Virus record (IMG/VR): IMGVR_UViG_3300023202_000383
Coordinates: 1-64,000 of that record
Reading direction: 5' to 3' (one strand)
DNA: 64,000 nucleotides
Part shown: one piece after another, positions 1 through 64,000 of the stretch
Layout of the letters: every line of letters begins with the position of its first letter
How positions within the stretch are numbered: position 1 is the first letter of the stretch
Program-made: the position numbers and the translations under genes
Notes under the pieces: model-generated
What the model was told of the DNA's origin: nothing
Database searches by the model: none
What the model saw: only the letters and a program-made list of their open reading frames with translations

Positions 1-255
1 ATGAATATACAGAGCGATTTAGATCACTTATTGATGACGGTGAAATCAGTAGTTCTGTACGCAATCTTGGTTAAAGACAAAGACCAAGAATTAAGCGATC
101 AAGAAATAGAAGAAAAAGTATTCAATGTGTTTATGGGAATGCTAAATAGAACATTTGGTAATAGGCCAGGCGATTATGAGTTGGTGAGAGCCGACTATGA
201 GATAATATATGAAGCCGCAGTCAAATGGTCTTATGATTATTTGTATCTTTCTTAA
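1..255 (+). CDS. hypothetical protein (may start before the window)
   Basis: 84-aa ORF with protein-like composition; no motif recognised. Confidence 0.55.
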   Translation: MNIQSDLDHLLMTVKSVVLYAILVKDKDQELSDQEIEEKVFNVFMGMLNRTFGNRPGDYELVRADYEIIYEAAVKWSYDYLYLS

Positions 256-973
256 AAAGCATAAAATTTTTAATAACCCATGATTCAGCGTCCGTTTTGT
301 TTTTCCAGATATCAGACCACCATTGACTAGCGGTTTGATCATATTCGAATCCATATTTTGATATTTTACCTATCCAATATTGTTTTGGTTGGCAATTTAT
401 GTGGCCTGTCCCAGGCTGCCCAGGCCTTGCGGCAGTAAAAAATATCATCCTATTAGACGCCCTACATAAATTATCAATAAACTTATTTGATAATTCCTCC
501 GGTATGTGCTCAGCTACTTCTACCGACCACGAGCAATCAAATCCGTTAACATTTATTTCAGATGTAATATCTGCTTTTTCTATATATTGCTTTATATACG
601 CAGGAATATATGGCTCAGCATTGTCGCGATTTAGCTCATAGCCCCTGATCTTGTGCGCTCCACCTTTTAAGCATCCTTCCAGGAATGAACCTACCCCGCA
701 CCCAAAATCAGCAACCGACTTTATATGATAATATTTTACGAACATTTCCGCTATATCTATTTGCCAATTTCTATATTGGTCTAAATGGCGTTTATAATAT
801 TTCTGCTTATATATGCTTTCTGGATTAGATAAATATTTTGCGGTAGTTTTATATATCTTCAGCCGCCTAGATAATTGCTTATGGTCATCGCTATCTGCTT
901 TTACAGAAGATAACTTTTTGTTTAACCTATCTATTCTATCAAATGTAAGTTGTAGGAGATATTCGTTATCCAA
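221..973 (-). CDS. class I SAM-dependent methyltransferase
   Basis: Motif I VADFGCGVG and SVEVAEHI. Start moved to TTG at 973, which follows GAGG; the longer ORF-track start overlaps the divergent lipoprotein gene. Confidence 0.8.
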   Translation of the reverse strand: MDNEYLLQLTFDRIDRLNKKLSSVKADSDDHKQLSRRLKIYKTTAKYLSNPESIYKQKYYKRHLDQYRNWQIDIAEMFVKYYHIKSVADFGCGVGSFLEGCLKGGAHKIRGYELNRDNAEPYIPAYIKQYIEKADITSEINVNGFDCSWSVEVAEHIPEELSNKFIDNLCRASNRMIFFTAARPGQPGTGHINCQPKQYWIGKISKYGFEYDQTASQWWSDIWKNKTDAESWVIKNFMLFKKDTNNHKTI

Positions 974-995
974 AATAGTGCCTCGTGGAGGAATC

Positions 996-1838
996 ATGGG
1001 TAGGCTTATAATAATATTAATACTTGTCGGATCTATTGTCGGTTGCAGCAGCTCTACAAAAACACCTAGTGATAAAGAAATACCTAAGAATCTAGAACAG
1101 GCAGAAAAAGTTATAAAAGAATCTGCAGAAGGAATAAGCTCATCTGCAGACAAAATCACCGAGCATACTGACAATATAAATAATGAAGTCAATGAGATAA
1201 AAAGCCAACCACCCGAGACGCCCGTAAGCAATGTTGGTGAGAATGTTAACAAGATAGAAGAAAACAGTAAGAAGATAGAAGATCTTGCCAATAAAATAAA
1301 GCTCTTGAGCAATGATTTAAATGTTGCAAGAAGCCAATTAAAAGAGGCTAGTGATAAGGCTGAGTCGCTTCAAAAAGAATTCAACGAGCTTAATGACAAA
1401 TATCAAGAACTTATAATGGAACAGACTGCAGCCAGGAATAAGATGTTGTATGGTATAGTCTTTATGGGGATCATTGGGTTTGGTATAAGTGCTGGGTTGT
1501 TGGTATTTGGTGCGGGCAAGTTGGGAGTTGCTGGTATGGTTGGTTCAATATCTGTTGCTACCGCTGCTACAATCTACCAAGACGAATGGGAAAATATTGG
1601 CACTATTGGCGGCATAGTGCTGTTGCTTATTGTTGTGTTTGCAATATATCACTTCTGGAAACAGAGACGAGCTACTCATCAAGTTGTCCAAACTGCTGAA
1701 ATAATGAAGGAAAGACTTGATCCAGAAGACAAAAAAGAATTGTTTGGTACTGAAACGGAGCCTGGCAAAATCAACATGCTCCAAGACAAAGATACTAAGA
1801 ATGTAGTTAAGAAACTCAGGAAAGTTAAAATCTGGTAG
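996..1838 (+). CDS. lipoprotein with long coiled coil and C-terminal transmembrane helices (possible spanin-like protein)
   Basis: GGAGG RBS at about 986-991; signal MGRLIIILILVGSIVG-C with lipobox; heptad-rich middle; about 3 hydrophobic segments. Confidence 0.7.
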   Translation: MGRLIIILILVGSIVGCSSSTKTPSDKEIPKNLEQAEKVIKESAEGISSSADKITEHTDNINNEVNEIKSQPPETPVSNVGENVNKIEENSKKIEDLANKIKLLSNDLNVARSQLKEASDKAESLQKEFNELNDKYQELIMEQTAARNKMLYGIVFMGIIGFGISAGLLVFGAGKLGVAGMVGSISVATAATIYQDEWENIGTIGGIVLLLIVVFAIYHFWKQRRATHQVVQTAEIMKERLDPEDKKELFGTETEPGKINMLQDKDTKNVVKKLRKVKIW

Positions 1839-1846
1839 GAGATAAA

Positions 1847-2089
1847 ATGAAGAAATTATTTGAAAAAATCAAGAATTGGTGGAGCGTTACTGATGGCAAG
1901 AAGACCTACATCATGGTCGGCGTTATCTTGTTTTTGGTCGTCGTGGAAGTGCTTGTAGATCTTCCATTTTGGGTCTGGCTAGTTGTAGGTGCCGCAGTTG
2001 TCTATACTCTTAGACACAGCATCGAGAAGCTGCACAAAGCAATTGTCGACTCGAATAGCGAAGACAAAGCGGATTCTAACGATGAATAG
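1847..2089 (+). CDS. small two-TM membrane protein, holin-like
   Basis: GKKTY followed by two hydrophobic helices and a charged tail; GGAG RBS. Confidence 0.5.
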   Translation: MKKLFEKIKNWWSVTDGKKTYIMVGVILFLVVVEVLVDLPFWVWLVVGAAVVYTLRHSIEKLHKAIVDSNSEDKADSNDE

Positions 2090-2264
2090 ATTTGCTGACG
2101 TTCGTTAGCTGGTGTTCTTTCCAACCTTCTGCTTGACCCTTAAACATCTTTCTGGGCCATTTGTATGGCTTGTTCTTGCCGACAGCGCCGAAGTGCTCGT
2201 CGTCTTGCCATACCTTTTTGCTTGTAGCTTTGGGTTGATTGCGATGCAATATGGTCAGTTTCAT
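2076..2264 (-). CDS. hypothetical protein
   Basis: 62-aa ORF whose start overlaps the stop of the upstream minus-strand gene. Confidence 0.45.
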   Translation of the reverse strand: MKLTILHRNQPKATSKKVWQDDEHFGAVGKNKPYKWPRKMFKGQAEGWKEHQLTNVSKSIHR

Positions 2265-2602
2265 GGGCTAAATTCTACTAGTGTATGCCAATTTAACAAA
2301 AACATATATCCTATTAATGTAGAAAATATAAGCGCGAGAATCAACGAAACCATTAAGACTCCGGGCTTATCTTTAACCAAGTACAATGCTAATAACGCCG
2401 TAGAAGCTGCCAGAGTTTTAAATCCTACTAAGCCAAGAACGCCACAATTTGCTAAAAACCACGACGCAAGTGGGTTTAATTCATCTACGTTCTCAATATT
2501 CATGTGGGTGATTGTCATGATCAAGTCCATTATGTTGGCACAAACTAAGTATCCTATTATTATACAAACTAGGTTCGCCTTCGTTGACTCTTTCATTATC
2601 AC
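2261..2602 (-). CDS. small membrane protein (DUF5658-like)
   Basis: Hydrophobic helices with D-x-x-x-T and ELNPL motif. Confidence 0.6.
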   Translation of the reverse strand: MIMKESTKANLVCIIIGYLVCANIMDLIMTITHMNIENVDELNPLASWFLANCGVLGLVGFKTLAASTALLALYLVKDKPGVLMVSLILALIFSTLIGYMFLLNWHTLVEFSP

Positions 2603-2634
2603 CCTCCATTTTAGATTTGACGGAGGGTGATATA

Positions 2635-2952
2635 TTATTCCGGTTTTCCCGGCACATACAATTTACACCAGCCGCTAGGCTGTATGCGGCCTCTAATTTG
2701 AGAGCATATATGCTTTTTGTTTGCTAATTTAAGATATATGAATTCGCAATTGCCGCATGTATTGTCAGACCCGCTGTCGTCAACATATTGCGAATCTTCT
2801 TTTGACATCTTATATGGTGGGGTTCCACTACCAAGTATATGATATAGCAATACCTCATCTCTCTGGTCATCAGGCAATTCCCTGAATTCATTAATAACCT
2901 TCTTTACTTCTTCAGGGGCGTTCTTACCAGCGTCTGGGTACATATTATCCAT
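2635..2952 (-). CDS. HiPIP-like [4Fe-4S] protein
   Basis: QY...CGNC...C...RGRIQPSGWCKLY reproduces the HiPIP cysteine spacing and GWC motif. Confidence 0.7.
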   Translation of the reverse strand: MDNMYPDAGKNAPEEVKKVINEFRELPDDQRDEVLLYHILGSGTPPYKMSKEDSQYVDDSGSDNTCGNCEFIYLKLANKKHICSQIRGRIQPSGWCKLYVPGKPE

Positions 2953-2973
2953 AGTTTCACCTCATTTTATTTT

Positions 2974-3498
2974 TTACGGACTGTACCTATCGTAGCCTTT
3001 CTTCTCCAATTTAGATCTGAGCTTATCGATGTCTTTGATAGGATAGCCCTTTTTGCCGCCATTTAATATGTCTTTGTATGGAGGCACTTTCCCCTTTTTG
3101 CCAAATGTTCCATTATAAGTATTGAATGTAATATATCTCCCAATGTCTTCAAACACCATACATAAGGTCACAACATCGGTCTGGCCATCGAATTCTACGT
3201 CATCTCTTATCCACAATTCGCTTATGCTGTTTAAATGATTCATATCTGCGATATTGCTGCCGACATTTTGCAGCTTCTTTATCGGTTTGCGTTTTTTGAT
3301 TTTCAGATTAACAGTGTCAGTATCCTTATCGAATATTCTCTGTCTGTTTACTCTAATTTGCTTGCCCGATTCTATATGAACGGCATGGATCAGCCCTTGT
3401 TTGTCTGGCTTCATGTTATATATGGCATATCCATCCAATAAGTTTCCCATAAAGCATAATTTGACTTTTTTAAGTGGTCTCTCTTCCATTTGCTCCAT
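2974..3498 (-). CDS. hypothetical protein
   Basis: 174-aa ORF in a tightly packed minus-strand run. Confidence 0.7.
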   Translation of the reverse strand: MEQMEERPLKKVKLCFMGNLLDGYAIYNMKPDKQGLIHAVHIESGKQIRVNRQRIFDKDTDTVNLKIKKRKPIKKLQNVGSNIADMNHLNSISELWIRDDVEFDGQTDVVTLCMVFEDIGRYITFNTYNGTFGKKGKVPPYKDILNGGKKGYPIKDIDKLRSKLEKKGYDRYSP

Positions 3499-3886
3499 TT
3501 TGCCATCCTTTAACTAGATCTTTAATTAAATTGCTATTCCTAAACTTCATTTGGTCGCTCAAAATTGCTCTGAATTTATCCATACTTATATATCCACATT
3601 TTACAAATTCAATGGGATCCATATTGTTTTTCCTTAGTTTACAGCCATCACATATTGGTACTATATTAGCCTGTACACAAGGACCCTTTTTGGATATAGG
3701 GAACATAAATTCTACGCTAGAAGTGTCCGAGCTGCAGTAGGCACATTTAGACTCATAAAAGTCTAAAATGTCCATTGCTTGATCAAGCGTAATGTCCGAT
3801 AGCATGCCAGATTTTTTGGCCCGATGCCTGCCTTGGCGAAGCCAACCGCCTATGCGATGTCTAATATGATTATCAGCATCTGGCAT
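3470..3886 (-). CDS. HNH-fold zinc-binding protein, catalytically degenerate
   Basis: CAYC...PISKKG...ANIVPICDGC; catalytic His positions are not conserved. Confidence 0.65.
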   Translation of the reverse strand: MPDADNHIRHRIGGWLRQGRHRAKKSGMLSDITLDQAMDILDFYESKCAYCSSDTSSVEFMFPISKKGPCVQANIVPICDGCKLRKNNMDPIEFVKCGYISMDKFRAILSDQMKFRNSNLIKDLVKGWQNGANGRETT

Positions 3887-3920
3887 TACATATAATATGC
3901 GCGTTATTATTTGATAACAA

Positions 3921-4241
3921 TTACTTAGATAATGCTGAAGACGTTATCATTCTTATTATCGATGCAACCACGTCTGCAAAATCACCACCATCAACAACAT
4001 ACCATACATTTTTGAGTTTTATTACAGGAAATGACGACATATCTAGACGCCCAGTTTCAGTGGATTCGTCTTCACCAGACTCTATTGATTCAGCAATAGT
4101 TGGCTGCAGAACAAACACGAATCCAACCCCTGCCCCAGCTTTGTCTAGAGCGTCTAGTTGATCGGACACGGATCTGTCCGGTATTTCAACAAAGCTGTCA
4201 TTTTTCCAATTATCAGCCGGTATTATTCTTATAGTATCCAT
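3921..4241 (-). CDS. hypothetical protein
   Basis: 106-aa ORF. Confidence 0.6.
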   Translation of the reverse strand: MDTIRIIPADNWKNDSFVEIPDRSVSDQLDALDKAGAGVGFVFVLQPTIAESIESGEDESTETGRLDMSSFPVIKLKNVWYVVDGGDFADVVASIIRMITSSALSK

Positions 4242-4270
4242 GCCAATGAAAATACTATCTGTCTTATATA

Positions 4271-5275
4271 TTACTCTTCATCATCATATTCATATTCATC
4301 TTTATCATCACTATCGTCAGCTACCTCGTATGTCTCATATTCAGCAGCGTGATCTTCTAACATTTTAGCAGCTTTATGAACCTGCATTTCCATAGCAACA
4401 GACATAACTTCTTTGCGAGTCATCAAGTTATATCCATCATATTTTATACCTTGTAGCATTTTTGATATTTCCAATATCCTGCTCGACGATATTTGACGTA
4501 TCATGTCATTGGCTAAACTATCGTCTATATTGGCCAGTTTTATAATATTGTGCATTGCCACAATTTTTTCATTTGGTGTCATCGGTATGCGTTTATTGTT
4601 TATTACCATACCATCAGGGGTCACGGCAAGACTAAAATCTTTCTCATCACCAGGTACTATACCAACAACAACCGGCTCAGATATATTAATATCTTCTATG
4701 CCAGCCTTTCTCTTCAGATCGATAAACTGCTTTATAGCGATAGAGAATTCACCCATAATTTTTCTGATCGCTCTTCTTTCATCATGATTTAATTCGGTTC
4801 TTCTTAGGTGCAGAAGAGTGTCCTTTTCTGGGTCTACCTCTCTTACCTCAAACTCGCCTCTTGGGCTAATATCCGGATCTTTAATCTTCCCGCTTTTGTA
4901 TTGTTGGATTGCCTCTCTAGCTTCTTCTTCAGAGTCATAAAATCCACCAAATTCTGCACCGGTTTTTATAAGCGGAATTGGCTTCTGCTCTTTGTTTGAC
5001 AACTTTTCAGAAAACCTTCTTGGTGCTTTATATAATATTATCCAATGAGGTCTATTAGATGCTTTTAGGCCATTTAAATATTGGTCGACTCTTTTAGCAG
5101 CAGTCTTTGCCGGGTCTTTAATGCCATCATCGGCATATAAATCCGTCAACCCGTTTATCATCATTCTTCTAAATGATACAGTTATCCCAACTTTTTTAGC
5201 ATGTTTGTAAGCACTAGATAAGGAATTGATAAATTCCTTATCGAAATGCACAGAATCTTCATGGAGTATATTCAT
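4271..5275 (-). CDS. hypothetical protein with acidic tail
   Basis: 334-aa ORF with D/E-rich C-terminus. Confidence 0.75.
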   Translation of the reverse strand: MNILHEDSVHFDKEFINSLSSAYKHAKKVGITVSFRRMMINGLTDLYADDGIKDPAKTAAKRVDQYLNGLKASNRPHWIILYKAPRRFSEKLSNKEQKPIPLIKTGAEFGGFYDSEEEAREAIQQYKSGKIKDPDISPRGEFEVREVDPEKDTLLHLRRTELNHDERRAIRKIMGEFSIAIKQFIDLKRKAGIEDINISEPVVVGIVPGDEKDFSLAVTPDGMVINNKRIPMTPNEKIVAMHNIIKLANIDDSLANDMIRQISSSRILEISKMLQGIKYDGYNLMTRKEVMSVAMEMQVHKAAKMLEDHAAEYETYEVADDSDDKDEYEYDDEE

Positions 5276-5296
5276 ACCAGATTATAATATCTTTGT

Positions 5297-6940
5297 CTAA
5301 TCCGGCCATTGTATGGCCTCATTAAACCATTTAGGTAGAATATTCTTATTGCGATCATGCCACCATTTAAATGATTTGTCTAATATATAAGTGTCTGCAG
5401 AATCGGATTTGCTACGGACACTCCTGCCGCTGCTTTGGACTAGTTTTAAAGCCGTCAGCCATTCATAATAAGCTGGATCCACTTCCATTCTAGCAGCCAA
5501 CTGCTTGTCCTGATAAAAATTCGGGAACGGCACTTTGCATATTATTTGAAACCTGCTTAAGTCTTCTATTAAATCGACACCTTCATGCATCGCTGGCGCT
5601 ACTATTATGGTATTATCGCTATTTTTATGATATTCCAGCATGTCTTTCTTTGTTCTGAAATCATTCTGGAATAGCACTCTATTAGAAACTTCTTTCGGCA
5701 AATCTTCGATCAACATTTTTGATATAGAAAAATTATGAGTATGCACGATCCCTTTATTATTTGGGTATCTGTTGCATATCTCAGCCACCTTTTTTGTGAT
5801 TGGTGGGCCCCACCTGCCTTTTTGTTTGTCTCCGCCACTCACTTTTACTGTTGGCATATAATATATTGGTCTATTTTCAACTGGGAATCTGCTCCTCATG
5901 CGCTTTGCGGCCAATTGATCTTTATCTATCGACAAAGATCTGGCCATAACATTTACATCTAGGATGGTTGCGGACATCATCAGAACATAGTCCGCCATGT
6001 TAAATAGGTGGTTGTGTACTTCATTGTACACATTGACTGGCTTAAATTGAACCGTTCTAGAATTGTCTCTCTCAACTTTATGCTCTACTACCCAACGCCC
6101 AGCACTGTCAGATTGCATTTTCGCAACAAACCAATTTAACTTATCTAAAAGCCGCTTGTATTTGTCTAATTTCTTAGTGTCTTCAGCTTTCCTGGCTTGT
6201 ATGATTCTTCGGCCAACATGAGTCAATATCTTCTCATCTTCTATCCATGTAGCATATTGTTTCGCTGATTTAAATTTTGGATATTTACAATCAAAATCTC
6301 TGTCGTTGAGGCTAACAGATATAAAATCAAGCATGACGGGTTCTATATTGTGAGCCTCGTCTATAATCATTAATTTTCTGTTCTTGAAGCTCTTAGTGTA
6401 CGTAGTTTGATATAAAAAGCTAGAGAAATTCATTAAGCATATGCTTGCAGATTTAGCTTTATTAAGTTGTGTATAATACGGGCACAATCCGCGATCCACA
6501 CACTCGTCATACTTGGCTTCGTCTTTTCTTTTGCAGTGCCCATCTGCACAATCATAAAATTCCTTCTTCCACGATGCTGCCGTTGATGGCTTGATTAATT
6601 TAGAACCTACCAACCTATCAGCATTTAATTTATAATAGCTGCACTCATAGGCATTTCTGCCCTTCAAATCTACAAGGCGATGACCAAATCGACCTGATTC
6701 TCCAAATTCGTTTACTAGCTGGTCTTGAAGGACTTTTTGAACTGTTAGATAGTAGCTGTTACCAAACAATCCAGCCAATGTCAGAGCTATAGCAGATTTC
6801 CCTGCACCGGTTGGTGCTTCTAATATGACAAACTTTTTGTTGTCACTAAAGCTCTTAAGAGCGAATTTTATGGCATCTAATTGCCCTTCCCGTGGCGCAG
6901 GAAACGGGAAGTGCTTCATGATTGAAGTTTCTATGTCCAT
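5297..6940 (-). CDS. DinG/XPD-family SF2 helicase with Fe-S cysteines
   Basis: Q motif (PREGQ), EAPTGAGKS, IIDEAH, four-Cys cluster, QSSGRSVRS. Confidence 0.9.
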   Translation of the reverse strand: MDIETSIMKHFPFPAPREGQLDAIKFALKSFSDNKKFVILEAPTGAGKSAIALTLAGLFGNSYYLTVQKVLQDQLVNEFGESGRFGHRLVDLKGRNAYECSYYKLNADRLVGSKLIKPSTAASWKKEFYDCADGHCKRKDEAKYDECVDRGLCPYYTQLNKAKSASICLMNFSSFLYQTTYTKSFKNRKLMIIDEAHNIEPVMLDFISVSLNDRDFDCKYPKFKSAKQYATWIEDEKILTHVGRRIIQARKAEDTKKLDKYKRLLDKLNWFVAKMQSDSAGRWVVEHKVERDNSRTVQFKPVNVYNEVHNHLFNMADYVLMMSATILDVNVMARSLSIDKDQLAAKRMRSRFPVENRPIYYMPTVKVSGGDKQKGRWGPPITKKVAEICNRYPNNKGIVHTHNFSISKMLIEDLPKEVSNRVLFQNDFRTKKDMLEYHKNSDNTIIVAPAMHEGVDLIEDLSRFQIICKVPFPNFYQDKQLAARMEVDPAYYEWLTALKLVQSSGRSVRSKSDSADTYILDKSFKWWHDRNKNILPKWFNEAIQWPD

Positions 6941-6974
6941 AACAAGTAAATACCGGCTTAGTATTCAACTACTT

Positions 6975-8051
6975 ATGAAAATCAACATATCAGCTGATAT
7001 TCATGTTGGCGTTCCCAATCGTTTAGACGATATAATGTGGGCATTGCGTAAGATGCGTCAATACAACGCCGATAATAATATAGATACATGGTTAATATTG
7101 GGAGATCTTCTGCACGACAGAGAATCATTAAATATTAAAGACTTATGTGAATTAGTGGAATTTTTAGAGGAAACCGACAATAGATATAATCAGAAAATCA
7201 TATCATTCCCAGGCAATCATGATATGTTTCTTAAAAATTCCTGGGACATAAATAGCTTAAAACCGCTAAGTAGATATATAGATTGTAAGACTACAGTATG
7301 CAAGGTAAATCTCGGTGGCATCAGATTTTGGATTCTTCCGTTTATACATTATGAATCCAAGTACATGAAGGTCTTAAATAAGATAGAAGAAAAGCACGAA
7401 GATGGCGATGTGTTGCTAACACACATAGGCGTAAAGTCAGCAACAATAAATACCTGTTTTCTGCTTCAATCATGGTCGATAGTTGACTTTTCCAACAGCC
7501 CATTTGATAGAATATATACTGGTCACTTCCATTCAAAGCAACAGGTTGGAGACAATGTTTGGTATCCAGGGAGCCCAATACCGTTTAAATTCGACGAAGG
7601 TGATGTTGATCACGGGTTCTTTGTATTCGACACAGACACTAGGACTCATGAGTTTGTGAGCATATGGCATGGTGGGAAAGATTCAGATGACCCACCACAA
7701 TTCATAACTTTAGACGACAATTTAATAAGCTCAAAAAAGAGCGATGAAATAAATGGCAATATGGTAAGGGTAGCTTTATCTAAGGATTACACCCACAATC
7801 AGCTGTCAGAAATAAAAGACCACTTGACGAAACTAGGTGCCAAAAAAGTCAGGTGGATGCATCTAGCATCTAAAGAAGACAAAGAAGGAATAAAGCTAGC
7901 CCAGAAAACAGCGTCGTCCGCATCAGAGTTATTTGAGCAATATGTTGACGCAGACGAAAAGGGAACAAAAGACCTGAATAAGTCCCTTCTAACCAAGATA
8001 AATAAAATGATTATCGCAGAAGGCGATAGAAGATACGAACTTATAGAATGA
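6975..8051 (+). CDS. sbcD: Mre11/SbcD (T4 gp47-like) nuclease
   Basis: ADIHVG, GDLLHD, GNHD and GHFH metallophosphoesterase motifs; start taken at ATG 6975. Confidence 0.9.
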   Translation: MKINISADIHVGVPNRLDDIMWALRKMRQYNADNNIDTWLILGDLLHDRESLNIKDLCELVEFLEETDNRYNQKIISFPGNHDMFLKNSWDINSLKPLSRYIDCKTTVCKVNLGGIRFWILPFIHYESKYMKVLNKIEEKHEDGDVLLTHIGVKSATINTCFLLQSWSIVDFSNSPFDRIYTGHFHSKQQVGDNVWYPGSPIPFKFDEGDVDHGFFVFDTDTRTHEFVSIWHGGKDSDDPPQFITLDDNLISSKKSDEINGNMVRVALSKDYTHNQLSEIKDHLTKLGAKKVRWMHLASKEDKEGIKLAQKTASSASELFEQYVDADEKGTKDLNKSLLTKINKMIIAEGDRRYELIE

Positions 8052-9802
8052 TAGAAATAGAAAATGTTAGATTTAGGAATTTTCTAAGTTATGGGGACTC
8101 CGACACAAGCATACGTCTCGATAACCTAGGATCATGTCTGATAACCGGAGAGAACGGTGCTGGTAAGTCTACTATATCGAATGCCATATTGTGGTGTTTA
8201 TTCGGCAGGACAATGCACTCTGCTGCTCCAGGGGATAAAGTAGTAAATTTTTTCGTCGGTAAAGACTGCTTTGTAGAGCTAAATTTCAAAAATGGAGACA
8301 AACTAACTAGAACCAGAAAATCAGATAAACACAACGACCTGCTTTTAGTCAAGGATGGGCAAGATGTTTCTTTGGGCACAACCAAGATGCAACAAGCCAA
8401 CTTGAATAAAATGCTTGATCTGGATTGGGATATATTTTGCGGCTCTACATTTTCAACTCAATTTGGAAAATCGTGGATGGAAATGGGCGACACAAAAAGG
8501 AAGCAAGCCCTGGAGCGCGAATTCCACATGGATAAAATAGTGTTATATGCCACTATTGCCAAAGAAAGCAAGAAGAAATTAGAGGAAAAGCAAGAGTCTC
8601 TTAGGACGGCTATTAATCACAAAAGACTCCTAATAGATAATTTATCGACTGAGATCGAGCAGTTAAAAAAGTCATCCGAAACCTTCGAATCCGACAAAGC
8701 CAATAGGATCAAATCAGCGACAGAAACCCTAAATGATATGATAGAGAGCCGGGATTCTATCGATACATATGACATAAAGTCTCTACAATCTAAATGGGAC
8801 TCTATAAATAAGGTCGCAGATAAGTTATCAAAGAAACGACCTGATGTTGTGAAATTAGAATCGGAGTCTAGAAGAATTTCGAATGACATAGCATATCAAA
8901 AAGAGAAAGTTAAATCTTGGAAAAACAAAGATGGGAAAGTCTGCAGCGAATGCGAACAGACTATACCGCATGATCACGTCAAAGACAAAATAAAAGACCC
9001 AGCCGAAGCTATAAAGTCTCTTAATGATAAGTTACAATCGATAGATTCAGATATAAAATCTAAAAAAGACGAATTATCCAGAATCGAAAAAATCATAGAA
9101 GAAAACAAACCGTCAAAGACTGTCTCAGAAGCGAAGGCGGCTAATGATGAGCACAAAAAGCGATGCAACAGTGTAGAGAAGCACAAAAAATTTATAGATA
9201 GCATTAAATCAGAAAAGAATGAGTACAAAAGCTCAATAGACAGGATCAACACCAAAATCAAGCAAGCAAATGTGGAGGTTGACGACCTATTAAGTAAGAT
9301 CAAGAATATTGATACGGCTTTGCTGCATTATAACTATGTATATAAGGCATATAGCGACAGACGAAAGATCAAAAGCTATATGCTAGATCAGTATGTGCCT
9401 TATCTAAACGAGAGAATCAAGCATTACCTAGATAAGTTCGATCTTGATTTGGAGCTAGAGTTCACAAATGCCCTGTCAATAAAGACAAACTATTGGGGAT
9501 ATGAATTCTTTAGTGGGGGTGAGAGAAAACGAGCGGATGTTGCTATGATGCTGGCGATGTTCGATTTGCACATACTAATGTATGGCAAGCAATGTAATAT
9601 TATGATGTTCGACGAAGTAGATGGCAGGCTAGATCCGCCCGGCGTAGAAGCGTTTGCTGACATTATAAAGAACGACTTAGAGAATAAAGTAGACTCTATA
9701 TTGGTGATAAGTCAGCACAAGGATATGCGCGGAGCATTGTCATCAGAAATAAAAGTTATTATGGACAATAGAATCTCAGAAATATCAGAAATTCTAATTT
9801 AG
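8048..9802 (+). CDS. sbcC: Rad50/SbcC (T4 gp46-like) ATPase
   Basis: GENGAGKS, coiled coil with CSEC zinc hook, FSGGE signature, MFDE Walker B. Confidence 0.92.
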   Translation: MIEIENVRFRNFLSYGDSDTSIRLDNLGSCLITGENGAGKSTISNAILWCLFGRTMHSAAPGDKVVNFFVGKDCFVELNFKNGDKLTRTRKSDKHNDLLLVKDGQDVSLGTTKMQQANLNKMLDLDWDIFCGSTFSTQFGKSWMEMGDTKRKQALEREFHMDKIVLYATIAKESKKKLEEKQESLRTAINHKRLLIDNLSTEIEQLKKSSETFESDKANRIKSATETLNDMIESRDSIDTYDIKSLQSKWDSINKVADKLSKKRPDVVKLESESRRISNDIAYQKEKVKSWKNKDGKVCSECEQTIPHDHVKDKIKDPAEAIKSLNDKLQSIDSDIKSKKDELSRIEKIIEENKPSKTVSEAKAANDEHKKRCNSVEKHKKFIDSIKSEKNEYKSSIDRINTKIKQANVEVDDLLSKIKNIDTALLHYNYVYKAYSDRRKIKSYMLDQYVPYLNERIKHYLDKFDLDLELEFTNALSIKTNYWGYEFFSGGERKRADVAMMLAMFDLHILMYGKQCNIMMFDEVDGRLDPPGVEAFADIIKNDLENKVDSILVISQHKDMRGALSSEIKVIMDNRISEISEILI

Positions 9803-9854
9803 ATAGTCTTGCTAAGAGACCCAGCTATAAGAAGTATCACACAAATCAGATCTA

Positions 9855-10439
9855 TTAATACTTTCCTCCGCCACCTTCCGGTCTAGCAGGCACATCTCTT
9901 CTGAAGAACTGCCCAGATCCGGTATCTGCTGTAGCTCTAGACGGCGACATAGATATTGTCTCGACATCAACATCCCTTATTCTACCTGCTTCCAAGCCCT
10001 TTGTCGAGTTGACCACGAATTTTATAATTTTTCTTGCTGTTAGATGATCTCTTGCTGGTGACTCTGCCAGCGTCTCTGGCCTGTTAAAATCCAAACCAGT
10101 CGCATTGGCGTGTTCTGTGTATCCTAGGAACAATTTTTTGTTGCCTAGAACGAACATATTCCATCCGAGTTTCGTATATCCAGTCGTAGGGTCTATTTCA
10201 TCGGCGTGCGGTATGACTTCTATCTTATTTATTAATTCTGGTATTTGCTCATGGATATCAGACATCAATGCCGGGTGCACAAGATTATCTACGTTCTCTA
10301 TGCCTTTGTTATAAAAATATTGCAAGAGCAATCTTCTAATAATTTCAGCGTTGAGCTGGCTAAATATACGTTTTGCTAGTGTGTTGCTTACCATTAACTT
10401 ATCTTTGCCTATCGATCTACGATGCCCAAGGAAAGGCAT
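9855..10439 (-). CDS. hypothetical protein
   Basis: ORF of about 190 aa; the true start may be slightly downstream. Confidence 0.65.
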   Translation of the reverse strand: MPFLGHRRSIGKDKLMVSNTLAKRIFSQLNAEIIRRLLLQYFYNKGIENVDNLVHPALMSDIHEQIPELINKIEVIPHADEIDPTTGYTKLGWNMFVLGNKKLFLGYTEHANATGLDFNRPETLAESPARDHLTARKIIKFVVNSTKGLEAGRIRDVDVETISMSPSRATADTGSGQFFRRDVPARPEGGGGKY

Positions 10440-11728
10440 TTAGATTTTATCTCAGACTTATGGCTTTCTACTTCTTTAGCTGAAATGCCTAAGAACTTCG
10501 CTATGTGGATCTTTCTGGCCGTTTGACTCCCCCAAGATGACGAAAACTCTATCCAAGTGTTTCCTTTTTGACTCAGAATGTCGAATATTTTCTTTGTGGT
10601 TCCAGAGTCTAAATTAGACCTAATCGTATCCAGCGCTTCATTAGATATATATTCGTCTACCGACCCAGTATGATTATATTCTTTTTGGCTATTAAATTCT
10701 ACTGCATCTGACCAGTTTGAATCTTCTTGCCCACTTCCGGACCTTTTGTAAGGCGAATTCATACTAAGAACTATCACTGGATCTTCGCAATCAACCTTTG
10801 CGTCTATCATAGATATCTGTTTGCTGGTTGATGTGACGGAGATTTGTGAAAAGTCAATCCATGAAATATCAATATTGTAGTTTTTATATTCTTTTGTGAT
10901 ACCAACCATAAATGAATCGAACGCCAACGGTGTCTGCATCAAGCTTAGGTATATGTCAAGCTCGCCTCCACTAACCGCTTTTGATTCATCGTAGTAGTAT
11001 TTACACTTGTTCGATTTTAATTCATTTAATATAGAATAAAATGCTATTATATCGGCTGGACCACATACTTCCACTTTAGTGGTCTGCGTCTTTATGATGT
11101 TCTCTTTTAATATCTGTCTAAAATAATTCCAAATCCATACAGAATACCATTTCCTTCTCTGAATACTATCATCTAGGATGCTATATGGATCCTCTACTTT
11201 CGTATCGCCACCAATGGATTCTATTGGAGATTCTAATTTCCGCTCAGCCGCTTTTTTGGATCTATATGGCCCGAGATCTATACTATCCCCAGAGATAAAG
11301 TACCCTTCGTCGTCTTTGTCTATATCGACTACATTTCCGTCTATTTCGGACTTCTTGCAATTTGGGCATATTTTATATTGCCTATCAAATTGCCTGATTT
11401 TTCCTGCGCTAGTTTTGTATTCTGATGATTCACAAAGATTGCATTTGTATGTGTAATCTTTGTGATATAGCAAATGTGCAGTGGCCCGCCATATTGCTAT
11501 TATAAATTCTTGATATGCCGCATTTTGGTCAGACCTGTAATCTCCAGATATAGTAGCACCAAGTTGCTTCATAAATTCGAACTTGTCTGCTGCCAGAGAC
11601 GGGTCGTCAGCCACCTCCTTGACTATGCCTTCTATTGTCTTTCTTTGCTCTTCTGAAAGATTTGTCATCGTTTGCGTGGCTATAGATCCACGCAAGTACA
11701 ATGCCGGTAGCTGCATTAACTTAGACAA
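10409..11728 (-). CDS. sigma-factor-like protein with zinc-ribbon insertion
   Basis: Region-2-like AYQEFIIAIWRA and WIWNYFRQIL split by CNLC/CPNC; C-terminal HTH KIHIAKFLGISAKEV. Confidence 0.55.
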   Translation of the reverse strand: MSKLMQLPALYLRGSIATQTMTNLSEEQRKTIEGIVKEVADDPSLAADKFEFMKQLGATISGDYRSDQNAAYQEFIIAIWRATAHLLYHKDYTYKCNLCESSEYKTSAGKIRQFDRQYKICPNCKKSEIDGNVVDIDKDDEGYFISGDSIDLGPYRSKKAAERKLESPIESIGGDTKVEDPYSILDDSIQRRKWYSVWIWNYFRQILKENIIKTQTTKVEVCGPADIIAFYSILNELKSNKCKYYYDESKAVSGGELDIYLSLMQTPLAFDSFMVGITKEYKNYNIDISWIDFSQISVTSTSKQISMIDAKVDCEDPVIVLSMNSPYKRSGSGQEDSNWSDAVEFNSQKEYNHTGSVDEYISNEALDTIRSNLDSGTTKKIFDILSQKGNTWIEFSSSWGSQTARKIHIAKFLGISAKEVESHKSEIKSKCLSLGIVDR

Positions 11729-11768
11729 TTTTATTCTCCTGGTTCCTACTTCATAGTATTTATATCAT

Positions 11769-12404
11769 ATGGCACAATATTGTAATTCACAGAAATTAGA
11801 TACCATATGGGAATCGTGGCAGCTTTCTAGAGAGACCCCTGATTTAGAATTGGTCCGTGATTCTGGGTTGTTATGGACCAGAAGATGTGGCGACGATATG
11901 CTGCTACACTGCACGGCATCAGAGAATGATTTTTGGTTTGTGTCTATTAACGGTTCGATCCATTCATCTGATATTATTTTGGCTTTTAAATCCAGTACGT
12001 TTGAACCGGATTATGATTTGATTTCTGAGCTATCAGAATCTGAATTCATATATGAGCAAGACGAAATAGAAAGTTGGAACGAATTAGTGCACATGATAAT
12101 TCCGGTAGTGACTAATATATCTAAAAAATTCAATCCTAGGAATGAAGACGAAAAGTTTGAATTGATCCAAGAAGCCCTCTACGTGATATTAGACAAAATA
12201 AATAGAGGTATTCTTAAAATGAAGAAAGGCAAAGCCCCTTCATTTAATCTACTTACTACAGCAATAATAAATGCTATGCGGTCAATTAAAAATAAAGAGA
12301 ACCGCATCAAGACCAAGGATGCTAAGATATTTCAAGGGCTGATTAATTCAAAATGGCAAAATCGATCCTCGTACCAGTGTCAGCAATCTCTGGCAAACGA
12401 GTAG
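11769..12404 (+). CDS. sigma-factor region-2-like protein
   Basis: ELIQEALYVILDKI...PSFNLLTTAIINAMRS resembles region 2 of phage sigma factors. Confidence 0.55.
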   Translation: MAQYCNSQKLDTIWESWQLSRETPDLELVRDSGLLWTRRCGDDMLLHCTASENDFWFVSINGSIHSSDIILAFKSSTFEPDYDLISELSESEFIYEQDEIESWNELVHMIIPVVTNISKKFNPRNEDEKFELIQEALYVILDKINRGILKMKKGKAPSFNLLTTAIINAMRSIKNKENRIKTKDAKIFQGLINSKWQNRSSYQCQQSLANE

Positions 12405-13279
12405 CATATAAGAAGAAGCCCAGAGTAGGGGGAAAGACGGTTTCGATAAAGTCGAAAACCCCGATTGTCTCTCATAAAAGTATAAAGCCCAAGATAGGCA
12501 AAAGAACAAGGCAGATAGCTAGCACAAAGCAAAGGCTTAAAGCTAGCATAAATACTAAAAAGGGCGTCGTAAAAAACAGTCTCAACGGTGGGTCTGATCC
12601 GAGAATAAATGACTTAAGGAACAGTTGCGCCGGGAAACTACTTGTAATCATTGGGAATGGGCCGTCGCACAAAGAAGCACCACTATACAAGTTAAAAGAT
12701 TTAGATAATGTTGAGATGATGTGTGTAAACAGGCCCGACGAGAGAATATGGCCGCCGGACTACTGGACATTCTGCGACAACAGCCAGTATAAAAGACACC
12801 TGAATTTGTGGGAAAGGTTTGCCGGAACAATATTTAATACCAAATCTGTAAAAGCGGAAAAGACAAGTAGTATAAAACTGGTCACTAAAGCCGGTAGAGG
12901 GTTTAGTAACAATTTAAATAAAGGCGTCCATGTAGGAAGATCAACTGTATATACATCTATGCAGATTGCCACTTGGTTAGGGCATGATAAAGTGTACATA
13001 TTTGGATGCGATATGGCGGCAGTAAAAGGAAAGTTGTATCCATGGGGCTCTAACCCAGATGTTGATGATCAAACCAGAATAAATAGGTTCAAGAATGAAT
13101 CGGAATACTATTCCTGGGCCGCAGAAAACATGCCACAAAGGATTATAGATAAATTTGTATTTTGTAGTGCGTACAACACGTGGCCCTTTACAAAGAAATT
13201 CAAAACTATTGACCACATGCAGGCAGTAAAAAATATTATAAAGCTTTCCAAGGAGATGAGCAATGGCCAAGAAGAATGA
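12353..13279 (+). CDS. DUF115/MAF_flag10-like glyco-enzyme with K/R-rich N-terminus
   Basis: IIGNGPS, MCVN, STVYTSMQIA...GHDKVYIFGCD. Confidence 0.7.
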   Translation: MAKSILVPVSAISGKRVAYKKKPRVGGKTVSIKSKTPIVSHKSIKPKIGKRTRQIASTKQRLKASINTKKGVVKNSLNGGSDPRINDLRNSCAGKLLVIIGNGPSHKEAPLYKLKDLDNVEMMCVNRPDERIWPPDYWTFCDNSQYKRHLNLWERFAGTIFNTKSVKAEKTSSIKLVTKAGRGFSNNLNKGVHVGRSTVYTSMQIATWLGHDKVYIFGCDMAAVKGKLYPWGSNPDVDDQTRINRFKNESEYYSWAAENMPQRIIDKFVFCSAYNTWPFTKKFKTIDHMQAVKNIIKLSKEMSNGQEE

Positions 13280-13493
13280 TGGTAATATCCCGAAGAATAC
13301 AAAGGCGTCTGTGCCTAAAAATTCAACAACAGGAAATGCTAGCCAAAAGACCACTGCTGGCGGGCATCCTGGCGGGGAGAATAAATTCCAAGAGATGGCA
13401 CCAGGAAAAGGGTTCTTTGTCGTAGATAGCCGCCCAGGTCATACTCAGAAGAAAAATATAGAACACAAGCAAGATTATAATAAGGACAAATAA
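13263..13493 (+). CDS. hypothetical low-complexity protein
   Basis: GGAG RBS; overlaps the upstream gene end. Confidence 0.55.
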   Translation: MAKKNDGNIPKNTKASVPKNSTTGNASQKTTAGGHPGGENKFQEMAPGKGFFVVDSRPGHTQKKNIEHKQDYNKDK

Positions 13494-13807
13494 TCTTCGA
13501 TTTCGCGTTCTAGATATTCACTCTTCTTCTTACTCATACTGACGCGCGACGACATCACTATATGGTTTGTATATGTCCATCTAAATATGCCGCCAATGTA
13601 TGCTAGTTTAGTTCCAAAACCCATGCCACCCAATCTAGACGTAAATTCTACAACAACACAAACATTTGTTCCCGGTTTTTGAATATCGTCGTTAACTTTC
13701 AGCCACTCACCCTTATAAGCTGAAAGATATACTTTGATAGTTGATTTATCGATAGTTCCCGATATATCATCAGATACTTTAATCATAACATAAAGCAGGC
13801 CCTGCAC
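13475..13807 (-). CDS. hypothetical protein
   Basis: ORF of about 105 aa; true start probably near 13789-13783. Confidence 0.55.
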   Translation of the reverse strand: MQGLLYVMIKVSDDISGTIDKSTIKVYLSAYKGEWLKVNDDIQKPGTNVCVVVEFTSRLGGMGFGTKLAYIGGIFRWTYTNHIVMSSRVSMSKKKSEYLEREIEDYLSLL

Positions 13808-13824
13808 ATAATGCAGGGCCTGCT
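13794..13824. terminator. intrinsic terminator hairpin
   Basis: 13-bp perfect inverted repeat AGCAGGCCCTGCA / TGCAGGGCCTGCT just after the minus-strand gene ending at 13853. Confidence 0.8.
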
Positions 13825-13852
13825 AAACGAGGGCGGGCGCGACCGAACTGGT

Positions 13853-14245
13853 TCACGCAGATTCAGCGGTTGCCTCTATCACATCAGCAACATCTACTGC
13901 TTCCGGTTTTTCTTCAGCTTTTGTTTCAGCTTTTGTTTCGGATTGTGTGTTTTGGGACTTTGCCTGCTGAGCTACTGGGCAGTCGTCGATTTTTCTCTCT
14001 GTGTAAATCTTGCACTTTTTCTCAAGCTTGTTCTTATCAATGTCGTGCGTCGTCTTTTCTGCATTCCACTTTTTGCCGGGTTTGTCATTGAATGTATTGA
14101 CGTACGTTACCTTGTTGGTATTATCGTTAATCAGCATCCAACTAACCGCTTCGATTTTAAATCCCTTTAGCGGCTTAGAAAAAACTCTGGTTGCCGGGAT
14201 CGGCTTCATTCTTTGCCCATACTTTTCTGCTAGTTGCTTATCCAT
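13853..14245 (-). CDS. hypothetical protein
   Basis: GGAG RBS, A/E/K-rich tail, followed by a terminator. Confidence 0.75.
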   Translation of the reverse strand: MDKQLAEKYGQRMKPIPATRVFSKPLKGFKIEAVSWMLINDNTNKVTYVNTFNDKPGKKWNAEKTTHDIDKNKLEKKCKIYTERKIDDCPVAQQAKSQNTQSETKAETKAEEKPEAVDVADVIEATAESA

Positions 14246-14294
14246 TTTGATTCTCCAAGAGTGTATTGTTCAAATACTTGTTTAGTATCATATT

Positions 14295-14507
14295 CTAGGC
14301 TCTAGAATAATATCCACTAGATATATCTTCTAGAGCCTCCTCGATTTTCTTATCCATATAATCCCATCCTTTATTCCAATTTCTATAAAACGAGCTCGTT
14401 GATGGGTATGGATTGTATGCTCGGCTTTTTGCGTCTTGTCTGGCTATTGCGCCTTCCTCAAAATAGACCGATCCTGGCTTCGTATTGTTTTTCCGTCGTC
14501 TTTGCAT
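14295..14507 (-). CDS. ribosome modulation factor (RMF)-like small protein
   Basis: FEEG..A......NPY......WNKGW pattern. Confidence 0.45.
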   Translation of the reverse strand: MQRRRKNNTKPGSVYFEEGAIARQDAKSRAYNPYPSTSSFYRNWNKGWDYMDKKIEEALEDISSGYYSRA

Positions 14508-14522
14508 CGAACTTATAATACA

Positions 14523-14756
14523 TTAGCTAGTAATTATCTTGGTCCGCCTAAGATCAACATATACCTCTCTGCGGCCCTGCCTGTCTCCGTCGCCTATAAG
14601 ATTTCTGTATCTCATTTTCCTAGCTGATGCTTTTACGAAATCCCTACTTATTTGAAGATGCTCAGCAGTCTTTTTGAGAGACATTCCACATTTAAACGCC
14701 TTTAAGATTTTATAAGACGTTGGGCCAACTTCTACAGTGCCTTCTATCTTGTTCAT
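14523..14756 (-). CDS. small HTH protein
   Basis: GMSLKKTAEHLQISRDFV helix-turn-helix pattern. Confidence 0.5.
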   Translation of the reverse strand: MNKIEGTVEVGPTSYKILKAFKCGMSLKKTAEHLQISRDFVKASARKMRYRNLIGDGDRQGRREVYVDLRRTKIITS

Positions 14757-14801
14757 GCAACGCAGTAGAACATTCTATCTTCCAAAAGAATCAACATTTA
14801 A

Positions 14802-15545
14802 TTATTTGCTCAATCTGTCATTTATAATTTTAGTACATTCTTCGCTCAATTCGACGCCCAAGAAATTCCGAGATTCTAATTTAGCAGCCATTAAACTAGA
14901 CCCACTTCCAGCAAATGGATCAAAAACCAAGCCGCCAGGCTTGCACATTGCCTTTACCCAGATTCTGACTAACTTCACAGGCATTTGGGTTGGAACACCT
15001 TTGACTCTTTCTTTATGTGTCCCTGCTATTCTCTTAAACGAGAAAACATCGTCCGGGCATTTACCTCTAGGATCAGCTCTTTTGTCATTATATAAAAGCT
15101 GCCTATCTGATGGCGTAGCAACCGATATTGGATCAAAATAACACTTCTTGTCTTTTCCGAATCTAAGGCCATGGGTCTTGCTTCTAGTGAATTTCTTTCT
15201 GTTATCTAGCTTTCCGCTCTGTCCGAATTTATAATGCCAAATAAGCCATTCTAAGCGTTTCATCTCCAGCTTTTTCCTACATATTGTATCTATATCTGAG
15301 ATATACTCATCGCCCATAAATATTAACATATTTCCGCCGCTCTTCAACAATCTGAAAGCTTCATATATCCACTCTTCAGACCACGCTAAAAAATCATCAT
15401 CAGGTCTGTTGTCATTATATGAGTCATACTTAAAATCAATATTAAACGGCGGATCTGCTATTATTAAATCCGCAAATGGTTTGTCTATTGTTTTCATCCA
15501 CTCTAAAGAGTTTCCGTTAATGCATTTGTTGATTTCCATAAGCAC
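14802..15545 (-). CDS. N4-cytosine/N6-adenine DNA methyltransferase (beta class)
   Basis: IADPPFN (motif IV) precedes FDPFAGSGS (motif I). Confidence 0.9.
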   Translation of the reverse strand: MLMEINKCINGNSLEWMKTIDKPFADLIIADPPFNIDFKYDSYNDNRPDDDFLAWSEEWIYEAFRLLKSGGNMLIFMGDEYISDIDTICRKKLEMKRLEWLIWHYKFGQSGKLDNRKKFTRSKTHGLRFGKDKKCYFDPISVATPSDRQLLYNDKRADPRGKCPDDVFSFKRIAGTHKERVKGVPTQMPVKLVRIWVKAMCKPGGLVFDPFAGSGSSLMAAKLESRNFLGVELSEECTKIINDRLSK

Positions 15546-15574
15546 GTATGTAACATCGATCCCTACTCAATAAT

Positions 15575-15586
15575 ATCAAATATAAA
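15575..15586 (+). promoter_or_regulatory. recurrent CAAATATA upstream motif, putative phage promoter
   Basis: Copies also at about 25347, 28250, 36765 and 61534 (+) and 60738 (-), with a variant near 3907 (-); all lie shortly upstream of start codons. Confidence 0.5.
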
Positions 15587-15599
15587 AAAGGAGGGAGAT

Positions 15600-15842
15600 A
15601 TGGGAGCTAAGAGGCACACGAAGTTTCCGTTTGGAAAGCATAGAGGCATGCCCATAGAACAATGCCCCACTGCATATTTAAAATGGGTGTCAGAAAATCT
15701 TATTGACACAGACATGCATGAATTCGCTGTAGTTGCTAGAGAAGTTCTGGAAGGCAGGGCAGACGATAAGAAATGCCATGATATAGAAGAAGCCGCTGAC
15801 GAATTCCTTAGAAGCCACGGCATAGATCCTCGTAATTTATAG
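15600..15842 (+). CDS. DUF3820-like protein
   Basis: FPFGKHRG.PIEQCP.AYLKW; strong AGGAGG RBS. Confidence 0.75.
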   Translation: MGAKRHTKFPFGKHRGMPIEQCPTAYLKWVSENLIDTDMHEFAVVAREVLEGRADDKKCHDIEEAADEFLRSHGIDPRNL

Positions 15843-15858
15843 ACAGTATTTTATTCGC

Positions 15859-16494
15859 ATGGGAATACTGTCTCACTCCAAAGTATACTTGTGCGGCCAA
15901 GTAGAGAGCGATCTAGATAACGCTTATTCATGGCGTTCATCTATGGCCGATATATTAAAAAGTATAAATAAAGAGATAATAGTTTGGGACCCTCTTATAA
16001 CTCCGTCATGGGTCCCAGATTTCTGCCAAGATCCGAAAGCTTTCGACAAAAGTATACTACACCATAACTTGTTTAATATAGATCCTGATCACGAATCAAG
16101 AAAAAGAATAGTAAACACAAATCTGATCGTTCGAAAGGTATGCCATAAATTAGCGTCGACATGCGATTGGATGATAGCCAGGTTGAGCGACAAATTCACA
16201 TGGGGTAGTATACAGGAACTTGAAATAGCCATACAGAGAGGTATCCCGATATTTATAATATATGCCGATCGACCGCTTAGCGTATATGGATCAACTGGCA
16301 TTTTAGAAAACAGGGTAGGAGATCCAATTATAAGCCATTTAGACGACTACGTATTCAATGATGTTAATAAAATGTATGATATAATTAGGGAATTGGACTC
16401 TAAAGGACCAGCTTCCGATTTGATTAAGAATGACCCATTTAAATGGTCTTTCATAACATACACAGACGGAGAAGACTATGCTCCCATTGCATAA
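15859..16494 (+). CDS. nucleoside 2-deoxyribosyltransferase / nucleotide N-glycosidase family
   Basis: VYLCG, WR, CDWMIA and GSIQELEIA (catalytic Glu retained). Confidence 0.7.
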   Translation: MGILSHSKVYLCGQVESDLDNAYSWRSSMADILKSINKEIIVWDPLITPSWVPDFCQDPKAFDKSILHHNLFNIDPDHESRKRIVNTNLIVRKVCHKLASTCDWMIARLSDKFTWGSIQELEIAIQRGIPIFIIYADRPLSVYGSTGILENRVGDPIISHLDDYVFNDVNKMYDIIRELDSKGPASDLIKNDPFKWSFITYTDGEDYAPIA

Positions 16495-17164
16495 ATTAGA
16501 AATTGATGTAACTAATTCAAAGCAGATAAACGAAGCTGCACAAATAGCCACAGAGCATTTTTGCGCAGCAGTTGTTGTTACTCCAGAGTTAGTTCAAGAT
16601 ACATTAATAGCCAGAAACATGTATCGCGGAAAATGGAAAATAATATCTACAGTTGATACTCCAAAAGGTCTGCAATTTGCAGACAATAAATTTAGGGGTA
16701 TGCCTGTTCAGTCATTGTCAGCCGATGGATACGAGATACTCTTAACTTATGGCGAAAAGAACGACATTGCCAGAGAAATAAAATATCTAAATCAATTTTA
16801 CAAAGGTCATTTTAGTCCATTAACCGAATTTAGATATACATTGGATTTTGGCACTGACAAAAGAGACGAAAAGTTCGTTCAAAATGTGTGTGATATTATC
16901 ACCAAAATATCTATGCCATCATTTTTGAGAAACACACATTTATGCAAAGTATCAGCTACAGCTGGTAGTAAAAGTTCGCTAGAAAAACAAACTAAAATGA
17001 TATCTGACAAGTCTGTTGTGCCAGTAAAACTTAGCGGCAACATTGATGCAGACAATTATACTGATATAGTTGTCCCAAGATTTGGCGTGAACCTCAAGCA
17101 AGCTAGGTCTATTATCAGGAAGCTAAAAGAAGCCAACGAAAAATTAACAGCTAAAGGGCGGTAG
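16478..17164 (+). CDS. DeoC-like TIM-barrel protein, Schiff-base Lys apparently replaced
   Basis: AAVVVTP, STVDTPKG, ADGYEI, VKLSG; FLRNTH stands where DeoC has FxKTSTG. Confidence 0.55.
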   Translation: MLPLHKLEIDVTNSKQINEAAQIATEHFCAAVVVTPELVQDTLIARNMYRGKWKIISTVDTPKGLQFADNKFRGMPVQSLSADGYEILLTYGEKNDIAREIKYLNQFYKGHFSPLTEFRYTLDFGTDKRDEKFVQNVCDIITKISMPSFLRNTHLCKVSATAGSKSSLEKQTKMISDKSVVPVKLSGNIDADNYTDIVVPRFGVNLKQARSIIRKLKEANEKLTAKGR

Positions 17165-17173
17165 ATTTGAAAT

Positions 17174-17779
17174 CTACTTTAATCTAGACGCTTCTTGCTC
17201 AATGCTCTGATCACTCGTTTCTTGTTGTTCTTTCATTTCGCCTTTTTCTTTGTCGATTAGACGAACCACGTACTGAATGATATCGCGATACCACCATAAT
17301 TCATCCTCTGATACGTCATTCGACAAATGCTTGTCGATTTTCAATACTTCAGACTTGATTTCAGATAACAATCTCTTCGTTTCAATGTTCATTCTGATTC
17401 GTCCTGATTCGTCCTGTTCGTCCTGTTCGTCCTGTTCATCCTGTTCATCCTGTTCATCCTGTTCATCCTGTTCATCATCCTGTTGGTTTGTGGTCTCACG
17501 TTCGACCAATTCATCAATTTCAATTTCTTCAATGAGTTTATTAGCTCTGGCAAACCACTTTTTGACCGCAGATCGGCTTTCGGTAACAACAAAAAAATTA
17601 CCACAGGGGGTATGTATTGTTACACAATTAAAGCCAAACGGGGGGATGCAAGTGTCGCAGTCGATATGGATTTCGATTCCGTTTTCGTGAACCAACTGCA
17701 CGGTGTATAAATCGACGCGGTTTGATGTCCATCCCTTTGTTCTGGACATCAATTTCCACATCTTCGTTTCAATGTTCAT
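17174..17779 (-). CDS. hypothetical protein; two MNIETK-initiated modules joined by a (DEQ)n linker
   Basis: GAAGGA RBS before ATG 17779; second MNIETK start at 17392. Confidence 0.6.
   Translation of the reverse strand: MNIETKMWKLMSRTKGWTSNRVDLYTVQLVHENGIEIHIDCDTCIPPFGFNCVTIHTPCGNFFVVTESRSAVKKWFARANKLIEEIEIDELVERETTNQQDDEQDEQDEQDEQDEQDEQDEQDESGRIRMNIETKRLLSEIKSEVLKIDKHLSNDVSEDELWWYRDIIQYVVRLIDKEKGEMKEQQETSDQSIEQEASRLK
17409..17483. repeat. 9-bp tandem repeat TCRTCCTGT, 7 full units plus 1 imperfect
   Basis: Read directly from sequence; encodes a DEQ repeat on the minus strand. Confidence 0.95.
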
Positions 17780-17944
17780 TCTGATTCCTTCTGATTCCTT
17801 CTTTCTTTTGATGTTACTGAATATCATTTGACTCGTCTCAAATCTTTTGCCGCCTTAATCGCCCGCTCTTTTCCGCCAAAATTGAAATTGCAGCGTTACA
17901 ATCAAGCAGTCCGTTTATTTTCTTCCCGACGTGCAGAAAAAGCT

Positions 17945-18379
17945 TTACAGAAAATTCCCAAGATACTGACGGAGAAGAATAATAACGTCATCTCCGTTAA
18001 TCGATCTCAGTTCCAGATCTTGTATATCGTCGAAATCATGCTGGTGCGAGAATACCAAACCTGACATATTAAAAGACACATCTTTTTTAGTGGCAAATCT
18101 ATGTGCCGCATTGTTCGCATATATTGTTTGGTGCTCCCGATGAAAATCTAGATCAACCGACGTAATAATTATTTCATGTGTTATCAGTACCATCGGCGTC
18201 TTTATATATGGAACGTTAGCATGTTCGCTTATATATAAATCTGCGGCGGCAATTACAGTTCTTGGGACACCGGCCAGAGTGCTGATAGGACTGGAATCAA
18301 ACAAAGATGCTAATTCGTAGCTAGGCTTTATTCTGGTCAAGTGAGTATGAGAATCTATTCTCGGGTACGGTAACATCAA
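17945..18379 (-). CDS. hypothetical protein, last gene of the purZ operon
   Basis: Start overlaps the sulfotransferase stop codon. Confidence 0.55.
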   Translation of the reverse strand: MMLPYPRIDSHTHLTRIKPSYELASLFDSSPISTLAGVPRTVIAAADLYISEHANVPYIKTPMVLITHEIIITSVDLDFHREHQTIYANNAAHRFATKKDVSFNMSGLVFSHQHDFDDIQDLELRSINGDDVIILLRQYLGNFL

Positions 18380-18951
18380 GCTGGATATCCAAAGATCTCA
18401 AAATCCATGTCCAGTTTACTATAAGCCACTCGCTTTAAGTCGTCATCGTAATATTCGGACCAATGCTTGTGGTCTGTAGAATTGTGCTTATCTAATTTTA
18501 AATCAATCCCTATAGTCTTTACAATAGCGTTGAAATCCTCGTCTAGATTTTCGAATCGCCCAACAAAGTCAACGACTATTTTGCTTCTATCATCACATAT
18601 CCATCTTCTTTGTCTCCACCAATCTAGAGAATTATTTATTATAAAATCTTCGAATGTCTTGTACTTTTCCGTGAATTTAATGATATTTCTTTTATAATTG
18701 TATTCATAAGCAGACACTAAATGATCATACGGGTTCCTTACGAATGCGAATTTATAGTAATTTGCCCATTCCTCTGGAAATCTTCTCTTTATTTTCCGCC
18801 AAGTAACATGATGATAATCGTCGCTATCGATTTCGTCGTTTGGGACTATATCATTAGCTATATTGCCTTTTTTCATGGCAAATTTTATGCTAGTCCCAGC
18901 GGTCTTAGGGATATGGACAAATATGAACTTGTGTTTGTGCGAAATAATCAT
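18376..18951 (-). CDS. sulfotransferase family 2 protein
   Basis: FIFVHIPKTAGTS (5'-PSB), FAFVRNPYDHLVSAY (3'-PB), DFVGRFENL. Confidence 0.88.
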   Translation of the reverse strand: MIISHKHKFIFVHIPKTAGTSIKFAMKKGNIANDIVPNDEIDSDDYHHVTWRKIKRRFPEEWANYYKFAFVRNPYDHLVSAYEYNYKRNIIKFTEKYKTFEDFIINNSLDWWRQRRWICDDRSKIVVDFVGRFENLDEDFNAIVKTIGIDLKLDKHNSTDHKHWSEYYDDDLKRVAYSKLDMDFEIFGYPA

Positions 18952-20156
18952 ACGTTTGCGAACACCACACTATCCGTACTTGGCCCGTGACTCCAGAATG
19001 ATGCCTCAACTCTATCTGGCAGGCAATCAAGATTATGATGTCTTATGAAATCTTTCATCTTTTCGTCGCCATATCTTTTAGACCCAACATAATTTAAAAA
19101 CGTGAACGCCAAGTATATCTTAAATGGGTTTGGGGGCATATTTTTTATTATAAAATCTTCTAATGCGAGTGTCGAAAATCTCATAATACGCCTAGGTAAC
19201 TTGGTAAGTGTAGTCATTTCAACAGGCACATCATAGCCAGCGATTCTCGACACCTCTTCCCAAGTCAATTCCTCACTGTCTTTAAATATATCGCCACTAT
19301 ATGAATCTACTTCTTCATATTCCTTGCCTTCCGATTCATATATCTGCACTTCATCCCAAGTTAAGAACTTTCTAGACTCTTTGTCAAGATATCTCTTGCT
19401 ATTTATTCTAATTGGCATAGTTCTATTTACTCCAATAATGTTGCCAATCAGATTCGGCGGCAGGTCCATGTCTGACATAAGCCCACCCACTGTGGTAGCT
19501 CTACTTGTGCAGTTAGGGTAGAAATTGGAATATAACGACAAGAAATGGCCTTGACTACCGTCCATAAGTGCGGTCGAGCTACTTAATTCAATTATCATAT
19601 CCAAAGGATCATATATCATATCCTTTAATTCATCATAGTCTTTAGCAACCTTCGTCTTTCTTAAGGACTTCTTGGCTCTACATGCGCCGCTTCCGGACCC
19701 AGTTGTGCCGTGCTTGCTTGTGCCCTTATATGGGTCAACTTCATTGTATGGGTCGCCCTCGAAGTTTTTTACTCCATTCTCAAAATCTATGTCATCCTGC
19801 GTGACTATCCCGGCATTGGGGTGTATATGTACGTGCGTTTTGGGGATATTTAGATCATGCATTTCTTTCAAAAGATCGTCTATGACAAACGCAGAACCGG
19901 GGCCAATAACCGCATGCGGCTCATATGGGATACCGTTTGCTAGATAACCATAATAAAACATACCAGATGGTAGTATTTTGAAGACATATTTTGTTCCGGA
20001 ATCTCTTACGGTATGGCTAGCGTTTCTGCTATTAGCAGTCAAAAGATAACGGGGGCAATTATTTTTAGCTAAATACGCTGATATTAGGCCTTTAGATTCA
20101 GATCCAAATTGTGCACCAAGACAAATATTTACTTTGCCGTTCTCGAAAAAACTCAT
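18948..20156 (-). CDS. purZ: PurZ-type adenylosuccinate-synthetase homolog (2-aminoadenine pathway)
   Basis: AQFGSESKG (Ser at the PurA Asp13 position), NASHT, DGSQG..LSLY..FYP..TSR, RTMPIRI, TTLTKLPRR (Leu at the PurA Arg303 position), TFLNY. Confidence 0.85.
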   Translation of the reverse strand: MSFFENGKVNICLGAQFGSESKGLISAYLAKNNCPRYLLTANSRNASHTVRDSGTKYVFKILPSGMFYYGYLANGIPYEPHAVIGPGSAFVIDDLLKEMHDLNIPKTHVHIHPNAGIVTQDDIDFENGVKNFEGDPYNEVDPYKGTSKHGTTGSGSGACRAKKSLRKTKVAKDYDELKDMIYDPLDMIIELSSSTALMDGSQGHFLSLYSNFYPNCTSRATTVGGLMSDMDLPPNLIGNIIGVNRTMPIRINSKRYLDKESRKFLTWDEVQIYESEGKEYEEVDSYSGDIFKDSEELTWEEVSRIAGYDVPVEMTTLTKLPRRIMRFSTLALEDFIIKNMPPNPFKIYLAFTFLNYVGSKRYGDEKMKDFIRHHNLDCLPDRVEASFWSHGPSTDSVVFANV

Positions 20157-20203
20157 TTATGTCTCCAAACTGGTATTTTATTGCAAGGTAACGTTTTAAT
20201 ACA

Positions 20204-20593
20204 ATGATAATCCCAACATCCATAAAAGTCAACGGCGTGTCAGGTGGAGGTTCTTACTATCCAGAATCTGTAGTTAAGGAAGCCATAGATGATTTTAATA
20301 ATAACTTGAAAGTCCGTAAGTCTGAGGGCGGATTAATAAATAGGAAGCACATCCAGATTACAGATGAAGTTACTCATATTACAAAGAAATTATTTATAGA
20401 AGATGGTAGGCTATATGCTGACATAGAATTGTTAGACAACCGACACGCTGATGATATAAGGTCTAAAATAAAAGGTGGATATTCTGTTATAGCAAGACCT
20501 GTAATGGCTGTTCCGTCATATGTTTTAGATGACCCATCCAAAATAATATCAGACATCACTAAAATCATGAAAGTTCAATTAGAGATCCAATAA
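20204..20593 (+). CDS. prohead protease (gp21)-like fold, probably inactive
   Basis: YYPESVVKEAI...VTHITKKLFIEDGRLYADIELLD; the S-R-G catalytic segment reads ARP. Confidence 0.5.
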   Translation: MIIPTSIKVNGVSGGGSYYPESVVKEAIDDFNNNLKVRKSEGGLINRKHIQITDEVTHITKKLFIEDGRLYADIELLDNRHADDIRSKIKGGYSVIARPVMAVPSYVLDDPSKIISDITKIMKVQLEIQ

Positions 20594-20979
20594 TGAAAAA
20601 CAGAGAATACATTTTCGTTTTCGAAGGCAAGTTTCTTGAATCAGATTCGCTAATAGACATATTTGGTGGAGTCACTAAAGAAGAGTGGGAAGTAATAGTA
20701 AAGGGGACTATAGGGTACTACTGCTTGATGATCGCTACAGACAAGGTATCGGAGTCTCTAGACAAAAAAGACCTTAGGCTCTCTAGGAAGCTCAAAAGAA
20801 CAATTCTGCAAATGAAAAATATAGACCCTGCGTTGTTATCTGAATTCGATTTAGAAGAAATCATTGAAGCAAGAGCTGAGGAAATGAAGAAGTTTGAAGA
20901 GGCTAACCAGAAAGCATTTGAGTCCATGAGAAATAACGGCAATCTCATGAAGTATCATGTAAAAACGAGTTCTTTATGA
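20593..20979 (+). CDS. hypothetical protein
   Basis: Translationally coupled ORF. Confidence 0.65.
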   Translation: MKNREYIFVFEGKFLESDSLIDIFGGVTKEEWEVIVKGTIGYYCLMIATDKVSESLDKKDLRLSRKLKRTILQMKNIDPALLSEFDLEEIIEARAEEMKKFEEANQKAFESMRNNGNLMKYHVKTSSL

Positions 20980-21314
20980 TAGCACAATGGAACAAATCTC
21001 CAATTGATGTATTCGGTACTCCCAACGGCTTTGATGCTTCAATATGCGGCTACTGTGAGGAGAAAAACGGAAGGTTCTATGTGTATATTGTACTTGAAAT
21101 AAACCAAAACAACTCTACATCATCGTATCTTCTTAAAGAAAATTCTAGAAAGATATTTGGACATGTTGATGTTGATAATATAGAGTCGCCGCACTTACAA
21201 AAGCAGATAGATAAGTTAAATGGAATATCTCATAAAGATTTAATAATAAAAGCCCAGCTATATGAATCAAAGGGTAAACTATTAGATGAAAATTGGAATA
21301 TTTTCAAAGTTTGA
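20976..21314 (+). CDS. hypothetical protein
   Basis: ATGA-coupled ORF. Confidence 0.65.
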   Translation: MIAQWNKSPIDVFGTPNGFDASICGYCEEKNGRFYVYIVLEINQNNSTSSYLLKENSRKIFGHVDVDNIESPHLQKQIDKLNGISHKDLIIKAQLYESKGKLLDENWNIFKV

Positions 21315-22362
21315 TATGGCTGGCGGTTCTGAATTCAGAGCCGCTGAAATGGCCAATGCGATAGCTAAATACAGCAATCACGAGTCTCTTATTCTGGCAG
21401 AGAAGCAAGTGCCAACCAGGATAAGAGACTATGTGAATAATAGTGTTAAAATAATTGAAAACGTAGTGCTACCCCAACCAAAGAACAAAGACGTTCTTTA
21501 TGAGGTAGATTCCCTTTTAGTCATCAATACTGATTCAAAAGATTTTACAACATTAGACTATTGGCAAGGCAAATCCACTAGGCATAGTGCTGTCATAGAT
21601 GTCTCTAAAATCAAGCAGATATGTTTTTTATTTAATTGGATAGTCAGCCCGTCTAGGCATCTATTCAAGCTTAATGAACTATCTGACATAAGAATAATCA
21701 CCACAAACGAGAAATTCTTTAAAGAAATAAGCGATCAAGACAGATATGAAATGGTAAGACATCTGCCTAGAACAATATTAAGAAGCCCAATAGATAATAC
21801 CAAATTCGACGACATCACAAGAAAACCATTAATCGATAGACCAATAAGAGTTGGAATGCATTCTAAATCCGTTGGGAACAAATGGAACAAAGAATTTAAA
21901 GACTTAATTAAGTACACAACAACCAAATATGGTAACAAAGTCCATTGGAAATTCATGGGAATGTCAAGAGAGCTAACTGAGTCTTTAAAACAAACCGATG
22001 GTAATATAACGATATCAAAAGAATTCGCAGAAGAAGTACCTCAGTTCCTATCTGATTTAGATATATTTACATTTTATATATCATGGTCCAGAGAAGAACC
22101 TTGGTCTAGAGCTTGTGCTGAGGCTATGGTTAGCGGATTGCCTGTCCTGGCGACCAACAAAGGTGGTAATAAAGATCAAATAGTGCATGGTAACAATGGA
22201 TTTTTATGTAAATCGCTACAAGATTTCAAAAATCACCTGACCGTCTTGATAGAGCACCCAGGAATTATATCAGATATGGCAAGAAATTCTAGGATATTGT
22301 CAAAGCAATTCCATAGCCAAGAAATAATCAGACAGTATATAAATTTTATAGATGCTCATTGA
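21286..22362 (+). CDS. glycosyltransferase family 4 (GT-B)
   Basis: AGGSE, REEPWSRACAEAMVSGLPVLATNKGG. Confidence 0.88.
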   Translation: MKIGIFSKFDMAGGSEFRAAEMANAIAKYSNHESLILAEKQVPTRIRDYVNNSVKIIENVVLPQPKNKDVLYEVDSLLVINTDSKDFTTLDYWQGKSTRHSAVIDVSKIKQICFLFNWIVSPSRHLFKLNELSDIRIITTNEKFFKEISDQDRYEMVRHLPRTILRSPIDNTKFDDITRKPLIDRPIRVGMHSKSVGNKWNKEFKDLIKYTTTKYGNKVHWKFMGMSRELTESLKQTDGNITISKEFAEEVPQFLSDLDIFTFYISWSREEPWSRACAEAMVSGLPVLATNKGGNKDQIVHGNNGFLCKSLQDFKNHLTVLIEHPGIISDMARNSRILSKQFHSQEIIRQYINFIDAH

Positions 22363-23143
22363 AAAAGAACAATATAAAGTATCCATGTGTACAACATGCA
22401 TGGATAGGCTATATACATTAAGAGAAACTCTTCCGAAGAACATAGAAGATAATGCTGACTATCCATTTGTCGAATTCGTTGTCTTAGATTACAATAGCAA
22501 AGATGGCTTGGGCGACTGGATAAAAGAAAATATGATGCCATTTATAGAATCTGGCATCGTCAGCTATTATAGAACAGAAGAGCCTCAATATTTTAGTATG
22601 TCACATTCAAGGAATATTGCTTTCAGAGTAGCATCTGGTGACATAGTAAATAATTTAGACGCTGACAACTTCACCAATCAAGGGTTTGCGTCCAGAATAA
22701 ATGAAATGGCACAACTGGGATCAAAGGATAGGGAAGTTGCATACCCAAACCCAGCAACAGAAGTAAATAAAGTCATGTTTGGTAAAGGCAAAAAGCTATT
22801 AAGAGGCAGATTGGGGTTCTTCAAGAGCGACTTCGTAAACCTTTTAGGTGGATATGACGAAGATCTGCAAGGATATGGTCACGACGATAGGGATTTGTAC
22901 AACAGAGCTATGAAACTTGAGTTTAATTTGTTGTGGTTTGGTGGCCAATATGTCGATAGAATAAAAACTTCCAGAGCCGAAAAAGTAGTAAATATGAAGA
23001 TAAAGGACTGGAAGAAGACAGAAAATATGAACAAAGAAGTAAGCAAGAAGAAAATAGACGCGGGTATATATAAAGCTAATCAGAATAGGCATTGGGGCAA
23101 AGCAACCCTAATAAAAAATTTCGATCAAGAAATACAAATATGA
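22352..23143 (+). CDS. glycosyltransferase family 2 / GT7-like
   Basis: SMCTTCMDRL, VVLDYNS, NLDADN, GGYDEDLQGYGHDD. Confidence 0.85.
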   Translation: MLIEKEQYKVSMCTTCMDRLYTLRETLPKNIEDNADYPFVEFVVLDYNSKDGLGDWIKENMMPFIESGIVSYYRTEEPQYFSMSHSRNIAFRVASGDIVNNLDADNFTNQGFASRINEMAQLGSKDREVAYPNPATEVNKVMFGKGKKLLRGRLGFFKSDFVNLLGGYDEDLQGYGHDDRDLYNRAMKLEFNLLWFGGQYVDRIKTSRAEKVVNMKIKDWKKTENMNKEVSKKKIDAGIYKANQNRHWGKATLIKNFDQEIQI

Positions 23144-23859
23144 GCAGAAGCATATCATTTTGCACCACAACCTTCAACAGGTTGGAGCATTTAAGCAAGA
23201 CTCTGCCATATAACATCAGAGATAATCGCCTATATTCTAAATTAGAATTAGTTATTCTTGACTGCGGATCTAAAGATGATACGCATAAATTCATGAGACA
23301 GTTCGAAAACCTTATGGAAGTCGGTAAGCTATCATATTATAAATTATTGTGGCCTGAAATCGAGTTCTTTGATGCAGCAAGAATGAAAAACATATGCCAT
23401 AAATTAGCAAATGGTGAATTACTGTGCAATTTAGATGTTGACCAATACTCTACAAAAGGGTTCGCAAGAAAATTAAATATATTGTGCAAGCATAAAAAGG
23501 ACAAATTCATAATAAGCAAAAATGGAAAATTGTGGGGAAAGTTGGCTGTCCTAAAGAAAGATTTCATCAAGATGCTTGGCGGATATGATGAATCAATGGA
23601 TGGTTATTGGTCTGATGATGAGGACTTATTTAATAGAGCTATTGCACAAGATTTTGAGCCAATAAGATTTAATAATGGGTTCAAAATGATTCACCACGAC
23701 AGATCAAGCAAATACTTCACATATGATCATGACAACAAAACCAAAAACAGGATAATATCTAATAAAAACATATTAGATCATAGATATAAAGCCAATATAG
23801 ATAGACAATGGGGCTGTGGAGTATTATTAAAAAACTTTCGTGAAGAAATCAAGATATGA
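23140..23859 (+). CDS. glycosyltransferase family 2 / GT7-like (tandem paralog)
   Basis: SFCTTTFNRL, ILDCGS, NLDVDQ, GGYDESMDGYWSDD. Confidence 0.85.
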   Translation: MSRSISFCTTTFNRLEHLSKTLPYNIRDNRLYSKLELVILDCGSKDDTHKFMRQFENLMEVGKLSYYKLLWPEIEFFDAARMKNICHKLANGELLCNLDVDQYSTKGFARKLNILCKHKKDKFIISKNGKLWGKLAVLKKDFIKMLGGYDESMDGYWSDDEDLFNRAIAQDFEPIRFNNGFKMIHHDRSSKYFTYDHDNKTKNRIISNKNILDHRYKANIDRQWGCGVLLKNFREEIKI

Positions 23860-24626
23860 AAAATCTTTTGGTAGCAAATTTCCAGCCTCCAGCCGATAGC
23901 GGTAACGATAAAAAGAAAGGTATGGACATAAATGGCTTAAAACTATTTATAAATGCTCAGATAGACAATAGCCTTCATTTAGGGTGGGACCCTAAAGACA
24001 TAATATTAGTCACAAATTTTATGCATCATTACAACGGCATAAATGCTTTTGTGACTAATTTAAACTCTAGTTGCCTGACTGGTAGCAAAATGTTTACTAT
24101 AAAATGGCTTTATGAAAACAATATAATAGATGATACGATATGGGCTCATGATTTAGATGCATGGCAGAATGATCCATTTTACGAGCCAGAATTTAAAGAT
24201 GTAGGAGTCTCAACATATAGCAGACCCAAATTCAACGGCGGTAGTATATTCATAAAACCGTCGGCCTTGGATATTATCAATGAAATAATAAATAATATAA
24301 TTACAAATAATGAAGATAGAGAAGAACCAACTATAAATGAAATTTTAAAATCAAATAAATACAAAGACAGAGTCACTGTACTAAATAACACGTATAATGT
24401 TGGGTGTTCTGGATATAAGGAGAGATACGAAAGAAGCAGCAAACCAATAAAAGTTTGCCATTTTAATCCACTAAATAGATTAGCATGGTGGACATTTGTT
24501 GGTGATAGACACAAATTAGGTCAAGCAGCCTCTGACAGATTAGCTTCTTTGTTGACCAAAAAATTCGGCAAGTATCAAAGCTTCAGAAGCGTGCCTTATA
24601 CTATGGATGAAAGAGATTTTAAATGA
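23856..24626 (+). CDS. nucleotide-diphospho-sugar transferase-like protein
   Basis: WAHDLDAW DxD motif, FNGGSIF, YNVG, CHF. Confidence 0.65.
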   Translation: MKNLLVANFQPPADSGNDKKKGMDINGLKLFINAQIDNSLHLGWDPKDIILVTNFMHHYNGINAFVTNLNSSCLTGSKMFTIKWLYENNIIDDTIWAHDLDAWQNDPFYEPEFKDVGVSTYSRPKFNGGSIFIKPSALDIINEIINNIITNNEDREEPTINEILKSNKYKDRVTVLNNTYNVGCSGYKERYERSSKPIKVCHFNPLNRLAWWTFVGDRHKLGQAASDRLASLLTKKFGKYQSFRSVPYTMDERDFK

Positions 24627-24741
24627 TTATCAGTAGTATAGTGATAAAAATATTAAGAAGACATTATTTTAATAAAATAATCAAAGACTTATTAGACACA
24701 AGATATGCAGAAGAAAGTTATGAATGTATTATACTTGAAGA

Positions 24742-24845
24742 AAAGTAGCAAAGTAGCAAAGTAGCAAAGTAGCAAAGTAGCAAAGTAGCAAAGTAGCAAA
24801 GTAGCAAAATAACACCAGAGCAAAATAACACCAGAGCAAAATAAC
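24742..24845. repeat. 8-bp-period array: (AAAGTAGC)x8 then (AAAATAACACCAGAGC)x2 plus a partial unit
   Basis: Read directly from sequence; intergenic. Confidence 0.95.
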
Positions 24846-24854
24846 AAGATTTGT

Positions 24855-25305
24855 AGATGGGAATCTCATATTGTCGGATCTGGTCCAGGCGAGATATGAG
24901 ATTGACTTTCCATCAGATTAATCCAGATCCCGCAAAGGTAGAGAACTACCTTCAGCGAAAATCCGATTGCTGAGAGAGCGCCCGGTAGGCTATTTCACCG
25001 GTCTAAGCCTACCATTCACCTTGGATAACCATTGGGTTACATGGCAAAAATGCAACAAGCAAAGCACAGTAACTCCCAGGAGAACACCCGCAGTCTCCGG
25101 CTCCGGGCCTAGCTATATCGGTTGGCACCCTGGGGATTAGAAACCAGGCTCTGTCATTACTAAATACCTACGCTGCTAGAAGCAGTGGGCAAAAGGGCCG
25201 AAATCGGGAAGGTTCCTGTCCATGGCAGCGTGAGAGTCAGACGTGATTAAAAAAGAAAAAGATGTTTCTCTCTTCGATTTTTCTTCTTCTTTTTTTTAAT
25301 CATCA
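24855..25305. ncRNA. candidate structured non-coding element (ncRNA or origin)
   Basis: No ORF of 60 aa or more; GC-enriched; several perfect inverted repeats (AATCTCATAT/ATATGAGATT, GGATCTGG/CCAGATCC, GGTAG/CTACC, GGTAGGCT/AGCCTACC, TAACC/GGTTA). Confidence 0.45.
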
Positions 25306-25363
25306 TGATCTCTCCAAGGTAAGGGAAACCGGACTATTTATAAATTATCAAATATAAAACGAC

Positions 25364-25585
25364 ATGTTTAAATGGCTTTTCGGCAGCAAGAAGCAAGAAA
25401 TGCATATCCATGTACATGTGGATGGTATTTTGAATGTTCAAGGTCAGGATTTAAAGCTTGGCATAAATTCGGATGCAGATATAAGCAACAATAAACAGGA
25501 TCCAAAAGAATCACACATACCTGAAATGGACCCGACAATTGGAGAAATTGACTTACCGCAGGTAGAATTTGGCGAAGAGGACTAA
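25364..25585 (+). CDS. small acidic protein with N-terminal amphipathic helix
   Basis: MFKWLFG start; preceded by the CAAATATA motif. Confidence 0.6.
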   Translation: MFKWLFGSKKQEMHIHVHVDGILNVQGQDLKLGINSDADISNNKQDPKESHIPEMDPTIGEIDLPQVEFGEED

Positions 25586-25586
25586 A

Positions 25587-26615
25587 ATGATTAAAATAGG
25601 ATTAGATCTTGGCACAAAGACAATCGTTTCTGCTAAAAGAGGCGAAGAAAACAAGCCTATATTCAAGCATGAAATAAATGGGTTTTATGAATTCCCGACA
25701 CCAGATAGCTTTACAAAAAAGCTGTTGGTTGGTCAGAAAATACCATTTGTTGAGAAGGATGGCAAGATATATGCTCTTGGCCGGAAGGCTGAGCAGTTTG
25801 CATATGCTGTCAATTCTACTCTTCGTAGACCGATGGCTGATGGTACAGTTAGCAAAGAGGAAGAAGCCATTAATATTATGGCATCGATTGTCCATGCTAT
25901 AATTGGCAAGTTAGATGATGATGCAATATTGTACTATTGTATCCCAGCAGACGCTATAAATAAGAGCACAAATGTGCAGTTCCACCAGAAGATTGCACAG
26001 ATGATAATTGATCGGTATCAAAGAAGTAAAGTAACTGTCAAGGGTTATCCTATCAATGAAGCCAGAGCGTTAGCTATAGGTTCTGGTGAGCCGGTTTGTA
26101 TTGCTGTGTCATTTGGTGCTGGTATGGTCAATGTTTGTTATTGCATGTACGGCATGTCAGTGTTTGAATTCAGTTTAGTTGGTAGCGGAGACCGGGTTGA
26201 TGCGGAGGCTGCTAGGCAGTTTGGATATGATCCAGAAAATCCAAATAAGAGCAGTCGCGAAACGCCGACAACCATGTGTAAGAGAAAGCACCAAATAGAT
26301 CTGACAAAATCTAAAGATGAAGTAGATAGAAAAGACCAGGCGATAATGATTTCGTATCAGATTCTGATAGAGAATGTTGTTGACGGTATTATAAAGGGTT
26401 TCAACGAAAACGAAGAAAAAGCCAAGATAGATCAGGCAATCCCTGTTGTAATAGCTGGTGGTACTTCATCTCCTCCGGGGTTCGGCGAATATTTTGAGGA
26501 GATTATGAAGTCTAAAGAACCCCCGTTTGAAATATCCACTATAACGGTACATCCTAGACCATTATATGCTGTTGCGGAAGGTTGTCTTATCGCTTCTGAG
26601 AGTCATGAGGAATAA
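25587..26615 (+). CDS. actin-fold ATPase (MreB/MamK/ParM superfamily)
   Basis: GLDLGT (phosphate 1), NEARA (connect 1), SFGAG (phosphate 2), IAGGTS (adenosine), PLYAVAEG (connect 2). Confidence 0.85.
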   Translation: MIKIGLDLGTKTIVSAKRGEENKPIFKHEINGFYEFPTPDSFTKKLLVGQKIPFVEKDGKIYALGRKAEQFAYAVNSTLRRPMADGTVSKEEEAINIMASIVHAIIGKLDDDAILYYCIPADAINKSTNVQFHQKIAQMIIDRYQRSKVTVKGYPINEARALAIGSGEPVCIAVSFGAGMVNVCYCMYGMSVFEFSLVGSGDRVDAEAARQFGYDPENPNKSSRETPTTMCKRKHQIDLTKSKDEVDRKDQAIMISYQILIENVVDGIIKGFNENEEKAKIDQAIPVVIAGGTSSPPGFGEYFEEIMKSKEPPFEISTITVHPRPLYAVAEGCLIASESHEE

Positions 26616-26640
26616 AATCAAAATTAAGTAGGAGGCAATT

Positions 26641-26883
26641 ATGGCACATCATGTAGTAGGTATAGGTCTATTTTCAGTTGCCAGAGATGGCACTGTTATG
26701 CCTGGAAAAGAAGGTACGATAGCTCAGGTTGCTACTTCTAATCTAGAAAGAAGAATTGTACCAACTAAAGGTGTAGATAGCTCAATGAATTATCCCACAA
26801 TAGTTGAATATCTAGATTTAGAAGAAGATGCTGGCTTTGATCTGGTTCATATAGACCAATATACTATAATAACTAAGGGCTAA
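26641..26883 (+). CDS. hypothetical protein
   Basis: AGGAGG RBS. Confidence 0.7.
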   Translation: MAHHVVGIGLFSVARDGTVMPGKEGTIAQVATSNLERRIVPTKGVDSSMNYPTIVEYLDLEEDAGFDLVHIDQYTIITKG

Positions 26884-26884
26884 A

Positions 26885-27310
26885 ATGCCGAGAAAGAGCC
26901 TAGAAGACAGGCTATGTGAAGCGTTATTAAGTCATTCGTCAAAAGACAATGACCAGTTTGATGAATATGTTGAAGATATCAAAGATCTCATGGGGTCATC
27001 TGGAGTTCTAGAAGAAGGCAAAAAGATAACTGTTACTACTATAATAGATACTGATGAAGATGAAGAAAAGATAGATCCTCAGGTAAAATTAAATATCCCA
27101 GATGAAGCAAAAAACAATTTCATGAACAAGGCTCAGGAATTGGGAAATTTTGATAGTCCTGCTTGGGTTGAGCAAGTTGTCAATGGTCTAAAGCAAGCGG
27201 GGGTTCAAGGAATGAACCCTATTGAGGATGATGAAAAGCCTGTAACTAAGAAAGAGATCATGTATCTAATATCTATGCTGATTGATCTCATAAAAACAGG
27301 AAAAGTATAA
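26885..27310 (+). CDS. hypothetical acidic protein
   Basis: Operon-packed ORF. Confidence 0.7.
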   Translation: MPRKSLEDRLCEALLSHSSKDNDQFDEYVEDIKDLMGSSGVLEEGKKITVTTIIDTDEDEEKIDPQVKLNIPDEAKNNFMNKAQELGNFDSPAWVEQVVNGLKQAGVQGMNPIEDDEKPVTKKEIMYLISMLIDLIKTGKV

Positions 27311-27915
27311 TGGCGCTAGAAGGTAAGGGACTAAACCTTAAAGGCGACAACACTTTCAAACCAGTTACCCCAGGCGTTAGAGTCACAGATATAGTTGTTA
27401 GAGGTGGCGGGGGAACGGTAACATTCTCTGATGGTGTTACTGTAGAATATTTATTTCAATTTATACAAGATCCCAGTATACCGTCTGGCGGTATCTTCGA
27501 TGTCACTCTGCAGGGCGATAGAGCTAAGAGAACGTATGAAAATGTGATATCTCAAGCTGTTTGTGATATGGTTGATTGGGTGACTCAGTGTTCCAGTCTC
27601 AATAGGCGAGTTTCTGAATTAGAAAAGTTACTTGGTAGAGGTGTTGAATTTACGTTCGAGATTGAGGATTGGGACGATCTTGGTGTAAAGAATCAGATCC
27701 ACATTATAAATGAAGGAACTCCTGGGCCTGGAGAAATTGGTCCACATGAATTAGGTACTTCTAGATCATTCCATATATCTGTTTGGAAAAGGGATGGGTC
27801 CCCTGCGATATTCGGCGTAGATACTGAATTCGAAATCAATTTAGATACTGGATTAATCAAACTTATTAAAGCTCCTTTAGGTAAGCCATTTGCTGGCAGG
27901 GTTATTGTAAGTTGA
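27310..27915 (+). CDS. putative virion/fibre protein
   Basis: C-terminal PGPGEIGPHEL...FAGRVIV module shared with 28294..28992. Confidence 0.55.
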   Translation: MALEGKGLNLKGDNTFKPVTPGVRVTDIVVRGGGGTVTFSDGVTVEYLFQFIQDPSIPSGGIFDVTLQGDRAKRTYENVISQAVCDMVDWVTQCSSLNRRVSELEKLLGRGVEFTFEIEDWDDLGVKNQIHIINEGTPGPGEIGPHELGTSRSFHISVWKRDGSPAIFGVDTEFEINLDTGLIKLIKAPLGKPFAGRVIVS

Positions 27916-28238
27916 TTAGGCTGAAAGCTATAGAACTCGTTGAAGCAAGAAATGCTTTTGAACCATATTTAAGTAGGCAATTGCCGTATGGTTTGTCTAA
28001 AAGAATGGGCAATATTGTAGCTGAACTTGACAAGCATATTTTAAGGTTAAAATCGCATCGCCTTGCTATGGCCGATAAATATAAAGAACTTGACGACCCT
28101 GAAGGATTTAATAAGAAGTCAATAGAATTAATGATGTCAGACGTAAAATTAGACGTTGATAAGATTCCTGAAGAACTTATTGATAAAGTAGAAGTCAGAC
28201 CATCAGATATGAAATATCTTTCGCTGTTTGTTGAATGA
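27912..28238 (+). CDS. hypothetical helical protein
   Basis: Overlapping, operon-packed ORF. Confidence 0.55.
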   Translation: MIRLKAIELVEARNAFEPYLSRQLPYGLSKRMGNIVAELDKHILRLKSHRLAMADKYKELDDPEGFNKKSIELMMSDVKLDVDKIPEELIDKVEVRPSDMKYLSLFVE

Positions 28239-28293
28239 TTAATTCTTTAACAAATATATTATGAAAGATTAACTCTAATGAAAGAGATATCTG

Positions 28294-28992
28294 ATGTCTA
28301 AAACTTTTTATGAAGCAATTATCGCGCAGGGTGGCTTTGCTGGGCAGGTATTTGATGTTGCTGCTGGTCCTGCCAACACCGATGTGATTGATGCTCTTTT
28401 GAGTGCCAGCGATGGTGTTCTTACGGAGAATGCTCCAGTCAATATGATATCAACCGGTGCTCTCTCTGCTGGAGCTGGTACTGATGGTATTGTTGACCTT
28501 GATATTACTGCGTTGGAGCAGGAAGGTCGCTGGTTCTGGCTTTCTGTTAGAAACAGTGATATCGGAACAATTAGCTTAACTGTTACTTCTACCACAGATA
28601 TTAATGGTGGCGGTGCCACCTTAACTATCAGTAGTGCTCAGGACCTGTTGTTTGTTCATGAATCTGGAGGCACTTGGAGAGCTTATCGCCAAGAACTTAG
28701 CACAGCCCCAACAAATGCTAAGATTTTCCGCGATACATTTGCTGCTAGTGATTGGTCTGGTGGGCCTACTAACTCTATTACAGTAATACAAACTGGCGCT
28801 CCTGGTGCTGGTGAAATCGGGCCTCATGGATTAGCTATTGCTAGTTCTTATGCTGTTCAGGTATATCGAGATTCAGACGATGAGCTTGTGGATCTTGGTA
28901 CAGTAGTAGATGGTGGCACCGGTGATATCACCTTGACTAAAACTGGCCTTGGTACTAATTTTGATGGTCGTGTGATTGTCGTTGGTGACTAA
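28294..28992 (+). CDS. putative virion/fibre protein
   Basis: G/T/A-rich beta-type sequence; PGAGEIGPHGL...FDGRVIV module. Confidence 0.6.
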   Translation: MSKTFYEAIIAQGGFAGQVFDVAAGPANTDVIDALLSASDGVLTENAPVNMISTGALSAGAGTDGIVDLDITALEQEGRWFWLSVRNSDIGTISLTVTSTTDINGGGATLTISSAQDLLFVHESGGTWRAYRQELSTAPTNAKIFRDTFAASDWSGGPTNSITVIQTGAPGAGEIGPHGLAIASSYAVQVYRDSDDELVDLGTVVDGGTGDITLTKTGLGTNFDGRVIVVGD

Positions 28993-29013
28993 AACTTATG
29001 AGGGGGGCTGGCG

Positions 29014-29205
29014 ATGGACGCCGACAAAGTATATAAAGATCTAAAGGATGAAGCTAATGCTCTCATTGGTCGCGAGAGAGAGCTGGAGAGTAGGATAGAA
29101 GCTGTCAAAACTTTGAGAAGCAATAACAGAGATCGAAGAGTTAGGATTGAGAAGCTTGAGGCTCAGCTTGCGGAATTAATGGATGACGTTCTTGATAACA
29201 AATAA
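29014..29205 (+). CDS. small coiled-coil protein
   Basis: GAGGGG RBS; heptad pattern. Confidence 0.6.
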   Translation: MDADKVYKDLKDEANALIGRERELESRIEAVKTLRSNNRDRRVRIEKLEAQLAELMDDVLDNK

Positions 29206-29232
29206 GAAATAAACGCTGGTTTATAAAGTGGT

Positions 29233-29991
29233 ATGGCTAGAGAGTTCTTTGATACTGTTGCTACTAAAGCTGGTTTGGCTGGCGAATATGAAGAACTAAT
29301 TGAGTCTGAATTCGCCGCCTCGGCTGGACCAGCGTATACGCCCGGCGAAGATGGAATTTTTAGGGTAGTTGCCTCTAGGACAATTCAGTTATTGAAGGGT
29401 AGTCCAATCTATGTGGAGACTTTTCAGGACTCTGCTGCCACCCTACGAGTTCCGTCTGGGCTAATAGCAAGCAATGATGCCAACGATGGTAGATTTTATT
29501 TTGTCAAGAACAGCGGAATTGGGAATGTTGCATTACAAGATCACTTAGGTGGATCTTTGGCGGCAATCCGTAAAGGTCAATTTGTTGTTGCCCTACATGG
29601 AGATGATGATAATTGGGATGCTTCTGGGTTGCTTAGTTCCGACGCCGTCGTCGAAGTCAAGAACACGTTGACGACCACGGACACACTGCTGAACACGATC
29701 GCCACGATCGACGTCGACCCCAGCACCGTACACCATCTGGACGTGACGATCACGGCGCGGGAGGGCGACAATAATAGAGGGTCGTTCGTGCGTAAGGCCA
29801 CGATTTACCGTAATTCGACGGGCGGGGCAGCAATCGAGAATAACGTAATCGTGGTATTTGACGAGAGCAGCAGCGGTAACTTTAAGATAGCTGTCGTGGC
29901 GAGCGGCAACAGCATACTCATTCAGGTTCAGGATGAGCAGGGGCAAACGGTGAACTGGACCAGTTGGCACAAACTCTACTCACAGGCGTGA
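29233..29991 (+). CDS. putative fibre/structural protein, chimeric (AT-rich 5' half, GC-rich 3' half)
   Basis: Codon composition switches abruptly near 29640 with no break in frame. Confidence 0.65.
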   Translation: MAREFFDTVATKAGLAGEYEELIESEFAASAGPAYTPGEDGIFRVVASRTIQLLKGSPIYVETFQDSAATLRVPSGLIASNDANDGRFYFVKNSGIGNVALQDHLGGSLAAIRKGQFVVALHGDDDNWDASGLLSSDAVVEVKNTLTTTDTLLNTIATIDVDPSTVHHLDVTITAREGDNNRGSFVRKATIYRNSTGGAAIENNVIVVFDESSSGNFKIAVVASGNSILIQVQDEQGQTVNWTSWHKLYSQA

Positions 29992-29992
29992 C

Positions 29993-30634
29993 ATGATTAC
30001 CGGCATCACACAATTCGGGTTGGAGGGGCGTGTAGCAACGGTGGATCACGACCCGGCTATCGTGTCGACCGATGTCCCCGCAGGTTCGATTATCCTGTCG
30101 ACCTCCACAGGATTGCTCTACCGAAAACTCACCGGCGGCAGCAACACGGATGTGTTGCCGATGACCGCTTCCAGTCAGCCGTTCGATTGGGACAGCGGGG
30201 CGTCGGCGGTCGCGGCGGTCGTCGCGGCCGGGATGCTGTCGCTCGAATTGCTTGCCGATACCGACTCGAAGGTAGTCGGCGGCGACGTTGCCCCGCTGCA
30301 CGTCGACCTCGATCAGGCGTTGGAGCTTGACGTCAAGATCGTCACCCTCAGCTTGGGCGACGCGTCGGCCGACGCGCACCTGCGGCTGACGGCCCGCTAC
30401 GTGGGGTTGGGCGAGGCGGCGGACAAGACGCCCGACGAGACGATCGACCACATCTTTGAAGTCGCCAACGTAGATAAGTGCGTGCACGCCGTGACGTTCA
30501 CACTGGACCCGTCGCTTATCTCCCCCGAAGACCTGCTAAACCTGGAGCTGTCGCGGCTGGGCACGTCAGCGAGTGACGTGTTTACCGGCTCCATCGGCGT
30601 TGCCGAGAGGTCGCTGCTGAGGTTCTTTAACTGA
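29993..30634 (+). CDS. putative structural (beta-rich) protein in GC island
   Basis: Coupled to neighbours; high GC3. Confidence 0.65.
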   Translation: MITGITQFGLEGRVATVDHDPAIVSTDVPAGSIILSTSTGLLYRKLTGGSNTDVLPMTASSQPFDWDSGASAVAAVVAAGMLSLELLADTDSKVVGGDVAPLHVDLDQALELDVKIVTLSLGDASADAHLRLTARYVGLGEAADKTPDETIDHIFEVANVDKCVHAVTFTLDPSLISPEDLLNLELSRLGTSASDVFTGSIGVAERSLLRFFN

Positions 30635-31164
30635 TGGCAAGCACGTACGAACTGATACTGTTCCGCGAGGAGACCCGAGACGACGGGAAGGTGGCGTTGC
30701 TGCGTATCCCGTTGGTGGCCGGTGCGGGGATCGACCTCGACGCGGTGATCGGGGAGGTATCCGCCGGTAGCGGTGTGAGCGTGCAGGAGGGATACGCCGA
30801 GAGCGAAGGGACCAGTTCGACGACCAGCACCAACTTTCAGCAAAAGCTCCGCGCCAGCTTGACGGGTCTAGACGCCGGTACGTATGAGGTGGCGTGGTCT
30901 TGTGAGGTGTTGCCCGGCAAAAACAATCTGGCTGCCCGCGTGCGGGTTCAAGTGGATGACACGACGACGCTAAACAGCCCTGACCCGGTCCTCAATCGAG
31001 ACAATAGCGGGGGCAACGTGAAGGGCTGGATGCCTCTCAGTGGGTTCCGTCAATTGGCATTGAGCGCCGGGGATCATGACTTCGACATCGACTTTGCTTC
31101 ACCTCAGAACGGAAAGTCAGTAGATATCCGGTTTGCGCGTATCAAAATAGCGAGGACAAATTAA
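30634..31164 (+). CDS. putative structural/fibre-tip protein in GC island
   Basis: TGATG coupling; beta-sandwich-like composition. Confidence 0.65.
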   Translation: MASTYELILFREETRDDGKVALLRIPLVAGAGIDLDAVIGEVSAGSGVSVQEGYAESEGTSSTTSTNFQQKLRASLTGLDAGTYEVAWSCEVLPGKNNLAARVRVQVDDTTTLNSPDPVLNRDNSGGNVKGWMPLSGFRQLALSAGDHDFDIDFASPQNGKSVDIRFARIKIARTN

Positions 31165-32106
31165 GTGGCCGAGCAAGCATACACGTACAGCATCGCCAGC
31201 GACTTCCCGTCGGGCGCGGTCAACACGCAGAAGCTGCACGACGAGGTCGTGGCCGACACGGCGATCACGACGCAGCTCGACCGCATCGACACCGACGGCG
31301 ACGGCTTGTCAATCGTGTTTCAGGCGGCGCTGTCGGCGGCGGAGAAGACGGCGCTGGACGGCGACACGACCGGACCGGCCGGGGGGCTGATCGCGCAGCA
31401 CGACAACAGCGCGTCCGCCCCCGACTACGGGAAGATGCAGATCGACGGGATCTCCCCGGACGCCAACGGCTCGCTGCCGCAGGCCCCGATCATCTCCACG
31501 CCGGGCCACCGGCTCAACGACCGCGACGTGCTGGTGCGGGTGGGCGAGTTCGACAACCCGTTCGAGGACCTGCGGGTCAACCCCGACGACAACAAGGAAG
31601 TGGCGTGGGGCGAGGTCACGTGCGACCCGGCCGACACCGATCCGGCGAACAAGACCGGGGTATTCAAGCTCGACGGCAACGGCGACTGGGTCCGCTGCAC
31701 CGACCAGACCGACGCGGCCGCCAACGCCGGGCTCACGGTCCTGGAGTACCAGGCCCGGCAGGGCGGCGTGGCCGGGGGCGATGCGCTCAAGTACGACGTG
31801 CGGGGCGGGACGCTGTGGGTCGACTCCAACGTGCCGGACGACGGCGACCGCTGGTCGCACCGCGTCTATTCGGTCGGTGCCCCGGACCTGTCGGCCGTCC
31901 TCGGCGGCCGGGTGCCGTTCTTCGACGGTTACCTGTTTCCCTATCGCAACAACTGGATGCAGACGCTCAATCCCGTGGCGTTCCCGATGGATCCGTCGGC
32001 GTCGGCGGCGGCGAGCATCGTCCGCGTGTGGTTCTATTACAAGGCGGGCACGGCGTACGAGCACGTGCTGCGGTTCCACCTGTACCGACCGACCGGAAGC
32101 TGGTAG
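31165..32106 (+). CDS. putative structural protein in GC island
   Basis: GTG start directly after the upstream stop; very high GC3. Confidence 0.7.
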   Translation: MAEQAYTYSIASDFPSGAVNTQKLHDEVVADTAITTQLDRIDTDGDGLSIVFQAALSAAEKTALDGDTTGPAGGLIAQHDNSASAPDYGKMQIDGISPDANGSLPQAPIISTPGHRLNDRDVLVRVGEFDNPFEDLRVNPDDNKEVAWGEVTCDPADTDPANKTGVFKLDGNGDWVRCTDQTDAAANAGLTVLEYQARQGGVAGGDALKYDVRGGTLWVDSNVPDDGDRWSHRVYSVGAPDLSAVLGGRVPFFDGYLFPYRNNWMQTLNPVAFPMDPSASAAASIVRVWFYYKAGTAYEHVLRFHLYRPTGSW

Positions 32107-32118
32107 GGTTTCCCATTC

Positions 32119-32190
32119 ATGAAGCTAATATTCTGCCCAGACTGCCGGGACGTGTTTAAGCTAGTCCGCGATGAGCCCCGTAAATGCTGA
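32119..32190 (+). pseudogene. truncated N-terminus of a small Zn-binding protein (MKLIFCPDCRDVFKLVRDEPRKC)
   Basis: CxxC...C start that stops at the island boundary. Confidence 0.5.
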
Positions 32191-32237
32191 GATTCTTGCT
32201 ATATCGAGACCCATCTGCTTAGTATTTGGATTAAGCT

Positions 32238-32888
32238 ATGGCTGACAAGATCAGTGTGCTTATGCCAACATATAATCGTGCGCACTTGATAGGTGTGTCT
32301 ATAAAGTCTATATTGTCCCAGACCCATAAAAATGTTGTTTTGTGCATCTATGATGATGGGTCTACTGACAATACAGAAGATGTCGTAAAATCATTTGGCG
32401 ATAACAGAATCATATATCATAAATCCGGAAAGAATTCTGGGTGTCCAGTTGCTAGAAATAAACTTCTTGAGATGGCCAATACTAGGTATGCTTGTTGGCA
32501 AGATAGTGATGATATCTCAAATAAGCATAGAATAAGAGAACAATTGAAGGCTATAAAGAAGTCGAAGGCGGCTATGGTTTGGTCTACGTTTAGGTGGTTT
32601 GACAAAGATATTGGCGATTCTTGGATGGAAGAACCAAAATCGCATAGTGGTACGGCTGCCCATGCTAGCATAATGTTTGAAGTATCTAAGGCCGTGCCAT
32701 TTAGATTGGTAAAAACTTTGGGTGGAGAAGATGCTAAGTGGCGTAGAGAAATAGAATCAGTTTATGGCAGGACGTTAAAAATCCCCAAAATATTGTATTA
32801 TGTAAGAAAGCACAATGATAGGATTGGGGTATGGAAGAAGAATCCTAAAGCCAATAAAGACTGGTACAACAGGATGGTCAAAAGATGA
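32238..32888 (+). CDS. glycosyltransferase family 2
   Basis: ISVLMPTYNR, YDDGSTD, WQDSDD. Confidence 0.92.
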   Translation: MADKISVLMPTYNRAHLIGVSIKSILSQTHKNVVLCIYDDGSTDNTEDVVKSFGDNRIIYHKSGKNSGCPVARNKLLEMANTRYACWQDSDDISNKHRIREQLKAIKKSKAAMVWSTFRWFDKDIGDSWMEEPKSHSGTAAHASIMFEVSKAVPFRLVKTLGGEDAKWRREIESVYGRTLKIPKILYYVRKHNDRIGVWKKNPKANKDWYNRMVKR

Positions 32889-33529
32889 CACTAAAATATT
32901 TAGTGGTTGGGACTGGCAGATGTGGTACTGGCTATATATCAAAATCGTTTGATAAAATTGGCATCCCATGTGGGCATGAAGAAATATTTAGCTTAACTAG
33001 AGTTAAACGCATAGATAACTTAAGAGTCAAAGAAAATCTAAATAAGTCCAAAAAAGAAGCCGAGTCAAGTTGGCTAGCCGTTCCGTGGTTAGATAATTAT
33101 GTGATAATACCGGAAGATTGTAAGATCATTCATATAACTAGACATCCAAAGGATACCATAGAATCACTTTTAGACACTGGAATGTTATCTAGATATGACA
33201 ATAAATATACACAATTTGCGTTTAGAAATATGCCGAGGATGAGGCCGGAGTATGACCCTATTATAAATTGTGCTATTTGGTACGTTTGGTGGAACAGGAA
33301 AATAGAAAACACAACCAGAAATGTAATAAGGCATAAAGTAGAAGACGATATAACTAATTTGTTTGATAGAATAGGACTGCCACACAATAATAAGCTATTT
33401 AATAACACTAAATATAATAGCAGGGTATCTAAAAAGAGAAGACAAGTAGATCTCAAGGAAGAACTTAGCGGGAAACCGATATTAAAATATTTATTGAGCA
33501 TGGCAAGCGAATATGGATATGAAATGTGA
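32885..33529 (+). CDS. P-loop sulfotransferase-like protein
   Basis: VVGTGRCGTGY, GHEE, IIHITRHPKDTIES. Confidence 0.7.
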   Translation: MTLKYLVVGTGRCGTGYISKSFDKIGIPCGHEEIFSLTRVKRIDNLRVKENLNKSKKEAESSWLAVPWLDNYVIIPEDCKIIHITRHPKDTIESLLDTGMLSRYDNKYTQFAFRNMPRMRPEYDPIINCAIWYVWWNRKIENTTRNVIRHKVEDDITNLFDRIGLPHNNKLFNNTKYNSRVSKKRRQVDLKEELSGKPILKYLLSMASEYGYEM

Positions 33530-33702
33530 AAGACGTCGGCAAAGCCAAACTGGAATCAGAGAAAGCTTTAACTGAGTATCTAAAATGCCAGCAAGAACTG
33601 CTGGTAATGATCAATAAACAAATGGATCTGGGAAGAATCTACGCTGAGAAGAGAGCCGAATATTTGGCTTTGAAAGAAGATAATGAGCCAGGAATTGATT
33701 AA
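33526..33702 (+). CDS. small helical hypothetical protein (58 aa, absent from the ORF track)
   Basis: GTG overlapping the upstream TGA; open to TAA at 33702. Confidence 0.45.
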   Translation: MKDVGKAKLESEKALTEYLKCQQELLVMINKQMDLGRIYAEKRAEYLALKEDNEPGID

Positions 33703-35327
33703 GGTTTCAATATAAATTTATAATGTCCAGCATCCCACAGTCTTCTATATTTATTATTAAACATATTTTCGGCCTCGGTAAGACGCGAGTCGAAATTTTC
33801 TAGTAATTTTGATAATTTGTGTTTTTGAAAGTGTTGGCGAGAATACAATATCGATGTGTTGCCGTCTTTATAATATTTATAATTTGGCTTAGTTAAACCG
33901 CATGGTTTGAATCCTAATTTTTTATATAAATTTCCTGTCGAATATCTTGCGTCTGCATATGTTAAAATTGATTTTGGGTCATGTAATGCTATAAAATGAT
34001 TTAGTAGTTTTCCTGCTCCCCCGATAGCTGTTGAACCTATAGCTTGTGCGTATCTTATTATTTCCCATTTATATTTATGGTGCTTGGCAAAAGACATGCA
34101 TGCGACTAATTCTCCATTATATGTTAATCCAATTCTTACCGATGCATCCCGCGATCCATATATATGGTTTTCAGTCATAAATGAATCGTAATCTTTTGTG
34201 TTCAACGATATTATTTTACATTTTCTGGCGTATAATTTTGATGAATACCCAAGTTTATGATTTATTATTGATTTGACTATATTTTGTTTGTTTGACCATT
34301 CGTCCTCGTTTATTTGCAGAAGTTGTATATTGTTTTCTACGCATCTAGTATGTTTAGCTTGATGTTTAAATCTTTCGTCTTTTGATTCAGTATGGTTGTA
34401 TGAATGGTAATATAACCCATTATATTCGATAGCTACGTTATGATTTGGCAGATAGATATCGATTTCTAATGGATATATTGTCTTTCTATCGTTAATAATA
34501 TATTCAGTATTTATCGATTTTATATATTCTATTATTTCTTGGTGTGGTTTAGAAATCGAGTTAGAGCATTTAGGGCATCCGTGTCCGTTTAAATGATTAC
34601 TTACTGTTTGGGAAAAATTGCCGTGTATGATACATGTTATTGTGATTGGTTCCATGTACCCGCTGTAATTGGATTTGTCATATGAATATTTGTCGCCGTG
34701 GATCGATATTGCTCTATTTATTATATCTTCTGTTGTAGGTGTGTTTATTGCACATTTAGGGCAACCGTGGCCTTCGAGGTGCCTTCTGGTTAATTGTTTA
34801 AATTTGCCATGTTTCGGGCATTTTATTATTATGTGACTTCGATATGATTTATATATCGAATCGCTATAATCATATTTGTTATTGTGTAATTTTGATGATT
34901 TATTTATAAAATCGTCAATTGTATTACTTAAATTTTTTATTCCGCATAATTTGCACCCATACTTTCCGTAGATGTGTGATTTTGGTGTTTGTTCGAATTC
35001 GCCGTGTTCTGGGCATATTATTGTGATTTTTGTATAGCTATTGACATACTCAGATTTACTATAATCATACTTATCGCCGTGCACTAATGTTGCTTTTTCT
35101 ATAAATTTATTTAGTGGCAATTTAAGATTTTGTTTTTGTTGTTGCCTAAAACATTTTTTGCATCTTGCGCCTTTTTTGTGATTTCTAGCGCGTTGTCTAA
35201 ACTCTCCGTGTTCCGGGCATATTATTGTGACGCGTCCGCTCAATTCAATTTCTGTAACCTTTGAATAGTCATACTTGTTATTGTGTATCAGGGATGATTC
35301 ATGTATAAAGCGTTGTAATTTATTCAT
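33699..35327 (-). CDS. Hef-like free-standing endonuclease: DUF723-type Zn repeats + Vsr/EDxHD nuclease + Mom/GNAT-like domain
   Basis: Four KYDYSK...ICPxHGxFxQ...CxxC repeats; EIDIYLPNHNVAIEYNGLYYH; GGAGKLL..LTYADARYS.G.LY..LGF. Confidence 0.8.
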   Translation of the reverse strand: MNKLQRFIHESSLIHNNKYDYSKVTEIELSGRVTIICPEHGEFRQRARNHKKGARCKKCFRQQQKQNLKLPLNKFIEKATLVHGDKYDYSKSEYVNSYTKITIICPEHGEFEQTPKSHIYGKYGCKLCGIKNLSNTIDDFINKSSKLHNNKYDYSDSIYKSYRSHIIIKCPKHGKFKQLTRRHLEGHGCPKCAINTPTTEDIINRAISIHGDKYSYDKSNYSGYMEPITITCIIHGNFSQTVSNHLNGHGCPKCSNSISKPHQEIIEYIKSINTEYIINDRKTIYPLEIDIYLPNHNVAIEYNGLYYHSYNHTESKDERFKHQAKHTRCVENNIQLLQINEDEWSNKQNIVKSIINHKLGYSSKLYARKCKIISLNTKDYDSFMTENHIYGSRDASVRIGLTYNGELVACMSFAKHHKYKWEIIRYAQAIGSTAIGGAGKLLNHFIALHDPKSILTYADARYSTGNLYKKLGFKPCGLTKPNYKYYKDGNTSILYSRQHFQKHKLSKLLENFDSRLTEAENMFNNKYRRLWDAGHYKFILKP

Positions 35328-35397
35328 AATAAAATATCTTTGATTACAGATAGATCCTCTGCATTGCGTGTTGTATTTTATATACATGGTTGACATA

Positions 35398-36747
35398 ATG
35401 AAATATAATGGTCCTACAGACTTTGCTCATCTTCATGTCCATACTTTATATAGTACGCTTGATGGGGTTCAATCTCCAGAAGAATTGTTTTCTACGTGCA
35501 AAGAAAGAGGATGGAGTGCGTTAGCCGTAACCGAGCATGGGACATTGGCATCAGTCCCAGACAATTATGCGGCTGCAAAAGAATACGGCGTAAAGTATAT
35601 AGTTGCTTGCGAAATTTATTACAATGATTATGAACCGACTAGGCAAGATCTTGTTAAAGAAGATGTTAAAATTCGCAAGCTAAAAGAAACCGACCCTAAT
35701 TTTTATTATAAAATGTCTAGAAATAGGCATTTAACAGTCCTTGCTAAAAACGATAAGGGTGTGGAGAACATAATAAAATTGACCACTCAAGCGTGGGAGA
35801 CTGGATTTTATTATAGGCCGAGGATATGGTTTGATAAATTAGATGAATATAGAGAGGGTTTATTGGTATTGAGTGGATGTTTAAATGGGCCTGTTTCTCA
35901 TGAGTTAAGACATGGGAATTTAAGGTCTGATGATATGAGAGGTGCATTAGACTATATACATAAATTCAAAGAAGTATTTGGCGATGATTATTTTGTAGAA
36001 TTGCAGATGCCTTGTCTTCCTGATTTTCCTGACCACAAAGTCTTCCGTGCATTAAATCATATAGCTAACAAGTACAATATACCGAAAGTTCTTACAAATG
36101 ACGCACATTATCTAAATCGTGAAGACTTTGAAATCCAGAAATTAATGATGGCTATATCCCAGGGTTTAACTGTTGATGATCCGAATCTGTTCCATGTAAA
36201 TAGTGATGAGCAATATCTTAAAACCAGAGCAGATCTATGGCACACATTTAAGACTGGGAAAGACGGCAAATATTGTGAATATGTGACTGATAGCGAATTT
36301 GAAGATATGTGCAACAACACATTGGTAGTTGCCGGTAAATGTGATAATTTCGAACCTGATTTGTCGTCGAAGGTTCCTACATTAGATAATGACGAGCAGA
36401 TCTTAAGAACCCTTGTGTACGATAGGCTTAAGCAAGAGGGATTCGATAAAGATGAAACTAAGTACAATATAGACAATAAAGAAGTTACTTATAGAGAACA
36501 AGCCGACATAGAATTGAATAGGTTTATTGAGAAGAATTTCGCCAGCTATTTCTTGATAACCAGAGATTTGGTGCAGTATAGTTTAGATAACGGTTGGCCT
36601 GTTGGACCGCGAGGTTCAGTTGGCGGCAGTCTAGTGTGTTATTTATTGGGCATAACCGAGTTGGATCCAATAAAATGGAATTTATCGTTTAACAGGTTTT
36701 TAAGCCCCTCGCGCGGAGGAAAGATGCTAAACATTAAGGCAGAATAG
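35398..36747 (+). CDS. dnaE: DNA polymerase III alpha, fragment 1 (PHP domain + N-terminal palm)
   Basis: HLHVHTLYSTLDG, TEHG, NDAHY, YFLIT, GPRGSVGGSLV, RFLSPSR, then stop. Confidence 0.9.
   Translation: MKYNGPTDFAHLHVHTLYSTLDGVQSPEELFSTCKERGWSALAVTEHGTLASVPDNYAAAKEYGVKYIVACEIYYNDYEPTRQDLVKEDVKIRKLKETDPNFYYKMSRNRHLTVLAKNDKGVENIIKLTTQAWETGFYYRPRIWFDKLDEYREGLLVLSGCLNGPVSHELRHGNLRSDDMRGALDYIHKFKEVFGDDYFVELQMPCLPDFPDHKVFRALNHIANKYNIPKVLTNDAHYLNREDFEIQKLMMAISQGLTVDDPNLFHVNSDEQYLKTRADLWHTFKTGKDGKYCEYVTDSEFEDMCNNTLVVAGKCDNFEPDLSSKVPTLDNDEQILRTLVYDRLKQEGFDKDETKYNIDNKEVTYREQADIELNRFIEKNFASYFLITRDLVQYSLDNGWPVGPRGSVGGSLVCYLLGITELDPIKWNLSFNRFLSPSRGGKMLNIKAE
36728..36746 (+). repeat. direct repeat flanking the inserted endonuclease gene (partner at 38604-38628)
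   Basis: TAAACATTAAGGCAGAATA here; the partner reads TAAACATTAAG-ATTAAG-GCAGAATA. Confidence 0.85.
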
Positions 36748-36777
36748 GTCTAATTCAGTTATAAGCAAATATATAAT

Positions 36778-38613
36778 ATGATAAATGTACAACGAAGCAA
36801 AGAAGTGTTTGGATTAAAAAGCATCAATAGGATTCCTAAAAAACAGAAAGTTATATGTAATTGTGATGTTTGTGGGGTTGAATCACGTATTACTAAGCAG
36901 CACCATTATATATGCAGCAAACGTGCTGGTTTATATAGATGTAAAGATTGTGGTAGAAAAGCCATGGCATCTAAAGTATCAAAAGCCATGATATCAAAAT
37001 GGCAAAACGACAAATACAAATCCAAGCAGATTGGCAGGACTCATAGCGATGAATTAAAGGAATATGCTAGGCAGAGAGCTATCAAATTGTGGAAAGATAA
37101 AGAATATGTGGCAAAGTATAATGCTGGGTTTGACCCGGCCAAGGCTAGAAAGAATCTAAAGGCCACCAGATCGGTTGCCAATAAAGCTGCATCGCTTGCT
37201 ATGGCTGATAAATGGCAGGAAAAAGAATATCGCAGTAAAATGTCAGATCAATCAGCTAAGCTATGGAGTAACGATTGTTATAGAAACAAAGTAATAAGTA
37301 GCCTCAAAAAACATTATTCGTCATTAGAAGTTTTAGATAGATGTTCAAATAGAGCGAAAAAATTGTGGAAGAATAATGATTATAGGGATAGGTGGTTCAA
37401 ATCATTTATGCAATCATTTGGCAATGAAAGGTTACACGAAATTTCATTACAAAGTGCCAAGAATTGGGGAGACCGAGAATATAGAGATAAAATAGAATCA
37501 CAATGGGACGATCAAAAACGTGCAGAAATGTCCGAAATATGTAAAGAATGGTGGACTGATGATAGGAGAGCTGAAGTTTCTGAGATTATGATAAGTAGGT
37601 GGTCGGACCCTAATTTTAGAAAGAAAACAATAAAAGCATTTATTGATTCATGGACTGAAGAACGCAGGCAGGCTGCTAAAGATTCATGGACTGAAGAACG
37701 CAGGCAGGCTGCGTCTGATAGATCCAGGAATTTGTGGAAAGATCCGAAATATGTTAGCAAGATGGTTGATATGATCGGGAGGCCGTCGTCTTTAGAAATT
37801 CAATTCGCCAGCTTATTGGATGATTATGGCATCGAGTACACGCAACAGTTCCATTTAGGGCCATATTTATTTGATTTTAAGGTCAACGATGTCTTAATAG
37901 AAATTAATGGCGATTATTGGCATAGATTGCCGAAGACAATATCAAAAGACAAGGCTAAAGCTACTTATGTTGAAAAACATTATCAGCAATATCAGCTTAA
38001 GTATTTATGGGAGCATGAATTTTATCAATTAGAAAAGATTAATAAATTTATTGAATTCAGTTTTGTTGGTTCTGACGTAGAAGAGGTTGATTTTTCAGAA
38101 TTAAAATTTGTTACTGATATAGATTATGATTCAATAAAATCGTTAATTGAGAAATATCATTATAAAGGAAGTATTGGTCGGGGTGGGGTGTATTATGGTG
38201 TTATATATCGTGGTAATTTGATCGCTGGGTCTGTTGTTGGGTCACCAACTAGGAATGTTGTTGGTGGCGAGTTGTTACGATTTGTTATACACCCACAGTA
38301 TCAGGTCAAGAATCTTGCATCGTGGTTTTTGAGTAGAATCTCAAAGCATGCTTTGAGAGATTATGATTTATTGTTTACATTTGCTGATCCGAATTTTAAC
38401 AATTACGGCACAATATATGAGGCTAGCGGCTGGGAATTTGCTGGCGAAACAAAATCAGATTATTGGTATGTTAGCGAAGACGGTTGGGTTATGCATAAAA
38501 AGACTTTATGGAATAGAGCAAAGAATTTATGTATGTCAGAAAGGTATTTTGCTGAGGTTTTTGGATATAATCGGGTATATGGGTTGCCAAAGAGAAAGTA
38601 TATTAAACATTAA
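36778..38613 (+). CDS. free-standing endonuclease: helical W-repeats + DUF559/Vsr-like nuclease + Mom-like GNAT domain
   Basis: PSSLE...FDFKVNDVLIEINGDYWH; ELLRF...NLASWFLS...TFADPNFNNYGTIYEASGW. Confidence 0.8.
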   Translation: MINVQRSKEVFGLKSINRIPKKQKVICNCDVCGVESRITKQHHYICSKRAGLYRCKDCGRKAMASKVSKAMISKWQNDKYKSKQIGRTHSDELKEYARQRAIKLWKDKEYVAKYNAGFDPAKARKNLKATRSVANKAASLAMADKWQEKEYRSKMSDQSAKLWSNDCYRNKVISSLKKHYSSLEVLDRCSNRAKKLWKNNDYRDRWFKSFMQSFGNERLHEISLQSAKNWGDREYRDKIESQWDDQKRAEMSEICKEWWTDDRRAEVSEIMISRWSDPNFRKKTIKAFIDSWTEERRQAAKDSWTEERRQAASDRSRNLWKDPKYVSKMVDMIGRPSSLEIQFASLLDDYGIEYTQQFHLGPYLFDFKVNDVLIEINGDYWHRLPKTISKDKAKATYVEKHYQQYQLKYLWEHEFYQLEKINKFIEFSFVGSDVEEVDFSELKFVTDIDYDSIKSLIEKYHYKGSIGRGGVYYGVIYRGNLIAGSVVGSPTRNVVGGELLRFVIHPQYQVKNLASWFLSRISKHALRDYDLLFTFADPNFNNYGTIYEASGWEFAGETKSDYWYVSEDGWVMHKKTLWNRAKNLCMSERYFAEVFGYNRVYGLPKRKYIKH

Positions 38614-38628
38614 GATTAAGGCAGAATA

Positions 38629-39015
38629 ATGGATAAGAATCAGATTAAGTTAGGAATAACATCTATACAGCGATCCGTTGTTGTGTGCAATAGGTTGGGG
38701 CTGTTTGAAGCAGCGTCGGCTGCTGTTTACAGTATGATAGATGCTATAAACGCTTTGGTAGAAGGCAACGAAGAAACTGCTGCTGAAGATTGTTTCAAAT
38801 CATCGTTTCTGATATATAAGGTTTTGTACGAATCATTTTCTGAAAAGTTTGAGAAGAGATCCAGTCTAGCGGAAGACGCGGAGAAAATTCTGAAAGAATC
38901 CAATGATTGGAATGCATTTGCAAAAGCGTCCAGTAATTATATGGATGCAATAGCAGAGGTTGTACATGGAACGGAATTCGAGGCCGAATTCTTGAAATTT
39001 AAAGTTGGCTCCTGA
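38629..39015 (+). CDS. hypothetical helical protein between dnaE fragments
   Basis: TAATG-coupled start. Confidence 0.65.
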   Translation: MDKNQIKLGITSIQRSVVVCNRLGLFEAASAAVYSMIDAINALVEGNEETAAEDCFKSSFLIYKVLYESFSEKFEKRSSLAEDAEKILKESNDWNAFAKASSNYMDAIAEVVHGTEFEAEFLKFKVGS

Positions 39016-39496
39016 TAAAATAGACATATATTGCTTTGCTAGAGGCAAGGATAGTCCATACGCATATGGCATCCTTGTGGTCGCACATTATGGCGAAGAG
39101 TGTAAAGAGCACGAGAAATTTGGTTTCGTAGATGCGAAAACGCCTACTGAGGCCAATATCAAGATAATATTGATGGCGTTGAAGTCCGTTAAAGATGACT
39201 TTAAGGACCTCGATATCACTCTTCATGTAAGAAAATCTGCATTTTATTGTGTTGATAGAACATCTTGGGGAACCTATAGAACAAAGCCAACCAGACATCA
39301 TAAACTGATAGGTGCGGTGAGAAGTTTGTTTGACGAGCTTCCTAATGCAAGATCAAAGATGATATTCTCCAAATACCAAAAGTATGCTAAAAGATGTATA
39401 AAAAAGTCTAGGAGCATGTTTCATGCGAAACGACGCGAGTTGGGACGATATAAAGGTGATAGCGGTCAAGGAGCTCGTCCAGAAAAAGCTACCTAA
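39005..39496 (+). CDS. RNase HI-fold protein, catalytic acidic residues lost
   Basis: IDIYCFA (for IYTDG), YGILV, TPTEANIKIILMAL, ITLHVRKS (for TDS). Confidence 0.5.
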   Translation: MAPDKIDIYCFARGKDSPYAYGILVVAHYGEECKEHEKFGFVDAKTPTEANIKIILMALKSVKDDFKDLDITLHVRKSAFYCVDRTSWGTYRTKPTRHHKLIGAVRSLFDELPNARSKMIFSKYQKYAKRCIKKSRSMFHAKRRELGRYKGDSGQGARPEKAT

Positions 39497-41192
39497 CGAG
39501 TATAAGTCTAGATTTAAGACAGAAATAAAAGAGATCGAAAAGCAAGGTGCCAATGCCTATTGGCAGCAGCTATATAACGAAGATCACAAATACGACACGA
39601 ATAACAATGGTTTGGTCTTGCCCTGGATATTAGGCATGACCGATGTTGATCCTTTAAAATCAGACCATCAATATACAAGGTCGACGGACTGGCCTGACAT
39701 AGATGTTGACTGCTTACCGACAGCCAGAGATAGGATCAAAGAATATGCTGCAGAGAAATATGGCAAAGACAAAGTCTGTAGCGTAGGGTTGTGGCAGACA
39801 TATAAATTTAGGTCAGCATTACAAGACTCTGTTAGAGGTGTTGGTGGTAATGTCAAAGAAATCATGGACATCACTAAGCAGTTGCCGGATGATGTTGACG
39901 ATCTGAAAGATGGTGGTTTTGCAAAGTGCACTGAATGTAAAACGAAGCATAATGAGCATAAATGCCCAGAATGTGGATCAACAGAAATAGATGGGATCAC
40001 ATTTGGGAAGGTGATAGAAGATCATGAAGAATTAAAGAAATATTATGGAGAGCATCCTAAAGAAGTCAATCTAGCCGTTAGAATGATAGGAAAAATAAAA
40101 GCGCTGGGTAAACACGCTGGCGGCCTTATTATATCTGATAGAGTGCTATTCGGAAATGTCCCTATGGGCGTTTCAAATGGCCATTGGACAAGTTTGTGGA
40201 CTGAAGGCAGGAGTACTCAATTATCTAAATTCGGGTATATTAAGTGGGATATGCTTGGCCTTAAAACTTTGCAGTATATTCATGAGTGCTGCAAATTAAT
40301 CAATAAAACCAGAAATTACAAGTTTAATGTTATTCCATGGAAAGGAATGGACCCATGGGAAAACTGTCTTGGATACTATTGGGATAATAATGGCGTAAAA
40401 CACAAAGTGAGGATGGATGACGAAAAAACCTTTGAGATGATGAACGCCATAAGGACCGATACAGTATTCCAATTCGACACGGCACTGCAGAAGAAGATTT
40501 TAGAAAATGGCGTAAACAGCTTTTATGATTTACAGATATTTAATGCAATGGGCCACCCAGGTCCGTTGCCAATGATCGATGAGTATGTAGCTCGACGTGA
40601 CAATGAGGACTACGATTGGAAGAGCGAGGAGCATCCTGATGTTGCATCGTTGCTTAAAGACACAAAGGGTATCATAGTATATCAGGAGCAATTGCAGAAG
40701 ATCTGGCAACATTTGGCTAAATTCACGGCTCCCGAAGCTGAATCTGCGAGGAAGGCTGTTGCTAAGAAATGGACGGAAAAACTAAAGCCTGTTGAGGAGA
40801 AGTGGGTAAGGGGCGCATCTAAGATAATGGGCGAGCGGCGGGCTAAAGATTACTGGGGGAAGATGAAAACTTTCGGTAGGTATGCCTTCAATAAATGCCT
40901 GGACAAAGATACTATATTAGAAGATCCTACAAATGGCAATACTATAACTGTTGAAGAGCTTTTTGAATCTAAATCGAGCTTTAAATTAGAATCTTATTGT
41001 GATGATGGATTTGTGGTCGATGACGTTGATGAGATAATCGAATGCGGTGAACAAGATATTTATGAAATAGAATTAGATAATGGGGCGATTCAGAAAGTCA
41101 CTTTGAATCATAAGTTTAGGTGCGATGATGGAAAATACTGGACAGTCAAAGAAATCATCGAAGGCAATTATTCCATCGTGGTTCGACCATAA
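39423..41192 (+). CDS. dnaE: DNA polymerase III alpha, fragment 2 (catalytic palm/fingers) fused to N-half of split intein (40896-41189)
   Basis: WPDIDVDC, GKHAGG, IKWDMLGLKTL, IVYQEQ, YAFNK|CLDKDT...KVTLNHKF. Confidence 0.9.
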   Translation: MRNDASWDDIKVIAVKELVQKKLPNEYKSRFKTEIKEIEKQGANAYWQQLYNEDHKYDTNNNGLVLPWILGMTDVDPLKSDHQYTRSTDWPDIDVDCLPTARDRIKEYAAEKYGKDKVCSVGLWQTYKFRSALQDSVRGVGGNVKEIMDITKQLPDDVDDLKDGGFAKCTECKTKHNEHKCPECGSTEIDGITFGKVIEDHEELKKYYGEHPKEVNLAVRMIGKIKALGKHAGGLIISDRVLFGNVPMGVSNGHWTSLWTEGRSTQLSKFGYIKWDMLGLKTLQYIHECCKLINKTRNYKFNVIPWKGMDPWENCLGYYWDNNGVKHKVRMDDEKTFEMMNAIRTDTVFQFDTALQKKILENGVNSFYDLQIFNAMGHPGPLPMIDEYVARRDNEDYDWKSEEHPDVASLLKDTKGIIVYQEQLQKIWQHLAKFTAPEAESARKAVAKKWTEKLKPVEEKWVRGASKIMGERRAKDYWGKMKTFGRYAFNKCLDKDTILEDPTNGNTITVEELFESKSSFKLESYCDDGFVVDDVDEIIECGEQDIYEIELDNGAIQKVTLNHKFRCDDGKYWTVKEIIEGNYSIVVRP

Positions 41193-41920
41193 AATTATAA
41201 GCTACAATGATAATATAAAAAGTAATGATACAATAAAATCAATATGTTCAATATGCGGCGATAAAACAAGTAGAAAATTTATCGAACATAAAAGGCTGTG
41301 CAATAGGCAATCAAGATATGTTAGCTCATATCGGTGCCGGTCTTGCCTGACAAAGTCAGATGATTACAAAATCAAAATAAAAAAAGCTGAATTCGACACA
41401 GATGCTATGAGTAAGAGGTCAAAAAAGCATTGGGCTAATTTATCAAAGCACGATCGTAAGGCATTAACTAGCAAGATAACAGCCAAATTAAGAACTGATG
41501 CTGTAAGAGAAAAAATTAGCAAGTCTATAAAAGAAAAATTTGACGATCCAGATTATATTCGTAAAGTTTCGGAGGCGAGAAAGAAATATTGGGAAAATTA
41601 TGAATATAGGAAAAATAGGACGTTATCGATAGATGAATTTATAGAGAGATCTAAGTCAGTTCATGGCGATAAGTATGATTATTCGAAAGTTCAATTCGAT
41701 TCTGCCAGGAATTCTAAAGTTGATATTATATGTCCAGATCATGGTGTCTTCCGACAAAGACCGTTATGGCATTATTTGTATGGTAATGGGTGCCCAGATT
41801 GTTAGACAAGAATTCCAAAAGCACAAACTTAGCGGTAAATTAGACAATTTTGATAGTAATTTGACTGAACTACAGAATATGTTCAATAATGGATATAGGG
41901 TGGGATGCTGGACACAATAA
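41125..41920 (+). pseudogene. internally deleted Hef-like endonuclease remnant between the intein halves
   Basis: ORF 41125-41805 has W-repeats and one DUF723 repeat, then stops; 41805-41920 in another frame reads RQEFQKHKL...LTELQNMFNNGY, the family's C-terminal end; nuclease and GNAT domains are absent. Confidence 0.7.
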
Positions 41921-41922
41921 AT

Positions 41923-43071
41923 ATGAATGGAAACGTAGCTAAAATAAAGTCTATAAAATATGTCGGTAAAAGAAGATCATACAACATATGTATGGAATCT
42001 AGCCAACATAATTATTTAATAAAACCATCTAGCGGGCAACCTATTCATAAAAATTCCCATAGCATAGGCTATATAACGGAGGCATATTGGTGTGCATGGT
42101 TAAAGGCTCACTTTCCGCCAGAATGGTGGGCGTCTGTTATGAGTTATTGCCACCATGTGAGACTCAAGAGATACATGAATGTGGCAAGGTCTGAGGGCGT
42201 TAAATTTGGTCCTATAAATATAGAGGACCTGTCACCATATTATTCAGTCGACCCAGAGACGCATAAAGTCACTCCTGGTCTTATAAGCATAAAGGGGATC
42301 GGCCAGAAAGCTGCAGACAAACTGTCTGGTAAAGGAAAGTATGATAATATAGATGATTTCGTGGATAAATTTGGAAAAGACAAAAGGGTGATGGAAAGAT
42401 TGATACTTCTTGGTGCTTTTCAGAAATACCACCCAAATATAAAAGCCACTTGGATTTGGTACCAATATAAATATTGTAGTGGCGCTGCCTCTAGAGAAAT
42501 CAAGAAGCACATTAAGTCTGAACTGCTGGCTGACTGGACCGATGAGAGAATTGAACAAGAACGCAAAAGACAGGCGGATGAATATTTTAAATTGTATCCA
42601 AATAGGCGTAAGCTTCCGAATAAGATAGCCAACTGGAATCCTAAGCCTGATGATACAAGAGAAAATGTTATGGCATTGATAGAAGACGATTATGCTAATG
42701 CCGAAAAATTCAATTTTGAAAAGGAATATCTAGGGTACTATTGGAGGAATCCAATAGAATATTTTAAGACTGATTCAGATAATACAATTATAAATGCCAA
42801 GAAGAATGGTGGGGGGTTCATAGATGTAGTGATAGAGTCTTTCGAAATAGCGGAGACTCGCAAAGGAGGATTATTCGGCAGGTTGGCAGTAATGGATGGC
42901 AGCACAGCCTGTAACGTATACATGTGGGAAGGCGAGCTCGATGCCTCTGAGAGCTTCATCGATGACGGGATAGGTATTAGACTAAATGTTGATTATAACG
43001 ACGGAAGAAGGACATTCTCAGTCAAGAGAGGATCAGTTCCTGTGATACTTGAGATGTCTGAGGACCAGTAG
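41923..43071 (+). CDS. dnaE: C-half of split intein (41923-42054) fused to DNA polymerase III alpha fragment 3 (HhH + OB)
   Basis: KIKSIKYVGKRRSYNI...IHKN|SHSIGY..AYWCAWLKAHFP; GLISIKGIG; EKEYLG. Confidence 0.88.
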   Translation: MNGNVAKIKSIKYVGKRRSYNICMESSQHNYLIKPSSGQPIHKNSHSIGYITEAYWCAWLKAHFPPEWWASVMSYCHHVRLKRYMNVARSEGVKFGPINIEDLSPYYSVDPETHKVTPGLISIKGIGQKAADKLSGKGKYDNIDDFVDKFGKDKRVMERLILLGAFQKYHPNIKATWIWYQYKYCSGAASREIKKHIKSELLADWTDERIEQERKRQADEYFKLYPNRRKLPNKIANWNPKPDDTRENVMALIEDDYANAEKFNFEKEYLGYYWRNPIEYFKTDSDNTIINAKKNGGGFIDVVIESFEIAETRKGGLFGRLAVMDGSTACNVYMWEGELDASESFIDDGIGIRLNVDYNDGRRTFSVKRGSVPVILEMSEDQ

Positions 43072-43593
43072 ATGTTAATTGATACAGACAAACTATGCTG
43101 TGATTATTGCGGGGAGATATTAGATGGGGATTTCTATTATTATTCGTTTGATTTTAAGGAAATAAATGTCCAAAACATGGCTGTGTCTGTAAAGGATGGC
43201 ATATTTAGTGCTGATGTATGCAATGATTGTATGGAATCCTACAAACAACGAGTAAAGCAAGCATATAAGCCACCTGACAAAGACGCAATATATTGTGACA
43301 TATCGGGCGAAAAATTGTCTGGCAATATATTATACTATTTGTGTATCATAACGCGCGTTGATGTGCGTTTTAGCGGAAAACTATATTACTGTGAAGTATG
43401 TAAACAAAATAAGAAAGTAAGTAACATCCCCTGTGAAGAATGCCCAGAAAATCACCAATTAACAAGAAATGCAGATGTCAAAAAAGATGAAGAGCATTTT
43501 GAATTTAATTTTAGCAAACAAATGTATGATTTGTTTGTAAATCATGTCGACATCATTAAGAAAAGAGGAATAGAAGAATGGGCGAAGATATGA
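43072..43593 (+). CDS. Cys-rich zinc-binding hypothetical protein
   Basis: Several CxxC pairs arranged as an internal repeat. Confidence 0.7.
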   Translation: MLIDTDKLCCDYCGEILDGDFYYYSFDFKEINVQNMAVSVKDGIFSADVCNDCMESYKQRVKQAYKPPDKDAIYCDISGEKLSGNILYYLCIITRVDVRFSGKLYYCEVCKQNKKVSNIPCEECPENHQLTRNADVKKDEEHFEFNFSKQMYDLFVNHVDIIKKRGIEEWAKI

Positions 43594-44075
43594 ATCCATA
43601 TAATATGTCTGAAATTAAAATAGAAGACGAGATCGTTCTAGGCAGGCCGGTCGAATGGGACTCCGAACCAGACAATGCAGACGGATCAAAATCTGATGGT
43701 ACCTATATTGAGCCAATTAAGTATGAGACTACATGTCCATATTGTGGGAGCTTAATTAGCTATGAGTCGAAATTTTTATCCGTGCAGTGCCAAGAATGTG
43801 GTAAGGGCGAGTTTGAAGAAAGAGATCCTGTTGACCACGAATCGCCAGTCGATCTAGATATTGAATTAACGGACATTGAAGGCGAAGAAGATGAAATCGA
43901 CACAGAAATTGATGGACAAGAAGAGAGCGAAGAGAATGAGGAAGAGGGAGGGTCAGAAGAGAAAGAAAATGCTGAAGATGAGAATGATCAAGAGATCGAT
44001 AAAAAGGGCGACGAAAGAGAGAATAATGAGGAAGATGGAGAAGAAATAGATATCGATAAGCTTTTAGAAGATTGA
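43578..44075 (+). CDS. zinc-ribbon protein with acidic tail
   Basis: CPYC...CQEC; E/D-rich C-terminus. Confidence 0.65.
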   Translation: MGEDMNPYNMSEIKIEDEIVLGRPVEWDSEPDNADGSKSDGTYIEPIKYETTCPYCGSLISYESKFLSVQCQECGKGEFEERDPVDHESPVDLDIELTDIEGEEDEIDTEIDGQEESEENEEEGGSEEKENAEDENDQEIDKKGDERENNEEDGEEIDIDKLLED

Positions 44076-45001
44076 TGAATTATATTATTGGTGGTGGATT
44101 CGTTGGGCTGTTGGCTAGGGACATATTGGGTCCTGGGTATTCTATTATACCGATTGGCAAATCAAGATTTTATTCTCATAAGCCGCCAGTGGCCGATGAT
44201 TTTATAATTCGGGATGAAGCCATTGATGATTATATGAATCAGTTCGCATTCATGCCAGTATATCATAAAATAGGATACTCTATAGCCGGTCAGATAACTT
44301 ACAACCATGACCTGGCGTTGGACGCATGGTTGCATAAAAAATTCGGGGACGATATCCCATCTCATGCCGATCAATATATGAGATCCCATACTGAATTTTT
44401 TGTGTACGGTGATTGCTCTGAGATATACACTAGATTGAAGAACAGATATAAAGAAGAGATGATAAGTAATCATCAGAAATATGGTGTAGTTACTTCAATC
44501 TCCAATCATGTCATTAAGACTGAAACCGGTGCTAGCATCGAGTATGACAATGTTGTGTCTACAGTTCCATTGAATGTTATCACCGGTTGGCTTGGCAAAG
44601 AAACTAAGTTGCCAGTTTCTGATGTGTGGTGTTATCATTTAAAAACCGATAAGCTGGATTTTGAAGGCGCAAACGGCCTTTTAGTCTGTGACCCTGAGAT
44701 AGAAGGCATATATTATGCCAATAAGATTAGTAACGACAATTATATTTTATATTCTAATAAAAAGATAGAATACCCAGGCCAGCTGTTCCATAGCTTGGTT
44801 GGAGACTTTGTGCTGATAGGCGAAATAAATATCCCGGAAGCGATGCCGCGTGGCGATAAGCCGAAGCCAGCTTCATTTAGTGACGGCTATCTGATGGCAA
44901 TGCTAGAGGATAATGGTGTTACTCCCGTTGGGTCGTGTGCTGAATGGGATGACTGTTTGGATATTGGGTCCGTGATTAAAAAACTGATTCGAATGAAATA
45001 A
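44075..45001 (+). CDS. FAD/NAD-binding oxidoreductase-like protein
   Basis: IIGGGFVGL dinucleotide-binding motif; VVSTVPL; VGSCAEWD. Confidence 0.7.
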   Translation: MNYIIGGGFVGLLARDILGPGYSIIPIGKSRFYSHKPPVADDFIIRDEAIDDYMNQFAFMPVYHKIGYSIAGQITYNHDLALDAWLHKKFGDDIPSHADQYMRSHTEFFVYGDCSEIYTRLKNRYKEEMISNHQKYGVVTSISNHVIKTETGASIEYDNVVSTVPLNVITGWLGKETKLPVSDVWCYHLKTDKLDFEGANGLLVCDPEIEGIYYANKISNDNYILYSNKKIEYPGQLFHSLVGDFVLIGEINIPEAMPRGDKPKPASFSDGYLMAMLEDNGVTPVGSCAEWDDCLDIGSVIKKLIRMK

Positions 45002-45621
45002 TGTCAGAAAAACCAGACAAAATGGAAATGCTATGCAGCCTCAAAGAGGCATGTATGAATTGTGGCATGTGCGACTTAGGTTGGCAAACCGGCGATGATG
45101 TTGAACAATACAATCCGCATGTCTTTAGCAACTTTGATCCAGCTGTAAGACTCCCTGAGATAATGGTTGTTGGGCAGAATCCAGGATGGAATGAAGTGTG
45201 CCAAAAACAGCCTTTTGTTGGAGATGCCGGTAAAAATTTTGACAATGAGCTTTTTAAACATGATGTAGACAGAAAGCACTTATATATAACAAATGCTGTA
45301 AAATGTTTTAGTAAGGGAAACAAAAAACCATATGAAGAGCAAGTCAACGCTTGTGAGCCGTTCCTTCGTATGGAGATCAATATTATAAAGCCGCAATTTA
45401 TAGTTGCGCTTGGGGCGTTGGCGTTTAATTTATTGTGCCCTGGAGAAGATTATCGCAGCAACCTTGGTAAAATAACCAAGAGCAAAAAATTCAATCAGAA
45501 GGTGTTTGCAATATATCACCCTTCTCCGCTCAATTTATCTAATGCTGATAGGCGTAGTAAATACGAAAAAGACATTAGAAAGCTCTGCAAACTCATGCAA
45601 CATTTCTTGACACCATTTTAA
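45001..45621 (+). CDS. udg: uracil-DNA glycosylase family 4
   Basis: CMNCGMC, VVGQNPG, PFVGDAG, TNAVKC, YHPS. Confidence 0.9.
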   Translation: MSEKPDKMEMLCSLKEACMNCGMCDLGWQTGDDVEQYNPHVFSNFDPAVRLPEIMVVGQNPGWNEVCQKQPFVGDAGKNFDNELFKHDVDRKHLYITNAVKCFSKGNKKPYEEQVNACEPFLRMEINIIKPQFIVALGALAFNLLCPGEDYRSNLGKITKSKKFNQKVFAIYHPSPLNLSNADRRSKYEKDIRKLCKLMQHFLTPF

Positions 45622-45990
45622 TTATCTTATGGGGTCTAGGTAATAATATGTAATTTTATTCCTCTTGCGCTTCTTTAATGTATATAAATTTTGTTTTTTT
45701 AGGTAGTTCTTGATGCGAATAACTATCGAGGAAAGGTTTTCTGTGTCAGAAGCCAGCAAGAGTTCTTGCTTTGTTAGCCCAGGTGGTGATTCCAATAACG
45801 CGACAATTGCGTTTTGGGTTTCTCGTATCGCGAGCATTTTCTCTTTTGATTTAGCGTCTTTTACTTCTTTTGCTTCTTTAGCATTTTTTAATATTTCCGA
45901 TCTAATGTCCTGGACTTTATCGGATATATCTGCATCCAAATTTATAGTTGGATGTTCTTCTAGATTTACTGTTATTTCTTCTGAGGACAT
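45622..45990 (-). CDS. hypothetical protein, possible winged helix
   Basis: PGLTKQELLLAS...SIVIRIKNYL. Confidence 0.55.
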   Translation of the reverse strand: MSSEEITVNLEEHPTINLDADISDKVQDIRSEILKNAKEAKEVKDAKSKEKMLAIRETQNAIVALLESPPGLTKQELLLASDTENLSSIVIRIKNYLKKQNLYTLKKRKRNKITYYYLDPIR

Positions 45991-45993
45991 ATG

Positions 45994-46803
45994 ATGGAAA
46001 AAAGATGCATATTTAGTGGTAGCACTGAGAATTTAAATACTTCTATGAACATAATTGTTGATGGTGAAACAGTGACGTGTTTTATATCTGATGAATATGC
46101 AGAAGACGCTACAATAAAGAGTGTCAAGGAGGCATACGCAGCCAGGCAGCATAAAATAGAAGAGCTCAAAAGACAAGCCGAGGAATTGGGCATTGTTATA
46201 GGTGATGATGCTGCACAGAAGCAAGCTGGTATGCAGCCACAGCAGCCACAGCAGCCACAGCAGCCACAGCAGCCACAGCAGCCACAGCAGTCACAGCAGT
46301 CACAGCAGCCACAGCAGCCACAGCAGCCACAGCAGCCACAGCAGCCAGAAGTCGATCAAACAGGTATGGTCGATGCGAAGGTGGCCGATGGTAATTTAAT
46401 TGATCTATCTAAAGTAAAATCCACATCAAATGTTGGTGGCCCGCAATCTCAATATGCCATAGAGTCTATAACAGAAGCGTCTGAAGATTTAAAAGAAGGC
46501 GAGAAGGCTAGGATTCAGAATGTTGAAGCTCGGAAGGGGTTAAATGTCCCGATACCAGTGGAGAGAGTTGGCAAGACTGGCACTACTAGAGTTAAGATTT
46601 CTAAATATTCAGATGCTGAATTGCAGAATAGATTTAAAAAGATGGCAGATGCTACTCAGAGCGATCAATTTGAAGGATATAGCAGATCATATGAGGTCAG
46701 GCTATCTAAGTGCCCATTGTGTAGAGGTAGTGGGACGGTTAAGAATAGCCAGGTGTGCCCAAAATGTGGCGGTGCTGGCGAGATAGAAGTGCATCAATTT
46801 TAA
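45994..46803 (+). CDS. hypothetical protein with QQP repeat and C-terminal DnaJ-type zinc finger
   Basis: CPLCRGSG...CPKCGGAG. Confidence 0.75.
   Translation: MEKRCIFSGSTENLNTSMNIIVDGETVTCFISDEYAEDATIKSVKEAYAARQHKIEELKRQAEELGIVIGDDAAQKQAGMQPQQPQQPQQPQQPQQPQQSQQSQQPQQPQQPQQPQQPEVDQTGMVDAKVADGNLIDLSKVKSTSNVGGPQSQYAIESITEASEDLKEGEKARIQNVEARKGLNVPIPVERVGKTGTTRVKISKYSDAELQNRFKKMADATQSDQFEGYSRSYEVRLSKCPLCRGSGTVKNSQVCPKCGGAGEIEVHQF
46234..46347 (+). repeat. 9-bp tandem repeat CAGYCACAG x12 plus partial (QPQ/QSQ)
   Basis: Read directly from sequence. Confidence 0.95.
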
Positions 46804-47072
46804 TATGGCGTGCCTGGGTTATTTAGGCCGAAATATTTTCTATATCTTGGGTTTTTGATAACTGGAGATGTCAAAACTCCTGACCCGCCTTTTGTCTTTC
46901 TTAATTCTGGGACCCCAGGCCCGGAGCCTATTAGAGACTTCTTTCTTCTTTGCCTTCTCTTAGCATCATATGCTTTCATGCGCATAGCTTTCGCTATGGT
47001 CTTGCCCAAACCCCAAGCCGTCTTTAGACCAATTCCGATAGTAGTTTCTTCATATAGGTCATTAAGCTTCAT
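46800..47072 (+). CDS. small basic hypothetical protein
   Basis: MKLNDLYEE start; K/R-rich. Confidence 0.55.
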
Positions 47073-47487
47073 ATTGAGCTGGCTGCGAAGCGTCGACTAT
47101 TTCATCCATATCTGGATTGTTTCCGGCGTCCTTTTCGGCCCCATCAAGGCCTTCTACTATTTCGGAGAGGGCTTTATGGGCAACTTCCCTCTCTTCATCA
47201 GGGACCGCCATTGCGGTCATCTCTTTCTCGAACGCTAGGCCAAATGATGGGTCGTCCACATATTTATATGAATGGACTCTGTTAAAAGCCGAAGCCACTC
47301 CATCATGGTATTCTAAATCTATGACTTTGAGCCTAAACGATTGCTCGATGTTTTCGTGCAAGTATGTAAATGTATTAGCACGCTCTTCGGGCTGCGGATC
47401 GTGATATGCCAGTCCTAATTTGGCTTTACCACTTAGCATAGACTCAACGGCTTCCAGCAATTTCTGTTGATCTTTATTGAGTGTCAT
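47062..47487 (-). CDS. hypothetical acidic protein
   Basis: GAGGGAG RBS. Confidence 0.7.
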   Translation of the reverse strand: MTLNKDQQKLLEAVESMLSGKAKLGLAYHDPQPEERANTFTYLHENIEQSFRLKVIDLEYHDGVASAFNRVHSYKYVDDPSFGLAFEKEMTAMAVPDEEREVAHKALSEIVEGLDGAEKDAGNNPDMDEIVDASQPAQYEA

Positions 47488-47575
47488 TAGACTCCCTCAT
47501 ATGGAAATTTCTAAAATTATTTTTGATAACGGTCTAAAAATATTTACTCACAATGTGCTATTTAAGCAGTATTAG

Positions 47576-49741
47576 ATGTCAGGAGGCAACATGGCTAAAG
47601 GCAAAAAAGAAAGCAAGACAGACTATTCGAACATGGACATAGACAGTCTGATGAGTAGTCTTAACAAGAAATATGGTGAGGGGTCTGTGCAGAAGTATGA
47701 TAGGGCCGCAATAGTGTCGTGCGATACTATAAGCACTGGCGTGGCCACTTTAGATGATGCTTTGCATATTGGCGGAGTACCTAAAGGGCGGGTAATAGAA
47801 ATCTATGGCCCCGAATCTGGCGGCAAGACTACTCTATCTCTGTCTATCGTAGCCGAATGCCAGGCTGCCGGTGGGACAGCGGCATTTATTGATGCTGAGC
47901 ACGCGTTGGATGTTCAGTGGGCGCACGACATTGGTGTTGATGTAGAATCATTGCTGATAAGCCAGCCGGATTCTGGCGAGCAGGCGTTGGAAATCTGCGA
48001 AGCTATGGTTAGATCGAACAAGTTTGGTATTATAGTGGTTGATTCGGTTGCAGCCCTTGTTCCTAAAGCCGAAATTGATGGTGAAATGGGCGATGCCCAT
48101 GTTGGTCTGCAGGCCAGGATGATTAGTCAGGGTATGAGAAAGCTATCTGGTGCAGTTAAGACCAGCAATACATGCTTGGTATTTATTAATCAGCTTCGCG
48201 AGAAGATCGGCGTGATGTTTGGGTGTTTACATGCTGACAATCTTATAAATTTTTCGGATGGCAAGTCGGCCACAATAAAAGACGTTGTTGATAATAAAAT
48301 CAAAGGATCAGTATGGTCTTATGATGAGGAATTAGACGAATTTTGTGAATGCCAGATTACTGATTGGCATTTCAATGGTGAAGTCAGTAATCCAGAGGAT
48401 TATTTATCTATTTCAATAAAAGGATCTGGTAATAAAAATGGGCGAATGAATATAATTGTGACGCCCGACCACGATGTGCTTACTGATTATGGCTGGGTTC
48501 GGGCAACCGATCTGGATATCGGAGACAAATTAATAACCAAGCAGCAAGATGTTATGTGTGGTGATTTAGGAAATTTTCTTAGAGGGACATTGTCTGGCGA
48601 TTCGCATATATCTCAAGCGGATGGGCACCTGTGTGCAAGTTTGAAAATCAGGGATAATATTGATATTAATTATGCAAAATGGAAGGCAAATAAGTTGTCT
48701 GCAATCAGTATGACCAAAAAGACTTATGGTAAATATGATATATATACTTCTGGGCAATTTTCTCAATTTGTTGACATAAAAGAAGATTTCCCAAACAGGG
48801 ACCCTATGCTTTTGTTGAGTAGTTTTAGTTGGCTTGGTTTTGCTATATGGATAATGGATGATGCTTGTTATAATAGAAGTAGATATGTTTTGTCTATTAA
48901 AAGGCTAAAAGGCGACCATAAAAAGATCGATGAAATTAGTAAGACACTAGACGACCTAGGCTTATATCATCATTCTAGTTATGGCGGGAAAATCACGTTC
49001 GACAAAGACATATCTGATATGATTGCCCATAAGATAGCCAAATATGTTCCTATATGTATGCGTCATAAATTACCAAATGACGTTGAATTAGATAATTATT
49101 GCGAATTTGAATTGAAGAATTCAACGAAGCAGTGCAAGACTTATGCAGAGGTTGTTGATATACGTACCGCAAGCAATAGACAAATGAAAAATGTCGGAAA
49201 ATATGATATTTCAGTGGACAGATGCCACAATTATTCCGTTGGTGGGAGACATAATGGCGTTATTGTGCACAATTCGCCCGAAACAACGCCTGGCGGTAGG
49301 GCACTGAAATTCTATGCATCAGTTAGGCTAGATGTTAGACGTACTGGAATAGAAAAAGACGGCGATACGCCGATTGGAAGTAAGGTTAGGGTAAAAGTTG
49401 TTAAGAACAAAGTGGCTCCGCCATTCTCGCAGGCTGAATTTGTTATATACTATGGCAAAGACGAGATGCCAGTATATGGTCCTGATAAGTTCGGATCCAT
49501 CTTAGATATGGCGGTAGATAAGGATATTGTTGGTAAAAGCGGGTCGTGGTATGAGTATAATGGCGATAAAATAGGGAATGGTAGGACTAACGCTGTAAGA
49601 TTCTTACAGGATTCTGATTCAGTGTCTGAGGAAATCAAAGCTAAATTGGCCGATCTTAGGAAAGCGCGTGTTGCTGAGGTCAATGAGGCCGATGAAGTTG
49701 ATGAAATCAAAGACGAAGACACAGAATCGGAAGGTGATTGA
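47576..49741 (+). CDS. recA: RecA recombinase with intein
   Basis: [46 protein letters not shown]|...|[14 protein letters not shown]. Confidence 0.95.
48224..49273 (+). mobile_element. 350-aa intein with LAGLIDADG-type endonuclease in RecA
   Basis: Starts CLHAD, block [15 protein letters not shown] and AIWIMDDA helices, ends IVHN before Ser. Confidence 0.92.
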
Positions 49742-50091
49742 TGGCACCATTTAGGCCACGATTTTCAGTTGGAGATATTGTATATCTCGTTGAATCTGCT
49801 AAGTTAGGATCACTAGAATCTTATACAATAGCTGAAGTGCGGCAGGATTTAAGGGGCCAGGCGATTTATAGAATTGGAATTCCTGCGAGGCCACCTACTG
49901 CTTTGCAAACGGTTGGCGACAGAATTACTTTAAAGAGAAGCTTCGATTTTGAGCTTAGTGAGTCTGAATTAACAGATTTATGTAGTGCTATTGAATTCGC
50001 AAAGGCTGCTTTGGAGCGGCAGCTCGCTAGAATTAATGATATTTCCGATAAGTTCTGCAGCGATGAGACTGATGGGACAGGTACTGAATGA
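49741..50091 (+). CDS. hypothetical protein
   Basis: Coupled to recA and to the helicase gene. Confidence 0.65.
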   Translation: MAPFRPRFSVGDIVYLVESAKLGSLESYTIAEVRQDLRGQAIYRIGIPARPPTALQTVGDRITLKRSFDFELSESELTDLCSAIEFAKAALERQLARINDISDKFCSDETDGTGTE

Positions 50092-50921
50092 GCTTAAAGG
50101 CTCTTGAAAATGATGAGCCGAACGACTCGCCGTTTGGTAATTATGAAGAAGAAGCAATAGCTTCCTTGATTTTAGACCATCCTGAATTTTTCACCCATAT
50201 TGCCAAATTTATAACATATAAACTTTTCAAAAGACCTGAAGTACAGTATATTATTGCAAATATTGTTGAATACCATGACAAGTACAATGAATTCCCTACT
50301 AGGGGAATATTGAAAGACACTATAGCCAAACAGTTGACCGTTGATGATGAATATGTAGACGATATATTATCTATCGTAGACAGGCCATCGAATCCCAGAG
50401 AAATACCAGCAATAAAAGACAGATTGTTAGAATGGGCAAAGACTCAAGCATATAGTTTGCTTTGGGACAAAGAAACAATTGATAGGTACAAGCAAGGCGA
50501 TTATGACTATATAGAACAGGTAGTGAATGAAGCGAAGCTGATACAGGACGTTAGTTCTACGGGACTGTGGTTCTTTGATGAACTGGAAAGTTTATTCTAT
50601 AGAGACGAGAAAGAAAGATTCACAACTGGGATTTATGAATTAGATCAATTGCTAGACGAAGGCGGACCATCCAGAGGCGATGAAGTAGTATGGATGGCAC
50701 CGACGGGTGTCGGCAAATGCCATACTCTAGAATCAAAGATGATTGAAGAAAATTTGTCAGGAATCTTTGAAATAGAGCTAGACAATGGCAAGACTCTCAA
50801 ACTCGCAGGATTTAGAGAAGTTCAAACAGCACGTGGGCCAGTAAAGGTCTGCGATCTTACCGAAGAAGACGATATTGTCGAGATACCAAATATCAGAGAT
50901 GGGGGGGATATATCTGTGTAA
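50088..50921 (+). CDS. dnaB: replicative helicase DnaB/gp41 N-part fused to N-half of split intein (50718-50918)
   Basis: EEAIASLIL, RFTTGIYELDQLL, WMAPTGVGK|CHTLES. Confidence 0.85.
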   Translation: MSLKALENDEPNDSPFGNYEEEAIASLILDHPEFFTHIAKFITYKLFKRPEVQYIIANIVEYHDKYNEFPTRGILKDTIAKQLTVDDEYVDDILSIVDRPSNPREIPAIKDRLLEWAKTQAYSLLWDKETIDRYKQGDYDYIEQVVNEAKLIQDVSSTGLWFFDELESLFYRDEKERFTTGIYELDQLLDEGGPSRGDEVVWMAPTGVGKCHTLESKMIEENLSGIFEIELDNGKTLKLAGFREVQTARGPVKVCDLTEEDDIVEIPNIRDGGDISV

Positions 50922-51009
50922 GCATTGCGAATTCTCTACGATCTCATCGATTTTAATCATATAAGCTCCAAACATGGAAGGCTGAACGACAATCTAAGGA
51001 AATTTATAC

Positions 51010-52110
51010 GTGAAAATAAAATCAATTAATAAGACTAACCAATATAAGCATGTGGACTTCGGGATGCTTGCTGAACGATGGAATAAGTCTAGGGTTCTTA
51101 CGCCAACTGGATTTGAAGAGGTAAAAGCATTCGATTTAATAAAACGAGATGCCCCCACTTTATTGCTTAGCATAGATAATGGTATGGAGATTAAGTGTGA
51201 TCCAAATCATAAAATTGTCTGTGAATCATACAAATCGGACAGTGAGACCAGTGAAATAATAGAGAAGTTCGTTAAAGACTTAGACCCAGGCACAGACAAG
51301 CTGATAGGATATGGTGGTCAACGTAGGTCATTCGAAGTGCGTGATGGTGGTACGCACGATCTATATGATATCGAAATTTGTTCGCCACATTTGTATTATA
51401 CAGCTGGCGTTTTGAGCCATAATAGCATTATGCTAGTCAATAATGCGATTGCTAACTCAAAAAAGAGCAAGAATGTTTTATATATAACTTTGGAATTGTC
51501 CCATTTAAAATCTGCGTTGAGAGGCTTAGGCGCATTGTCAAATAAATCGATAGTTGGAGAGAGCAGATTTGACAATAAAGATGATATGATAGATGTTGCC
51601 AGAAAGGTAAAAGCGAGTGGTGCTGGCGATATCGTTTTTTATCAGTACCCACCGGAAGAAATAGATGTTGATACAATATATGCATTGATAGACACTCTTA
51701 GAAAAAACGAGAAATGGCACCCAGATGTTGTAATAATTGATTATCTCGAATTAATGCTCAGTCGAAGAGACTCAGATAACTCCGAAGATTACATTAGACA
51801 AAAGAATGTTTCTACTCAGATAAGAGGCTTGGCTATTAATGAGAATGTTTGTGTCTTTACAGCCACACAAACCAATAGAAGTGGCAATGATGATAGCAAA
51901 ATGATAGATGTCACCAAGATATCTGAAAGCTATGGAAAATCTATGGCGATGGATTATTTGATAAGTATTAACCAATCACCAGATGAGTATTCGTCAACGC
52001 CAGCACAAGCCAGGTTATATGTTGCTAAAAACCGTAATGGCCCTAAATTCATAAGTATTCCAATCAAGATAAACTACAAAACAATGTCCGTTAAGGAGAT
52101 AGACCAATGA
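51010..52110 (+). CDS. dnaB: C-half of split intein (51010-51423) fused to helicase C-part
   Basis: AAGGA RBS + GTG; block B KCDPNH, LYDIEI, LSHN|SIMLVN; YITLE, IIDYLELM, TATQTNR, KNRNG. Confidence 0.87.
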   Translation: MKIKSINKTNQYKHVDFGMLAERWNKSRVLTPTGFEEVKAFDLIKRDAPTLLLSIDNGMEIKCDPNHKIVCESYKSDSETSEIIEKFVKDLDPGTDKLIGYGGQRRSFEVRDGGTHDLYDIEICSPHLYYTAGVLSHNSIMLVNNAIANSKKSKNVLYITLELSHLKSALRGLGALSNKSIVGESRFDNKDDMIDVARKVKASGAGDIVFYQYPPEEIDVDTIYALIDTLRKNEKWHPDVVIIDYLELMLSRRDSDNSEDYIRQKNVSTQIRGLAINENVCVFTATQTNRSGNDDSKMIDVTKISESYGKSMAMDYLISINQSPDEYSSTPAQARLYVAKNRNGPKFISIPIKINYKTMSVKEIDQ

Positions 52111-52433
52111 AGCTGAAGCAACTGGATGCAAAGAATGATTACCTCGCAATATACGTATCACCTATTTCTGAGGATCTTTATGTCGATGACAAGTCGCAAT
52201 ATAACAATGAAGGGGTTGTTGTTGGCAAAGGCCCGAAAGTGAGCGATTCTGATCTAGACCTGGGCGATAAAGTTATATTTCTTAATAAGAACTATAGTAC
52301 CATTACTCCAGAAAGTGGCGGATATAATGGCAATACTATAGTGATTATTAGGGAAAGCGATATATTAATCAAACATCGTGGGAGTTCGGAAGTTCATGAA
52401 GTAGTACATTGGGATGAATGGTCTGAAGAATGA
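52107..52433 (+). CDS. groES: GroES/gp31-like co-chaperonin
   Basis: EGVVVGKGP, LGDKVIF, IIRESDIL. Confidence 0.8.
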   Translation: MKLKQLDAKNDYLAIYVSPISEDLYVDDKSQYNNEGVVVGKGPKVSDSDLDLGDKVIFLNKNYSTITPESGGYNGNTIVIIRESDILIKHRGSSEVHEVVHWDEWSEE

Positions 52434-52813
52434 TATACGAATACACATGTATAGATTGCGTAGAGAGGGCTGCTGGGAAGAAAGTATCTGAGTTGTCTGT
52501 TGCTGACCATAATATATTGTCTAATCGATATAAGATATTGGTCAAGCATAGGCTTTCTGAATCTCCAACAGTTGTGTGCCCTATTTGTGATGGCAATAAC
52601 ACTTGCAAGTTGTTGCAGATGGAGACTTCATATGTTAGAGGGTATGGGTATCTCGACAAAAAAGGTGTATATAACGATATGGACTTACACAAGATGGCTT
52701 CGGGGAATGACCCATATGCCGGGTCTAGAGCTGAGGGCGAAGCCAAAGATGTGATTGATAAATTAAGAAAGAATAAGAAACGAAATGTACGATCTAAGAA
52801 TGTATATATGTAA
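52430..52813 (+). CDS. FmdB-family zinc-ribbon protein
   Basis: MIYEYTCIDC...CPIC. Confidence 0.7.
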   Translation: MIYEYTCIDCVERAAGKKVSELSVADHNILSNRYKILVKHRLSESPTVVCPICDGNNTCKLLQMETSYVRGYGYLDKKGVYNDMDLHKMASGNDPYAGSRAEGEAKDVIDKLRKNKKRNVRSKNVYM

Positions 52814-53985
52814 TGCTTGGTGTTTATACAGTATTTAGTGAAAAAGACAGGTCCAAGCCGTTAGCAACCGCTATTTCTAACGGCTTGGAAACCAGAGTAG
52901 TAAGCCTATTCGGATCAAAATCCGGCAAAACCATATATGACATAAACCAAGATGTTTGTAAGATAAAGAGTGTACTTACGTCTGGTAAAGAGATCTTAAT
53001 CAATAATCTTAAAGATCATATTATAGGGTTCGGTGTCGACAATAGTATATCTGATTCCATTAATGCCTATGAGATTCTAGAAGTAGATGGTCAACGCGAT
53101 CATAATATAGATTCCGCTAGAGCGAAAGCCAAAAAGCGGTGTCAGATGATGGTAAGTGCTAAAAAGATGGATTGGCATAAGGTAAAAGCCGGTGCGTCTA
53201 AGGTATACGCTCATTTAGAAAAGAAGGGAATCCTGTACAACTATAGTCCAACGTATCCGGCGTGGGACACCAAATTGTTCTCTGGCAGATCTAGAACCAG
53301 TGGATTTAGTATACATGGTGCTAGTAAAGATGATATGATTGCCAATATAAATGGCGACGATTTATATATAAACTTCGACTGGGTTGCAGCAGATATTAGG
53401 ATAGTGTCATACTTGAGCAAGGACAAAGTATTGTTAGAATCATTTGAAGATGGAGACCCATATAGTTATATAGCAAAAATGCTGAATGCGGATTCTGATT
53501 CTGACGAAATATCTAGAGATGAGAGCAAACGAGCATTGTTGGCCACTATCTATTCTATGGACATAGACAATCCGCTTTTAAATCTCTTCGAAAGTTTAAG
53601 GCCCTGGATGGTTGAATCATTGAAGAGATTTGACAAGGATGGATATTTGTCTAGTGTACTGGGTCGTAGATTTAGAATATCTAAAGATAGGACAAAAAAG
53701 TCAGTATTTAATGCGGTCATCCAAGGGTCTGTTGCGCACGCCATGCAGAATGTTATGTACAAAGCGTGGTTAAAATATCCAAACAAGATATTGACCGAAA
53801 ATCACGATTCGTTAGTTGTAACATGTAAAGAAAACAATAGCCAGATGCGTAAGATAATAGAGTATGTGAGTGCAATAATGTTAAGGCCATTTGATGGTAT
53901 TTTAGAAGATGAGATGATATTCCCAGTTAGTATAAGTATTGGTAAAAAATATAAGAGATGGAAATTTTATAAGAGATTGCAATGA
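52813..53985 (+). CDS. minimal family A DNA polymerase
   Basis: SGRSR, motif A FDWVAADIR, motif B RDESKRALLATIYSM, NAVIQGS, motif C NHDSL. Confidence 0.8.
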   Translation: MLGVYTVFSEKDRSKPLATAISNGLETRVVSLFGSKSGKTIYDINQDVCKIKSVLTSGKEILINNLKDHIIGFGVDNSISDSINAYEILEVDGQRDHNIDSARAKAKKRCQMMVSAKKMDWHKVKAGASKVYAHLEKKGILYNYSPTYPAWDTKLFSGRSRTSGFSIHGASKDDMIANINGDDLYINFDWVAADIRIVSYLSKDKVLLESFEDGDPYSYIAKMLNADSDSDEISRDESKRALLATIYSMDIDNPLLNLFESLRPWMVESLKRFDKDGYLSSVLGRRFRISKDRTKKSVFNAVIQGSVAHAMQNVMYKAWLKYPNKILTENHDSLVVTCKENNSQMRKIIEYVSAIMLRPFDGILEDEMIFPVSISIGKKYKRWKFYKRLQ

Positions 53986-54185
53986 TTAGTAGAAGAAAAA
54001 GAAAAGAACTTAGAAGAAAGAGAAGAAAAGACAAGAAGAAGACAACAGAACAAAAAGACACAAAGAGCACAAAAGCAACAGAGCAAAAAGCAAAAGAGCA
54101 AAAGAGCAAAAGAACAAAAGAGCAAAAGAGCAACTTCGACAAAAGAGCATGGGGCGTAAAAAATGGCAAAGAGGCAGATACCTAA
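53982..54185 (+). CDS. small K/R-rich protein built on an 8-bp repeat
   Basis: ATGA-coupled to polA; overlaps the start of the next gene. Confidence 0.45.
   Translation: MISRRKRKELRRKRRKDKKKTTEQKDTKSTKATEQKAKEQKSKRTKEQKSNFDKRAWGVKNGKEADT
54091..54147 (+). repeat. 8-bp tandem repeat CAAAAGAR x5 plus 1
   Basis: Read directly; degenerate units extend upstream to about 54050. Confidence 0.9.
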
Positions 54186-54663
54186 GTGGTTTAAAGAGAA
54201 TATCCCATCAGAAGTTTCCGATAGTTCCCTTTTCAAATTCAAAATATTGGTCAGGAAAGACCAGGTCGTCGAAGTAGATATGCGATCTGATCTAGATGTT
54301 GATTATGTGAATATTCAGCAGGAGCTAGAGGAATCCCCGTCTGTTTTTGCATATTGGGCTTCTATCTATAGCGAATTAAAAATGCAATGTACTAAAATCG
54401 AAAGACAAATAAAGACAAGGCGTGGCAGATTAGTAGAGGAAATAATAAATGATGCCACTCAAAATGGAGTAAGGCTTACTGACAAACAAGTAGGCTTAAT
54501 AATAGAAGCAGATGAAGTATTAAATGGTCTAGAAACAAAGCACATGATACTGCAGAAGCACACTGGCAAAATGTGGTTTATGGTTGAAGCAATCAGAATG
54601 AAAGCTGACAACTTAAGATCATTGTCTGGATTCGCAAAAATGGAATTTAGCCAACAGCAATAA
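54163..54663 (+). CDS. UvsY-like recombination mediator
   Basis: Helical pattern YWASIYSEL...EAIRMKADNLRSL; position next to the SSB gene. Confidence 0.6.
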   Translation: MAKRQIPKWFKENIPSEVSDSSLFKFKILVRKDQVVEVDMRSDLDVDYVNIQQELEESPSVFAYWASIYSELKMQCTKIERQIKTRRGRLVEEIINDATQNGVRLTDKQVGLIIEADEVLNGLETKHMILQKHTGKMWFMVEAIRMKADNLRSLSGFAKMEFSQQQ

Positions 54664-54683
54664 TAGAAAGGAGCGATGGCAAA

Positions 54684-55724
54684 ATGTCCAAGTACGATTT
54701 GAAGAAAATTAGGAAGAAGATCAAAGAGAAGCAAGGTGGGAGGTCTAGGGACCCGAATGAGTTTAAGACCCCGCAGCCCAAATCTGACTCTGAGCCGATA
54801 AAGATTAGGTTCTTTATTCTGCCGCCACTCAAGAAGGGCGATACATGTGCAGACGGCGTAGCTAGTCAGGATATGGATCTGTTTTATGTGGCCAATGGCT
54901 CGCACTGGGTTAACAACAGACCATATCCTTGTCCAAGAGTGCATGACGATGAGAATTGCACGATGTGTGATTTCGCTTTTGAGTTGATGAGCGAAACGCA
55001 GGACAAGGATGAGCGTAGAGCGATAGCTAGACAGTATCTGCCGCAGACAAAATATGCTGTCAATGTTTTGTTCTTAAATAGCGAGACGAACCCAGAGGAT
55101 GTTCGCGGCAAGGTCATGTGGTATAATGTTTCGAAGCAGGTGTTTGATAAGTTTGAAGCTTGCATCTGCAGGGACAATGCTGGCGATGACGCTGATCCTC
55201 AAGCTTATGGTGTATTCTTTGATGAAGAGAATGCTTACGCATTCCAGCTTGAGATTCTTAAGTCAGGTCAATATCCTAGCTACAAGACTTCGAAGTTCCT
55301 CGCTGGATCTGGGACAATGCCAATAGCCGCGAAGAAGGTCGACGGTAAGGTTGTTCCTGATAGCAATAAGATCAAGAAGATTCTTGACCAGAGGCACGAC
55401 TTGTTCACTAAATTCGAAACCAGAGATCAAGACAAGATCTCCGAGTTGGTGACGATGGTGACGAGTGAATCTCCTGGGTCTGGGTTTGACGAGGATGATA
55501 CTAATGAATCAGACTCGTCTAGTAGCTCGGATGATGAGGTCAACGCCAGCGAACTTGGCATAAGTGAGGAGATTTCCGGCGAAGAGCCGGTCTCCGAGAC
55601 TGCTGATGAATCTAAAGCTGAAGAGAAAGCCGAAGACAAGCCCAAGGAAACGGCAGAAGTTAGCAGCAATGATGAAGAAGAGGAAGAGATCGCTGCTCTC
55701 CTCAATGACTTGAATGACGACTAA
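54684..55724 (+). CDS. T4 gp32-like single-stranded DNA-binding protein
   Basis: IRFFILPP, HW...CPR...C.MC, long acidic tail; AGGAG RBS. Confidence 0.8.
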   Translation: MSKYDLKKIRKKIKEKQGGRSRDPNEFKTPQPKSDSEPIKIRFFILPPLKKGDTCADGVASQDMDLFYVANGSHWVNNRPYPCPRVHDDENCTMCDFAFELMSETQDKDERRAIARQYLPQTKYAVNVLFLNSETNPEDVRGKVMWYNVSKQVFDKFEACICRDNAGDDADPQAYGVFFDEENAYAFQLEILKSGQYPSYKTSKFLAGSGTMPIAAKKVDGKVVPDSNKIKKILDQRHDLFTKFETRDQDKISELVTMVTSESPGSGFDEDDTNESDSSSSSDDEVNASELGISEEISGEEPVSETADESKAEEKAEDKPKETAEVSSNDEEEEEIAALLNDLNDD

Positions 55725-55732
55725 GCGATTAG

Positions 55733-55764
55733 AGGGCACTGGCATAGCAGCCAGTGCCCTTTTT
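55733..55764 (+). terminator. rho-independent terminator
   Basis: AGGGCACTGGC / GCCAGTGCCCT followed by a T-run. Confidence 0.88.
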
Positions 55765-55769
55765 ATATT

Positions 55770-56615
55770 ATGGGTCCACTGTTATTAATAGATGGTAGAA
55801 ATGCAGCGTACCGCACGCTGTTTGCTGGATTGGGCGACCAAAGATTCGCCAAAAGCGGATACCATATGTTCGTTATATGGATGAGGTTTGCTCACACTTG
55901 GCTCGAGAAGTTCAATCCGCAGTCAATTCATGTGTTTTGGGATTGTCCGGGGCACCATGTATGGCGGAATAAGATATTTAATGAGTATAAAGACGGCAGA
56001 GGATATGATCATCCTGAAGTAAATATTCCGGATGAAATAAATAAGATCTGCAGCACTGCAGATGCTTTATTGAAGTACATGAATCATAGGACCTATATCA
56101 AAGACAATCAAGAAGCGGACGACTTGATTTATTCGTTTTGTCGCGTCACTTATCCGCAGGAATCAATTATAATATCTAGCGATACCGACATGTCTCAGAT
56201 TTCTTGGTGGATGCCAAATGTAAAGTGCTTTGACCCACGAAAGAAAAAGTTTATAGAGCATGATGGATGCAACCCTGCTGTTCAAAAGGCATTGGTTGGC
56301 GACAAATCAGACAATATTGAAGGCTATAGGGGAATAGGTCCAGTTAAAGGTAAGAAGCTCGCTAGCGACCTATGCAAATTATCTAAATTTTTAGACGAAA
56401 ATGGCAGCGGTGCATTTAAGAAGAATTTAAGTCTCATAGACTTGTCGCACAATCCATATAAAGTGTCTAATGACATGTATATTGTAAAACAGCTTAGCGA
56501 AGAACCGATTTTTGATAAGTCTAAAATTATGAGTTCTATTTTAGAGCATAAGGTTAGAGGCCTTCAAGCTGAATACCCTAGAATTGTCAGTCCATTTAAA
56601 CAGGTGACTGCTTAA
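55770..56615 (+). CDS. 5'-3' exonuclease / flap endonuclease (T4 RNase H-like)
   Basis: LIDGRN, VFWD, EADDLI, SSDTDM, LVGDKSDNIEG..GIG. Confidence 0.9.
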   Translation: MGPLLLIDGRNAAYRTLFAGLGDQRFAKSGYHMFVIWMRFAHTWLEKFNPQSIHVFWDCPGHHVWRNKIFNEYKDGRGYDHPEVNIPDEINKICSTADALLKYMNHRTYIKDNQEADDLIYSFCRVTYPQESIIISSDTDMSQISWWMPNVKCFDPRKKKFIEHDGCNPAVQKALVGDKSDNIEGYRGIGPVKGKKLASDLCKLSKFLDENGSGAFKKNLSLIDLSHNPYKVSNDMYIVKQLSEEPIFDKSKIMSSILEHKVRGLQAEYPRIVSPFKQVTA

Positions 56616-57034
56616 TCTTCTTCCTCTGTTATCATGCTGTCTAATTTTGTTGTTGATTCTTTATACGTAAGGTCGCATTTTCTGGACGGTGTCTGTGATG
56701 ACACCCATTCCCAAATATCTTCGTGCTCTTTCATAAGCCAAGTTATAAATGCTATGGGTGCTTTGTGTGGCGATATTTCGAATGAATATTTGTGATGGCT
56801 AGCACACAGCAGGATTCCGTTTTTTACGACATGTCTGTGGGATTTCATTTCCCTTGGTATTAAATGGTGCGCCTGTACATACTCTGTCGCCCCACATATT
56901 GCGCATTTATTATTCCACTTCGCTGCTACTAGTGATCTCCATAATTTGTCGGCTTTATTTCTCCATAATGTACTATTTGGGTTGTCTTTTCGCTTTTGGA
57001 GCTTGCTTTTCTTTTTTCTCTTTTTTCGTGCCAT
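56612..57034 (-). CDS. HNH endonuclease (NinG-like)
   Basis: CAICG...QAHHLIPR...NGILLCASHH. Confidence 0.8.
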   Translation of the reverse strand: MARKKRKKKSKLQKRKDNPNSTLWRNKADKLWRSLVAAKWNNKCAICGATEYVQAHHLIPREMKSHRHVVKNGILLCASHHKYSFEISPHKAPIAFITWLMKEHEDIWEWVSSQTPSRKCDLTYKESTTKLDSMITEEED

Positions 57035-57115
57035 ATAGTAAATTTTGATCAAGTATTATAATTATTAAATACAATATCCTATATAAGCGAAGATACTGTA
57101 AGAGAGGATGTCATT

Positions 57116-57379
57116 ATGGGATGTTGTGGTAAATCAAAGAGCACGAAACCTAAAAAACGCAAAGTAAGAATAAAAACAACGGCTTCTAGTCGCAAAAGAG
57201 CTCAGAAGACCGCTGCTATATCTTCTATATCTAAGAGGAACAATATTATTTCGGATGTATCTAATAAGTGTCCAAAATGCAATAGTAAAGTGGTGGTTGT
57301 TAATCGTATGTTGAACGGTAAGCAGCACAAAATGGTGCAGTGCACGAATATTGGTTGCGGGCATATAGCTAGGAGATGA
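57116..57379 (+). CDS. small basic zinc-ribbon protein
   Basis: MGCCGK start; CPKC...CTNIGC. Confidence 0.6.
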   Translation: MGCCGKSKSTKPKKRKVRIKTTASSRKRAQKTAAISSISKRNNIISDVSNKCPKCNSKVVVVNRMLNGKQHKMVQCTNIGCGHIARR

Positions 57380-57380
57380 C

Positions 57381-57800
57381 GTGGATTTAGATAACCAAGG
57401 CAGAGTAATAATAAGGACAGTATATGATATCAAAGAGGCCATTTCTGAGTTTTTAAAAGAAGATGATGCTACGGAAATGCAAACTGTAATTATGTCTGGC
57501 GGCAAAAAGTACGCTGTCAAGGCTGAGTCTAGCTGTAGTTATAGTCGCATGTTTATTGAAGGATTTGATATATTAAAGAGACGAAAGGAAGCAGCTGAGA
57601 ATATCAAAGTCAAGGATGGGTGTTCTCCTATAATGTTAGAGGGAAGAATGTGGTTGGATGATCTAATAGAACGGAGACTTGGTGGCGTAAGAGATGATCT
57701 TAGGGTTAGATGGGACTTGGATGACGGAACATACTATTACGATCCGTTCGCTAAAAAACTCACAAAGGCTATAGATGATGGAACGTCAAGTATCGACTGA
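57381..57800 (+). CDS. hypothetical protein
   Basis: Operon-packed ORF. Confidence 0.65.
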   Translation: MDLDNQGRVIIRTVYDIKEAISEFLKEDDATEMQTVIMSGGKKYAVKAESSCSYSRMFIEGFDILKRRKEAAENIKVKDGCSPIMLEGRMWLDDLIERRLGGVRDDLRVRWDLDDGTYYYDPFAKKLTKAIDDGTSSID

Positions 57801-58095
57801 ATTAGTTAGATATCTAGATATCAGAAATTATAATCCAGAAGTTGGCGATATAATAATAGAACACGGGTGGTTTAAAAGAACTCGGTGGTTTGGGGTGGTT
57901 AACTATATCACCGAGAATGGTGTGTTGCAGGTAATATGTGAAGGATCTATGAGGTTATTGGTTACAACTACACCAGACGCTGTTGAATCTAAAACCAAGT
58001 TAATCAGGCCTTCAGACATCGTCAATAGCTGGCCAGGAAAATACTCGATCATGCAGTCTGACCCTAAAACAAACACGCCTATATGGTATATCTAG
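57775..58095 (+). CDS. hypothetical protein
   Basis: Operon-packed ORF. Confidence 0.65.
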   Translation: MMERQVSTELVRYLDIRNYNPEVGDIIIEHGWFKRTRWFGVVNYITENGVLQVICEGSMRLLVTTTPDAVESKTKLIRPSDIVNSWPGKYSIMQSDPKTNTPIWYI

Positions 58096-58110
58096 ATCAA
58101 AAGTCATTAG

Positions 58111-59025
58111 ATGCTTCAATGGTCATCAGCAAAATCAGTGGCAACACACGGCGTGGTTACTGGCTGTGATAGAAGAATGGAATGGATGCTGCCGTGGTGG
58201 TACGGCCATTACCAAAAGCATAATAATTATAAAGTGTGTTTTGCTGATTTCGGGATGTCTGGTGAAGCGCAGAAGTGGTGCGAGAGTCGTGGGATTTTGG
58301 TCAATGTCAGACAAAAAGCCAGAAAGACATGGTTCAAAAAGCCTCTTTCTATGCTCAGAACCCCGTTTGACAATATCATATGGGTTGATCTTGATTGTGA
58401 AATAAGGAAGTCGCTGTCTCCGCTAATGGCATACTGTCAGAATGGTGTTGGGGTCACTCTTGATCCGCACAACCCGCATAACAAAGATGAGTCTGGCACA
58501 AAAATAGAAGACGCTGTTGCTACTGGCGTGGTCGCGTCTTATAGATTTAATCAGTTGATTCTTGAATGGGCAAATGCATGTCTAGATGCCAACAAGATGC
58601 GAGGCGACCAAGAAGTATTCAACCAGCTTATAATAAACAATAGGAAGCAAATAAACATAATGCCGCCTGAATATCAGTGGCTGAGGTTAGATGGCGAAAA
58701 TGATGACGCCATAATGATGCATTGGACTGGTTCTAAGGGCAAAATAAAAATCGCAAATGATCTCGGTTTCAGATCCACTCCTAAAGGCAATATAAGTGCT
58801 AGATCAGCTAGGATTAAACAGATTAATTCCAATGGCAGCAAATATGCGAAGCTAGCAAAACGAGCGGCCAGAAGACCTGCACGTTCGGTAGCTAGTCATA
58901 TAGGTAGCAAAGAACCAAAAACTATCAGCAGGAGAGTCGGCACTCCGCTCCAGCCATACTCTAACTCGCTTAAACAAAAAGTTAAAGATAAGTATAATTC
59001 CGGCAGAATCAAACCACCGAGTTGA
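58111..59025 (+). CDS. GT-A glycosyltransferase-like protein with basic C-terminal tail
   Basis: FADFGMS, WVDLDCEI DxD, RGDQE, IMMHWTG. Confidence 0.75.
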   Translation: MLQWSSAKSVATHGVVTGCDRRMEWMLPWWYGHYQKHNNYKVCFADFGMSGEAQKWCESRGILVNVRQKARKTWFKKPLSMLRTPFDNIIWVDLDCEIRKSLSPLMAYCQNGVGVTLDPHNPHNKDESGTKIEDAVATGVVASYRFNQLILEWANACLDANKMRGDQEVFNQLIINNRKQINIMPPEYQWLRLDGENDDAIMMHWTGSKGKIKIANDLGFRSTPKGNISARSARIKQINSNGSKYAKLAKRAARRPARSVASHIGSKEPKTISRRVGTPLQPYSNSLKQKVKDKYNSGRIKPPS

Positions 59026-59668
59026 TATCTTGATACTTAATGAATTTATTCAGGTAGCCGTTCTTAGAACACGATATGATTTCTGTGTTTGGGAATACTG
59101 ATTTATAATTTATCACTGCGTCTTTAAAATATCCTCTAAAGTTATCCATGAATCTTGAAAATTTTTTGGAATTTACTTTATATCTGTTGTGATAGTGAGT
59201 ATCTTTAGAGTCATTTAGATCTATTCCGCATAAATAAATCTTTTTGTATCCGAGTATCAACGCCAATTGCATAGCGCAGTATCCGCTGTTATCTCCGGTT
59301 CTGAAATCATTAAATGATTTGCCTAAACCATCTTTTCTGTTGCTTTTGATCACTTTATCGAACCTATCTAGCATGTTGTATTTTAAGCCTATCTTAGTAT
59401 CTGTTATTGTGCCGTCTATTTCCTTAAGCCTGCCGGTGGCGCAATTGGCGACGAATATTTTAGTTGACTTGCATTGATTAAATAGTAGGTCTTTTTTCTT
59501 TTTGGTCATTCTGTCTACCCAACTATAATCTATTGTCATAAAATAATTGGATGTTCTTATATCAAAGATTGCTTCGTTGGTCGCTATAGTGTCTTTATTG
59601 GTAAATTTCTTAAAGTTGAAGCCCTTTAGACTTGGGCCTCCACCAATTATAAATATCCTATTGTTCAT
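59009..59668 (-). CDS. DUF115/MAF_flag10-like glyco-enzyme
   Basis: IIGGGPSL, IATNEA, NSGYCAMQLA..LGYKKIYLCGID. Confidence 0.75.
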   Translation of the reverse strand: MNNRIFIIGGGPSLKGFNFKKFTNKDTIATNEAIFDIRTSNYFMTIDYSWVDRMTKKKKDLLFNQCKSTKIFVANCATGRLKEIDGTITDTKIGLKYNMLDRFDKVIKSNRKDGLGKSFNDFRTGDNSGYCAMQLALILGYKKIYLCGIDLNDSKDTHYHNRYKVNSKKFSRFMDNFRGYFKDAVINYKSVFPNTEIISCSKNGYLNKFIKYQDINSVV

Positions 59669-59695
59669 AATTCAAAAATACTTTGGAGAAAAATT

Positions 59696-59998
59696 ATGTC
59701 ATTTGAAACAATCCAAATCTTTCGTAAGATTCCGATCGTCAATGGTTTCGTAAGGCCGCATGATGCGTTGGAAAAAGATAGGAATGCTGTTGATGTTGAC
59801 AGTGTTTTGAATTCTGTTCCAGATGCTAATCTTAAAAAGCTTGAGCCACGCACTGGCAATGGTCATAGAGTCGCGGGACTGAAGTTTGGGGCACAAGAAT
59901 TTATAGAGACTCCAGGTGTTCCTATAGTAGATTCCAATGGCAATGTTAATTCTGGCACGATTAGCGATACTTATAGCGACGTAAGAAATCTGTTCTAA
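59696..59998 (+). CDS. hypothetical, possibly structural protein
   Basis: GGAG RBS; followed by a terminator. Confidence 0.7.
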   Translation: MSFETIQIFRKIPIVNGFVRPHDALEKDRNAVDVDSVLNSVPDANLKKLEPRTGNGHRVAGLKFGAQEFIETPGVPIVDSNGNVNSGTISDTYSDVRNLF

Positions 59999-60006
59999 TT
60001 ATATAA

Positions 60007-60042
60007 AAATGCCGCCGTCCAGGGGTCTGAACGGCGGCATTT
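60007..60042. terminator. bidirectional terminator
   Basis: AAATGCCGCCGT / ACGGCGGCATTT between convergent genes. Confidence 0.85.
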
Positions 60043-60071
60043 GCCTGCCTGACCATTAATGGTCTGGTAAC

Positions 60072-60704
60072 TCATTCTCCCGATTGCAGTGCTTGTAATT
60101 CTAGAGCGGAAAGCTCTTCGTGCATCCTATACTGCACTAAATCACGCAGAGCTTCTGTAAATTTCATTCCGCTTTCCCTGCTCTTTTGCATCACCATTGC
60201 CTGCGTTATGCCCAAAGCCCTGGACATTGGTGTGGCACCAGCGAAGTCTAGATTAACGTGTGAGGTCATGTTGTTAGTGGCTCGCACGCCTTTTGTAACA
60301 GCCAAGCCGTATCCAGTTGGCAGGCCTCTGTCTCTTTTCTCCGCCATGGTAAGTCCAAATTTAGAGAAATCGAGAGTTGCGCCGGACATCCTCAATCTGC
60401 GTACTTCTTCAACCGAGGCGTTTCTAGGAACAACCACTTTCCTATCCCCTATTTTGGTTTTCCAATATTTGCGCAGCCTAGTTTTCTCTGTGACTAGGGA
60501 ATCCAGGGCGTTTTGGTGCTTCTGGATGCTTGTTGCAGTTCTCTTTAGTACTTCTTCATATTGATCGTCCCAGGCTTCTTGGCCCAAAACTTTATCAACA
60601 ATGGAAATTGCCCTTTTGGCAGAGTCCTTGTCAACAGCAAATGTTGGCGATGCTATTAGTAGCGCTACTAGCGCCATCAACGGTATTAGGTGCGTCCTCC
60701 TCAT
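60072..60704 (-). CDS. secreted/periplasmic hypothetical protein
   Basis: Sec-type signal MRRTHLIPLMALVALLIASPTFA; AGGAGG RBS. Confidence 0.7.
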   Translation of the reverse strand: MRRTHLIPLMALVALLIASPTFAVDKDSAKRAISIVDKVLGQEAWDDQYEEVLKRTATSIQKHQNALDSLVTEKTRLRKYWKTKIGDRKVVVPRNASVEEVRRLRMSGATLDFSKFGLTMAEKRDRGLPTGYGLAVTKGVRATNNMTSHVNLDFAGATPMSRALGITQAMVMQKSRESGMKFTEALRDLVQYRMHEELSALELQALQSGE

Positions 60705-60805
60705 GGTATCCTCCTGTGCTAAAGAATCTGCACATTAATATATTTGATAGGTAATTTCTATTCAAAAATAATTAGGATTCAACGTTGGACTAAGGAGGTA
60801 TTACT

Positions 60806-61192
60806 ATGGCAAGTCAGCCTGCAAATCAAACAATCAACGTTTTTCGTAGGGTCCGTACGTTTCGTGAGGATCTCCGTCATGAGTCTGTCAAGAACATCAC
60901 TTCTTGGCTGCGTGGTTTAGTATTCTCGGTACCATCCGAGGAAGTAAGAACTGTCAATGGTGATCTGGATACATCTGTAAGCGATCTCAGTGTCTTCGCT
61001 AAGGATGGATTCCCAATTACTGTTGGTGTCCGTGCTGCTAAGGACTTCAGCACTGTTGAAGCCCTCGGTGCCCTTGCTGGTTCGCCAGCTGGTGCACAGG
61101 TCAGGGTCATTGAAATCGGTCACGACAAGTTTGTCGAGCACCGTGAGCAGAACTTGGATCGCGATCTGCACCAAGATCTCCGCGACGCCTGA
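60806..61192 (+). CDS. hypothetical, possibly abundant structural protein
   Basis: AAGGAGG RBS; own terminator. Confidence 0.75.
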   Translation: MASQPANQTINVFRRVRTFREDLRHESVKNITSWLRGLVFSVPSEEVRTVNGDLDTSVSDLSVFAKDGFPITVGVRAAKDFSTVEALGALAGSPAGAQVRVIEIGHDKFVEHREQNLDRDLHQDLRDA

Positions 61193-61228
61193 TCAAAATT
61201 TTCACAACCAATTCCAACCTGAATCCAG

Positions 61229-61255
61229 CAGAGGGCCGCAAGGCCCTCTGTTTTT
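61229..61255 (+). terminator. rho-independent terminator
   Basis: CAGAGGGCC-GCAA-GGCCCTCTG followed by T5. Confidence 0.9.
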
Positions 61256-61300
61256 GTATATGAATTCTATGGATGAGGTCTGATTTAGTCGGGGGCAATT

Positions 61301-61512
61301 TTTGCATTTGCTGACACTGTACATCATTTGTGGCATGGCGAAAGGGCTTTGCGGAAGTATGATGACAGGATAGATACTTTAGATCAGTTTAGGTTCAATC
61401 TTGATTCTGACATTAGAAAAAACGCTCATGGTGCTGGGAGTGGACTGGGCGTAACCCAGAATTGGAAGATGCTGTAGCTGAGTATATGTACCAAAGGAAA
61501 GAAGATGGATAA
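61301..61512 (+). pseudogene. frameshifted C-terminal remnant of a glycosyltransferase-like protein
   Basis: Two frames give HHLWHGERALRKYDDR...FNLDSDI and EWTGRNPELEDAVAEYMYQRKEDG; no start codon. Confidence 0.5.
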
Positions 61513-61565
61513 TGAGTTTAGTTATATGTAATTATCAAATATATAAATGAAACAGGAGAAATAGA

Positions 61566-62144
61566 ATGGTTAGAATACCGTTTACTGCATATATGAAGAT
61601 CATTCCTGATCGTGGCAGTGGTAAGCGATTTGAAGCTTGGCGAAGCTTGCAACAGATCGCACACCTTATCCATAGAGATCTCAATGAGAACCTATCTACA
61701 GCTAATATAGCTGAGCCAGGTGGCAGCGGAGAAAATTGGGGTCTTGCGCCTGGAATAGGTACCGATGATGCCAGCGAGGAAGCGGCACGCGGCAGCATGT
61801 CTAAGCTCATAGAAATAGTTGCGGTTAAGCCATCTTTTGGCGATCAGCCAGATATGGTAACTATTGTTGGGTTTAATAATGTTGCAGATTCTGCAGCTAA
61901 TAGGGCGAAGCCATACCCAGAGAAAACTATCATACATGCTGGTGAAACCGTATCGGGTCACGCTGCGGGAGCACCTGGGTGGAGAAGAGATAATTCTCTG
62001 AATCCTACGGCTAATACTGATAGCCTTGTGAAGACTTTTAAGTCTGATCTTGAAGCCGCTATTACTAATGTTAGTGCTGAGACTATTAAAATGAACTATT
62101 CTGGTATCCTTTATGGTAGAGGCGGGCATAACTTCCCGGTTTAA
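61566..62144 (+). CDS. hypothetical, possibly structural protein
   Basis: AGGAG RBS; CAAATATA motif upstream. Confidence 0.7.
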   Translation: MVRIPFTAYMKIIPDRGSGKRFEAWRSLQQIAHLIHRDLNENLSTANIAEPGGSGENWGLAPGIGTDDASEEAARGSMSKLIEIVAVKPSFGDQPDMVTIVGFNNVADSAANRAKPYPEKTIIHAGETVSGHAAGAPGWRRDNSLNPTANTDSLVKTFKSDLEAAITNVSAETIKMNYSGILYGRGGHNFPV

Positions 62145-62145
62145 T

Positions 62146-62424
62146 ATGCGACGATATACTCCACAAGACATTGTTAACTTGATTGAAGAGGATTTGGGGA
62201 AATCTTCAACTCCTAATTATTTCCGAATAGTTCAAGACTATTTAAGCAGGAGAGTCAAAGAGCTTCAGGAGGAAGGTGAGGATAATCCTTATCCTTATGC
62301 ATTGGGCGAAGCGGGTGCACATATGTCAAATCTGCTCTATGCTTTGGATCGCATAAAGATCTATGTGGATGACGAGCATGTTATTGACATAATCGATCAG
62401 GCGATCGAAAAGTACACTAAATAA
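62146..62424 (+). CDS. hypothetical protein
   Basis: ATG at 62146 just after the upstream stop. Confidence 0.6.
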   Translation: MRRYTPQDIVNLIEEDLGKSSTPNYFRIVQDYLSRRVKELQEEGEDNPYPYALGEAGAHMSNLLYALDRIKIYVDDEHVIDIIDQAIEKYTK

Positions 62425-62437
62425 GTTATAATTTAGA

Positions 62438-63324
62438 ATGAGATTGGGCTATTTATATTCTGTGACTCTCATGGAAGCCGACCTCATGGTCGGATTTGGT
62501 CCACAAATCCAAAAAACATCCAAAGAACTAGGATTGCTCCAGAAGAGTTAGCTGGGTTTATTCAATCAATAAAAGATGAAACAAAAGTATATATCCCATG
62601 GCTTATCAAACAGATTTCTCCATCAAAAGCGGGCAGTCAAAGATTGCGTCTTCCAGAAGACATACCAAGAATAATCAATGTCTTGCGGTCATTTAATAAA
62701 TTAAAGACCAAACTGCCACATAAAGACATCAATAAATACACTTTTAGAGATTTAGAAGCGCAAGTAGATAAATTGAGCGGTACCGCTATAAAATCTAAAC
62801 GCCAAAAAGCGAAAGATATAAAAGCTGAAGGAGTAGAGGATTACAGGGAAAATGCTTCATGGAAGATAATTAAAGTGACTACCGCTAAAGCAGCTTGTAT
62901 TTTGTCTAAGAACACTAAGTGGTGCACAAGCGATGAAGGTGTAGCGGCAGGATATCTCCCGCTATATATCGTGTTTAAGAAAAGTGGCAGCAAGTTGATC
63001 AAAGTTGCACAGTATGATGCTGATTTTGATCAGGTTATGGATGTAAAAGATAATCCGATAGATCAAGTACCAAAATCATTGGCTGAATTGATGAAACCTC
63101 AATCGCCTAGTCCTGAACAAGCATATCGCTATGCTAAAGATGTCATCAAGGGAAGATGGCCCGATGGAGAAGAAACGATAAAGAAAGATCCTAAATGGGC
63201 TTATCACTATGCTCTCGATGTCATCAAGGGAAGATGGCCTGAGGCTGAGGAAACGATAAAGAATGATCCTGAATGGGCTTATCACTATGCTCTCGATGTC
63301 ATCAAGGGAAGATGGCCTGAGTGA
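62438..63324 (+). pseudogene. KDIN/WC-motif protein with 24-aa AYxYAxDVIKGRWPE repeats; apparent 1-nt frameshift near 62533 and abrupt end
   Basis: ATG 62438 frame stops at 62551; the other frame carries YIPWLIKQ, KDINKY, KWCTS and the 72-bp repeats. Confidence 0.55.
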
Positions 63325-63348
63325 CAACATTAAGTTTTATGAAGTAGA

Positions 63349-64000
63349 TTACTTACTCCAGATAAATTTGAAATGGCCAGCGTCCCATAATCTGCGATAT
63401 CTATTATTGAACATATTTTCAGATTCAGTAAGAGACGGATCGAAATTATCTAATTTGTCCAATAATTTATGTTTTTGAAATTGATGTCTATTAAAGACCA
63501 TATTGTCTTTGACATAACAATATCCAGGCTGTGTTATTGAATCAAGTTTGAATCCCAGTGCTTTATATAAATTTCCAGCAGAGAATCTTCTGTCGCAGTA
63601 TGTCATTATTGTTTTTGGGCCATGCGATCTGGTAAAATGTCTAAGCAATTTACTTGCGCCGCCAATAACGTTGTTGTTTATTTTGTTGGCAAATCTTGAT
63701 ACTTCCCATTCGTATTTTTTGTGTTTGTTGAATCCCATACAACAAACGATTTCATTATCATATGTAAGAGCATATTTAACCCTTGAATTTATATGTCCTT
63801 GCATATGGTTGGTGCTCATAAAATCACTGAAGTTGTTATTGTCGAGTTCTACAATGTCACATTTTCTGGCATATATCTTGTTACTCAACCCCATCTTGTT
63901 TTTTATTATCGACTTGATTATGTCAGTTTTGTCTTTCCATTCGTTCTCATAGATTTGATATACTAGATAGTTATTGCTAAGAGCTAGATCCGCTTTATAA
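63349..64000 (-). CDS. Hef-like endonuclease with Mom/GNAT-like domain, 5' part outside the window
   Basis: Frame is open to the window edge; IYARKC, GGASKLL, TYCDRRFS.G.LY, ENMFNNRYRRLWDAG; paralog of 33699..35327. Confidence 0.8.
   Translation of the reverse strand, partial: YKADLALSNNYLVYQIYENEWKDKTDIIKSIIKNKMGLSNKIYARKCDIVELDNNNFSDFMSTNHMQGHINSRVKYALTYDNEIVCCMGFNKHKKYEWEVSRFANKINNNVIGGASKLLRHFTRSHGPKTIMTYCDRRFSAGNLYKALGFKLDSITQPGYCYVKDNMVFNRHQFQKHKLLDKLDNFDPSLTESENMFNNRYRRLWDAGHFKFIWSK

Follow-up and report, generated by a model that had tools for sequence, protein, structure and literature searches.

Closest described systems

In the fractured genes described by Dassa et al. in 2009 (PMC2677866), a free-standing homing endonuclease is located between the halves of a split intein. 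The examples given there are three DnaE loci, gp41-1, NrdJ-1, and IMPDH-1, and the accompanying model foresees later stages in which the endonuclease is lost and the halves become unlinked. The paper does not place the insertions in these three DnaE loci at residue level, and Novikova (2015) names the fingers-domain sites a–d and g without residue-level positions. The split DnaE inteins of cyanobacteria (Ssp and Npu; PDB 1zd7, 2keq, 4kl5, and 7qil) have a C-extein that begins with Cys-Phe-Asn (PMC3585056). They cross-react among themselves.

The window, by which we mean the whole stretch of 64,000 nucleotides analyzed here, belongs to the 256.5-kb record of a large (at least 256 kb) uncultured phage. 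Its locus resembles the fractured genes in that all elements lie on one strand, the host gene encodes a phage replication enzyme, and a Vsr-like endonuclease ORF overlaps the 3' end of the IntN gene; it differs in that this endonuclease is the remnant of an internal deletion. The first-pass annotation had described a fractured gene whose free-standing endonuclease has decayed, and this was borne out by the match with the published arrangement (PMC2677866) and by the endonuclease ORF, which shares its strand with the two intein halves that flank it and is truncated here but orthologous to full copies at this position in relatives such as L003, L004, and L011.

DnaE is encoded in three pieces

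The split gene described here is the sole DnaE of the 256.5-kb record, and its three pieces, all on the plus strand, each form a long open frame and match Pfam families strongly. Piece A (35368–36747) contains the PHP domain (Pfam PHP, 1.8e-40) and the start of the palm (DNA_pol3_alpha, positions 8–98). Piece B (39423–40895), the N-extein, contains the palm and fingers (DNA_pol3_alpha, 6.5e-27; DNA_pol3_finger, 7.8e-32) and ends in FGRYAFNK. Piece C (42055–43071), the C-extein, contains the helix-hairpin-helix and C-terminal domains (HHH_6, 2.8e-9) and starts with SHSIGY. There is no intein at the break between pieces A and B, and the same break is present in the relative L002.

The DnaE of L002 is uninterrupted at the position of the B/C break, where it reads YAFNLSHS, and the two exteins were each aligned to it separately rather than as a joined sequence. 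Piece B is 65% identical to it up to L002 residue 496, with K491 opposite L497, and piece C is 68% identical from L002 residue 498. The end of the N-extein and the start of the C-extein thus correspond to residues 497|498, and splicing would restore YAFNKSH, as had been proposed from the letters alone. Pieces B and C probably become one protein again through a split intein. As the lineage already tolerates a non-covalent break between A and B, logic alone does not strictly demand that B and C be ligated covalently.

Both intein halves retain the catalytic residues

IntN (40896–41192, plus strand) comprises 98 aa from Cys1 to the stop codon at 41190–41192, and the Cys1 codon TGC (40896–40898) follows directly after YAFNK. 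Its score against TIGR01445 (intein_Nterm) was 28.9 bits, above the cut-off of 24.5, and its block B motif Thr-x-x-His reads T69-L-N-H72. A search of the PDB with the single sequence returned DnaE inteins as the top matches (2.5e-5), and DnaE inteins were also the top solved-structure matches of the IntN family profile (1e-11 to 3e-7). All six IntN relatives compared have Cys1, Thr69, and His72.

IntC (41905–42054, plus strand) aligns with 36 distinct relatives. It measures 50 aa if started at the ATG at 41905 and 44 aa if started at that at 41923; the shorter form is nearer to the 37–42 aa of the relatives. It ends in P-I-H-K-N, numbered H48-K49-N50, with the Asn codon at 42052–42054 followed by S-H-S of piece C. 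The two halves are separate ORFs with one extein each, which jointly restore the uninterrupted host motif, and they carry the residues of a class 1 intein: an N-terminal nucleophile directly after the N-extein (Cys1) and a terminal Asn before a +1 nucleophile of the Ser/Thr/Cys type (N50|S51). The first-pass annotation had placed a split intein at FNK|SH, with a 98-aa IntN from 40896 and an IntC of about 44 aa ending in I-H-K-N at 42054. The coordinates were exact to the base, the 44-aa length is that of the form starting at 41923, and the split intein itself is supported, well beyond what chance would give, by the TIGR01445 score, the adjoining exteins, and the conserved catalytic residues.

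His F:13 (in the motif QHNY), His(-2), the terminal Asn, and Ser+1 are kept in all 36 distinct IntC relatives. The catalytic residues are retained in relatives that share only about 40–55% identity. The penultimate His (G:6) is absent and is replaced by Lys in the window and by Lys, Arg, or Ala in the relatives; the invariant His of the family stands one position before the penultimate residue. Where Npu DnaE has its block F Asp, the window intein has Asn and the relatives have Ser, Asn, or Ala, never Asp. In an intein review (PMC4031507), the assisting positions of block F (F:4, usually Asp, and F:13, usually His) are termed "less conserved". The penultimate His is likewise an assisting residue and not universal; the title of reference 87 of that review indicates that Ssp DnaE splices despite lacking it. 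A penultimate residue other than His together with Ser+1 is not unusual, as Ssp and Npu DnaE also have no penultimate His and the combination of Cys1 and Ser+1 is common.

We also predicted the structure of the IntN-IntC complex, which gave an ipSAE of 0.76 compared with 0.00 for the best of three controls; 51 of 78 solved complexes and 2 of 108 mismatched pairs came up to this mark. The docking runs had at least 74% of their contacts in common, the partner pLDDT was at least 58, and the interface on the IntC side was predicted at residues 9–44. The halves are thus predicted to dock, in a score that may echo the model's memory of solved split inteins and that speaks for association, not for chemistry.

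Comparison with other DnaE inteins

The cyanobacterial split DnaE inteins share with the window intein the host protein, the conserved motif, and a similar split point (IntN of about 100 aa, IntC of about 36–50 aa), and neither has a penultimate His. Among solved structures they match the IntN family profile best (37–48 bits), and the match between the window IntC and the Npu DnaE IntC is weak. In contrast to the window intein, the cyanobacterial halves are unlinked, have no endonuclease between them, and keep the block F Asp, which is Asn, Ser, or Ala in the window family. The cyanobacterial site, Y|CFN with Cys+1 (PMC3585056), lies four residues upstream of the window site, FNK|S with Ser+1, and the window intein has neither feature of the cyanobacterial allele; the first-pass annotation had likewise set the cyanobacterial site a few residues earlier.

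Contiguous mini-inteins with Cys1 and Ser+1 are present at the identical insertion point (FNK|C...N|SH) in Rhodococcus phage NiceHouse (MT521992) and in MT835601. The latter is a gut-phage contig from a faecal sample. Unlike the window intein, these two are uninterrupted (150 and 142 aa), have the block F Asp, and end either in T-H-N, the canonical form, or in T-C-N. Their hhalign E-values against the IntN family are 3.5e-4 and 8e-7, and they reach only 12–27 bits on its profile. Because these same-site inteins score lower than the cyanobacterial ones, a different insertion site does not imply an unrelated intein. The proposal of an independent site was correct insofar as the position differs from the cyanobacterial one. 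The site is not new, since FNK|S is also occupied in NiceHouse, MT835601, and IMG/VR phages, the two mini-inteins being at the same position as the window intein. The suggestion that the halves may form an orthogonal pair would, if anything, call for caution, given their likeness to the DnaE inteins and the cross-reactivity among those.

The endonuclease between the halves is truncated

The ORF between the intein halves (41125–41805, plus strand) encodes 226 aa, overlaps the 3' end of the IntN gene by 68 nt, and represents only the DNA-binding-type N-terminal part of a homing endonuclease. It is 51% identical to residues 7–227 of an intact 514-aa ortholog (L003:3437–4981; E = 5e-72) and covers positions 184–428 of the 576 positions of the phrog_681 "endonuclease" profile. 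Residues 228–467 of the ortholog, which comprise the nuclease and a Mom/GNAT-like domain, are missing from the window copy; the 226-aa ORF has nothing opposite the nuclease block in the alignment, and the Vsr-like catalytic domain is absent. The earlier statement that the intervening gene has lost its nuclease domain thus holds, and the intact allele that it recommended seeking in related genomes was found in about ten relatives, including this ortholog.

An out-of-frame remnant of the endonuclease tail follows at 41804–41924 (plus strand), located by tblastn to the C-terminal end of the ortholog. Positions 41804–41902, in the +1 frame, correspond to ortholog residues 468–500 with 76% identity, and 41895–41924, in the third frame, match residues 500–509 weakly. 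The stop codon of the 226-aa ORF sits exactly at the out-of-frame deletion junction. The DNA of the tail remnant matches the 3' ends of Hef-like endonuclease genes of Campylobacter phages.

Searches of Pfam, NCBIfam, and the PDB with single endonuclease sequences returned little, and I-Bth0305I was reached by the family profile only, whose nuclease block matches PDB 3r3p at 2.3e-6. A Campylobacter paralog matched Pfam Vsr and MTES_1575 weakly, below the cut-offs. The intact ortholog and the paralogs in the record share the I-Bth0305I-type nuclease block and the Campylobacter Hef-like C-terminal tail. The intein halves thus flank a truncated gene for a homing endonuclease of the Vsr-like (I-Bth0305I-type, "Hef-like") group. 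The 226-aa copy differs from I-Bth0305I and the Vsr-like endonucleases in having no nuclease block, and the phage copies differ from them in an added Mom/GNAT-like C-terminal domain.

Stages of the split among relatives

The same DnaE split was found in at least 36 distinct metagenomic relatives (IMG/VR phages). A full endonuclease lies between the halves in about ten relatives, among them L003, L004, and L011. In one other relative, L009, the endonuclease is decayed as in the window: the nuclease is lost, and N-terminal fragments are kept but frameshifted. Some relatives have no endonuclease or have unlinked halves, so the relatives span a series from full endonuclease to unlinked halves, including both the endonuclease loss and the unlinking foreseen by the model of Dassa et al. 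The site is empty in about 30 relatives.

Proposed explanation and alternatives

We consider it very probable that the locus is a naturally split class 1 mini-intein in the fingers domain of DnaE, in a fractured-gene arrangement with a decayed endonuclease. The anatomy, the homology, the abutment of the exteins, the conservation of catalytic residues, the deletion boundaries, and the reproducibility across assemblies are shown by the analysis. We infer that the halves associate and splice: after translation, IntN and IntC would dock into one HINT fold, Cys1 would form the thioester, Ser+1 would accept the N-extein, and Asn50 would cyclize. B and C would thereby be released as one continuous polypeptide that reads YAFNKSHS at the junction, and piece A presumably joins it non-covalently. 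A free-standing Vsr-like homing endonuclease, the ancestor of the intervening gene, would once have spread the element. An internal out-of-frame deletion of about 720 bp would then have taken its nuclease and Mom/GNAT-like domains, with a second frameshift in the tail, leaving a remnant that could no longer cut DNA and a split that would now simply be inherited. That this 226-aa remnant is without function is likewise what we infer.

Among the alternatives, the halves may no longer splice, the intein serving instead as a tight non-covalent dimerization module that holds pieces B and C together. The intein has neither a penultimate His nor the block F Asp, which would fit this, the lineage already runs its DnaE with an intein-less A/B break, and the structural model predicts docking, the chemistry being beyond such a prediction. 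Association, however, needs none of Cys1, the block B Thr and His, His F:13, Asn, and Ser+1, all of which are invariant at about 40–55% identity, and Ssp DnaE is able to splice although it lacks the penultimate His, according to the reference title in PMC4031507 cited above; we regard the loss of splicing as improbable. Somewhat less improbable, but still unlikely, is that the 226-aa remnant has been kept as a protein that binds DNA, perhaps to regulate or to shield the former target site from the many intact paralogs of this genome. No stop interrupts its 226 codons before the deletion junction, its identity to the ortholog is 51%, the record holds at least seven paralogous endonuclease regions besides a 611-aa copy, and L009 likewise lost the nuclease and kept N-terminal fragments. 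Yet the stop exactly at the out-of-frame junction seems accidental, and the L009 remnant is itself frameshifted.

An artefact or a dead gene, whether by assembly errors or as the pseudogene polymerase of a defective prophage, is hardly credible. The IMG/VR label of the record, a provirus of about 70% completeness, would be compatible with it, but positions 40700–42200 are 100% identical across four assemblies, three of them JGI metagenomes and the fourth an SRA run, and one of the four may be the window's own source; the three DnaE frames are long and open with strong Pfam matches, and dozens of diverged phage contigs show this architecture as well.

Relationship to cyanobacterial inteins and significance

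Two further proposals may be considered. The phage series, from full endonuclease through decayed and absent endonuclease to unlinked halves, may represent the route to the cyanobacterial split, and the family signature His-[Lys/Arg/Ala]-Asn without the block F Asp may reflect a variant assistance of Asn cyclization. That the split DnaE inteins of cyanobacteria have the phage FNK|S family as their specific sister group or source pool, and that this family also carries such a variant-assistance signature and could supply a new, possibly fast Cys1/Ser+1 tool intein, is, taken jointly, a speculative reading that we think rather doubtful.

The locus adds one more clean example to an arrangement known since 2009 (PMC2677866); it is not a new type of element and leaves the knowledge of inteins unchanged. 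As an example it is complete and well bounded: one contig holds the two exteins, the two intein halves, and an endonuclease remnant that can be dated. The relatives, from empty site to unlinked halves, provide material for studying endonuclease decay after fixation and the permanence of split genes, and at least 36 diverged Cys1/Ser+1 pairs constitute an uncharacterized pool of candidate split inteins.

Surroundings of the locus

A search of GenBank phages gave no close DNA relatives, with matches only for about 110 nt of the endonuclease tail, in Campylobacter phage Hef-like genes. A scan of bacterial and archaeal genomes with the extein-plus-IntN alignment returned one MAG contig, in which the match is confined to the extein. 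The Rfam scan of 35000–43500 returned no family at gathering score, and an intron instead of an intein was rejected, as no Rfam intron reached that score in this region. Promoter-like sites around the IntC start were not above chance (9, compared with 6.5 ± 2.7 in shuffles), the RNA structure upstream of IntC was nothing unusual (z = 0.25), and the PHROG scan of the ORFs in the high-GC island gave no matches.

The paralogous regions of the record, at least seven besides the 611-aa copy, include a 565-aa gene at 33699–35396, which was detected via the repeat motif of the remnant. The intact 611-aa paralog (36778–38613, plus strand) consists of a zinc-finger and repeat region, a Vsr-like nuclease, and a Mom/GNAT-like domain (Pfam Mom, 6e-12), and aligns with the other full-length endonucleases. 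It is located at the stop codon of piece A, and about 30 nt of the 3' end of piece A are duplicated after it.

A split intein in the DnaE polymerase

The window covers positions 1–64,000 of a 256.5-kb IMG/VR virus record (GC about 41%). The record encodes one DnaE-type polymerase, divided into three plus-strand pieces: A (35368–36747; PHP domain and start of the palm), B (39423–41192; remaining palm and fingers), and C (41905–43071; helix-hairpin-helix and C-terminal domains). The extein part of piece B terminates in ...FGRYAFNK and is followed by 98 further residues, the IntN (40896–41192), which starts with Cys (TGC at 40896) and carries the block T-L-N-H at intein residues 69–72. The IntC comprises the first 50 residues of piece C (41905–42054) and ends in P-I-H-K-N, with the terminal Asn codon at 42052–42054 and the C-extein SHSIGY... 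coming next. Since the upstream ATG (41905) falls within the tail remnant of an endonuclease gene, the true start of the IntC may be the second ATG at 41923, as in relatives, giving 44 residues. The first-pass annotation had located both halves exactly, from the Cys at 40896 and T-L-N-H to I-H-K-N and the final Asn at 42054.

The IntN scored 28.9 bits against the curated NCBIfam model of the intein N-terminal splicing region (cut-off 24.5), and its best matches among solved structures were DnaE inteins. In L002, a related 341-kb phage contig, pieces B and C form a single 838-aa ORF with the junction YAFNLSHS. The two exteins were each aligned separately to this reference; the N-extein was alignable to residue 496, so its final residue K491 stands opposite L497, and the C-extein alignment begins at residue 498. 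Excision of the 98 + 50 residues therefore leaves neither gap nor overlap, in line with the earlier proposal that splicing would restore YAFNKSH. A word search with piece C returned 36 further proteins, mostly of the same length with the same IntC. Cys1, Thr69, and His72 are kept in six IntN relatives, and all 36 distinct IntC relatives share the block F His (QHNY), the terminal Asn with a His two positions ahead of it, and Ser+1. The profile score, the abutting exteins, and the conserved residues confirm the split intein at FNK|SH that had been noticed from the sequence, and we consider the identity and anatomy of the locus to be very probably as described here.

A two-chain model of IntN and IntC gave an ipSAE of 0.76, compared with 0.00 for the best of 3 controls; 51 of 78 solved complexes reach this mark, as do 2 of 108 mismatched pairs. 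At least 74% of contacts were common to the runs, and the partner pLDDT was at least 58. The model supports docking of the two halves, and its pass may partly reflect memory, because split-intein complexes have already been solved.

Assembly error was ruled out as the cause of the locus structure, as the region 40700–42200 is 100% identical in four assemblies (three JGI metagenomes and one SRA run; the window's own source may be among them).

Most likely, the two halves would dock, class-1 trans-splicing would yield a B-C polypeptide bearing YAFNKSHS, and piece A would associate non-covalently afterwards. The chief alternative has the halves simply holding pieces B and C together with no ligation. 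This is disfavoured because sequences with no more than 40–55% identity retain every nucleophile together with the histidines of blocks B and F. Splicing of the halves is probable, at a confidence somewhat below that for the anatomy.

A decayed endonuclease gene between the halves

A plus-strand ORF of 226 aa (41125–41805) begins 68 nt before the IntN stop, overlapping it by 68 nt. The relative L003 carries a 514-aa gene, an intact ortholog, at the equivalent position. In tblastn with this protein, residues 7–227 matched 41143–41802 (51% identity, E 5e-72), residues 468–500 matched 41804–41902 in the +1 frame (76% identity), and residues 500–509 matched 41895–41924 weakly in the third frame; residues 228–467 gave no match in the window. 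This pattern indicates an internal out-of-frame deletion of about 720 bp, followed by a second frameshift in the tail; the TAG stop of the 226-aa ORF (41803–41805) lies at the deletion junction. When nine orthologs and paralogs were aligned, the conserved nuclease block fell within the missing part, so the gene has lost its nuclease domain, as the first-pass annotation had claimed. The profile of the nine-sequence alignment matched I-Bth0305I (PDB 3r3p; E 2.3e-6), and the family has a Mom/GNAT-like region behind the nuclease block. The tail remnant also accounts for the only DNA matches in GenBank phages, which involve Campylobacter phage genes annotated as Hef-like homing endonucleases, at their 3' ends.

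Comparison with known inteins and related loci

The arrangement is that of the fractured genes of Dassa et al. 2009, who described three DnaE loci at three sites, none of them the cyanobacterial site, reported a Vsr-like endonuclease family with such genes, and suggested that in later steps the endonuclease is lost and the halves become unlinked (PMC2677866). With its decayed endonuclease, the window fits this model at a late stage, and the overall interpretation made from the sequence is supported. Among contigs and IMG/VR records, the site is uninterrupted, as FN[K/R/L/A/V]SH, in about 30 loci, split with a full endonuclease in about 10, and split with a decayed one in two (the window and L009). 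In one locus (L006/L025), 3.8 kb of unrelated small ORFs lie between the halves, and two loci (L010, L019) have a single half with no nearby partner. The same site is split in L030, of a more distant DnaE lineage, and in L031 by a half beginning with Ser.

Cyanobacterial split DnaE inteins are inserted at Y|CFN (PMC3585056), four residues upstream of FNK|S, and the proposed independent site holds in this respect. However, contiguous mini-inteins occupy exactly FNK|...|SH in two GenBank phage records, Rhodococcus phage NiceHouse (150 aa, end T-H-N) and contig MT835601 (142 aa, end T-C-N). On one IntN family profile at equal database size throughout, cyanobacterial DnaE inteins scored 37–48 bits and these two 27 and 12 bits; the phage split family therefore seems nearer to the cyanobacterial inteins than to the contiguous ones at its own site. 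Cys1/Ser+1 is a common combination, found for example in gp41-1. The peculiarity of the family is an invariant His at -2 that is followed by Lys, Arg, or Ala in the penultimate position; the penultimate His is also absent in cyanobacterial split DnaE inteins (PMC4031507). The block F Asp of Npu DnaE is replaced by Ser, Asn, or Ala. Orthogonality of the window pair would be pure conjecture.

In close relatives (L003:1-3549, L009:1-3695), the same fingers domain also holds a second split intein, inserted at GHPGPIA|C and accompanied by a full endonuclease. Protein P0037 of another relative carries an IntC at a third site, a short way upstream, so this phage DnaE lineage has at least three split-intein sites. 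IntN-like halves sharing the core ..GEQ(E/D)VYEIELxNG..C(T)xxHK.. also occur at ORF ends of an AAA+/clamp-loader-like phage gene after VVVLDE|C (L065:4501-4836; similar in L054, L075, L079), and the intein type is thus common to several phage replication genes.

Other features of the window

The break between pieces A and B (36747–39423) separates the palm start from the PDIDVD catalytic motif; neither an intein nor an Rfam intron was found in it. It is also present in L002, with four small ORFs in the gap. Over its first ~90 residues, piece B matches Pfam DNA_pol3_alpha positions 11–98, which the end of piece A covers as well, and the two resemble each other weakly around ..LGITELDP../..LGMTDVDP..; this overlap may be a partial duplication aiding assembly of the pieces.

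A ~2.2-kb island at 29900–32150 has 64% GC vs 38% for the genome. Its three plus-strand ORFs (29993–30634, 30634–31164, 31165–32106) had no PHROG match, and the island may be either a foreign acquisition or an assembly chimera. The ORF 45991–46803 combines a long (QPQ)n repeat with a C-terminal zinc motif of the CxxCxGxG type; its PHROG matches were weak, all to families of unknown function.

Paralogous Vsr-like/Mom-like endonuclease genes are abundant in the record, with matches at six further regions (near 63.5, 75.6, 111.4, 191.2, 243.5, and 247.1 kb of the whole record, G000:C1). An intact 565-aa paralog (33699–35396, minus strand) lies immediately upstream of DnaE, and an intact 611-aa paralog (36778–38613, within the interval 36748–38632) adjoins the piece A stop codon. 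Just after the 611-aa paralog there is a repeat of about 30 nt from the 3' end of piece A; it includes the stop/start overlap present in L002 and looks like the paralog's insertion footprint.

Follow-up and report, generated by a model that had tools for sequence, protein, structure and literature searches.

Split inteins are workhorses for protein ligation and labelling, and semisynthesis profits most from those with a very short N-terminal fragment (IntN), although these have low affinity and poorly behaved fragments. In the atypically split inteins AceL-TerL, GOS-TerL, VidaL and PolB16 OarG, and in the consensus Cat (PDB 6DSL), a long C-terminal fragment (IntC) holds region N2 and blocks B, F and G, and the catalytic contribution of the IntN is limited to block A. 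The shortest characterised IntN, that of PolB16 OarG, has 15 aa, and the known atypical IntN fragments are short and carry nothing else (PMC10189870). In the canonical fractured-gene inteins of phages (gp41-1, NrdJ-1, IMPDH-1), the IntN measures 88-105 aa and contains a functional TxxH motif, and the IntC measures 33-54 aa (Dassa et al. 2009). Lastly, in an engineered S1-type pair derived from Ssp DnaX, a 139-aa IC trans-splices with an 11-aa IN that forms part of a nearly complete intein fragment of 144 aa; block B of the N fragment can be mutated without consequence, and that of the IC is essential (Song, Meng and Liu 2012, PMC3443213).

The split helicase intein analysed here shares features with each of these systems and departs from all of them. 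Its IntC is long and holds N2 and blocks B, F and G, and its IntN provides only block A to catalysis, as in the atypically split inteins. The break, however, lies earlier, at about residue 9, and yet the IntN measures 67 aa because of an added, catalytically dead lobe, so that a further domain accompanies the short catalytic strand. With the canonical fractured-gene inteins it has in common adjoining halves, opposite charges at the split, a phage helicase as host gene and, in some alleles and not in others, a free-standing Vsr-like/NUMOD3 endonuclease gene between the halves; moreover, the second half of their IntN is homologous to the tail of the IntN described here. The canonical proportions are nevertheless absent: the fragments measure 67 and 138 aa, the functional block B resides in the IntC along with N2, and the IntN lacks N2 and the catalytic T and H. 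The insertion site, at K|S of Walker A, also differs from those of gp41-1 to gp41-7, while gp41-8 and gp41-9 lie at other, unspecified points. The logic of the Ssp DnaX pair, a large IC missing the first 11 residues combined with an N fragment carrying redundant intein sequence, is similar, but that pair is artificial and its redundant part is an unmodified, near-complete intein, whereas the natural family has fixed and conserved a trimmed 58-aa remnant. Finally, the helicase of Vibrio phage vB_VmeM-32 (KU160494) is likewise interrupted by a split intein, which is unannotated. Its split is atypical and its IntC long (28% identity to the locus over IntC and extein), and the ORF between its halves, which has no Pfam match, may be an endonuclease gene. 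In contrast to the locus studied here, its IntN has 27 aa and no Hint-like tail, and its insertion lies three residues upstream (GVN|TGKS).

Gene layout and location of the split

The window, a 64,000-nt stretch of viral DNA, encodes a DnaB/gp41-like replicative helicase in two adjoining genes lying in different frames, which include a 67-aa IntN and a 138-aa IntC (Table 1). The intein-free helicase of Pseudomonas phage Nican01 served as the BLASTP reference for the split point. The alignment of the N-extein to this protein stops at the GK of Walker A and that of the C-extein begins at the next S, which places the break exactly at K|S of Walker A. The intergenic gap contains stop codons in all frames, and stops also close the in-frame sequence upstream of ORF2. 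Neither unusual RNA structure (z +1.1) nor promoter or terminator signals above chance were found within the gap. The original prediction, made from the DNA sequence, had described a P-loop broken across two genes in different frames, the second with its own ribosome-binding site, and both points are borne out by this map. The motifs that it listed (CHTLES, a His-less stretch resembling block B, VLTPTG, CDPNH and blocks F and G) are likewise all present, and its reading of the locus as an atypical split intein agrees with the fragment sizes and with the location of the real blocks B, F and G in the IntC.

Table 1. Coordinates of the split helicase intein and its components within the window.
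Feature	Position	Strand	Description
ORF1	50088..50921	+	277 aa; TGVGK (Walker A), then Cys211, 66 more residues and TAA
N-extein	50088..50717	+	N-terminal domain of DnaB/gp41-like replicative helicase, to Walker A GK; weak Pfam DnaB N-terminal match, BLASTP to Nican01 helicase
IntN core	50718..50744	+	Cys1 and first strand (block A, CHTLESKMI); C1, H2, L4 and S6 invariant in 24 homologues; sole IntN part kept in P0008
IntN tail	50745..50918	+	58 aa, vestigial canonical-IntN lobe (profile matches): short linker, block-B hairpin, post-B strands, acidic end
Degenerate block B	50799..50819	+	KLAGFRE; A30 and R33 replace T and H of TxxH; residue-by-residue alignment over canonical ...TGNH...
Acidic C-terminal end of IntN	50853..50918	+	Net charge mean -7.2, range -11 to -4 (24 homologues)
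Intergenic gap	50922..51009	+	88 nt; RBS AAGGA at 50996-51000, 9 nt 5' of GTG; no endonuclease gene
ORF2	51010..52110	+	366 aa, GTG start; 138 intein residues to SHN, then Ser+1
IntC head	51010..51090	+	27 aa, basic (net charge +1 to +4); remaining block A (strands 2-3) of active intein; aligns with P0008 residues 6-32
IntC body	51091..51423	+	N2 (VLTPTG); functional block B KCDPNH 51193-51210; blocks F and G 51358-51423, ending HN
C-extein	51424..52110	+	Ser+1 (Walker A serine) and RecA-like ATPase core of helicase; Pfam DnaB_C 4e-12, BLASTP to Nican01 helicase

Distribution and conservation of the split intein

The same split was identified on over 30 independent phage contigs from metagenomes, and syntenic loci were found for the family, which is hosted by large phages encoding RecA, gp32 and Pol A. 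Termini are identical in at least 24 N-halves, in 10 further 50%-identity cluster representatives and in 10 C-halves. Since these come from independent samples that share the same termini, the split is not an artefact: it is natural and does not stem from assembly error. In two loci (L005 and L012), ORFs with NUMOD3 and DUF559/Vsr-like domains sit between the helicase halves, and the gap ORF of a third (L008) presents NUMOD3 together with a DUF559 match below threshold. The contig of P0003 harbors a 299-aa ORF between the halves that is HEN-like by position, the Pfam scan having covered the gap ORFs of the other three loci. The family hence has the hallmarks of a fractured gene, with separate half genes and, in some alleles, a free-standing homing endonuclease gene between them.

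Pairwise identity is 63% in the IntN versus 41% in the N-extein, with the IntN more conserved in 273 of 276 pairs, and in matched genomes the IntN (0.55) exceeds the IntC (0.46) in 13 of 15 pairs. None of the N-halves retrieved belongs to a split family member without the IntN tail, and across 24 sequences the tail has a fixed length and 16 invariant positions. This pattern of conservation argues for a tail under constraint and kept by selection, although the higher identity of the IntN could partly stem from recent horizontal spread of the intein instead of constraint. With splicing predicted, the family probably represents a previously undescribed group of naturally split class-1 inteins; the literature searched, including searches by motif strings, returned no description of a split intein with such a dead-lobe IntN.

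The IntN joins the Cys1 strand to a degenerate canonical lobe

The IntN tail is colinear with block B and the subsequent strands of canonical IntN fragments from other phage inteins, with TxxH changed to AxxR. Searched against 1.84 billion proteins, the profile of the tail matched canonical inteins with 27-41 bits and E-values down to 2e-6, profile positions 13-58 being the portion that matches canonical block B and the post-B region. The extra piece, of approximately 45-58 aa, corresponds to strands beta7-beta11 of a canonical IntN, and both G31 and R33 are invariant among the 24 homologues. No match was obtained with the IntN in a Pfam scan or in a PDB sequence search, and the IntN folded singly reached only moderate confidence (pLDDT 64.6), with no significant Foldseek match. 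The module has no Cys1, block F, block G or terminal Asn of its own. Lacking blocks A, F and G, it is therefore not a Hint domain, and the inner blocks A, B, F and G with splice junctions that would define a nested intein are not assembled in it.

Two candidate sources of the tail were rejected. A recent internal duplication of its own IntC is at odds with both the hhalign comparison of IntN and IntC (E 0.0076, probability 5%) and a local hmmsearch, in which the IntN profile scored at most 4 bits on IntC bodies, against 27-41 bits for foreign canonical inteins. The window's own canonical DnaE split intein, in turn, scored 7 bits. MAFFT alignments mixing N and C pieces repeatedly laid the IntN tail over the IntC body and were usable only after trimming.

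The IntC is a nearly complete class-1 Hint domain

With N2 and blocks B, F and G, the IntC constitutes almost an entire Hint domain of class 1. A phmmer search of the PDB places it nearest to CatC, the best sequence match to a solved structure (E 7.7e-5), and to gp41-1 (7.6e-3), and its Pfam Intein_splicing match is sub-threshold. Residues C63, H67, H127, H137 and N138 are invariant among homologues. As regards the features that define class 1, the nucleophile at position 1 is Cys211 of ORF1, invariant in 24 homologues; the block B His is supplied by KCDPNH in the IntC, the IntN copy being devoid of both T and H; and block G is represented by the invariant SHN|S junction, with its penultimate His, terminal Asn and +1 nucleophile.

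The first strand of the IntC head resembles the starts of canonical IntC fragments (P0051 and the window's own DnaE IntC), and the profile of the head, compared with canonical inteins, matched neither block A nor block F significantly. The mean charge of the head (+2.7) is complementary to that of the acidic IntN end (-7.2). On the basis of this complementarity and of the strong conservation, the role of dimerisation clasp that had been suggested for the additional module is plausible.

Contiguous relatives locate the split at the edge of the module

One contiguous relative, P0008, is an intein of 128 aa that lacks exactly IntN residues 10-67; it was detected on seven contigs, and the three loci examined come from three samples. 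In this protein, the counterparts of IntN residues 1-9 and of the IntC make up a complete intein, with N2 and blocks B, F and G in the IntC part as in inteins of the short-IntN type. The IntN tail is thus extra to a complete mini-intein, since P0008 lacks precisely that piece, and P0008 indicates that the tail is dispensable in cis. Two other contiguous relatives, P0044 and P0059, contain the tail module, and a homologue search for further contiguous proteins with the module returned only P0044 itself. The existence of contiguous relatives both with and without the module identifies the tail as an add-on, and not as a second complete nested intein. The module scores 76 bits in P0044, similar to that of the split locus L009, and 39 bits in P0059, where it is clearly degenerate; constraint on the module may thereby be relaxed in contiguous forms, as judged from two sequences of which P0059 alone is clearly degenerate.

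The fold was assessed on an AF2 model of P0044, as a surrogate for the two chains of the window. The model matches the gp41-1, NrdJ-1, DnaB and VidaL inteins (E ~1e-6, TMt 0.6-0.72), with VidaL among the best fold matches, and establishes for this relative the Hint fold expected of class 1. The matches cover approximately 125 of 213 residues (TMq ~0.45), and the module is for this reason extra to the Hint fold. Within the model, the module forms five strands with pLDDT 83-91, whereas the Cys1 strand (pLDDT 41-66) is of low confidence, as is the junction region, where the alignment depth is two sequences. Confidence is also low for the stretch equivalent to KIKSI, and the next stretch forms a strand and a helical turn resembling strand 3 of canonical block A. 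Because the IntC head is kept in P0008 and this strand and helical turn of the P0044 model occupy the block-A position, at least part of the head must be assigned to the active intein. The split consequently lies at the edge of the module and not within it.

These results refine the original prediction of a second, degenerate Hint module inside the active intein. Its Hint derivation holds, given the profile match and the T to A and H to R replacements, but the module is neither a second Hint module nor a nested intein, comprising approximately 45-58 aa and no block A, F or G. The assignment of the IntC head (KIKSI...) to the inner module conflicts with the presence of the head in module-less P0008 and with the P0044 model, which places the second half of the head at the block-A strand, and the module does not carry the split point inside, as had been proposed. 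The suggestion of a new trans-splicing architecture finds agreement in the literature searched, where no such arrangement was encountered, splicing itself being predicted.

Discussion

The best overall explanation for these observations, to which we assign a probability of roughly 0.6, is a redundant, overlapping split intein that combines an atypical, S1-type split with a vestigial canonical lobe. The two gene products would associate and trans-splice, yielding a working P-loop, and the catalytic set suggested by the invariant residues would comprise Cys1 from the IntN, the block B His, block F His, penultimate His and terminal Asn from the IntC, and Ser+1. The active Hint fold would be broken just past its first strand, at about residue 9, as in engineered S1/S11 splits. 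The remaining 58 residues of the IntN would derive from another intein lineage, as what is left, without catalytic function, of the second half of its canonical-type IntN; this remnant duplicates content of the IntC, and the two halves therefore overlap. Its acidic end, facing the basic IntC head, might make up for the affinity and/or solubility missing from an IntN of 9 residues, and the two probably drive association. The C-terminus of the remnant would coincide with the canonical split and endonuclease-insertion point. As for its origin, the arrangement likely arose when a canonical split allele recombined with a contiguous mini-intein allele, after which the IntN lost its redundant N2 region and the catalytic residues of its block B.

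At less than even odds, binding and catalysis may reside on separate Hint-derived pieces, the dead half-lobe and the basic IntC head forming a high-affinity docking unit, a fossil canonical split intein, that delivers the strand of approximately 9 residues into an otherwise complete IntC. If so, the family would be a naturally occurring split intein of two tiers whose catalytic IntN is the shortest known, and its clasp would be portable and could rescue low-affinity S1-type splits.

In a related but unlikely scenario, the IntN tail combines with the KIKSI... head of the IntC into a degenerate split Hint unit of its own, nested within the active intein, which zips like a canonical IntN/IntC pair and acts as the clasp that delivers the catalytic strand. 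The homology of the IntN C-terminus to canonical IntN C-termini, which would make the break the canonical split site of the module, speaks for such a unit, together with the canonical-like start of the head and the complementary charges. Nonetheless, module-less P0008 keeps the head as strands 2-3 of block A, the head profile has no significant block F match, the P0044 model assigns low confidence to the KIKSI equivalent and a block A strand 3-like structure to the next stretch, and a module without blocks A, F and G makes no Hint domain.

The tail could, conversely, be a functionless canonical-IntN leftover, carried along by horizontal spread of the intein and taking no part in splicing. Its dispensability in contiguous P0008, that of the N-fragment block B in the engineered analogue and the loss of the catalytic T and H would all fit, but a leftover is improbable in view of its invariant positions and fixed length, its presence in every split family member, and a conservation that surpasses that of the IntC and of the extein in nearly all pairs compared. 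It is very improbable that the proteins do not splice and that the Hint-derived pieces are non-covalent interaction domains joining the helicase fragments. One report (PMC3045599) describes a phage ribonucleotide reductase that a mobile endonuclease has fractured and that is assembled without splicing, and the same window contains a DnaE break with no recognisable intein; against this, there is no variation at Cys1, the block B His, the penultimate His, the terminal Asn or Ser+1, and the break parts K from S in Walker A, two residues that need contiguity. A single continuous gene split by assembly or sequencing error, conceivable a priori, has a negligible chance of accounting for the same stop/start arrangement with conserved termini in dozens of independent assemblies, several of them with an endonuclease gene between the halves.

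Under the favored reading of a redundant, overlapping split intein, a dead partial intein copy on the small half may serve as a docking handle, an arrangement new to description in the literature searched. The split form with the module and the contiguous forms with and without it offer natural controls for the role of this appendage. The family also points to intein evolution through recombination of two intein lineages at one insertion site, in the course of which a catalytic lobe would have become a structural one, and it may exhibit a natural remedy for the shortcomings of very short IntN fragments, in the form of a trimmed, inactive piece of canonical IntN appended to a minimal catalytic strand.

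A split helicase gene and its family

The helicase of the window is encoded by two genes, ORF1 and ORF2, which lie in different frames, 88 nt apart, and carry a 67-residue N-terminal (IntN) and a 138-residue C-terminal (IntC) intein half, respectively. The ATPase core of ORF2 matches Pfam DnaB_C (4e-12). Pseudomonas phage Nican01 has an intein-free helicase, with which the N-extein aligns as far as GK and the C-extein from the S that directly follows; the interruption therefore falls exactly between the lysine and serine of the P-loop. An AAGGA box is located 9 nt before the ORF2 GTG, upstream of which the frame is closed, and the gap between the genes presented no RNA structure and no promoter or terminator signal above chance. 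The original prediction of a helicase broken at its P-loop was thus borne out in every detail by the reading frames, motifs, Nican01 alignment and ribosome-binding site.

Coordinates of the helicase halves and of other split or mobile features in the window
Feature	Position	Content
Zinc-finger ORF	33699..35396 (minus strand)	565 aa; four DUF723/treble-clef zinc-finger repeats (HGDKYDYS...CPxHG)
Pol III alpha (DnaE) gene	35368-43071	fractured into at least three genes
DnaE piece 1	35368..36747	PHP and start of NTPase domain
First DnaE break	36748-39422	
ORF in first DnaE break	36778..38613	611 aa; Mom-family domain
DnaE piece 2	39423..41192	remaining NTPase domain and finger; ends in canonical 98-aa IntN (CLDKDT...TLNH)
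Possible endonuclease ORF	41125..41805	inside the DnaE split intein locus, after piece 2
DnaE piece 3	41905..43071	HHH; starts with 50-aa IntC ending HKN/S
RecA/UvsX gene	47576-49741	upstream of the helicase
RecA/UvsX intein	about 48224-49273	contiguous, 350 aa; LAGLIDADG endonuclease domain; junctions G/CLHADN ... VHN/S
ORF1	50088..50921	277 aa; Walker A start TGVGK, then Cys and 66 residues to the end
IntN Cys1	50718	
IntN Cys45	50850-50852	
ORF2	51010..52110	366 aa, GTG start; 138 residues ending SHN, then Ser and DnaB_C ATPase core

Searches with the IntC part identified 10 further C-halves (34-57% identity) and searches with the IntN part 23 further N-halves, 58-75% identical within the IntN. 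When 1.84 billion cluster representatives were searched with a profile, 10 family members scored E below 1e-10. All family members come from syntenic phage loci encoding RecA, a small ORF, the helicase, Pol A and gp32, and the window's own contig spans 332 kb. The helicase split is no artefact and belongs to a family, the arrangement of which is that of the "fractured genes" of Dassa et al. 2009 (PMC2677866). Between the helicase halves, locus L005 has a free-standing ORF that combines NUMOD3 and DUF559/Vsr-like domains, and L012 has such an ORF broken into two pieces; in L008 a 295-aa ORF matches NUMOD3 and, below threshold, DUF559, and the contig of homolog P0003 carries a 299-aa ORF. No such endonuclease-like ORF was found at this position in the window, L009 or L013.

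An IntN with a degenerate block-B lobe

The IntC contains N2 (VLTPTG), block B (KCDPNH, its Cys and His invariant) and blocks F and G, and its closest solved sequence relatives are CatC (E 7.7e-5), a consensus atypical split intein, and gp41-1; this half is therefore of the "atypical", nearly complete kind. The IntN is more conserved than its surroundings: 16 of its positions are invariant, its mean pairwise identity is 63% versus 41% for the N-extein (higher in 273 of 276 pairs), and in the six genomes with both halves it reaches 0.55 versus 0.46 for the IntC (higher in 13 of 15 pairs). Outside the family, inteins of other phage genes matched the IntN profile with database-wide E of 2e-6 to 1e-3; the matches lie in the C-terminal half of canonical IntN fragments and of mini-inteins. 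Positions 13 to 58 of the profile are colinear with canonical inteins (...LAGFREV... over ...ITGNHKV..., 27-41 bits), so the IntN tail, the 58 residues following a Cys1 strand of about nine, is a homolog of the block-B hairpin together with the strands after it. In the tail, Ala replaces the T of block B and Arg its catalytic His, and the tail's C-terminus corresponds to that of canonical IntN, the canonical split and endonuclease-insertion point. These results uphold the initial description of an atypical split with a degenerate block B in the IntN and the real motifs in the IntC.

Against the body of its own IntC, the IntN profile scored at most 4 bits, and hhalign of the two halves gave only E 0.0076. 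Recent internal duplication was accordingly rejected as the source of the tail, which therefore stems from a different, canonical intein lineage. Cys45 of the IntN, like Cys1, is invariant in 24 aligned N-halves; it is replaced in L009, L013, P0041 and P0059, and Cys also occupies this position in some canonical relatives.

Contiguous relatives and structure models

Three homologous helicases, P0008, P0044 and P0059, are contiguous. P0008 (579 aa) occurs on seven contigs, the three loci shown representing three samples, and its 128-aa intein consists of IntN residues 1-9 fused directly to the IntC head (the basic first 27 residues), with the first 32 residues reading as ordinary block A. This arrangement shows that the tail of 58 residues has been added to a mini-intein that is complete without it, and that the head (KIKSI...KHVDFGML) supplies strands 2-3 of the active intein's block A, so that at least part of the head belongs to the active intein. 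The segment missing from P0008, which comprises module and gap, is flanked by a short repeat, AAAATTA (codons of SKII and MKIK).

P0044 (637 aa) and P0059 (629 aa) retain the tail, with 2-7 residues between tail and head. The P0059 tail is degenerate (39 bits versus 77-129 for split members; R33, R39 and C45 lost), and that of P0044 (76 bits) is no more divergent than the most divergent split member; together they weakly hint at relaxed constraint in cis. The DNA of P0008 and the split allele P0006 is identical over the intein 3' end and extein start as far as aligned and diverges in the intein 5' part (about 70% identity by eye, L002 4480-5100 versus L005 585-1000). Intein alleles therefore recombine, and the comparison points to a breakpoint inside the intein.

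The P0044 intein was folded as a single-chain surrogate for the two halves of the window (alignment A5; mean pLDDT 73, pTM 0.62). In this model five short strands make up the tail (pLDDT 83-91) and would be beta7-beta11 of canonical IntN topology; confidence was low at the junction (model residues 68-88) and in the Cys1 strand. Foldseek matched the gp41-1, NrdJ-1, DnaB and VidaL inteins (E about 1e-6), with only about 125 of the 213 model residues covered (TMq about 0.45), and the model thus comprises one ordinary Hint domain and an extra piece. Folded by itself, the IntN gave a four-stranded meander (pLDDT 64.6), to which no structure matched significantly.

Other split and intein-bearing genes

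The DnaE gene of the window holds a canonical 98/50-aa split intein, an internal contrast to the 67/138-aa split of the helicase. The possible endonuclease ORF at this locus shares the HGDKYDYS motif with the zinc-finger ORF. No recognisable intein was found at either edge of the first DnaE break, which also contains two small ORFs, and this gene may have been split there by a mobile element without splicing. The RecA proteins of L009 (737 aa) and L012 (691 aa) are long enough for an insert, that of L012 with a Pfam Intein_splicing match; no intein is present in those of L002, L006 and L007. The IntN profile search also recovered P0052 and P0054, fragments from the middle of another ATPase/helicase-like phage gene that begin with a long IntC of the atypical type (about 132 aa) and end with a canonical 97-98-aa IntN; that gene therefore lies in at least three pieces, which split inteins of two kinds join.

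Relation to known split inteins and proposed mechanism

In canonical fractured-gene inteins the IntN measures 88-105 aa and the IntC 33-54 aa, and one unusual terminase intein has a 122-aa IntC lacking only N1 (PMC2677866); natural atypical inteins have a short IntN, the shortest characterised being described as 15 aa (PMC10189870). The helicase intein fits the length and composition of neither class, nor is it a nested intein, as the module lacks its own splice junctions. The proposal of a nested Hint module carrying the split point was overstated: the module is a partial lobe, with the split at its edge. The closest cultured-phage relative, Vibrio phage vB_VmeM-32, carries a plain atypical split three residues upstream in this helicase; its 27-aa IntN lacks any Hint-like tail. 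In this phage (KU160494, 1029-4104) the IntC is about 117 aa and a 378-aa ORF separates the helicase halves, neither of which is annotated in the GenBank record. We found no split intein in open-access papers and preprints described as having an IntN made of the catalytic strand and a conserved dead block-B lobe, and in this respect the architecture appears new, as first proposed.

The class-1 catalytic residues are all present and invariant: Cys1 in the IntN, the block B, block F and penultimate His and terminal Asn in the IntC, and Ser+1. The break parts two Walker A residues, so ligation is needed for function. Relative to the active fold, the split would be of the S1/S11 type, after the first strand, and the IntN tail would take no part in catalysis, providing association and/or solubility instead. 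The last 22 residues of the tail carry a net charge of about -7 and the IntC head +1 to +4; the acidic IntN end would thus face a basic head, following the electrostatic logic described for canonical split inteins (PMC2677866). A precedent for the proposed overlap of the halves is the engineered DnaX pair, in which an 11-aa IN and a 139-aa IC undergo trans-splicing, also when the IN forms part of a near-complete intein fragment of 144 aa; a block B mutation on the N fragment has no effect, whereas block B of the IC is essential (PMC3443213). A clasp function of the extra piece, as originally suggested, would be plausible. The arrangement likely arose by recombination, at the same site, of a split allele of the canonical type with an allele encoding a contiguous mini-intein, after which the redundant IntN lobe would have lost the N2 region and its catalytic residues.
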